Shown: piece by piece, positions 1 to 60,000 of the stretch
Position numbering within the stretch: the stretch's first letter is position 1
Layout: every line of letters starts with the position of its first letter
NCBI GenBank assembly: GCA_051294905.1
Contig: CM119372.1
Location: 23,934,001-23,994,000 of the forward strand
Direction: 5' to 3'
Origin: Botryllus schlosseri
Lineage: Eukaryota
DNA: 60,000 bases
Translations under genes and position numbers: made by a program
The notes under the pieces: generated by a model
Databases searched by the model: none
The model's input: only the letters and a program-made list of their open reading frames with translations
Told to the model about the DNA's origin: nothing

Positions 1-128
1 CAGCAGCGAAATTAGTCGAATTCGAACGACAGTGCGTGTCTGCCGAAGCAATAGTTCCTTAGTATGATATTGGTGTTGGCATAACAAGTGTTGAGGATAC
101 GTTACGGTACACGCGAACACAACTGATT

Positions 129-1345
129 CAGTGTTGCCAACTCCGGATGGAAGAAAATCGCCAAAACTGGTGTCAAAAATCGCTAGATGTTGCTAAATAT
201 TGAGAAAAGAGCGCTAAAAAATAGCGCTAGATCTACATTAATTGCTAAAGGTGTTAAATTGAACCATAATATCAATACACTCTTCTCAGCTGTATTTTAC
301 TCGCCTGGGGGCCAAAGTCACTTATCATATTTCTAGTTCATAATACGTAATATTCATCTCTAGGCGGAACAAAACGTGCAGTGCGTTTCGGTAGAGCGGA
401 TCGCTTTGCGCAATGATCGCTATACGTGACCACTGACCAGGTTTGCAGGCATAACCGCTCACTCTATAAGCGTGCCTTGCTCCATGCGTCCGTGAATAGT
501 GATGCGATGTACCGCGGAAATGCGCTTGACTTCTCGAAACTGAGTTGGAGTACTTGAACACGACATGCGACTTGACACACTTGTACGCAACATGCGACTT
601 GACCCGATACAACACGACTTGAACCGGGTTTGCCAGCCACTAAAAGTAGAGGACCAACCCGGAGTAAGAAATTTAATGAATCTGGTCTTAAACGCCAGTG
701 TCACACTGATTCCGACAATACGAATTAAATTCTTGTAAAGACAATGCAACGACCTCAAAGTAGCCCCAAGAGTCTGAAAATCGACATTGATCAGAACAAT
801 CGCTGGACGAAATTGGTCATTGTTATGTCCATTGTGTTGCGGCGGTGCCATTATTGAAGCAATGCTGGTTTTCAGACTTCGAGGGCTGTTTCGGGGTGCA
901 TGGTTCCATTGTCCTGACGAGATTTTATTTTGCATCTTCGAAATCACTGCGACACTAGCTTTCGATCAAGGCCAATCATATTAAATTGCAGCGCTCAGGT
1001 CGCCAGATGTAGCACTGTCAATTATGCTACTTTACACAGCAAGAAGAGACACTGTTTGCCCATGCGTAACCGCCAGGAGTTGCGTATCTATCCGTACGTT
1101 AGTAATCCATCATTAATTTCATTACATATCATTGGAGTCCGCACTCTGGTGGCAGATGAGTCGCCATAGTCGTCGGCCAGAACCGATCTTTATTAGTTAT
1201 TTTCGGTAAAAAGCGCTAAATAATCGCTAAATACCATTTCAAAAATCGCTAGATTTATCGCTGGGCGCTAGATCCATATTTTTAGCGCTAAACCGGATGA
1301 AAAATCGCTAGATCTAGCGCGAAAATCGCTAAATTGGCAACACTG
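129..1345. mobile_element. Non-autonomous hAT-type DNA transposon (1217 bp)
   Basis: TIRs CAGTGTTGCCAA / TTGGCAACACTG. Exact 8-bp TSD AACTGATT (121-128, 1346-1353). Subterminal AAATCGCTA(G) repeats. The uninterrupted target sequence is visible at ~2369-2380. Confidence 0.9.
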
Positions 1346-2982
1346 AACTGATTGTCTATAGCGAAATCAGTCGCTCTCGAGCGGCAAGTGCGTGGTGAGC
1401 TCGTGATCGATATGTGTATGTTACAGACGGGCAAAGCATTAGTTCGCCAACAGATCGATTCAAGTGGTACAATATACATCAGGGGTGGGCAAACTTTTGA
1501 GCTCGCGGGCCGCATTCAACATTTGAATCATTTCGCGGGCCGCACTATATAGAATTGGGATTCTAAACCAAACGCGATACAAACAGAAGTCCGTCAATGA
1601 GTCGATACAAAGTCTCGCTGTACGCAAATTAATGTACAACGACACTCCCCTTACAGCAGAACTATTTTGTCTGGACGGGGGTGGTCACGATTCGTTTCCG
1701 GACCCGGCGCAGATTTCATCAGTTTTGGTTAAACCCGGACTGGATGCGGCCAAGTGTCTTTGAGAGTTGGATTTATGTTACATTTTACCAGCCTAATACA
1801 TGGAAATACCAGGACTTTACGGGCCAGTCGGATTTTTTGGACTTTGATTTTGCAATCCTATAGTCGCAGTGGATTCCGATTTCGAAATCTCCCACTCTAC
1901 TTTACACCTCACCTCAGGCTATAGATCGTATCAGGTATGATCTGTCACAATTCATTCCCATTATTGCACCACCGAGCGCGTTTCAGCCAAATAAGGTCTG
2001 TCCACCCCGATGAAGCGAGCTACCCCGATTCGTCACTGGACAATTGAATCTGACATCGTACTCGCAGTTACCGAGCGCGAAAGCGAGGCTCGAAGGTGTG
2101 GCGCAGCAATTCTCTGACGGTAACACTTCGCCGGTTCAATATATCCGTAGTATGATGCTGCAAATATGCTCGGCGGTGTTGGCATAACATGTGTTGAGGA
2201 TATGTTACGACACACACGAGCACAACTGATTGTCTACAGCGAAATTAGTCGAATTCGAACGACAGCGCGTGGCTGCCGAAGCAATAGTTCCTTAGCATGA
2301 TATTGTAAATATGCTTGGAGGTGTTGGCATAACAAGTGTTGAGGATATATTACGGTACACGCGAACACAACTGATTGTCTATAGCGAAATGAGTCGCTCT
2401 CGAACGACAAGTGCGTGGTGAGCTCGTGATCGATCGTACATACCGGTAAAGCATTAGTTCGACAACTGATCGATTCAAGTTGTACATCATGTACAGCATA
2501 CAAAAATAATATACCGAGGTAAATTGTATATCATTTACAGACACCGGCATGATTACGCTTGACCAGACGTGAAGCAGTAGAAGAACCCATCACATTGTTT
2601 GGTTGGGACTGTCTGTCCTAATACGCTAGAAAGCGGTAAAGGTGTGGAACAGCAGTTTTTGCTTGCACCAATTACTACAATATCGGAAATTAACACGTTG
2701 ATGCGAGTCAAATTGAGAATGAGCTATTTCTTTAATTACTTATTATATTCTAAATGGTACTTTATTCAAGTTAATCTATGTCGGGGGCGCCTAATACCTA
2801 TTTCTAATACACGACATTCTGGTTCTCGATATGACTCAAAATAACACACATATTTATAACCAGAGCAGATCAATTCTCCTTACTATTTAAGTCGACAACA
2901 AAGCAAGAGCAAGTACGGCAGTATGGAACAGACTACACGCGTCACTATGCACAGCCGAACGTATAGACACCTAAAACACGCA

Positions 2983-3368
2983 CCAGGATCTCACTGATCA
3001 GGAGAAAACTATACTGACGTCACGACCGGCAATTATTCCTATGACCCATCGTACACGAAATTGAATCAACCGCGGAACGACGAGTCAACCAGTTTGACGG
3101 GTTATTGCTCCCAAGCCACGAAATTGGACCACGAGACGACGGGTCAGGGCAGGCAACTATTATCAAGCCCCGTCCAGGATCTCATGGATCAGAAGAAAAC
3201 TATACTGACGTCACGACCGGCAATTATTCCTATGACCCCCCCCGTACACGAAATTGAATCAAACGCGGAGCGACAAGTCATCCAGGGGGTTTGGCGGGCA
3301 ATTATTCCCAAGACTCGTCCTAGGATTGACCGCGGACCGATAGGTCAGGACAGGTAGCTATTATCAAG
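2983..3368 (+). repeat. Tandem duplication, ~191-bp unit x2
   Basis: CCAGGATCTCA..GATCAG.AGAAAACTATACTGACGTCACGACCGGCAATTATTCCTATGACCC starts at 2983 and at 3174. Confidence 0.8.
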
Positions 3369-4316
3369 ACTCATTAAAAAAATACTAAATATACAAGTCT
3401 CGTGTCCAGAGGTCAAGCGAGGTAAAATCAGGAGTGGAAAAGTACAAGTAGAATGACCCAAGTCTCATGTCTGTGTACAAAGGTCAATCCAGATTCTTTG
3501 TTTGTTTTCTCTCTATCGTTAATTATTCCCCCTTTTTTTATTGCCGCACACAGGGTCATAAAAGTATTGCTGCAAAATTGAGAATGAGCTAATTCTTTCA
3601 TTAATTATTATATTGATAATCTTTGTTTGTTTATTATAAATCGTGTTTTGGCACGTCGTGCCCATTTACCTAACTACTCATATCGGAGGTCACTGAGTTT
3701 GGTACCACGGCCAATAAGCGAGACACGCGGAGAAGTCGTCACCACAACATGACTTGATCATGAAAATGTGCCGACCTTTGTATTAAACAAATTGGTTTGA
3801 ATTCATGATAAGATTTTTTCAACATTGGTTTCTCTGGAAAACACCGTCGGAGACCTGGGACGCTTTAGTGTAGAGTTGTACAACGAGCGGTTGCCGGTTT
3901 ATGAGGCCAAAACCCGTCCACGCTTGGACACATGAATATATGACGTTGGGCCAACATACGGCTGGGCAAAGTGCGGTGCCAAAAAGTTCGGTGGCGATAA
4001 TTGACCGTCGCTGGGTGGCCAAACCCTTCGTTATTGATATAATTGGTCGGCACCCAAATGCATTCATTTTGGTGTGTGTTGCTTGGGTCGCGAGATGCCA
4101 CTAAAAGTCAGATTTGGGTCGCGGTCTAAAAAGTTTAAGAACCACTGGTATAGGAAATGCTATCCCACCATCTGACACGGTGGTTCTCAAAATCAACCCC
4201 GAGACCCCCGGCTACGCCTCTACAATTATGTACACTGCGCTATTTGTAACTATCTCGCAGGAAGTACAAATTCCAAATATCTGAGCTATCGCGGCGGTTT
4301 CTTCGAGAATAATTAT

Positions 4317-5614
4317 TAGAGGTGGTCAAAGTAGTCAAGAAATCTACTCAAGTAGAAGTAGAAGTAGCGACGAAAAAATCTACTCAAGTACGAGTAGAAG
4401 TACTTATTCCATAAGCAACCTAAAGCTACTTGAAGTAGAAGTAGAATTGACTGACTTTAAAAGTACTCAAGTAAGTAAGTAGTTATGAAAACGATCCTAA
4501 TTCGTTCACATGGATTGTAAAAAAGTGCAAATTGAGCTATGCGATAGGTGACGAACTTGATTTATATTGATGCATACCAGCAGGTATCCAATTTTCGATA
4601 GCATAAGTATTCCTCCACATCATGGGATGAAAATGATAGTATTGATATGGAAATGCGATGCTAATCCTCTGTTTTCTCGAACAGCACGTTTTAGAAAATA
4701 GCATGGTATGGCGCCATTCCCCATATTATAAGGCCCGTAGTTTAGTCGAAGAGCAATACGGAGAAGTTGTAACGGTGTAAACACTTTGCGCGATTAGTAA
4801 ACGTTCATAAAAAATATGGTGGACCGTAAAAATGCCATATTGTGTATAGCTTTATTTCCAGAAATTAAAGGCATTTCAACACTTGCTTTTATACGTCAAC
4901 ATGTATGTTATCCAGACAAAAGAACTGATAATAATTTTAACTCAAAGTATATGATACTGGGAATTAAAAGTGAAATATAAATACTGCTTCTAAAAACAGA
5001 ACATGTATTTCATGTTTTTAGTCCAGAAAGTTTCAACGGTGGTTTACTAAAACAGCTCTAAAACTAAAAAACAACAAAATAGAGTCCACTTTTCCAGATT
5101 TGGATACGCCATGGACTGCTAGATTACGATATGACAAGTAAATGCTAGATTGCGAAACATCAGTTTCAAGCGTTATGATGAGCCATATATACTGTGACGA
5201 ATTATTTGATATGGACGAAGGGCGACAATGTGGTGCTAACGGAACCAAGCCAACCCTCTACCTAAATTATATTCACTGATACTTTCGTGAAATCATACTG
5301 GTTACTCCGTATCCAGCACTGCACGCGAAGCGCGACGAAAATTCTGGGGTTTACTAAACTTTTATCAAAATTAAATGTTGATACTTCGTGAAAACAGCCC
5401 CGAAATCCCTCAGGCTATCTTCAGTATTGGAAGATCGAACTACTTCTACTTGACAAACTGAAAATAGCGAAAAGTAAGTAAGTAGATCACAAAATATTAC
5501 GAAGTAGAAGTAGAAGTAGCGATAATCAGATCTACTTGAGTAAGAACCAGAAGTAGAGGAAAACTACTTGAGTACTTCGAAAAAGTAGAAGTACTTCGTT
5601 ACTGACCACCTCTG
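4317..5614 (+). mobile_element. Non-autonomous hAT element, AGTAGA-repeat family (1298 bp)
   Basis: TIR (T/C)AGAGGTGGTCA / TGACCACCTCTG. 8-bp TSD ATAATTAT (4309-4316, 5615-5622). AGTAGA subterminal repeats. Paralogs at 28984 and 59077. Confidence 0.9.
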
Positions 5615-8247
5615 ATAATTATAGATAAAAAGTTATCGCAAGCTGAACACATGTTAACCCGATCGAAACGGCGTACTCATTAATGATAACTGAGCGTATT
5701 TTCACGAACACGCTTTACTTAATCCAAAATTTCCTGGGTTGTTCTGGTCGTAGACAATTACAACTATTACAGATGGATAGCCAATATCAATACGCATACG
5801 TCGAGCCATCAATAACATCTTATACTATCGAATAGCCTGTTCAAAATGCAGATTGAATACATAAAAACGTTTTGCGCAAAATACAATTCGCCACGACGTT
5901 CGCGTGGATGTGCGCGCGTGAGATAAACCAGCGCCCGTGACCTAAATCAGCGCATCTCCGAGACATCAAATTCATTTGCAGATCTTTTCTCCTAACATGT
6001 GTTGGTTATGCCCATTGCCCATGTATTGGAATACTTATAATCATAAATTAGTCGCACAGAAGATTCTTCGAACTGGAAGTCAAAATATGTTACGAAATAA
6101 CATGCGCGGGTTTTAGCAATGTATTTTCTGTTGCTGTTGAAGATTACGCATATTGAATATTTTTGCTATTCATACTAATACACCAATACTGCCATGATGT
6201 TCTTCAGCGAGCTACAAGATCTCCGCTATTGATATGACAGCAAATTTATGTCCGTAAATGGCTTCACTTCTGGTGGAAATGCTTCACGTCTTTCCCGTAG
6301 TAGCGAACATCAAAGCTCCGGTCGCGATTCTGGTATTGAAAGGTATTTTCGTGTCTGCTCGAGATTTCCGTCCACAACGCGCAGGTCATTTATGAAAATT
6401 TGACGACCAGCAAAGCCAGGCATCAAATCCCGGTTCCATCTAATCAATGCACTTTCTTGATTCAAAGTATTTTATTCGTCCATGATTCACGAGAGAGGCA
6501 CGAAAATTCGGCGTAACTCTGTCAAAGCAGTTGACCTATTATCATTGCAGTGTGGGCAACGAATATAATTGCAATACCTTCAGTTGCCAATGCTATAATG
6601 GTTTCTTACGTTTTTCCATGTGTTGGTGCTAGATGTGCTGGCTTGTTATTATTTCGATTTGCTGTTGTATTACACGTGTGATGCATTATTTCATATATTG
6701 TGTCACGCGACTCGACATGTCATTGCTACATATGCCGATATGCATAGCCTACCTGATATACTAGACGTTAGTCTCACTATTGCGCTGTTCGGCTGACAGA
6801 GGCAATAAATGTCGGTGTAACTATGCCAAAACATTTGACATGTTTTCATTGCAGTGTCTGCCAGTGAAGCCATAATTGTACCCGTGACATATGTCTTTTC
6901 CGTTTGTTGGAGTTAGATGTGGTTTGTGATTATTTCGATTTGCTATTGCATTACACACGTGGTGCATTATTTCATGATATATTGCGCCATGCAATAAATT
7001 CTTTTACAAAAATATGGTTGAATGTCGATTTTCAATTTAGCGGATCGAGGTATGTAGAGTCTGCGGTCACGAACGCACCTCGAAACTGATTGCTGCGATG
7101 CGCGTGTTGTACAACAGCAATGTTAGTTTCAACACATGGCACGAACTCATACAAAGGATGGACAAGGGATTACATATACCGGCGTTGTGAAATGAAATAT
7201 TTCAACGTCCGCGATACTATGTTATCACCCAAACAATAACACGCGGTAATATATTTGCTGTTGTGATTAGCGAAGATTCGCTGTTGCAGATTACGCATAT
7301 CGATTGCTGCTTTTCATACTAATACAGCATTACCAACATGATGGTATTCAGTTCAGCGAGCTACAAGATCTCCAAAGCGCAATCGATATGACAGAAAATT
7401 TATGTCCGTAAATGGCTTCACTTCTGGTGAAAATGTTTCAGATCTGGCCCATGGTAGAGAACAAAACCTAAATATGGTTGAATGTTCAATGTCCATTGTC
7501 AAATTAGCGAATAAATAGGTATGTAGAGTCGGCGGTCGAGTTGTGCACTTCGAAACTGATTGCTGCGATGCGCATGTCGTGATAGCTGGGTTATCAGGAT
7601 GCCTATTGGTTCAATAGACAGCCCTTGTCTCAAAGCGATTGTCTACATCACCATTGTGGATGAAAGGCTTGCATAATATGACCCGGGGCCTACGATAAGT
7701 TATCGTAGGCCCCGTATGACCTAATCTTTCTTCAAATGCCCAGTAAAATAGCAGTGAAACACTGCATTTTATATTGCAGATATGACTACTTGTCAATCCA
7801 ACCAATATATATTCATTTCTACTTGTTGTACAAGAGCAAGGTGTGTTTCGATAAAGCACTATCTAGTACTTAGTAACTCGTACGAAGCGATTACATACAT
7901 CGGCGTCCGGCACTGTGAATTGAATCATTGAATGAGCGTCGTCAATACTACAATAACACACGGCGCGTGTATGTGCACTCAATGCGAGACGCCTGGCATC
8001 AATCGCGCTACAGCCAACTGTAGCCATCGGTATATCAGCGGTCGTTACAGTCGATTGTATTATCGTAAGAACCTCACTCAGGTCATTTTGGAATCCTGAT
8101 ATTGCTGTGAAATCAGTCAGGCGATGATTCTATCCCGAGCACGTCTAGGTATGACGTAGTCGCAAATTCAAGAAGCAAATTCTCTTTTATTTTCAAAAAG
8201 TTGAGAACACTTCTTGGTATAGGGGCATCACCTGTTTCTCTCTCGCT

Positions 8248-8328
8248 TTGAGAGTAGCTCAGTTGGTTAGGCGGCTGTTTCACGATTACAGCGGTATATT
8301 GGGTGTCGGTTCAAGTCTCGTGGTTCGG
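8248..8328 (+). mobile_element. tRNA-derived SINE head or degenerate tRNA pseudogene
   Basis: Pol III A box TAGCTCAGTTGG (8255-8266) and B box GGTTCAAGTC (8308-8317). No intact cloverleaf. Confidence 0.5.
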
Positions 8329-8678
8329 ATTTTATGAACATTTTTCTAAATGCATTGAAATTTGGACTCGAGGCCGGCCGTTCCATCCTGTTCCATCCTG
8401 TTCTACTCCAACAGGAACCAATAAGTGCATTACCAACGGTTATATATGATGAGGAGAAACATTTGCTGAAGACATCACAAAAGGAATGTAGTTTACAAGC
8501 TGCGTACTAGGGATAATGCGAACCTCTGAAAGGTTCAGGTTCGTGTGAACGCGAACCTTTTCGAAACGTTCTTTGCTCATATTGCTAATTCCAACCCTGC
8601 GTTTCAGTGAAGGTGAAGTGATAAATAAATGAGCACGATACCGAGCGACGACTCGTGAGATAATAATGTAGCCATATC

Positions 8679-9245
8679 CAGTGTTGGGATGACTCGAGTC
8701 ACCTTTTTCGTATGACTTGACTTGACTCGAGTCACTTTGCTAAAACGACTTGACTTGACTTGACTCGGCGTATGAGAAATGTGGATTGACTCGTGACTCG
8801 GGGCATAATTCACGAGTCAATTTCAAGTCACCAAGTAAACGGTGTCGTTAAAAATCACTGTATCTGGCATATGTTCGGATTGTTCGCGAATCGCTAGTGT
8901 AACCCGTGAGAGCGTCCAATCATTCAATGATCGTGCGTTTTACTGAGCCTCAATTGTTCTCTCACAAAAAAAATGATCGCAAAGCTTACAGCTTACGTTG
9001 TCGGTAGAAATTTAATAGCACATTGTCTATTTCTGTTCTCTGTTCTTACCTTAACCAAACCTCTTGTTTTAATAAAATTGAATTCGAATATAGTTTATGT
9101 AGTCCTCAAGCATTGGCGCAGGCTCGAATGGTATCATATCTATTTGAAAATTGGTAATGTAGCCTATTGCATCTTATCAGTTCTTTTCTCTATTCTCTAT
9201 ATTGGCTGGTAACAACGAACTGAGGATATGCAGTTACTTTTACGT
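8679..9245 (+). mobile_element. Truncated hAT MITE, GACTCGAGTC/GACTT-repeat family
   Basis: Starts with TIR CAGTGTTGGGATGACTCGAGTC and is colinear with the full copy at 16679-17606. The second end is missing. Confidence 0.8.
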
Positions 9246-9411
9246 TACCTTTAAACATTGTAGTACACCCTACGGTGTACGATATATCCGGTTGAAGAGC
9301 CCTGATAGTGTGTCACAACCTGTTTGGGAACAACTACTCTTTTGCTATTCATGCAACATCTAAATTAGCATCCGATGGTTCTATTCTATCTTCTGACTTG
9401 CATAATTATCA

Positions 9412-9845
9412 CCATCATCATCATCATCATTGGTTTATTAGCAATTTTATCAGTTCAATACACCACAAAAATGCGATACAATGAAGGATAGGAAGGTGTC
9501 GAAGCGACAAGGAGTAGTCTATGGAATCTGACACCCACCTTGGCCTTGGCGATGTAAAGAGGAGGCATGCACACTGAATGAAAAGTAAAAGAATATAGTA
9601 TAGAAAAAGCAAGTGACAAAAATGGGCTGGCATGTCATGGAAGGCGAGATCGATAGGTCAGGTCGTGGTCCGGTAATCTTGAGGATGGACTAGTATTCAT
9701 TTAGTAGTAATTGTTTGTATTTCGACATGAATGTGAACAGGCTCGTCGACTGACGGATGGCCTGCGGGATACTGTTCCACACGTCAGGTTCAGCATATTT
9801 GATAGAGCGATGATCTTTTCGGTCTATCATATGATATTTGGACGA
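9412..9845 (-). mobile_element. 5'-truncated L2/CR1-clade LINE 3' end with (GAT)n tail
   Basis: Near-identical to 34930-35860 (-) and 52424-52903 (+). Encodes the ORF2 C-terminal KYHMIDRKDHRSIKYA..VWNS segment. AATAAA followed by a (GAT)n tail. Confidence 0.8.
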
Positions 9846-10802
9846 CCAGCTATCTAGTCTAGATGCAAGTTCTGATTTTTTCAGAGTCTGAAAATATTTT
9901 TATTGGTTCCTAAACTAAAGTGCCGAAGCAATTTTCGTTTAAATATGTTACATTGAAATTTGAATAGTTGCTGATCAATGAAGCTAAAAGTGATACAGAA
10001 CAATTTATCATGGGAATTCAACATGGCATAATATTTTCGGATGAATCCATCGAATACAGCATGTATCCGTATATTTTACAGTGGATATATTCTTTACACA
10101 ATGTTAGAGTGGTTATAGACTAATATCACCATTCGATTGCTGATTGTCGCCGCGGCAAGATCAATATAAATCAATAATCGGCATATCATATTTTCATCGG
10201 AACAAGACACCCGCAATGTGCAATGCTATGTAATGAACATATAGGAGAATGCCAAAACGACCAGTTGATGTCTCTTGATCTGGCATCCACCTCTTGGCCT
10301 AGTTTTGTATGATACTCTCTATGCCGGTGCTCTTTCTTTCTCTTGTTCAAAAAAATATTTTTTTTTCAGGATCCCGGCGATGCACTGATTAAATTGTTAG
10401 GTTGTCTGAATTTCAACCAGTAGAAGCCTCCGCAGAGCCAATTTAAATTTTGGATTATACTATGAAAAATAAAAAAATTTACTGTCAGCCCGATCAAATA
10501 GTAGAGTGGTCTACAAAAATGATGCAATACAGATTTGACGGAACTTCAACCCGTAGAAGAGAAATTATTTGGATGACCCACCGTAAATGCTATTTTTGTA
10601 AATTTAAAATATAAAACTGCAATAACTTATTCGCTTCTGCCGGTTGGAAGTGAGTAGAATTTGTTATGCATCGTTCTTTCAGGCAATTTAACAAGATCAT
10701 GGAGTTCAGCCAGTGACGTGCGGTCAGGGGAGGCAAGTGAGGCACGGCCTCACCTGTCGCCTTTGCATGAGTAAATAAAATTGTGAAAACCTTCAATGAT
10801 TA

Positions 10803-12794
10803 CACTGGTCAACACATATTTTTAGGCAGACAAAGTGAGAGTGGTTTTGGCGGCTCTGAAGGGCACTGATTCCGAATATGACCTTAGTTTATTCAAATTG
10901 GCTCTTGTTGCGGAGATCTCCCATTAAAGTTTTCAAATTCAATCTGCATGCTTGTTATTTTTACACACAGAAGACTCTTTTAAATCAAAATACAGCAACA
11001 GCACTATATTTAGGGGTAATTGATTTATCATAGTAACAGACTTTCACGGATATCATGTACGTACATTAGGGCTGTTCAAAAATAACCTTTTTTCCTGAAT
11101 CTTGCGGGTTACTTGATTAAATCGTTCGGTTGCCTTAAAAAATGACGCACACCAAATTTGAATTCATTCCAACCAATATTCGCGGATTTCGTAGAGTTTG
11201 AAAATTTTGAATTTGCCTAAAAATGCAAAAAAAATTTTTTTCCAATTTTCCCTCCAACCTTATGAAATTGTTGCTCTGTCTTCAAAAACGATGCAAAACA
11301 AATTTGACTCGATTCCAAGCTGCAGAAGCCGAGTTATTCAAGTTTTTTGATGATAATTCTGGGATGATCCACCAATCAAGGATAATCCCAGAATTATCAA
11401 AGAAAAACTAAAATAACTCCACTTCTACGGCTTCGAATTGAGTCAAATTTGTTTTGCATCGTTTTTGAAGACAGCGCAACAATTTCATGGGGTTGGCAGA
11501 AAAATTCGAAAAAGAATTTTTTTTTGCATTTTTAGGCAAATCCCAAATCTTCAAACTGTACGAAATCCGCGAATATTGGTTGAAATGAATTCAAATTTGG
11601 TGTGCGTCATTTTTTAAGGCAACCTAACGATTTAATCAAGTAACCAGCAAGATTCAGGAAAAAAGGTTATTTTTGAACAGCCCTAACGTACATAAATAAA
11701 CTCCAGTCATGTATATAAGTATTTAGCTAGATACTGAAATAACGTGGAATTAAATAAATCAGTTTTACGTCAACCAACTATTGTAAATTTGAAATAATCA
11801 GTTGGAATATAATATTATTGATATATTTTAAATCACAATTGTTTTTTGTTCGATTTTCGCCTGTAAGCTATTTAGTGCAGTTTCTCGAAAAGTTCCGGCA
11901 ATGGCATAATATGTTCAATTGTTCATCTCATCTCCGCTGATATCTTTATTTTGCTGTTCTGATGTCTTGATTGAACCTCTCCCCTTGCTAATCAACAAGA
12001 TAATCAGTAGATATATCAAGATGACTGAATAGGAAGTGAACTTTTATGGTCATGTTTGTGCTCAAGTTTTCGATATGCAGATACGAATTTTCGGACCTAC
12101 TGTTTGTAGTTGAGTGCTTTGTGATCATATAAAAAGTTTGATTTACTACATCTTAGGGAAAATTACATGCAGTGAACTCCTTCCTAATGTGAAATTGGAC
12201 TCTTTCATCGGTATTCGAATATACCAGATACCAGATTTAAGCTGTTCGTTTCAGAGGGTTACTAGGTATACCTACTTTGTTGCCTCAACGGAAAATTATC
12301 CATTTACCAGTCAAAAGAAATGAGATGAGATGCATATGAGTATTGTAGACAGGCCTTTCAAGGACACATTTTATAGTTTTATACTACTCTTCAATCTTGG
12401 TAGAATGACCAATTGATACTGGAGAATATGTATTTCCGTTGTGCAGAAGTACAATTGTTAGGCTTGACACACTGCTTTTTTGACAAACAAATATTTCGCA
12501 TCATGTCATGTTAATATTGACAGAATGACTGAGAATGACATGAGGGTTCTTCATAGTCAATTAGCTATTTATGCGCAGTATAAAATTAGAAAAAACTACG
12601 TTTTTCTTCCTACCAAGCGAAATTTTTAAGGGTAAATTCGGTAATTTTGGGCTTTTTTAGGGGCATAAATATCTTCTATCGAAGAGCAAATCTGACAAAA
12701 CTAATGTGATATTCGTAATCAGCAGCCTCAAAACCCCAGAAACGGCTCTCAGATGTTCTGCCTAAAAATATTTTTTTCATTTTGTTGACCAGTG
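10803..12794. mobile_element. TIR element (CACTGGTCAACA termini) inside an older CAGTGACGTGCGG-starting element beginning at 10711
   Basis: CACTGGTCAACA at 10803 and TGTTGACCAGTG ending at 12794, with partially inverted subterminal sequence. The same composite left end recurs at ~28553-28750. Confidence 0.55.
11067..11685. mobile_element. Foldback/palindromic MITE (619 bp, ~300-bp arms)
   Basis: TAGGGCTGTTCAAAAATAACC ... GGTTATTTTTGAACAGCCCTA, with arms complementary almost to the centre (~11370-11380). Exact 8-bp TSD ACGTACAT (11059-11066, 11686-11693). Confidence 0.92.
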
Positions 12795-13484
12795 CTATTG
12801 ATATTTACCGTCGATGGCCATGAATAACTACATTTGAATATTTTTTCATCCAACATCACGAATTTTCATATTTATTGATCAAAAATACAGCGCGAAAGGA
12901 GAGGTAAGGCGCACACGGGCGGGTCGTGCCTCACCTGCGACAATGCAATTCATCATAAACAGCTTAGAATTCGTAATAGCTGGTATCCATCAAATGCTAT
13001 TGTCGCACCGATTCCGAAAATCCGAATATTAAATATCTTAGAGCACTGGAACCCCCTCAAAATCGCCAAGGAATTTGGAATTTGGCTTCATTGCATAGAA
13101 TGACAGTGCATAGAAACACTACCCAGGAGAGGCAGAATCGAATATGCCTCACTCAATATTCGTTAACAATCGGACAATCGCAGCACAGTGAAATGAGCTA
13201 TCGATTTCGGAAACCGATGGTGTTGTATGAATTGTAAAGTAGCGATGGCCAATTCAGTCGAATTTAACCAAAATTCGAAGAAAATAGGACATTTGGGAGT
13301 CCTCCGAGGTCACTTTCAAAAGAGGGGACGTATGGTAACCCTACCTAAGTAGACAGCAGCAAATTTCGTCATAGTCTCATGTTCAAGCAATCTTTTCAAT
13401 AAAAATAATTTCAAATCATATGCCTCGTCTCAGCAGCTCTATATTGCTTGAGAAAGAATCATCAGCGTCTCAGCGTCTATAAGG

Positions 13485-26420: not shown

Positions 26421-27545
26421 CAGGGGCGTAGCCAGCCGAGATAAAAAGGGGGTAGAACTGAATAAAGGGGGCAGAATGAGCCTCTATGTGTCATACCTTT
26501 AGCGATAGCGACTTCTGTATTCCGTATGCTTTTGAAAGCGTAACTAATTGGCGGATCTAATTACTGAAAGCGAGTTAGCAATCAACAGCTTGCACGGGGA
26601 TCGTGTTAGCAATCAACAACTTGCACGGGGATCATGTTACGATGCCCACGCGCTCATCCCGTGACAGTGCAGGAGATCTTATTTACATTCAAATACGTAA
26701 GCGACCTTGAAACAATACCAGAACAACATTTCACGACGAACAATCTATACGGCGCAGAATCTGTTATATCTTCATGAATTTTGACATGATTCAATTCGCG
26801 TGTAAGAGTAACGTCTTCTCGGCGTTTTAATTCCATTCATTTCGAACATGGCGCATATACTAATTGTACCGGCGTGTGAATAATGACTTATTCGCAAAGC
26901 GAGGGAATCTCAAACAAGTTTCGGCGCGGCTATTGAAGGCTGAATACGTCCCGGTGGGATACCGATCACTAAAGGCATAATCTAGTATGACGTATAGATG
27001 GTCATTGAGGTCAAGACAATGCACAACAATGGCGTCAAAATAAAATGCGAATCGAATGTATTGTGTCTTCACGCTGTTTTGGGAAACAGGCTTGAGTTCG
27101 GCAAAGCACGAATCAGATGCGATTGCTTTAAAACATGATTTCATTCAGTTATAAGTTGCTATTTTCATGATATTAATGTTCGTTATCGTTTATAATGAAC
27201 TGTTAATGAGAAAACAACGCGTGAACGATGCGACAAATGTTATTATTGCCCGACGACTGCATTCAGAATAAAGGGATTAAGCTGATCGCTAACCCTCGCC
27301 AAGAGAAAAATGTAACAATGCCCCTTTCACGCTTGCATAGACGCGCTTCCATGGACGAGAGATCGACGAGAAAAAGGCATGTAATCAGCGTCGGCGATCG
27401 GCGTCGCGCGCAGCAAATTGAAATTAGGCGATAACGTGAAGAAATGTTGTTATAGCAGTAGCGTTGACTTGGGATTTTCCGGATAGAATCGAGCCTGGAA
27501 GGGGGTAGAACGTTCTTCAATTCTACCCCCCTGTCTACGCCCCTG
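26421..27545. mobile_element. Non-autonomous hAT element (1125 bp) inserted in the P450 coding sequence
   Basis: 15-bp TIRs CAGGGGCGTAGCCAG / CTGTCTACGCCCCTG (1 mismatch). Exact 8-bp TSD GTGTCTCG (26413-26420, 27546-27553). GGGGGTAGAA subterminal motifs and an internal 31-bp tandem duplication at ~26574-26636. Confidence 0.95.
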
Positions 27546-28445
27546 GTGTCTCGAGTCGCAGATTTGTTGGACAACGAACCACCCAAAGCATCTCATTTGG
27601 TTCTCCTTCGTCTATTTCCAATGTTTCGTAATGCTATTCTTTCAATTTTCGCGAGCCGCAGAGATAAATACATTCAATACCTGACTGCGTTTTGTCGACG
27701 CGTTGCCAAAGAACGAGACGAGTCCACACTTCCGAGCCCAAGAGACCTGATGCAACTGATGTTGGAGTCTCGAGTGGACGGTATTGATGAAGGAACAAGC
27801 AAAGGTCTAACACAACATGAAGTAGCCGCCAATAGCATCACGATGCTTCTCGCCGGGAGGAATACTCTAGCACATTCTCTGAACTATCTCGCATACAATT
27901 TAGCGATGCACGCGGAGGTGCAGGAAAAACTTCGAAAGGAAATCGACCACTATTTTGCGGAGCACGAAAGCTTAGACTGGGAAGTGGTGAGCAAAATGAA
28001 ATACCTGGAGATGTGCATTGTTGAAAGTATGCGATTATATCCCCCGTTCGCGCGCACAATTCGCAAGGCGGAGAGAGACATTATGGTTGGCGACACCATG
28101 GTGTCGAAGGGTACTTGCGTTGACGTTCCGATCCACGCTTTATCACGGGATCCTGAACTGTGGAAATCTCCGCTTGAATTCGATCCCGAAAGATTTAGAG
28201 ATATGTCTGAAGTGGATACCATGGTATATCAACCGTTTGGAAATGGCCCGCGTGTGTGCATCGGGAAGCGGTTTGCGTTATTGGGAATGAAACTATTTGT
28301 ATCGAGATTATTGCATGAATATGTTCTGCTGCCGTCAGAGTCCACGTCCACTATACCATTAGACCTTACCTATAATCTCACTGTTACTCCAAAGTGTCCA
28401 GTAATGCTGAGAATACACCAGCGAAGAAGCGATCTAAATAGGTAA
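27546..28445 (+). CDS. CYP3-clan P450, C-terminal half (I-helix, ExxR, PERF, heme Cys)
   Basis: 299-aa ORF with RDLMQLML, LAGRNT, EVQEKLRKEI, ESMRLYPP, FDPERF and FGNGPRVCIG. Confidence 0.93.
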   Translation: MSRVADLLDNEPPKASHLVLLRLFPMFRNAILSIFASRRDKYIQYLTAFCRRVAKERDESTLPSPRDLMQLMLESRVDGIDEGTSKGLTQHEVAANSITMLLAGRNTLAHSLNYLAYNLAMHAEVQEKLRKEIDHYFAEHESLDWEVVSKMKYLEMCIVESMRLYPPFARTIRKAERDIMVGDTMVSKGTCVDVPIHALSRDPELWKSPLEFDPERFRDMSEVDTMVYQPFGNGPRVCIGKRFALLGMKLFVSRLLHEYVLLPSESTSTIPLDLTYNLTVTPKCPVMLRIHQRRSDLNR

Positions 28446-28983
28446 TAAAAACTTGCAGACCATATAGCGACTATACCATAGTTAATGAATTTTTTTGTTA
28501 TGACCAACAACACATTGCCAATTTCATTCCAAGTTCAATATAACCTTTGCAGCAGTAACGTGTGGTCAGGAGAGGCAAGTGAGGCAGTTTCTCCAGAATG
28601 AGTGAAGGAAAATTGTGAAAGCCTTCAATGATTACACTGGTCAACACAAATTTTGGTGCCAAGAAAGTTTCAACGGTTTTAGGGTGTTTGTATGTCGCTG
28701 AATCCAAAAATGACATCAGTTTTCCCGAATTGGCTCTATTTTTCGAGATTTTTCCTATTTTAATTTCAAAAAATGCTAAAAATACCCAATTTTGACGTAG
28801 GTAAAATTATATTTTTCTGCAGCTTTGATGAGTCTACATCCGTCTACAAGCATGTGCATACCGTATTCTTCTAGTTCTGATTCTGAAGTTTTATCGCTAA
28901 ACACGCAATCGTTAACACAGAAATCCTTGTAAACGGGAATCATGTCATGTGAAGATCAAGCAAAAATTAGGCGATATTAGCAG

Positions 28984-30271
28984 CAGAGGTGGTCAAAGCA
29001 GTCAAGAAAGCTACTCGCGTAGAAGCAGAAGTAGCGACCAAAAAATCTACTCAAGTACGAGAAGAAGTAGTTCAATCTGCCGCCTAAAACTACTTGAAGT
29101 AGAAGTAGAATTTACTGACTTTAAATCTACTCAAGTAAGTAAGTAGTTTTGAAAACAGTCTTAATTCGTTCGCATGGACTGTCAAAAGCTGCAAATTATA
29201 AGCCATGCGAAAGGTTCAGAGAGCTTGATTCGTATTGATACATCCCAGGAGGTATCAATTTTCGACAGAATAAGCATTCTTTCGCATCATGGGATGCAAA
29301 TTATGGTATTGATATGAAAATGTGATACTAACCCTTTGTTTACTAGAAGACCCCGTTTTAGAGAATATAATGGCATGGCGCCCTGCCCCATATTAATAGG
29401 CCCCAAGTTTAGGCAAAGAGCAAAACGGAGAAGCTGTATCGGATACGGTTTCAATACTTTGCGCGATTAGTATACGTTAATAACAAATATTGTGGATCGT
29501 AAAAGTTATATTTAGTGTAGCTTTATTTTCGGAAAATAGAGGCATTACTATACGCTTGTTTCTATGCTTCAACATATATGTTCTGCAGACAAAAGAACTG
29601 GAAGTAATTAGAACTCAAAGTATGATACTCGGAATTGAAAGTGAAACATAAATATCACTTCTAAAAAGCGGAAAATATATTTCATGTCTTTTGTCCATAC
29701 AGCTTCAAAGGTGATCTGCTAAAACAGGTGTAACGTTCAAAAAAGTCGGGTTTTCCAGTTTAGCAAGACACGCAATGGGCTGCTAGATTACGAAATCATA
29801 GGTAATCGCTAGATTATTAAACGGTAGTTTCAAACGTTATGGTGGGCCATATTTACTGTGATGAAATATTTGATATGGGCGACAATGCGATGTGAGCGGA
29901 ACCAAGCAACCCGCGAACCCGGTACCTAAATTATATTCACAGATACTTTCGTGAAAACATATTTGTCACTCCACAGCTACTGTGCGCGAAGCGCAACTAA
30001 ATTGCTGGGCTTTACTTGACTTTTATGAATATCAAATGTTGGTACTACGTGAAAATAGCCCCGAAATTCCTCAGGCTATCTTCCGTATCGGGGGATTAAA
30101 CTACTTGACAAACTGAAAATAGCGAAAAGTAAGTAAGTAGATCACAAAATATTACGAAGTAGAAGTAGAAGTAGAGAAAATCAGATCTACTTGAGTAAGT
30201 ACCAGAAGTAGAGTAAAACTACTTGAGTACTTCCAAAAAGTAGAAGTATACTTCGTTACTGACCACCTCTG
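28984..30271 (+). mobile_element. AGTAGA-repeat hAT family copy
   Basis: TIRs CAGAGGTGGTCA / TGACCACCTCTG, colinear with 4317-5614. No clear TSD. Confidence 0.85.
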
Positions 30272-30798
30272 CATTACATACATTCAAAAACATTTACCGC
30301 ATTTCCATACCTTACAGTACATGGATGTTTTGATCCTTTACGCCAGTGGTTCTTAACCTTTTTTCCTCCAGCGCCCCCTTTCAAAAATTATCGTGCTCCA
30401 GCGCCCCCCAACCTCATATTGTAAGGAATGTAATAAAGACAATGAGTAAGAGGGCCGTAATAGCACTTCGTCAACCCCCCTAAAAACGACTGCCTTGCGC
30501 ACCCATAGCATGATAAACCAAACTTCTGAGGGCTTTGCCCCCAAGAATCCCGTAGCGTGATTTCGATGGTCAGCAAAGTTTGTGTGGCCTGGTCGCCCTA
30601 GGTACCAAAATTTTCTATAATGCATGAATGAATAGATGGTATTTACATATATAAGTCGCTATAAACTTTTTATCCTCTCAGCCCACGTAATCAGATTTAC
30701 CAGTAGCGCTGAGTACGCTGTTGTATGGCAAAATAAAGGGCGCGTAATTAATAATTAAACATATTCGGGCGTGCCCGTAGTTACAATTAATTCGTTAC

Positions 30799-32010
30799 CA
30801 GGGCCGTAACAGCACTTCGTCAGCCCCCCCCCCCCAAAAAAAAAAAAAAACGTTGGTCTTGGGCCCCCATCGGGTGATAAACCAAACTTCCGGGGGGTTT
30901 CGCCCCCAGACCCCCCTTCGGCTATCCGCTATTTGCTGATTCTAGTCATCTACATGGGGTGTCCATTTACTGAGCCAGCTATTCTCGCCTAGACGCGCGA
31001 AGCGCGAAAAATTTCAATAATTAATGATTGAATTGGTCAGTATGATCGGGAATTGCATGTATATTGATATCAATTTTTATCCTCTCTCTGCTCACGTAAA
31101 CAGATTTAACGATAGAGCTGAGTGATGTGTGATTGAAAAGGTAGGACCCCTCAATAATAATTATACATCTTCGGGCGTATACCCGTTGGCAGGAACGAAA
31201 CGGCACTTCGTCAGGCCCCCCGAACAAACTTGGGTCTTGGGCTCCCATAGGGTGATAAACCGACCGACCCCCATCACGTTGTTCGCTTTTGTCACGAAAT
31301 CAGCTGTACTGTTTAGCGAGCCAGTGCGAAGCGCGAAAACTTTCGATAATTCATGATAAAATCGGTCAGTAAGATCGGGAATTGCATATATATTGCTATT
31401 AATTTCGTGTTCTCTCTGCTCACGTTACCAGATTTACCGGTAGAGCTGAGTGAGGTGCAATGTTCCCTCTGAGCTTCGCACGTGCGCAGTGCTGACACGG
31501 TCTCTGCGCACAGAAAATCTACGTTGCGCACAACAAATCCGAAGTTATGACCTTTTTTAGTCGTTACGTACTGTTGTCCAAGGGTCTGCGCAGTGAGTTG
31601 TTGAGTGTGCGCAGACTCGTCAAAACGTAGAGCGAACATTGTGAGGTGTCTTGGAAACTGTAGGGCCCGTAAATAATAATGAAACATATTCGGGCGGACG
31701 AACCCGTTGGTATGACTTCGTTGCATGATGTTATTTCGTAACCTCCTGTCTGATATATCAAAAAATATAGAATCGTCCAACAGGAATATCTGGTTTTAGA
31801 TATCCCTGTCGCCCAATCGTACTAAACTAAAAGACGCACACGATTTCAAATTGGTATTTTTTCACTGGCATATAATTTTTCCCTGCCAGATGGAATTCGT
31901 CTTCTGAGGTTCAGATTGCCAAGACAGGAACATTCGGTGCCAGTCATTTAGGCGCCCATGGACAATTAAACCTATATGTCTTTTGTAGGCTATATATAAC
32001 GAAGTTTTCG
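30799..32010. mobile_element. Composite dispersed repeat (also at ~53633-54570)
   Basis: Same module order starting CAGGGCCGTAACAGCAC, including the GGTAGGACCCCTCAATAATAATT and GATTTACCGGTAGAGCTGAGTGAGGTG blocks. Confidence 0.65.
31458..31641. mobile_element. Small MITE (184 bp)
   Basis: TIRs CAATGTTCCCTCT / AGAGCGAACATTG. TGAGGTG is duplicated on both sides. TGCGCA motifs inside. The empty site is visible at ~54303-54325. Confidence 0.8.
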
Positions 32011-32166
32011 GTGTTAATTTTCTCAGAATACTCATTAAGGATATGTCCTAACACCACATTATCTACTGCGAAGCCATTTTTCTCCAGCGCCCCCCATACC
32101 GCCCCCCCCCCCATATCGCCCCCTGAGCGTTTCCGCCCCCTTGAAAATTGCCAGCGCCCCTTGGGG

Positions 32167-33192
32167 TAAGAATAGATTCATAGAAGAGCCTCGGGTATTG
32201 TGTGAATTGTGACTGGTGAGATGAGTGAAATAGTCTAGGAAGATTTCTGGTAGGCTCTCATTGTAGTAGCCATGCATGAGCTTACCTATTTCATAAAAGT
32301 GGATATCTTCAACTTTTAAGATGTTCAAGCGACTATATATAGCTGAACCCCACAATACGACCCCATAAGTCAAGTGCAAGTGGAAGAGTGTGTGATATAT
32401 TGTTAGTCGTGTGAAAAGTGGTAATAGGATACGAACTTTTCTTAAGATTCCTATGGCTTTCGATGGTTTAATGCAAATTGAATTAATGTGATCACCCCAG
32501 GATAGCTTATTATCTATAATTATGCCAAGATAAGATAGAGACGTCTGGAAAGTAAGTCTTTCATTATTGAGCTTCAGTACTATGTCTTTTGGAGTACCTT
32601 TACCAAAGAACATACAGTGTGTTTTTGAAGTATTTATTGTTAGTCTATTGCTACACATCCAGTCATATATTTTTATTAGATTTGAATTACATGAATACTC
32701 AAGGTCAGCTGTATTACAAGATGAGAGCATGAGAGATGTATCATCTGCAAACAGTTGAATTGTGAAGTCCGATACATTGTCTATATCATTAATATAAATT
32801 AAAAATAGGAAAGGACCCAGAACTGATCCTTGAGGTACACCCATTTCAATTTCGAGCTTATCTGTTGAGACTTCACCATTTTTAACAAATTGCCATCTAT
32901 TACATAAATAGGACTGTAGTAGCTTATATATGTTACCCCTAACTCCATAGTGAGATAATTTCTCCAAGAGTATTGATCTATCCACTGTATCAAATGCCTT
33001 TTTTAGATCTAGAAAGATGCAGATGGTGGATAGATTACTGAAAAGGTTTTTAGAGATGTTATTTATACTATCTATAACTGCATGCTGGGTTGAGTGACGC
33101 TCTCTGAAGCCAAATTGTTTTCTGGATATTATGCTAAATTTCTCAACGAAGCAAGTTAGCCTTTCAAGTATTAATTTTTCTTTAATTTTCTA
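32167..33192 (-). mobile_element. L2/CR1-clade non-LTR retrotransposon reverse transcriptase fragment
   Basis: QFGFRERHSTQHA, FLDLKKAFDTVD, YGVRG, GVPQGSVLGPFLFLIYIND, LFADDT, YLGIIIDNKLSW. There is an internal deletion near the C-terminus and both ends are truncated by other repeats. Confidence 0.93.
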
Positions 33193-33207
33193 CAGGGTTG
33201 GTGCGAT

Positions 33208-33319
33208 GACATGCAAAATAAGGTCAAAAACATGCAAAATAAGGTCAGTCGCGACATGCAAAATAAGGTCAGTCACATGCAAAATAAGGTCAGTCACGAC
33301 ATGCAAAATAAGGTCAGTC
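33208..33319 (+). repeat. 21/24-bp minisatellite, short array (CATGCAAAATAAGGTCAGTCA)
   Basis: About 5 units, inverted relative to the long array at 33783-34398. Confidence 0.9.
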
Positions 33320-33782
33320 CGCGCATAAATCCAAATCTATACTTCAATTACAAATCCAACTTTTTTCATTTTGAAAAATAAATTCAGAATATCTTTTCTG
33401 TATAGCAGCCTACTTTCAACATTGAAATTCCTTATCTATATCATAAATCTTAAGATTTTTCAATCAAAAGATAATCATGATTATCTTGATTACGAAGTCA
33501 GTCGCATGTAGAATATTATTATAAGTCCGCGCATAAATCCAAATCCACACTTTAATTACAAATCCGATTCTTTTTTTCTTATGAAAAATAAATTCAAAAT
33601 GTCTTTCCTATATGTAGTAATTTCATGATTGACATTCCCCGTCTATATCCTGAATCTGAAGATGTTTCAACAAAATGTAATCAGACGATTATTACGATTA
33701 CGAGGTGAGTCGCACGTAGAATATTAACAGTCCGCGTATAAATCCAAATATTTACTCCAAATCCTACTTTTTTCTTATGCCA

Positions 33783-34398
33783 CTGACCTTATTCTGCAAT
33801 CTACATGTCGCGACTGACCGTATTTCGCATGCGACTGACCTTATTTTGCATGTGACTGATCTTATTCTGCATGTCGCGACTGACCTTATTTTGCATGCGA
33901 CTGACCTTATTTTGCATGTGACTGACCTTATTTTGCATGTGACTGACCTTATTCTGCATGTCGCGACTGACCTTATTTTGCATGCGACTGACCTTATTTT
34001 GCATGTGACTGACCTTATTCTGCATGTTGCGACTGACCTTATTTTGCATGTGACTGACCTTATTTTGCATGTGACTGACCTTATTTTGCATGTGACTGAC
34101 CTTATTTTGCATGTTGCGACTGACCTTATTTTGCATGTGACTGACCTTATTTTGCATGTGACTGACCTTATTTTGCATGTGACTGACCTTATTCTGCATG
34201 TCGCGACTGACCTTATTTTGCATGCGACTGACCTTATTTTGCATGTGACTGACCTTATTCTGCATGTTGCGACTGACCTTATTTTGCATGTGACTGACCT
34301 TATTTTGCATGTGACGGACCTTATTTTGCATGTGACTGACCTTATTCCGCATGTTGCGACTGACCTTATTTTGCATGTGACTGGCCTTATTTTGCATG
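33783..34398 (-). repeat. 21/24-bp minisatellite, ~28 units (ACTGACCTTATTTTGCATGTG)
   Basis: Directly visible tandem array. A 24-bp variant (…CATGT(C/T)GCG) appears every 3-4 units. Confidence 0.97.
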
Positions 34399-34929
34399 CA
34401 GTCCGCGCAAAAATCATAATTCCAAATCCAACTTTTTTCTAGTCGAAATCAAATTATAAATTTTGTTACCTACACTATACTTTAAACATTGAAATTTCAA
34501 AATTGGAATGAAAATTCAGATATATGTCCCCGTGAAAATTGAAACGTTAAATTTGTTTCCTCTGGCTATTCCAAAATCCAAATCCTATTTTGCTTGTCTG
34601 CGAACTGCATGCCTACATTCTGATTTAAATTTCATATCCAAATATAGGGGAGACTGAGAGCAATATGTTACAGCGGTGGGTTCTTCCAGCCGTTACGAAA
34701 AAAGTGGATACAAATGCTCGGGCCATTGTGTCATTACTGCCTGCGCCAGAAAATCTTCATCCGTTGTTTCTGACTTTGTTTTGTTGGAATTTTTAGTAAG
34801 AATTTGCCTATCTGGAATGTTTCGAGTGTTTCATAATCTTAGGAATCTTATCATCAGCCAAACATATATTCCGCGTGAAACATGAGGAAAAATCTATACT
34901 CTCCGCGAATAGAGTCCCTGAATTTATAC

Positions 34930-35860
34930 GTCATCATCATCATCATCATCATCGGTTTATTAGCAATTTTATCAGTTCAATACACCACAAAAAGGCGATA
35001 CTATGAAAAGACAGGAAGATGTCGCAGCGACTTGGAGTAGTCTATGGAATCAGACACCCACCTTGGCCTAGGCCAGTGGTTCTCAACCATTTTTTAGACA
35101 CGCCCCCCTTTTTGATAGTGAAAAATTTCGCGCCCCCATATATCGTCATATCACAAAATCCAACCGGGATGCTAGCAACCCCAACAGATTGTTTGATAGC
35201 ATGGAAGGTTATGAGTGTTGATGAGAGAATTAAAAATATGAAATTCGGTCTGTATATGGAGAAACACGCGTGAACTGGAGGTAAATCGCGCCGACCGCGA
35301 AATTTTTTTTCAGGTGACCACTTCTTCGCGCCCCTCTTCGATGCTTTCACGCCCCCCAGGTTGAGAACCACTGGCCTAGGCGTTGTGAAAATAAGGCATG
35401 CACACTGCATGAAAGTAAAGAAGATAGTATAGAAAAAGAAGCGACAAGAAACAGGGCGGCATGTCATAGAAAGCGAGATCGATATGTCAGTCGTGGTCCG
35501 GTAATCTTGAGGATGGACTATATTTATCTAGTAGTAATTGCTTGTATTTCGACTTGAATGTGGACATGCTTGTCGACTGTCGGATGGCCGGCGGAACACT
35601 GTTCCACACATCGGGTCCGGCATGTTTGATAGAGCGATGATCTTTTCGGTCGATCATATGATAGTTGGACGACGTGGACGCGCGTGTGTTGTACTTGTGC
35701 GCTTTTGATTCCGAGGTGAAGAAGTCATTGAATTATTCGGGGCAACGACCGCAGTGGAACTGATACATAAACTTGGCGATTTCTAGTTTCCGCACATCTT
35801 CTATGTTTAGGACACCGAATCTCTTCAGCAGAGACTTCAAATGACTGTGTTAAGCTAGTG
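34930..35860 (-). mobile_element. L2/CR1-clade LINE 3' end with (GAT)n tail, interrupted by a MITE
   Basis: Minus-strand ORF2 C-terminus (LNIEDVRKLEIAKFMY...HKYNTR...KHAGPDVWNS), then 3' UTR, AATAAA and (GAT)n. Confidence 0.88.
35074..35373. mobile_element. Charlie-like hAT MITE (300 bp)
   Basis: TIRs CAGTGGTTCTCAACC / GGTTGAGAACCACTG. 8-bp TSD GCCTAGGC (35066-35073, 35374-35381). Confidence 0.95.
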
Positions 35861-37117
35861 ACAGGAGATCAGATGCTAATGGTTAGCAACTGGTACTTTA
35901 CCTACAGACAGTATTCAACAGGACTAGGTCAAAACATTATATACCACATACTAACTGGAATATAGCATTTGGGGTGGCTGAGAACATTGACTTTTTTTTA
36001 ATTTATTTTTTTTTTTTTTAATGAAATCAACGACCCGTGGCGGCGTGACCGCGTGCAACTGGCGACCAAGTCGGCGTGATCCTGCGTGCCTTGGACACCG
36101 TTTACATACTGGCGTATATGGAACTCCATTCCACCCCATATTAAAGATAAACCACTCCATATCTTTAAACAAATGTTTCACGAATATCTTGTAGGAAAAT
36201 ATGAACATTCTTAATAAATGTGTCAATCAGCATCTCTTTGCCTAGTTTGTGTTCCTGTAGCCAGTGCAATTGTTTTATCTCGTCTATTCAGTTTACCTAC
36301 TGTGATCCCACTTAGTTTTTCATCTGTTTCTGATACATTGCGTATATGTTATATTTTTTGCTTGCAAATGTGTTATATTATGTGATAAGTTTCATATTAC
36401 AACCATCCTTTCAGGCTGTAGCTGACTTGATGATCTCCCGATCCCTTCGCTACAGCCTGGTTCTGAATTATATATACTTTGCTTTGTATTTATCTATATG
36501 TGTATTATCAATGTTCATGGACCGAATAAATTATCTCTCTCTCTCTCTCTCTCTCTCTCTTTGGAAAAAGCTGTGGAGCTCTAATTCTAATTCTAATCTA
36601 ATTTGGAAAAACTGTGGAGCTCTTATTCTAATTCTAATCTAATTCAGAAAATCTGAAAATTTTCTAGTTGTCCAAGTCTGCCTGTGTGAACACAAGTTCG
36701 CGGTAACTCTAAATAGGTATGAACGCGCTCTTTTCCCGGAACTGTTTCGGTAATTTTTTTCTCTATGTGAACATCGCCTGCTTCGGAACTTGTTCCCGAA
36801 AGAGTTTCGTAAATCCGGTATGAAAAGGGCCTTAGAGGTTTAGTCAGTTGAATAATATTAGTTTACATATACCATGATTTTATGTGATTCCCAAACATAC
36901 CGATAGTTTATGAGTGCGAAATTGATGATAAATTACTTGGTATAAATTTTCTTGAAAGTAAGCCGCAGTGGCGGTGTGTTACATATGAACGGAGAAATAC
37001 GCAGAAGCGTTGCGACGATCGTGACCCAATGTGTTTATATGCCTAAAAAGTGTGTATGTACGCAGAATAAAGTGTCATGAAGTGTTCAATACGACCTTCC
37101 TGATTTAGAGTGTAGAT

Positions 37118-37488
37118 CAGTGGTTCCCAACCTTTTTCGACCCATCGCCCCCTTTTCAAGGTCAACACCGATCATCGCCCCCCAAATTTTGTGTACCGAA
37201 AATTGGGGATGCAAATTGCATTCACCGGCGGGTTGACTAAAGAAAAAAAAAAGGTCAAATTTTCGGCTCGATGTCTGCACTTTTGTAACTAAATTTCCAT
37301 GGGTTGACTAAAAAAAAAAAAAAAAAAGGTCAGCCGTTTTCACGCGTCATCGCCCCCCTATCGCCCCCTTCGCTGTTTTCGCCCCCCGTCGCCCCCTTGT
37401 CCATTTTCGCCCCCCTGTCGCCCCCTTCGTCATTTTCGCCCCCCTAGACCCCAAATCGCCCCCAAATCGCCCACGTTGGGAACCACTG
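37118..37488 (+). mobile_element. Charlie-like hAT MITE (371 bp)
   Basis: TIRs CAGTGGTTCCCAAC / GTTGGGAACCACTG. TSD GTGTAGAT (37110-37117, 37489-37496). TCGCCCCC repeats. Confidence 0.95.
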
Positions 37489-37605
37489 GTGTAGATCTTC
37501 GTTCATCACAATAAAGTAGAACATTTTGCGGTAGATTTATCTAAAGTCGAAATTTTCTTCACGCTTCGAGCAATATGTTGTCAATCGATTTCTTGCTTTT
37601 AATAT

Positions 37606-37792
37606 AGAGAGAGAGAGTCTTTATTTTTCATCGAACCAAAATACATACCAAACGGCAGTGGTGGTGGTACAGAAAATATGCGTACACAGTATTCGGTATT
37701 AGATAGGAATGATCGATAAGACCGTGAAGGTCATCTAGCCTGATCACACCAGCATCAAACAGGTACACTTGACTCAGAACAGTCTGGCTGTA
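37606..37792 (-). mobile_element. Short retroelement 3' end with (TC)n tail
   Basis: Inverted copy of 52943-53160, ending in AATAAA + (TC)n. Confidence 0.7.
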
Positions 37793-38191
37793 GTTAACCC
37801 CCCCTGAAAATGACTAAAAACGCCTAATGTACCAGATTTAGTCTAACTATATTCGCAATTACGAGAGAAAGTGTCGTCCAACATGAGACTTTGCGCTTGC
37901 GCTCGCAGAATCACTGTCGACAAGGAAACCTGGGCACAACATGATTAATGTGTGTGGGCCGAAACTTTTGATATCGATATGTCCAGGGTCCGAATAGTCA
38001 TGTTCTTGCAAACTGAGCCCAACGATAGACAGCATACCCGAAATATACACAGGTAACAATTTTATTGACCTACAAACTTTGAAAAAGTTTCGCGCGACTA
38101 TAGTGGCCAGCCCTGACCTAACATATCGATCTCGCCTTCCGTCATATGCCACCTCATTTTGTCGCTTGCATCTGCTTTACTCTGCCTAGGC

Positions 38192-40318
38192 CAAGGGTCG
38201 GCAACCACCGGCACGCGTGCCATTTGCGGCATGCGATATTATTTTCATGGCACGACACACGACATATTATAACGGCACACGAAATATAATAACCATGTTT
38301 TTGAAACGGAAGTTTTTTAAATGTACAAAGCTCGTATGTGACCCAAAATTATTTCGTAAAGCAACATAAAATATAGTCTTTTGGGACAGATTTTATTTAT
38401 CTAAGAAAATTTCTATATTAATATGTCGGAACACCCTCCCCCCCCCCCAAAAAAAATATGTCTATATAGATAGATAGAAATAAATAAAAAATATGCATAA
38501 TGTACAGAAATGAGTTCACTTATATTAGCAATTATTACAGAACGGTAACCTAATTTACCGTTCGGAAGCTTTAGTGCAGCCTGCGGGAGCGTGACTAGTA
38601 TATGAACCGGCATTTCGTCGCTGGGCATTTTCACGCTTGGAGACAGTAGACATAACATGCGACTCCATCCGGTGTGTGCGCTGCCATAATGATTGGCAGC
38701 GATCATAATGGATAAAATAACTGCCGCACGTTGACCAAAACGTTTAATATTGATATGTCCACGGACGAATAGTTAATACGCCCCAGCTTGAGCCCCACGT
38801 ATCAGATGAGACCCACCGAGGAAAATAATGAGCCCCGCGTCGAAATGCGAATTTGGGATCGTGTTCGTCTCACGAAAGGAGATATAGTTTTAGTTTCGTC
38901 TGATACGTGTTAGCGCGATTCCAATAGATCTGGAACATTAACGACCTTGACCACGAACTTTTGAGCTTTGCAGACAAATCTAGTGCCGGACCAACCCTAA
39001 AGTGAAATCAAACCGACTTGTATGATACGTGGGCACATTTGTCATCATCAGGCCATATCATGGTAACAATTTTGATGTGCCTGTCGCTTATTGGATATGG
39101 TACCGAACACAGTTGGCTTGGAAACGGCCAAAGTAAGCGTCTAATGCGGAAGCGACCAAAATATATAGCAGGCTTCCCAACCAATACTTTTAGATACACA
39201 TTGCACTGGCGTAACTGATGTCGTTACCAGCTGCAAATTGAAGACGCCCACGACCGCCTACGTTGGAGACGCTCAACACGAGCCCAAAACTGATCATCTC
39301 GATGTTCTTTTGTGACCTGTTTTCTTTTGCCCTTTTTTATTTTATCTAATTGGAAAGTCGATATATATATATATAGCTGCAAATAAGCGGTTGGTGGATA
39401 TCTTGCTTGAAACGCTATATTATAACAAAATTTAAGAGGACTAGCAACTCAAAAAGTTGCAAGAAAATCAAAATTTTTCTCTGGTTTGAAATATTATTAT
39501 TGTATCTCTGTTGTCACCTCATGGCCATATTTCACCCAAACAATAACTAAAAACTGCAAAATCGCATGTTTCGTCCGATAACTCTATAAAATATATGGTT
39601 TGACCATTAGAAAATATATATAGATCTCCGTGTACAAATTTGTTAGATTGTTGTCAGTTCTCATTCAAGCATTCTGGCACTCATTCTTATCCTTACATAG
39701 ATAACACTTGTTCATTGACTTTTTAGTTTGCAAATGCTTGTGTTTTCCTAAATTATAAAATTTTGTTACATCGCATCGCATCACGGTAAACCAAAAATTT
39801 GTATGCAATATTTGTCTTAAATGATTTACTCAAGGTTTTCTGGAAAGCTGACATTCAGACCTCTGCTATGCTAAAAGTTCTTTGACACAGGTCTACCATG
39901 CTAAGAGTTACGTAACTTCAAATGAAACTCACAGCAAATTTAAGACAAAAATTTGAATTTTTAATTTTGAAATGAAATTTCTCCGAGATGGGTATCCCAT
40001 AATCCTTCAAATTTTTGCATAGCACATCACTGTCCTAGTACTTCCTAAATAAGGCGTTAAATCGGAAAGAGCTTCACAATTTCGAGATTTTGCATTACCT
40101 GTGTCGGTGCATTTTCTGACCTTCGAATCCACAATATGCAGAGTAGAACCAAATTTATTGTTTTTTGTATGTAACATAGCGATCTAGCGACTGAAATTTT
40201 CATGGGGACTGGGGTAGCCATCCGAGAGTTCTGTTCGAGTTGCTAGTCCCCAAAACATGTTCAGCACGCGAGCTGGTAAAATTTTGACACGCTGCATGCG
40301 AAAGGTTGCCTAGCCCTG
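38192..40318. mobile_element. Old hAT element with nested repeats, inserted in a LINE 3' UTR
   Basis: CAAGGGTCGGCAACC ... GGTTGCCTAGCCCTG termini and GGCACG motifs. Flanks are GCCTAGGC / GCCTATGT. LINE UTR sequence resumes after 40318. Confidence 0.55.
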
Positions 40319-42282
40319 GCCTATGTGGGCGTCTGATCTCAAAGACTTCTCCAAAGCCGTCTCGACCCCTTCCTATCTTTTCAATGTATCTCAATTTTGA
40401 AACGATAAAAATATTAATTACCTGATACTGCTCGCGAATGTATATAGAATTGTAGACCCCACAGAACAAGTAGTTTCAAGGCCATCTTTCTCAGGTTGGC
40501 AAATTTGGATTCGTTAAGTGACGCATAAAATTTGTCATGCTTTCAGATTGGAATTTCGCTTCATGGGTAGATGTTAGCAGGCCGCTCAAAATCAAGTCGC
40601 GGGCAGTACGTTGTTCGTCCCTGCCGTATATGAAGTACCTTGCGCATGCGTGTCTGCGTAAGGGGGGGGGGGGTCAGGGCCTCACTAGCCATGAACCTCA
40701 CCACACGTCACCGAGTTCACCGTAAGACACAAGGTAAGGGCTACGACTCGCTGTCATCAAGGTACCCAAGCCAACAAACGAGCAATCGTCCGAATGCACC
40801 AGGGATCATGGACACGGCAATCCTGTCCGCTTTCATACAAGATTTATTCAAAAATTAATACAAAACAAGGAGCCGACACACAGCGCCATCATAGTGAAAT
40901 GCCAATTCTGAAAGACGACTATTACACTCCGCTTGATCGGCTCTAGATTTGATAGTCCCTGTGAATGAAACATTGAGATGGATTAAACAGTGCCACCGAG
41001 AAAGGTCTTAGGGACAAATAAGCATCATCCACGAATAGTTGAGAATCATTAACAGCTAGCTATTCGGGATCAGTCATGCAAGATTTCTTGGTGTTGATAC
41101 CGGTACAAAATCACTGAAACTTCAAATGGTAGTTTATTTCAAGAAAATCAATACCACTAATACGACTGAATGGAAAGAGCTACTGAATATAACGAGACGC
41201 ATCTTTTTGTCAGAAGTAATACAAATCAAACTCACTTAAATTGCCATAATCTCAAATATTTTAAGCTTCATTGTGTTGTGAAACTTCCAACTTCAATATG
41301 CTTAATATTGAATCAAAAGTATTACTGTCCCATATCGAAATGTGCTCTTCAGCTAGAACAGTGGTTCCCAACTGGTGGGGTATCCCCACTGGTGTGGAAT
41401 TCAATGGTTTCTGGTGGGGATCTGGGGAAGAGACGCATTGGTTGAACATAATACACAGGATAGTCTACATATTCAAGGAGATACATGCGCGATTACCGTT
41501 ACCAATTAACTGCTCCGGTATGTATGTATCGAAGATTATATGCGTATTGTTCACAAGAACTCATTTTTAACTCTGGATAACCAATGATGGCGTCACAAAC
41601 GCATCCAGCACGAGAAATAACGCTTTCGTAAAATTTTGAGGGTTACCGGTTTCGGTTCACAATGAGTTTTATGTTGCAGTTACAGGTGATTGTCTTGCGT
41701 ACTGGTGTGGTTGTCCAATAGCAAGTTCCCGCTTAACGCCTGGCCAAATGTTACGGAGGGGCATTTTTAAAAGGTCCATAGGAGCATAGGCGCCGACTTA
41801 CGAGTGCGCCACCTCGTGACCATATTTACGAGGTGGCGGCCACCTCGTACAAAATGCTCTAACGTCCTAGTGATTTGTGACCAGTAATTAGTAAACAGGC
41901 GAATCGATGCGACCTCGTTAGAGACGTCTTCGATTTCGATATGCGCGTGTGCCAGGCGCGTAGCCACGGGGGGGGGGGGTTCGGAGGTCGAACCTCCCTA
42001 TTTGAAACGCGAAACCCCATCATTTTGAAATGATCATTCTAACTTTAATATTCAGTTGCAATTCAATAATTGTGTCAATGTTCCGCGCGGCGGGTTTGCG
42101 AGAAACGTGTTGTCAATTAGCGAGAAGAATCTGATTTTCTCCAGCTGAGATGGTCGCGAAATTAGGTCATTCATTCCCGTGCGCATGGCAATCGTCGCTA
42201 GCCTGATTTCTCGCGTCTCGATCAAACCTGGTTCCGCAGGCTTCAACAATCGAATCTGCAATAGGCCCTGTTCACACTATAT

Positions 42283-43561
42283 CAGTGGTTCCCAACCTTT
42301 TTCGACTCATCGCCCCCTTTTCAAACTCCACAGCGATCATCGCCCCCCAAATATTGGGAACCGAAAAATGGGCATACAGACTGAAATCACCGGCGAGTTG
42401 ATTAAGAAAAAACGTCAACTTTTCGGCTCTACCTCGAAATTACACTTTTACAGCTAAATTTTGGTGAGTTGACTAACAAAAAAGGTGATTTCTCCGACTT
42501 GAGTCCAAAAGGACCGTAACCACACTTTGTCACCCCTCCCCCCAATACGTTGGTCTTACCCCCCCCCCTCCCATAGGGCGATAAAGCAAACTCCTGCACC
42601 CCTCAGACCAAACTCTCCCGATACCTCTTTACCGCTACTTCTTAGCACGAATTGTTGGCCTCGAATCGGTCAATATGATCAGGAATTGCATATATAGTGC
42701 TGTCAATTTTTTATCCTCTCTCTGCTCATTCATTCAGATTTACCGGTAACGCTGAGTGAGGTGTCTTCGAAAATGTAGGGGGCGTAAATAATAATTGAAC
42801 AGATTCGGGCGGACCCGTGGGTATAATGACTTCGTTACGTAATGGCATTTCGTGGCCAGTCTGCTACGTCAAAAGATATAATCAAATCGCCCATACGTAT
42901 ACTAAACTAAAAGACGCACACGATTTCAAATTGGTACTTCTGCACTGGCAATTAATTCTCTGCGAGATGGCATTTGTTTTGTGAGGTTCTGATTGCCAGG
43001 ACAGGAACATTTGGCGCCAGACATTTAGGCGCCTATGGACAATTAAATACATATGTATGTATATCGTATATATATCGAAGTCGGTCAGCATAAAGGCAGT
43101 CCTTTTCCGCCAAGGTTTTTTCGTTCTGGACACTTCTCGGAGTCGAATGTTACATGGCCTGAAACTTCATATGTCTTGGTTCGTCATGGTGTGATAATGA
43201 CTGACGCCGAGATGCCTATTTCTATAACTCATGCGTATTATTTCTTGGAGGAAGGGTATCCAATTAGCAATTAACATGACACCACGAAATAGCGCGATGC
43301 GCGAAAAATTTTTTAAAGTGTCCTAAATTTATAAAATAATTCTCTCTAATTAATGTTAATTCACGAAAAAATTGCGGGCCCCCTTCAAGCTCGGGTCCCC
43401 CATCCCAATTGGGGGTTTGAGTGCGGCAGTTACTGTCATGGACGCCAATATAGCCATTTTAACGCGCCATCGGCCCCCTATCGCCCCCTTCGCTATTTTC
43501 GCCCCCCTGGACCGACAAATTGCCCCCTGGGGGGCGATATCGCCCACATTGGGAACCACTG
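42283..43561 (+). mobile_element. Charlie-like hAT element (relative of 37118-37488) with a nested second repeat
   Basis: TIRs CAGTGGTTCCCAA / TTGGGAACCACTG. Exact TSD CACTATAT (42275-42282, 43562-43569). Confidence 0.92.
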
Positions 43562-44919
43562 CACTATATCATCGCTTAACTGCGCAATCGCATCGGCATT
43601 GGCGGCTTCGGCCTGGTGTGCACGATATCATCGCTAGCTCACACAATAGCATCTGCAATAGGCCTGGAGTGGAAAAGATCATTGCTGAATGCTGGTGCTG
43701 GCCTATGGTCTGACTATCGCGTCTCGGGCCTAGCATGCTTTGGCTCTTATCTCTCGCTGGTTTGGCGACAATGCGGTCGAGTTTAAGCTTATTAGTGATT
43801 GTTTTATGTCATATTGATTGAAAAGCGACATCGCGAAACTGCATAACATCGAATCGCTGCGAACAGACTTTAACGTGCGAAATTGATTCCCGCTAATACT
43901 TGAACGTAACGATCAGAAGATGTGTATCATGTCTCGAGTTCTGAAATACGACAAAGGTTTGAAATCGGTGCCATCAAGTTCGGACATTTTGATTTGCAAA
44001 AACTGTAGCCGAGACTGTGTAATACGTGCGCGTATTCAATTGTTCACCAGGGATCAGGGACTCGCTAATTGACAACATTTCCAGACTCTTTGGCAAGCTT
44101 ATCATACACCTAAAATCGTGGATAGGAAGAGATTATATGATCGCAATTTACACATGTGCTCAACCCGAATTGAATTGATGATATATCAGTAAATTTGAAA
44201 CAAAAATCCAAATTCCCCTAATATTTCGACTGGCTACGCGCCTAACATGTGCTGAGAAGCACCATCCTAGATCTCCTCTCCCGATCAGGCGCCCAAATAT
44301 ACGTTCTGCTTTTCTGAAATCTAAATTATGTGCGCCCATATTCGTTTACAAAACCATTCTTGAGCTAGCTTGTGATAGGTAATCGGAGCGCGAAATTGGA
44401 GGGTGTGTCGGTGTGTGCCTGAAAATTGGAATTCATTTCTGCGCAGATTCGTTTCTATAACAAGGCTTTGCCAGTGGCATTAATCGGGAAATGCAGCAGT
44501 ACAGCTTAAACACCGATATAATGAGAAAACACAGATATAATGAGAAAACAATTGTCGCCACGATTGCTACTCAATACGGTGTCAGACTCAAAACCGATTC
44601 ATGGCGATACTGATTAGAATACACGCTTTCTCATTTGCCATCATCCATATTTCTTGTTATATACTTGATACATTCGTACTCCGAAATTCGCACGAAGTCA
44701 TTTCCAGTGTTCCTTTCATTATTAAGGTGATGCATCACAAGATTATGGGTGGCACAAATTCTGATTTCATTCTAATTCGTTTGAACAGAGAACCCTCTAC
44801 ATTCCGATAAACTTGATTGCTGGATGTACTCGTATCCAGAACAACATTATTGAATATTGAACTATTAGGCATTTAATAGACAGTGGATTTCTATTGGTAA
44901 GATCGCGGCATGCGGCCGG

Positions 44920-45836
44920 CAGTGTTGGGATCAAGTCACTACCTTCGAGTCACGAGTCATCTCGAGTCATTGCAGATTTTGACTCGAGTCAAGTCAAGTC
45001 AATTGATTTTCGAAGGTGACTCGAGTCAAGTCAAGTCACTCGATTTTTGGAGGTGACTCGAGTCAAGTCATGAGTCAAGTCACAATTCAAGTCAAATTGA
45101 ATTTTCGAAGTAAGAGTGATGATTCAAAGTCATAACATTTTGCCAGCTGTGAGAAAGACGATTAATTAGCCATTTATCTCGAATAAAATAACGAATATAA
45201 AGTTAAATATACATGCAAAATTGCATTGTATCGCACACGCACACGTAGAACAACTAATAAAATACGTGAGTAACTGTATAGTTACATGCTATAGTATGTT
45301 ATTAATGTTATTATCAGCCAAAATAGAGATTCGAATACGAAGCCTCTAGAATATAAGTGCATGAACTAAATTCATTCTATTTAAATCATACAAGATGGTT
45401 GGTAAAGGTGACCACTGCGCAATGTAAGCACTGAGCCATTTAAGAAACAGAGATACGTTGCTATTAATCTACTTACTACTATACGGCAACGTAAGCTGTG
45501 ATAATTTCGTTTGCGGTCAATATATTTGTGATGTAACAAGGGAGGACCAGTGAAACGTACAATAATTGAATGGTTGCTCTCACAACTCACAAGTGCCACT
45601 GGCGTATTGCTAATAATCCGAATATACACATGATACAGGGATTTGGTCAAGACCGTTTACTTATTGATGACTTGAAATTGACTCGTAAATTTTGCTCCGA
45701 GTCACGAGTCAATCCGCATTTCTGAAGCGCCGAGTCAAGTCAAGTCAAGTCATTTTTGCAAAGTGACTCGAGTCAAGTCAAGTCATACGAAAAAGTTGAC
45801 TCGAGTCAAGTCATGACTCGAGTCATCCCAACACTG
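44920..45836 (-). mobile_element. hAT MITE, GACTCGAGTC family (917 bp)
   Basis: TIRs CAGTGTTGGGAT / ATCCCAACACTG. TSD GCGGCCGG (44912-44919, 45837-45844). Confidence 0.93.
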
Positions 45837-46292
45837 GCGGCCGGAAGTGGAATTAATTCTAGCCCAGGGGTGGCCAACCCGCGGCCGTAGAAGGAAATTT
45901 GTGCGACCTTCAACACGTAACTTAATTAGTATGCGTTGGCGGCCGTCGACATGCAGATTGAATTTACGAATTGACCGATGTACTCCCGAAATGCTTCGCG
46001 AACTTAAATCGGGAAATGCACCAATGTTTTAATCATCAAACAATTGCCGCGATGCGAGTTGGTCAACACAAGCAAGAAACCGCTAGAGACAATTACTGAT
46101 TGGCTGCGCGATTTTGCGTTTGTAATAATCATTATTGTCTGCTGGAAGTATTCGAGAGTTGTCGTGTGTTGTGTTACTTGCAAGGCCAGTGCGTAGTGTA
46201 TTTCGTTACGCACACGGGGCATTGCGCGTGAATAACATCGTTGCAACTGCAGATTCCGTCAACATCGCTCACCTGACAACTTGAAAGAACTG

Positions 46293-49200
46293 CTAATACC
46301 GTTTGCTTGGAGCGATGTCATAATCCCTGAAGAAATTACGAACGACCAGTTATTACAATTTCGCAAACAGAGCATTATTAGCATATAATCAACAGTGGAT
46401 GAAAAATATCTTACTGCAAAGTAGTCAAATTCAGGAGCAAATTATTGGCGTCAAGGTAGACTTTATTTTGGGACTGCGACAGCTGAAACGGTAAAGGAAC
46501 AGAATTACGTAATACCAAAACAACACCAGCTCCAGCACAAAGATTCAATGCAATCCTCAACTTGGTCATTTGTTTCGCCAGTTGAATCGAGTATTGCTTC
46601 AATGTGAAGAGAGTCAAGCACAGAAATTGCAAACATTCAACAAATTTTGATGAACAATGACGGTGGTGCTACAACAACAACAACAACCCACAACCACTCG
46701 AGTCAGCTTACATGGGTAGGGTAGAATTTCATTTGTAGATTAGATCAATTTCGTAAATAAGGTCAGAGTTGAGCAGGTATAGAGGACATATTTGATTGAA
46801 ACATTCAAAATCACAAGGCCCTCAACTTAAACCGGTAATCAGTTGAACTTTTCAAAGAGACAACCTCATATTGCAAGTGACTAGTTCAGTCTAGACCAGA
46901 TTAGGGGTCATACTAAAAAGGCTTGGGAGAGGCCTACAAGGTAGCCTGAAACCCTACCGCTACACATCTCATGCGGAAGGACAATGAGCAATGCATAGAA
47001 TATCAACAAGCAGTCATGCTTCAGTAGCGTGGTCTGATAGCATCCCACAGAATAAATTCAGAAAACAAAATAAAATTTTACCGTTTTTGCAATGGATTGT
47101 GCGGCACGTATTCTTCGCAATTTCAAGTAAGCGGGATTCTTGCTGATAGCTTCGCCGATGTGTCAAATGGACAGAATCAAGGACCACAAAACGCCAGTTC
47201 AAAAACTACACACAGAGAATTTGCAAGGTTGCCATCAGATTACTAAATATTTCGGTCATATACAATTGCCGCCTCAAGGAAGCTTCGAAAACAATTAGGG
47301 TACAAGTGACTTTGTCCCTTCTCGTTCAAGTCAGGCGCACGGCGCTTCAGTGCCCTGAGAGTCTACACGAGAAGGCTGTTTCTTAGTACATGACTTTACA
47401 GAGGGCAGCCAACTGCCCATCGGGGGATTTCACAATCCTTTCCGATGGTCGGACGCGCCCACCAAGTTTACATGCACAGGGTTTTCGACGCCAAGGACGG
47501 CAAGAGATACCATTCGCCTTTGATCATCACACGACAACAATAGATCAAACATGCAAACAAGAAGGTACAAATCGGAAAAAAATTGCAAAGGATATCATTT
47601 TTGCGATTTGAGCTTCTCCCTCGGCTTGCACCACTTTCTCCTGCCGGTCTTGTTTCGCACGTTCCACCACAAACTGGGCTCTCTGTGCTTCCTGTTGAGC
47701 TGTTGAAAAGGAATACGAGTTGGCTATTTCAACTAGAGCCAAACCGATATTTGCATTCGTAGAAATATCATGGACCATTTTTTGGACAGCCCAATGACAT
47801 CATCACTTCATCTACTACGTTCTCTGATCATTACAATTATCCCAGGTATGTTTCTTGCTAAGCATTGGAAATTATTACCATGTTAAAATGTGCATTCTAT
47901 GCTATTGCTATGAAACGTTATGCGGCAGTACTGCCATATCAGTACACACCCCAGTTGACAGAGTCTGATTACAGGCTACTGCCATTCTGAAATTGGTGGG
48001 GGATCTAATTTCAATGCTAAATCACATTTATTTCACTAAACGCATGGATCGATATGTTCCATGCTCGATAACTGACAGAAGAAACATATCAGCTGGATAT
48101 TCACACAGTTCCGGGGCGCCGGCATTTCACTGTCATACCTTGAAGGGGCATCTCAGGTACAGGAACACGGACCAGAGAGACTTTTGAGACGCCCATTTAA
48201 TGATGTTAAACTCTAACTGAGCAACAACCCTTTCAGAGCCACAGTAGGGTGGAGTGAAAAATGAAAAATGGAAAATTTTGAATTTCAAAACGGACACTTG
48301 ATATGTGGTGCCAAATTAAAAAAAAATAATTTCTGTAATAATTTTGGAGTCATCCATCAAGCAATCTGAACCATCTTGCTCAATTCTGCATTGAGGTTTA
48401 TTGTCCGTCATGGTTTGAAATAAAAAGGCACGATTCCATTGTTGATGGTGCTAAAAACTTCTGCAACAAAGTTTCCCATGTTACTTAAAGCTTTCTAATA
48501 CACAATTCGTAACCTTGCACTATCTTTGCTACAACAAAAGGCATGTTTTGCACATCTGGGAATGCTCGGTGATGATGATGATGAAGGCCTCAGAAGACTT
48601 GCAAGACTACAACTATGAGCAGATCAAACAGAATATCAGATTCCAATTGACGACTTAGAAGGAGGATATGTTAATGAACCGAAACCTAAAAACAACGTTG
48701 ATACTAGAATCAGATTGTTAAAAATCCCAATTATAAACATCAAGGCCAAATCCTACCACTTAATTGTCAACTTGCATCTAAGAGATGCGGAACAGCCACC
48801 AGCAATCAAAAACTTTTCATATCTCGAACCGGAAAATCCAAGGTCATCACCATTAAGGATCAATCATCCTTGGCACAACCAGGCAGTGGAAAGAGACGTT
48901 AAAGTGGTGACCGAAGCATATGCCGATTGCCCATGTGTCGGGATTTGAACGTAGAGATGGCCTCATCACACAGAAACTGAAATCTCGAAAGCAGATGAAA
49001 TCCTTTATTACGAAACAAGATTTTAAAGTTTGTGCATAATAATACTCTGGTAGTGAAACCATATTCGAAATATTTTTTTTTTCAATATAGAATTGATGTT
49101 TTTGTGTTTTCAATATGGATTTGCAATTTATGTGCTTAAATATAGAGTTATCAGTCATAAGATCAATCACTACACGCTTTTGGCCTCTTAGCCTGCTTCA

Positions 49201-51925
49201 GTGCGTAATTTTACCGAAAAATGGTCTAAAAATCAAAAATTTGCTTGTAACTTTTTTTCTGTTTATTTTGAAGACGAAGTTCTGTGGAAGTGAGATAGAA
49301 ACTTGTTGCTTCCGCATCTTTTAAGCCCAAAACCAGCTTTCTAGCAAAAGCGGTAATCAATATATAGCAAAATTTGCTATTTTTGGCTCGTTCGTTGCAA
49401 TTGCACGACCACTAAAGGGTGCACGAGCCCAAAATTATTATAGAAATTATTTTTTTTTAATTTGGCACCATATATCAAGTGTCCGTTTTGAAATTCAAAA
49501 TTTTCCATTTTTCACTCCACCCTAGAGCCACAGTGTCTCAACTTCAGAGCATGACAAGCTTATGCACCAACAGGCCAGCAAATTTCAGATGGAACATTGA
49601 CGTGTTGATCTCACCAACTTGTTTCGCTTCAACAGCAGCAGAATATTCTCTGCTAAACGCAATGTCTGTGATAGCGACGTCATCCAAGATGAGATGGAAG
49701 TCTTTGGCTCTCTCTGTCAATTCTCTTTTGATCAATAAAGAGACCTGAAAAACTTGATTTGTAAACAACATCTAACTACAACAATGAGAAGGTACAGACC
49801 TGTGCACGTTGAGTAATTAGTTGTGATGCATTGAACTTCGCAACAACGCTTTTCAAGATTTCATTTGTAATCGATGGCAGAACCTTGAAAATAGATGTGA
49901 GTTCAAACCATAGTTAGGAGCTCCTGTTCTAAGAATTTGGAAGTGCTGATCATTTGCTATTTATACCAGGGTAGAGCCAATTGAGGACACTACCAGATTA
50001 GCATACGGTATATCTCGTGAATTTCTCGAGTCTTGTTAAAATAATGAACATCAGGAATCAAAATTCATCTCAGATCGTACTCTCAACAAAAGTTGGTCGA
50101 CATTTTTGCAACGCAATCACATAACCTACCAAGGCCAGGATGAGGCGCAATATCCAATGGCTGGGTAATATTGGACAGCATAAAACAGCAACAATGTTAA
50201 GATTGCATCGCACAATAGGCTAGGCGACAATAATTTCAACATAAAGTCAAGAAACACCATTAGACTGGAAAAGTGCTGTAGCGGTCAAGATGTCATCTTC
50301 CGAAATTCACGAGTGCAAGCCTACACAAGATATACATGACATCCATCACAATTCACAAGTACTACCCACAATCAAATGATTGAAAATGTATAGTAGGTGA
50401 ATCTGATGCAGGTTTTGCAAACAAGTGGTCAAACTATTCCAATATCTTCTTTCACAAGAAGATCATACAGAAATCATCGTCAACGAGGGATTCGCAAGTG
50501 AACAGTGACAGTTGAAAAGCCACTTCACCTTTTCGTCATAATCCGGGCCGATAGTTTGTGTGATGAGTGGGAGCTTGCTGGCGATCGGACGGGTCAGGAC
50601 TCGAAGCCCCATATTTACCATCTGCAAGTCTTTGCTACCTGTATATATCACAGTTGATTCGACAGATGCAAATGGACGATAACGGAAAATATGATATTTC
50701 GACCTGTGGGGGATTGAATCCTGGACGGTCTGGAGCGAATATCATAGATGATGGGATAATGAAACCACGGAATCCTGAAACACACATTGACAAAATGACG
50801 CTCATTTCATGGCATTTCGTATTCAGATTTCTGCGGTCATCGTTTACCTCATATGCTTGCATCGGACACTTCATATTACATCCAGCTTAGATTGCTGAAA
50901 AGTATACCTATCTAAATTTTTGTACAAAATGTGGGAGGTTGCCTTCATTAGACCATCCAAAGAGCAGTATAAGAGAGCGTCGTTTCGTTGAAAAATGTTA
51001 CGGAAAATTTTAAAGGCTAAAAATATTTTCTCATTTAGATCATACATACTGGAACATTAGTTCATCCTAATCAATGTTCATCATACAATTTTCAATTGCG
51101 TTAGTTGGAAAATAGTTTCACAATCTATCAGATTTCTGTACCTGAAATGCAATCCTTCTGCATATATTTTGTCTTGGACTCCACCCAGTCTACTAAAAAT
51201 CACACTGCGATGTCCACCTTCCACTGAATATACCGACTCCTGTAAAGACATCAAAGAACATCACCGACTGTACGTTATACATACATATTATGGCCATTCT
51301 GAGATCATATTCGACGTAGTTCCAATCAAAAGCATCTTTCATACCGTACCGATCGACAAATTTATATCAGTATGGTCAAGAGCTCGGACCACTTTTCACC
51401 TTAGGAGTGAATTTTTTGCGTCTTGACCATAATGGAATCAGTATCAAAGCCACTTCAAATTAAAACCAGTTTGCAAAAAGTCAGAAGGTGGCCCTGTAAA
51501 CTGATTGTCACTGTTCCATACATAATACCGTACCCCATGTCAAATTGACAAACAACAACAAAGGAATTATAGCATAGCAGTAGGCAATATATACACAGGG
51601 CCGTTGCAGGCCCGTATCATGTATGGTTAGAGCAAGGAGTCTGGGGAAGTGTCAATTTCATTGATAGATTCTCTCACTAATAACTATAACTCGAGGTCTT
51701 GAAATGTTTGGATAAGACAAGGCCCACCTAAATCTAGGTCACCAATAATTCAATTCACGTAGCGAGAGACATGACAATATATATATACGATGAGAAAGCG
51801 TCGAAATCTTAACTGACCTTGATTCCATACGCAATACCGATTCCAGCAAGAATGACACCAACACCACCTCCCACAGGTCGCATATTCTTCGCCATGCGCT
51901 TAGCCGCGTCTTGCATTCCCGCCAT
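46293..51925 (-). CDS. PHB2: Prohibitin-2, 10 coding exons, 294 aa
   Basis: Exons are 51925-51818, 51239-51142, 50774-50704, 50638-50529, 49883-49800, 49744-49615, 47699-47596, 47159-47082, 46482-46415 and 46326-46293. All phases are consistent (885 nt). The translation includes [97 protein letters not shown] and [16 protein letters not shown], which is PHB2 rather than PHB1. The last exon is less certain. Confidence 0.96.
47160..47595 (-). other. U12-type (minor spliceosome) AT-AC intron, PHB2 intron 7 (436 nt)
   Basis: 5' splice site ATATCCTTT follows directly after codon ATG. Branch site TCCTTGAT (47183-47176), 3' end ...TTGACAC. The flanking exons join in frame as [13 protein letters not shown]. 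Confidence 0.95.
47231..47535 (-). ncRNA. Composite box C/D-H/ACA scaRNA, U85/U89 (SCARNA10/SCARNA12)-like, predicted U5 snRNA Cm45/Psi46 guide
   Basis: Box C GTGATGA (47530-47524), box D CTGA (47238-47235), terminal stem TTGTCG/TGGCAA. The D guide GAAATATTTAGTAA is complementary to U5 loop I. A long stem (TTGCCGTC/GGCGGCAA, TCGAAAAC/GTTTTCGA) encloses two H/ACA hairpins. The first has pocket AAACTT/GTAAAG; the second (CCTTCTCGT/ACGAGAAGG) is followed by ACA. Confidence 0.88.
48245..49524 (+). mobile_element. Internally deleted hATm-like DNA transposon with transposase relic, in PHB2 intron 6
   Basis: ~100-bp TIRs starting TAGGGTGGAGTGAAAAATG. 9-bp TSD GAGCCACAG (48236-48244, 49525-49533). 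Degenerate coding ...KIPIIN..Y...QPP...[18 protein letters not shown] / [17 protein letters not shown]. Confidence 0.88.
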
Positions 51926-52423
51926 GGCGTATGTAGTAATGAAAGAATGCTAATTGTCAGACGTATCGACCCCGTTCACTGTAAACGCGGATCCTAACTT
52001 AGCTCCTTGTAGGTGACGCTGCAACTGCAAGTCTCCTTGACCAAAACGTATTCGGGCGTCACGTCATTCACGTGTGTAACCACAGATATTATAAGTTATT
52101 GCCTTTTCACGCGTGACTGGCGAATTCGATTTACAAATGCAGCACCACTGGTGGCTCGGATCAAGACCGTATAAAAGGTCCGGGGTTGATAATATAATTT
52201 ACGGCTACAAATATGCGAATTTACTTTTTATATCAACATAAGGAATTGCAGTAGGTCAATTGGGTATTTTCCGGAACAACGAATACTAGTCAGCCCTCCA
52301 CTTTACTGGATCACGACCTGACATATCGATCTCGCCTACCGTCACATGTCACCTCGTTTTGTTCCTAGTCCTTTCATATGAACTTCTTTTACTTTTCATT
52401 CAGTGGGAAACTGTGCATGTCGC

Positions 52424-52903
52424 CTCTTTACATTGAATCAGAAGCGCACAAGTACAACACACGCGCGTCCACGTCGTCCAAATATCATATGATCGACCGA
52501 AAAGATCATCGCTCCATCAAATATGCCGGACCTGATGTGTGGAACAGTATCCTGCCGGCCATCCGACAGTCGACGAGCATGTCCACATTCAAGTCGAAAT
52601 ACAAGCAATTACTACTAAATAAATACAGTCCATCCTCAAGATTACCGGACCACGACTGACCTATCGATCTCGCTTCCCATGACATGCCGCCCTATTTCTT
52701 GTCGCATTCTTTTTCTATACTATCTTCTTTACTTTCATTCAGTGTGCATGCCTCCTCTTTACATCGCCTAGGCCAAGGTGGGTGTCAGATTCCATAGACT
52801 ACTCCTTGTCGCTTCGACATCTTCCTGTCTTTTCATTGTATCGCATTTTTTGTGGTGTATATTGAACTGATAAAATTGCTAATAAACCAATGATGATAAT
52901 GAT
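52424..52903 (+). mobile_element. L2/CR1-clade LINE 3' end with (GAT)n tail, inserted into an older relative's 3' UTR
   Basis: ESEAHKYNTRASTSSKYHMIDRKDHRSIKYAGPDVWNSI..., then 3' UTR, AATAAA and ATGATGATAATGAT. Confidence 0.88.
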
Positions 52904-52942
52904 GCCTAGGCCGAGGTGGGTGTCTGATCTCGTAACATTTTT

Positions 52943-53123
52943 TACAGCCAGACTGTTTAGAGTCAAGTGTGCCTGTTTGATGCTGGTGTGATCAGACTAG
53001 ATGACCTTCACGGTCTTATCGATCATTCCTATCTAATACCGAATACTGCGCATGCATATTTTCTGTACCACCACCACTGCCGTGTGTTATGTATTTTGGT
53101 TTGATGAGAATAAAGACTCTCTC

Positions 53124-53196
<73 letters not shown>

Positions 53197-53198
53197 CT
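52943..53198 (+). mobile_element. Short retroelement 3' end with (TC)n(AC)n microsatellite tail
   Basis: Homologous to 37606-37792. AATAAA followed by (TC)n and (AC)n at 53117-53198. Confidence 0.75.
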
Positions 53199-56100
53199 CA
53201 AAGACTACTCCAAGCCGTTTCGGCACCTTTCTATCTTTTCATTGTATCACAGTCTTGCGGAGTTCTGAAATGATGAACTGAACTGAGCAAATGTTTATAA
53301 CGTATTCTTAAAAGTATTTTTGGTCGTTGGCGGAAACTGTCATACACCAAGTAGATTAGAGTAGGTTGATAGGCCAATTCCAAGTTTCAATTAGGGCGAA
53401 CGCACAGTAGTTGGTTGAACAGTACTGTACTTTGTGCGATAAAAAATGACTCAAGTCATGTACAATGACTCGAGTACAAGTCGAGTCAATACACAAAGTG
53501 ACTTGATTGTAGTCATTTTTCATTTAGGAAATAACTCGGGCCAAGTCAAGTCACGGTGAGTCATTACAGCCCGGCAATAGTTTATAATTTTGAATGTAGC
53601 CAACTCAGATTACCTATACAAAGGGTTGCCATCAGGGCCGTAACAGCACCACGTCAGCCCCCCCCCAAACGTTGATCTCGGGGCCCCCATATGGTGATAA
53701 ACGAACTTCTGGGGGGCTTCGCCCCCAGACTCCCTCAGACTGCTCGGTGTTTACCCCTACTTATCTGCTACATTGGGTGGCCCTTTGGAGAGACAGCTTT
53801 TATAGCCTGCACGCGATATGCGCAGGAAATTTCTATAATTCGTTACTGAATCCGGGAATTTGATGGGGAATTGCATATGCATTGCCATCAATTTTTATCC
53901 TCTCTCCACACACGTAATCTGATTTACCGGTAGAGCTGAGTGCGGTGTGTTTGAAAGGGTAGGACCCCTCAATAATAATTAAACATCTCCGGGTGTATAG
54001 AGTATAGACTACCCGCTGCCAGGAACGAAACAGCACTTCGTCAGCCCCCCCCCCCCCAAAAAAAAAAAAAAAACAACAACAACTGAGTCTTGGGCTCCCA
54101 GAGGGTGATAAACTGCCCCCCCCCCCTCCCCCATTACGTAGTTCGCCTTTGTCACGAAATTATAGCTGTACTGTTAAGTGAGCCAGCGCTAGGCGCGAAA
54201 AATTTTCGTAATAAAACCGGTCAATAAGATCGGGAATTGCATATATATTGCTATCAATTTCCTGTACTCTCTGCTCACCTAATCAGATTTACCGGTAGAG
54301 CTGAGTGAGGTGTCGTTGAAACTGTAGAGCCCGTAAATAATAATTGAACATCTTCGGGCGGGCGACCCGTTGGTATATGACTTCGTTAAATGATATTATT
54401 TCGTGAGCTGCTGTCTGCTATATCACAAAATATAGAATCGCTTAAACGTACTAAACTGAAGGATCACACGATTTCAGATTGGCGTATTTCTTCGCTGGCA
54501 TATAATTTTGTTCTGCGGGGTGGTATTTGTCTGGTGAGGTTTAGATTGCCAAGACAGGAACATTCGGCACATTCGGAACACACGTATTAAATGCTCTTTC
54601 TGCTTCCACAAAATGGGCTGAATTATAGTAAGCAATGCTGAATAAGTGAATATATAGTAAACAGCGCTTCCTTCTTGCCCATTCTTCTGTTTAGGTGTCC
54701 AGTACTGGAAGGACGAGTAGCTGATACCGGAATTGGGGCCGACATGATAGCTCGCTCTAATTCATCCATGAGAAATTCACATGATCAGGCCCGCAGCCAG
54801 CCGAAAAATAAGGGGGGTGTTTTAAATAAAACGAGGTGGTTTCGATTTTTTTTCGAATTTAGTATCAGCGGAAATCAATTACGCTTGCACGCACGAACAT
54901 GTTTCCGGAATGCGAACATTCGATGTCATTCAGTTTCGCAATGTCACTCATTAATCACAATCGCTGATCATAATAATCTCAGCGGTATATTGTCTCCAAG
55001 CCACCAAGTGATAGGAGCCAACGCATGCCAGGCCCGAGACTATGGTTACGCCAGCGATGATATCGTTCGTACCATGCCTATTGCGGATGCAATTGTGTAG
55101 GCCAGCGATAATATCGAGAGCACCAAGCCAATGCAGATGCGATTATGTAGGCCAGTGATTGTATAATGTCCACAGAGCCTATTGCAGATGTGATTCTGCC
55201 AGCGGAACTATAGGCTTGTTGAAGACTCGAAAAATCAGGCCAGCAACGATAGCCGAGTTCGCGGCAATCAATGACGTAATTTGGTGATCTTCTCAGCGGG
55301 AGATTGCGTCGCGTTACACAGTGCATTGACGTATCCCGCTAATTGGCGACACGCTTCTCGCTAATTGGCCGCGTGAAACACTGATAATACGACTTATTGA
55401 AGTTTCCTAAAAGTTTAAAACACATTATCAACGATACTATTTTATCCGGTTAACCGGCAGATTTATATCCGGATATCGGATAATAAAAAAACCTGCGGTT
55501 AACCGGTTAACCGTTATCTGGATAATATAATCCAACCCTAGTGTCGACGTTATTAACCAATCTTGATTATCACGCGGCTTCACCGTGACGTTTCTTCTGC
55601 CTAGCTTGGCCAGGTTCGTGAGCACTTGAGCGTGGAGTGATTGTGATGTCATAAGTCATGGGATGTTGTTTACCGCTGCGCACTTACTTTGAATTATATT
55701 CCGTCCATACCGGCGAATTGTATTTTCGAGGTTATACTATAGCGTTGGAAGGGAATATGAATGAAGTTCTTCGTTGAGATAAGTTGAGCAAGAGATATTT
55801 CGGGCTATTATTGAATTTGTTTACATGCTTGCTTAGATGTGTATTGATGGTCAAATACTGTTTCGAATAGCAGCTCAGTCACATTAACTGCCTGTTTGCG
55901 TTAGGCTTTTAAAATAGGACTTGATATAAATAAATGCTTATAGTCTTCCGTGGCCTGAAATGTCAGATTGGCGGCAGTGAACACTGAACAGCGTATTACT
56001 TGTCAAGTTATTAGTGCTCTGACCGTAATGCGTACTACCGGTCCATTGATATTTTAATGCTAAACCGCGGAAGAGTGTCAGTAACCCTCACCGGATCTTT

Positions 56101-57565
56101 GCGTGTTGTGGTTATGGCCTTGACACCATTTGTTAGTGCATTCATTGTTGTATGATCAACCCAACTAGTTTCTCTGTCTGCAATATCTGTGGCTGAATTT
56201 ACAATCACGGATGTTTGTTACAACGGTTGGCATTTCAACTGTTCGCCAAATACTATATCTTGTAATAATTTCTTATTAAAATTTGTGTTATTCATTTCAT
56301 TTAATCTACGAGATATTTTGTTGCTATATTTAGCCTTTATTTTACGATGGAGACTGAAGCCATGAAGTGATTACGATATGCCCAAATATCAGTATAAGTC
56401 TGATGGTGAATTGAAAAGAATGCAGCGTTGGCGAAAGCAGCAGCTCATAAAATATCGTCCTCTGAGCATTGGTTCAACCTGCAGCGACAATGGCCGTGAT
56501 AAGCCGATTATCACTGCTAAAGATATCTGGCTGACGGTAGATCGCACGAATATAAGGCCAGTGGAATTACCCATCTATCAGAGACTACGCCAAGCCTAAA
56601 CTTGGGAGAAAATAATTTACAATTGGCCTCTGAATGAAGTAGCGTGCCACACAGTGAGTAGGCTGCTGATGGTAGTTCCGCGTTGCGTGATCCTATTCTT
56701 CCCGCCAAGGCACAGACTTGTTTGATAAACCAGATTTTGTCTGTATTTCAATTCAAGAGCAGGAATAGTTGTATCAAACTTGTCCCGGAAAGAAGATCTC
56801 TGTATCTCGACTGAAATCAATATGTCGTTTTATGCATTTATATGTCTGTCTGTCTGTATTTGACCAGTGTTTTGTATGAATATACTCGTGGTGGATTTAT
56901 TATAACTAAAACTATAATTAAAACGTATCGTCAAATTGTGATGTCTTACAACATAAGGGTCAGTAGTATGCCAGAAAGCAACAGTGATTCAGGTAGCGAT
57001 AGTGCTAATAGCGGTTGTACGCTACAGTAGCGAGAGGGTTATTGGACGGCAACAACGGGTTAATGAGTCTGCGGCAGAAGTGCGAAAATTGTTTCTTTTG
57101 AAGCATCATTTTGACATCGAATGCGCATGATACGCCGGTCGATCGCTTCCCTTTTTGTTGACTGGGTATATGGACAATTAAATCTATATGTATTTTGCAT
57201 ATATAGCGAAGTTTTCCGTCAGGATAAGGGCAGCCCTTTACGGCCAAGGTATTCTCGCTGCCGATCGTTCTGGCACACTTCTTGGAGTCGCATGTTACAT
57301 GGCCTAAAACTTTATATGTCTTGGTGCGTCGTAGCGCGGTAATGGCCAAAGCCGAAATGCCCATTTCTATAAATCTTACGTATTTTTTCTTGGGGTAAAA
57401 GTACCCAATAATTAAGACACTGGCGAATTGAAATCGCGCCAGGCGCGAAAAGTTTTTGAAAAAGTTGCATAAATTTTCACAAAATACTCCATAATTTATG
57501 CTAATTTACGAAATAATTTTGGGCCCCCTTTGAACTCGCCTCCCCCCCCCCTCGGCAGTTACGGC

Positions 57566-58920
57566 CCTGGTTGCCATCGACATGGGCCAAAAATAAGGAC
57601 AGTCTGAAAATTAGATTAGCATTGAAAAGCGTTTTGGAGATACTCTGTATTTATGCGAGCCGTGGAATATCACATTCCATACTTTTCGCAAGAAACAACC
57701 TGCTTCAGCAACTCCTTGTTATTAGAGAGTGCTTCATGGATATCACGACAGCTCAGGTCTAGGTTTACCTTTACTCAGGGCCGAAACATCCCTTCGTCAG
57801 CCCCAACCCACCCCCACAAAAAAGCGTTGGTCTGGGGCCTCCCATAGGGTGATAATCCAAACTTTTTCACTTCGTTCTGATTAGACGCGCCAACCAAGAT
57901 GGGAAAAGGCGCTACACCAAGTTTAGACAAAATCATCATTTTTTGAGCGTATGGAGCAACAACTCGACTAACAGTGATTGTAGTCTTGGTCTTGGCCGAA
58001 GGAAACTTCTTTGCGATGTTGGAATAGGGGAATATTCCTTTGAACAATTGCGATGTGCAATCGTTGATGAGGAATGATTGCTGGTATTTGACATAATGGA
58101 ATGCCCGGTACCATCGGCGGCATCTGCCTTGTGGTTGTTGGTGCTGACCGACTTTTGAAAAAATTATTCATCGACTTTATCATTATAACATAATTCTTGT
58201 GTTTTAGGGTATCAATGTGAGTTGAAATAGCGGTCTTTCCTATGGCCTCTACGTTAATGTCACAATCGCAAATCAAATAGTGCAATGTGCGAAACACTCG
58301 CCCTTCAAGCTTCCTTTGATACCTTTGAGTTCTCTTTTATAATCGTCACGAAAAACGATTTTACGCCTGCTCATTTTAGCTAATCAGATGTAGTTTTATT
58401 AGTAGCTAAAACCATAAGTGCAATATAATTTAGATAAATTTATCAATTATTTATAGCTTTACTACTTTTTAACCCAAATGTCGACTGCACTGCGCCCTTT
58501 TTCAGTTACGCAATAAACGCTGCCTTCCCGACAACTTATATTCTGCTGTAGACTGAACAGCAAAAACCTGGTGTTGCTGTTTACTGCTAAAATGACTTCC
58601 GCCGCGATTGCTTGAAACAGCCGAAACTGCTATACCACTCACTGCCGCCCTAGATAACTGACCACTTGGAAGTCAAATCTTGTGGTGTGTATTTTATGAT
58701 GTCATAAAATCTCGACACAGAAGCATAATTCTAAATTATTATCCAACATAGACACCAGAGGAAAACGATCGAAGTTCTGTAGTTGCTTAAAATAAGACAA
58801 AATGAGGACGCAAGTCGAAAAGAAGGACATTTCTTAGAAATAAGGACAGTTGAGTTTTCTAAGATGCGGCCCTTAAAAATAAGGACAAATCTTAGAAATA
58901 AGGACGGTATGGCAACCCTG
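57566..58920 (-). mobile_element. Degenerate hAT (Blackjack/Tip100-like) transposon with BED-finger/transposase relic
   Basis: Termini ..GGTTGCCAT / ATGGCAACCCTG with AAATAAGGAC subterminal repeats. Minus-strand fragments read GKTAISTHIDTLKHK and IFPYSNIAKKFPSAKTKT...VVAPYA...PFPILVGASN, with frameshifts. Confidence 0.75.
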
Positions 58921-59076
58921 CCTATACATAACTAAAACCTACCGTAGTTTAGTTATCTATAGATGACCGGAGCTGGTATTACCTGCTCTAAGACTCTCCA
59001 ATCTCCATATAGCATTTGATTGTTTGATTAGGCCTACTATGCTATTTCTACTTGACTACCAAGGATGAGTAATTTG

Positions 59077-60000
59077 CAGAGGTGGTCAGTAACGATGTAC
59101 TTTTACTTTTTAGAAGTACTCAAGTAGTTTTCGTCAACTTCTGGTACTTACTCAAGTAGATCTGATTTCCTCTACTTCTACTTCGTAATATTTTGTGATC
59201 TACTTACTTACTTTTCGCTATTTTCAGTTTTTCAAGTAGAAGTAGTTTGATCCCCCAATACGAAAGATAGCCTGAGGAATTTCGGGGCTGTTTTCACGGA
59301 GTACTAACATTTAACATTCATAAAAGTCAAGTAAAGCCCAGAAATTTTTTTGCGCTTCGCGCACAGTAGTTATGGAGTGACAAATATGTTTTCACGAAAG
59401 TTTATCAGTCAATATTATTTAGGTACCAGATTATTGCTTGATTCCGCTCACACCGCATTGTCGCCCATAACAAATATTTCATCACAGTAAATATGGCCCA
59501 CCGTAAGATTTGCAACTACCGTTTCGCAATTTAGCAATTACCTATCATATCGTAATCTAGCAGCCCATGACGTGTCATGCTAATCTGGAAAATCCTGCTT
59601 TTTTAACGTAACCCGTGTTTTAGCAGATCACCTTTGAAACTTTATGGACAAAAGACATGAAATATATTTTCCGCTGTTTAGAAGTGGTATTTATATTTTA
59701 CTTTCAATTCCGAGTATCATACTTTGAGTTCTAATTACTTCCAGTTCTTTTGTCTGCAGAACATACATGTTGAAGCATAAAAGCAAGTGTAGTAATGCCT
59801 CTACTTTCCGAAAATAAAGCTACACTGAATATAAACATTACGATCCACAATATTTGTTAACAACGTATACTAATCGCACAAACCGTATCCGATATAACTT
59901 CTCCGTATTGGTCTTCGCCTAAACTTGGGGCGCTATAAAATGGGGTATGGCGCCAAGCCATTATATTCTCTAAAACGGCGTCTTCTAGTAAACAGAGGGT
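59077..60000 (-). mobile_element. AGTAGA-repeat hAT family copy, runs off the window
   Basis: CAGAGGTGGTCAGTAACG TIR. Reverse-complement match to ~29340-30271. Confidence 0.88.

Follow-up and report, generated by a model that had tools for sequence, protein, structure and literature searches.

The region analysed here lies in a 60,000-nt stretch of the Botryllus schlosseri genome (the window) and contains, on the minus strand, two exons of a prohibitin-2 (PHB2) gene separated by an intron that harbors a composite C/D-H/ACA RNA (Table 1). The best PDB match of the upstream exon is Prohibitin-2 (6iqe_A, E 5e-10; 8rrh_B, residues 202-237). The same splice joint, from 47157 to 47594 with 436 nt skipped, was found in all four runs examined, as spliced reads or contigs, and it can be shifted by 2 nt, which gives AT..AC termini on the minus strand. 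U12-type introns are characterized by AT-AC termini, the sequence ATATCCTT at the 5' splice site and TCCTTRAY at a branch site near the 3' end, and the prohibitin-2 intron agrees with this description in its termini, 5' splice site and branch site. The presence of an AT-AC minor-class intron of prohibitin-2, as claimed in the original prediction, was therefore borne out, and judging from these splice signals the intron is probably removed by the minor spliceosome.

Table 1. Features of the prohibitin-2 intron, its neighboring exons and the RNA that it contains, in the 5' to 3' direction of the minus strand
Feature	Position in the window	Strand	Basis
Prohibitin-2 exon upstream of the minor intron, ends ...AQIAKM	47596..47700	-	RNA reads and contigs; loose ends at 47700
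U12-type AT-AC intron of prohibitin-2, 436 nt	47160..47595	-	spliced reads/contigs and splice landmarks
5' splice site ATATCCTTT	47587..47595	-	matches the U12-type consensus
Complete composite C/D-H/ACA RNA with terminal stem	47228..47538	-	Rfam match 47230-47535; folding
Box C UGAUGA	47524..47529	-	motif and fold
Element after box C, AAAGGCGAA, that pairs with U5 UUCGCCUUU (human nt 34-42), at the D'-guide position	47513..47521	-	pairing
Internal stem (long), 5' strand, with GGUA at the site of the homologs' D'-like box	47481..47510	-	fold and alignment
5' H/ACA hairpin with predicted pseudouridylation pocket	47386..47477	-	covariation and fold
5' strand of the pocket, AAACUU, complementary to AAGUUU in U5 variant B	47464..47469	-	pairing
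3' strand of the pocket, GUAAAG, complementary to UUUUAC in U5	47394..47399	-	pairing
Hinge UAAGAAACA, inexact H box (AAGAAA or AGAAAC)	47377..47385	-	motif search and alignment
3' H/ACA hairpin	47318..47376	-	fold
Box ACA	47313..47315	-	motif and fold
Internal stem, 3' strand, C'-like UAUGAC at its end	47254..47292	-	fold and alignment
Box D guide GAAAUAUUUAGUAAU, fifth base upstream of box D opposite the C45 equivalent	47239..47253	-	pairing with host U5
Box D CUGA	47235..47238	-	motif and fold
Branch-site-like TCCTTGAT, followed by 16 nt that end in AC	47176..47183	-	sequence check
Prohibitin-2 exon (26 residues) downstream of the intron	47082..47159	-	splice joint; homolog comparison

The snoU85 model of Rfam (RF01296) aligned with positions 47230-47535 of the minus strand across its full length (1-329), with a score of 32.3 bits and an E value of 1.9e-6 for the 1.4 kb searched, and snoU85 was the top-scoring Rfam family for this RNA in clan CL00082. 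The extent of 47231..47535 that had been proposed for the feature was thus essentially correct. Of the covariance-model match that had been anticipated, the full-model alignment was obtained, but the score falls under the snoU85 gathering score of 41, and at gathering thresholds no Rfam match was found in the entire window. Free folding of the RNA, which is approximately 306-311 nt long, recovered the terminal stem (47531-47538 paired with 47228-47235, joining boxes C and D), the internal stem and the two hairpins that precede ACA. The minimum free energy was -104.7 kcal/mol (z = -3.81) and none of 100 shuffled sequences was equally stable, as would be expected from the folded structure that had been predicted. 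The H/ACA domain, with its two hairpins and ACA after the 3' one, is inserted between the two halves of the C/D domain. With the full-length snoU85 match, the boxes and the fold, the assignment as a composite C/D-H/ACA scaRNA of the U85/U89 type, on the minus strand, was upheld.

Several elements of the RNA deviate from the expected form. A strict ANANNA H box is absent from the hinge UAAGAAACA, which departs from the motif by one base in either register; in a motif this degenerate, such a departure counts as a weakness and does not exclude the RNA from the family. The CAB motif is UGAG (ugAG) in the apical loops of H/ACA hairpins, and the canonical motif is absent from both apical loops of this RNA (UGUGAA and CUGAAG), which contain UGAA where UGAG is expected. 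Because of this, we infer localisation to Cajal bodies from the snRNA target alone. Furthermore, GGUA occupies the expected place of the D' box in the window RNA, and no recognisable D' box lies there or close by.

All three elements that had been proposed to be complementary to U5 were found to pair with U5 genes of the host genome itself, for which 48 Rfam U5 matches above the cut-off served as the target set. Among 22 sampled copies, 18 were of variants A and C and four were of variant B. The box D guide pairs at 13 of 14 positions with variants A and C, the same value as originally given for the human sequence, and at 12 of 14 with variant B, with duplex energies of -10.3 to -10.7 kcal/mol. 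Its position 5 upstream of CUGA faces the C of UUUAC, which corresponds to human C45, as had been predicted; opposite G50 the window RNA has an A, whereas all homologs have a C. The pocket strands GUAAAG and AAACUU frame the U next to C45 (human U46), flanking a U-A dinucleotide. The pocket that had been proposed for U46 was confirmed; its fit is perfect with variant B, and it has one A.A mismatch with variants A and C. The pocket is placed 14-16 nt from the H or ACA box in H/ACA RNAs, and the distances counted by hand in the window RNA, 15-16 nt from pocket to H region and 15 nt from 3' pocket to ACA, agree with this rule. When the pocket of the 3' hairpin was compared with U5 by eye, no canonical bipartite fit was found. 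The third element, after box C, forms nine contiguous Watson-Crick pairs between AAAGGCGAA and UUCGCCUUU (duplex energy -14.9 kcal/mol), which confirms the complementarity described there. A run of nine pairs appeared by shuffling in 14 of 20,000 cases in the same 20-nt slot and in 61 of 2,000 anywhere in the RNA. Putative guides for both the C45 and the U46 equivalents of U5 are therefore present, as had been claimed.

None of the sequencing runs listed is recorded as RNA, and the evidence for expression comes from run X3, whose RNA status is a guess, yet which carries a spliced contig, and from four raw reads of run X23. In X3, contigs covered positions 47216-47509 only, with neither intron flank included, and the summed depth over the RNA was approximately 15-47 per bin versus 9.65 for the spliced mRNA contig. 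These contigs extend 12 nt beyond the predicted 3' end and end 26-29 nt before the predicted 5' end. The four reads of X23, with two different starts, are located at 47446-47538, and none was found in the intron flanks. As expected for an intron-encoded guide, the RNA lies in a spliced intron on the strand of the host gene and its signal is separate from that of the intron flanks. In addition, all three haplotype variants at paired positions preserve the pairing, and none of nine falls in any box or guide. One copy of the window RNA was detectable in the host genome by BLAST and a guide-strand pattern, both of which a copy without the D guide (pure U89 type) would escape. A genome-wide snoU85 scan, in which 26 of 17,431 candidates were scored, missed the window copy and is uninformative on paralogs.

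Homologs were obtained from a pattern search of metagenomes, in which 13 of 19 matches were snoU85 above the gathering score. At three independent eukaryotic loci (L018, L026 and L027) the RNA was located within the same prohibitin-2 intron as in the window, at the same position (between ...M or ...L and I/VG...) and with a GGC-containing element after box C as in the window RNA. These homologs have scores of 42.6-56.6 bits, above the gathering score that the window RNA does not reach. Their H boxes are recognisable (AGAGUA, AGACAA and AGAGGA), in contrast to the inexact hinge of the window RNA, and D'-like boxes are CUGA in L027, CCGA in L018, CGGA in L026 and guGA in the Rfam consensus, where the window RNA has GGUA. 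The introns of L018 and L026, as delimited from the reading frame only, are of the U12 type with AT-AA termini, compared with AT-AC in the window, while the intron of L027, at the position of the window intron, is an ordinary GT-AG intron in which the RNA is still present. In the four loci (the window, L018, L026 and L027), box D and the 3' splice site are separated by distances of 75, 75, 68 and 98 nt. An optimal 3'-splice-site distance for intronic box C/D RNAs, near these values, was reportedly described by Hirose and Steitz in 2001. The suggestion that PHB2 is an old home of this RNA gains support from the three loci and from the one detectable copy in the host genome.

For the group of 10 loci represented by L010, no PHB2 exon was found within 1.5 kb by tblastn, and none of the 26 scanned open frames of L010 and L014 matched Pfam, in a scan that took 43 of the 64 listed frames and left out RNA-overlapping and some short frames. 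Two matches (L012 and L022) looked U85-like by eye, had no Rfam match at E <= 0.01 and were excluded from all counts; L012 adjoins a MoeA_C exon. Four others (L013, L015, L017 and L025) were rejected as bacterial chance matches, with a tmRNA close to three of them, and L025 had no Rfam match and was read by eye as protein-coding.

Comparison with the homologs provided the covariation expected of a conserved structure. In the 5' hairpin, 94.5% of cells were paired and 12 of 16 pairs were changed on both sides, in a set of eight rows, four of them nearly identical to one another, whose alignment also supplied the structure. None of 500 shuffles matched this level, and slid controls reached 35-54%. 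The hairpin was aligned as a separate module, and the full-length MAFFT alignment misplaced the hairpin of the window RNA. For the terminal stem, internal stem and 3' hairpin, each homolog was folded separately. The pocket strand UAAUCUU, which is outside the search pattern, is kept in all seven aligned homologs.

The window RNA can be compared with two known systems. U85 guides Cm45 and Psi46 of U5, and U89/SCARNA12 guides Psi46 (PMC5733568, in part). U85/SCARNA10 of human, Xenopus and chicken and Drosophila U85 (scaRNA:MeU5-C46) have the same composite C/D and H/ACA layout, are likewise intron-encoded and, like the window RNA, combine a box D guide to C45 of U5 with a U46 pocket in the 5' hairpin. 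The conservation of U85 in vertebrates and invertebrates has already been published (PMC6984369, in part), and fly U85 is apparently 316 nt long (PMC13228274, in part), close to the length given above. The window RNA departs from U85 in its score under the cut-off, its inexact H box, UGAA for UGAG, a D guide that has an A opposite G50, and AAACUU for AAUCUU in the pocket, and also in its host gene, which for chicken U85 is NCAPD2 (intron 3; PMC2653536, in part). U89/SCARNA12 of vertebrates resembles the window RNA in its host gene PHB2 (PMC10618143, in part), in having H/ACA and C/D boxes and as a guide for U5 Psi46. However, U89 is described in the same sources as an independent guide for Psi46 only, with 270 nt in human, whereas the window RNA has in addition the 13/14 methylation guide. 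Human U12-type introns are apparently devoid of annotated ncRNA genes (Niemela et al. 2014, PMC4066798, in part), and for this reason human SCARNA12 should be located in a U2-type PHB2 intron. In our literature search, neither Drosophila U85 in a prohibitin intron nor any report that a U12-type intron contains a scaRNA was found, and the terms snoRNA, scaRNA and U85 have no occurrence in two Drosophila minor-intron papers (Pessa et al. 2010 and PMC7644725).

The window RNA adds an ordinary new member to a known family and lies in a conserved place. It is highly probable that it functions as an intron-encoded guide of the U85 (SCARNA10/SCARNA12) family for U5 C45 and U46 and that its location in the PHB2 intron was inherited. 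In such a case, the RNA would be transcribed within the prohibitin-2 pre-mRNA and freed when the 436-nt AT-AC intron is removed, presumably by the minor spliceosome as its splice signals indicate. It would then be trimmed to its final length under the protection of box C/D and box H/ACA proteins, as might be expected from what is known of the family. The box D guide would position the C45 equivalent in loop I of U5 for 2'-O-methylation, and the pocket of the 5' H/ACA hairpin would position the adjoining U46 equivalent for pseudouridylation. The post-C element, with its nine Watson-Crick pairs and flanks, would most likely be an accessory clamp on the 5' strand of the U5 stem, with the 3' strand and the loop held by the remaining guides. 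Residence in the PHB2 intron would be inherited and the U12 class incidental.

Alternatively, the RNA could be an expressed but partly decayed guide, in which methylation is kept and efficient pseudouridylation and/or Cajal-body targeting is lost. The inexact H box, the lack of a canonical CAB in either apical loop, the A.A mismatch of the pocket with 18 of the 22 sampled U5 copies and the loss of the D' box that the homologs have would all fit this possibility, and there is a precedent in one of the two Xenopus U85 copies, with an impaired H-box hinge, which yields Cm45 only and has lost Psi46 activity (Deryusheva and Gall 2018, PMC5733568, in part). However, the pocket is perfect for variant B (four of 22 copies), the hairpin, pocket geometry and ACA are all intact, and no second genome copy that could substitute was found by BLAST and the guide-strand pattern. 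Furthermore, a clean UGAG, as judged by eye, is also missing in most homologs above the Rfam cut-off. We therefore consider decay unlikely, and a functional guide for both positions the better description.

A second alternative, that the guide is a regulatory device whose position in a minor intron ties U5 maturation to minor-splicing activity, had been part of the original prediction and was not supported by the comparison with other loci. Three of the four RNA-bearing PHB2 loci (the window, L018 and L026) have retained the U12 class, and U5 is shared by both spliceosomes (PMC12084885, in part). In contrast, the RNA of L027 is in a GT-AG intron at the identical position, chicken U85 is in NCAPD2, and human U12-type introns are reportedly without annotated ncRNA genes. 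The PHB2 minor intron is conserved by itself in fly and mouse, so that the co-occurrence of the RNA and the U12 class is attributable to descent. Such a coupling is therefore very improbable, and because of L027, the chicken host gene and the human U12-type introns, the intron class looks like inherited history, not a requirement. That the locus is a chance resemblance or a dead relic without a stable RNA, for which the score under the gathering cut-off and the lack of any listed run recorded as RNA could be cited, is scarcely credible in view of the full-model E value, three independent U5 complementarities, conserved synteny, covariation of the 5' hairpin and contigs limited to the RNA body in X3, which contains the spliced mRNA as well.

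Within the reading as a functional U85-family guide, the element after box C deserves separate consideration. It is possible, though doubtful, that it is a remnant or a working form of a third, so far overlooked guide in the U85 family, of the C/D' type, which would direct 2'-O-methylation to G37 of U5. Conservation of Gm37 extends from fly, where it is Gm38, to human (PMC13228274, in part), no guide is assigned to it in Table 1 of a 2021 review (PMC7960923), and our literature search found no described guide for U5 G37. The C that would pair with G37 is the fifth base upstream of CUGA, CCGA, CGGA and guGA in L027, L018, L026 and the Rfam consensus, respectively, and in all four a C'-like box directly precedes the D guide. 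In the window RNA, the D' box is unrecognisable and the post-C complementarity has grown to 9-12 pairs, and there the element may act only as a clamp. In addition, at one base the pocket of the window RNA is unlike that of every homolog, and this base fits a compensatory variant among the U5 genes of the host genome; this match would be guide-target co-evolution or variant-specific modification, as far as the sequences indicate.

These results add to the annotation a U85-family guide RNA that was overlooked at default Rfam thresholds, and they identify one particular prohibitin-2 intron as a home common to at least four organisms. They also indicate that production of a guide RNA from a minor-class intron is possible, and the box D distance of 68-98 nt suggests that the minor spliceosome may support position-dependent box C/D assembly like the major one. 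The locus is compatible with an origin of the vertebrate U85/U89 pair in PHB2. If the D'-guide reading is true, a candidate guide would be named for the orphan but conserved Gm37 of U5.

The U5-guide motifs of the RNA lie on the minus strand, where snoU85 (RF01296) matched window 47230-47535 over the entire model (1-329 of 329) with 32.3 bits and an E value of 1.9e-6, the sole match shown in a permissive scan of 46700-48100, in which a second Rfam family of the same clan scored lower. The U85/U89-type covariance-model match that the original prediction had offered as a check was therefore obtained in full length, although below the gathering score of 41, and the whole window gave no match at the Rfam gathering thresholds. 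Free folding of 47538-47228 produced the composite layout, recovering box C, box D, the terminal stem, the internal stem and the two-hairpin H/ACA domain as they had been predicted. The MFE was -104.7 kcal/mol, compared with -86.9 +/- 4.7 kcal/mol for shuffles (z = -3.81), none of 100 shuffles being as stable. The RNA is single-copy by BLAST in the 495.5-Mb host assembly and was the only match in that genome to a pattern of 3' pocket strand, D guide (the antisense before box D) and box D; the reversed control gave 1 + 1 matches.

Features of the RNA and its intron (window coordinates), and PHB2 introns of three homologs (contig coordinates, orientation of the RNA)
Feature	Position	Strand	Sequence	Basis or class
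PHB2 intron	47595-47160	minus	starts ATATCCTTT; TCCTTGAT, then 16 nt ending AC	spliced joint; U12-type, AT-AC
Box C	47524-47529	minus	UGAUGA	free folding; closed by terminal stem
Long internal stem		minus		free folding; two hairpins between its strands
Hinge	between the two hairpins	minus	UAAGAAACA	free folding
Box ACA	47313-47315	minus		free folding; after 3' hairpin
Box D	47235-47238	minus	CUGA	free folding; closed by terminal stem
L018 intron	1324-1868		ATATCCTT; TCCTTGAC ... AA	U12-type, AT-AA, termini from frame only
L026 intron	1271-1844		ATATCCTTT; TCCTTGAC ... AA	U12-type, AT-AA, termini from frame only
L027 intron	1225-1771		GTAAGT; pyrimidine tract + CAG	ordinary U2-type, GT-AG

The host is the prohibitin-2 gene. 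Among solved structures, the exons on either side of the RNA matched Prohibitin-2 best (8rrh_B, E 3.7e-18, vs 2.4e-8 for Prohibitin 1); a flanking exon also matched 6iqe_A (Prohibitin-2, E 5e-10), and one matched Pfam Band_7. Three contig sets and the raw reads of one RNA-seq run were compared with 46950-47850, and all four data sets showed the splice joint 47157->47594. The joint removes 436 nt; it can be shifted 2 nt onward, which gives AT...AC on the coding strand. By the splice-site and branch-site consensus, this intron is U12-type AT-AC, and the predicted minor-class PHB2 intron is thus borne out by its splicing, signals and exons.

U85 is described as a compound RNA that guides both Cm45 and Psi46 of U5, and U89/SCARNA12 as an independent Psi46 guide (PMC5733568); SCARNA12 is reported to be processed from a PHB2 intron (PMC10618143). 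The proposed guides could be compared with the host's own U5, for which 48 Rfam matches exceeded the cut-off, most of them in tandem arrays with a period of ~1008 bp on host contig G000:C10 (~7.357-7.396 Mb, plus; 7.55-7.58 Mb, minus; loci L006-L008, L032-L040). The loop I core CGCCUUUUACUAAAG is present in all 22 distinct copies compared, one of which has a base change just upstream. Where variants A and C (...AUCUUUCGCC...AAAGAU..., 18 copies) have U-A in the stem that closes loop I, variant B (...AACUUUCGCC...AAAGUU..., four copies: L002-L004 on G000:C16, L029 on G000:C11) has a compensatory A-U. The D guide pairs at 13 of 14 positions with A/C and 12 of 14 with B, and the fifth base upstream of CUGA lies opposite the C of UUUAC, equivalent to human C45. 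In the pocket, GUAAAG and AAACUU pair on either side of the following U-A dinucleotide, which stays unpaired, and frame the U46 equivalent; they fit B perfectly and A/C with one A.A mismatch. The guides fit both predicted sites of host U5. The AAACUU strand fits only variant B perfectly, whereas the D guide pairs better with A/C; this could reflect guide-target co-evolution or variant-specific modification.

A search of metagenome contigs for box C together with the 3' pocket strand and a D guide followed by box D returned 19 loci, ~2 being estimated by chance, of which 13 are full-length snoU85 above the gathering score (42.6-56.6 bits). Ten of these belong to a single, near-identical group (L010, L011, L014, L016, L019, L020, L021, L023, L024 and L028; 45-54 bits), within 1.5 kb of which no PHB2 or other Pfam-recognisable exon was found; this group is without the GGC element after box C and has a second UUUAGUAAUC within the 3' hairpin. 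Four loci that appear bacterial (L013, L015, L017, L025) were set aside, and two without an Rfam match (L012, L022) were excluded from every count. The remaining three homologs, L018, L026 and L027, have PHB2 exons on both sides (tblastn with the window exons) and lie in the same intron, after exon ...M or ...L and before I/VG.... Box D is 75 nt from the 3' splice site in the window and L018, 68 nt in L026 and 98 nt in L027. The L018 and L026 introns, stored in the opposite orientation, read ATATCCTT...TCCTTGAC...TAA; their AT-AA termini, inferred from the reading frame, are a rare U12 subtype. The L027 intron, at the same position and with the same scaRNA, looks like a U12-to-U2 conversion in which the guide RNA was retained.

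Every homolog folded alone gave the layout of the window RNA. In the 5' hairpin module (eight rows, four from one group), RNAalifold predicted 16 pairs, 12 with changes on both sides; 94.5% of cells pair, compared with 74.7% in shuffles (0/500 as high) and 35-54% with slid partners, although the alignment that was scored also supplied the structure. Whatever belonged to the search pattern, boxes and strands alike, is conserved by construction; outside it, the 5' pocket strand UAAUCUU occurs in 7/7 aligned homologs and the GGC motif after box C in L018, L026 and L027. The window RNA differs from every homolog in its pocket strand (AAACUU instead of AAUCUU) and in an A opposite G50 in the D guide, where they have C. 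Its H box deviates from ANANNA by a single base whichever register is used, and both apical loops contain UGAA, whereas the CAB motif is UGAG.

None of the sequencing runs listed is registered as RNA, so expression was judged from coverage. In contig set X3, which also carries a spliced PHB2 mRNA contig, five contigs cover 47216-47509 at a summed depth of ~15-47 per bin vs 9.65 for the mRNA contig, and the intron flanks (47160-47215 and 47510-47593) are without any cover. In ~6% of raw run X23, four reads with two starts fell at 47446-47538 and none in the flanks; in sets X1 and X2, a contig that retains the intron reaches ~1% of spliced depth. This pattern, though thin as evidence, fits a stable RNA excised from the PHB2 intron. 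Nine haplotype differences were found in reads; the three that fall in paired positions preserve pairing, and no box or guide is affected. The second haplotype, at 47165-47479 in public runs, has nine substitutions in the RNA and two in the 3' intron flank, and one contig carries two 1-nt deletions.

The third U5-complementary element, predicted after box C, is also present: AAAGGCGAA forms nine contiguous Watson-Crick pairs with U5 UUCGCCUUU (12/15 including flanks), a run reached there in 14 of 20,000 shuffles, and its duplex energy is -14.9 vs -10.3 kcal/mol for the D guide. Accessory clamps have reportedly been described for box C/D guides by van Nues et al. 2011. In the window RNA the element is most likely such a clamp: the D guide and pocket would bind the loop and 3' strand, and the element would grip the 5' strand of the U5 stem. 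Alternatively, read as a C/D' guide, it would set U5 G37 at the methylated position, which we regard as rather unlikely. An AGGC is shared by L027, L018, L026 and the Rfam consensus; exactly four bases separate its C from CUGA, CCGA, CGGA and guGA, respectively, and all of them have a C'-like box ahead of the D guide. In the window this box is UAUGACCG (47254-47262), and at the equivalent place in L018, L026, L027 and L010 it is GUGAUGAG, UGUGACGA, UGUGAUCA and UAUGAUUA; the composite RNA can thus be read as C - D' guide - D' - (H/ACA insert) - C' - D guide - D. The window RNA has GGUA at the D' position, and no D' box is recognisable there. Gm37 is described as conserved from fly to human (PMC13228274) and is listed without a guide in Table 1 of PMC7960923; nothing relevant on a G37 guide was found in the literature searched. 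Xenopus U85 is reported to methylate some additional U5 position (Deryusheva and Gall, PMC5733568).

It had also been proposed that placing the RNA in a minor intron links minor splicing to U5 maturation. The minor class is kept in three of the four loci with the RNA; however, the RNA survives in the GT-AG intron of L027, chicken U85 resides in NCAPD2, and human U12-type introns are reported to be without annotated ncRNA (PMC4066798). Furthermore, the PHB2 minor intron also occurs in fly and mouse and is old in its own right, so that the co-occurrence is explained by descent. We saw no evidence of a regulatory link, and this proposal is not supported. Two fly papers on minor introns make no mention of snoRNA. 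A U85-type RNA in a U12-type intron is not stated in the literature searched and may be in Jady and Kiss 2001 or in Marz et al. 2011, the latter a review of unusual animal scaRNAs.

U85 is described as conserved in vertebrates and invertebrates (PMC6984369). The window RNA is a real new member of this known family, probably functional, and its location is conserved; the possible D'-guide function merits a test.
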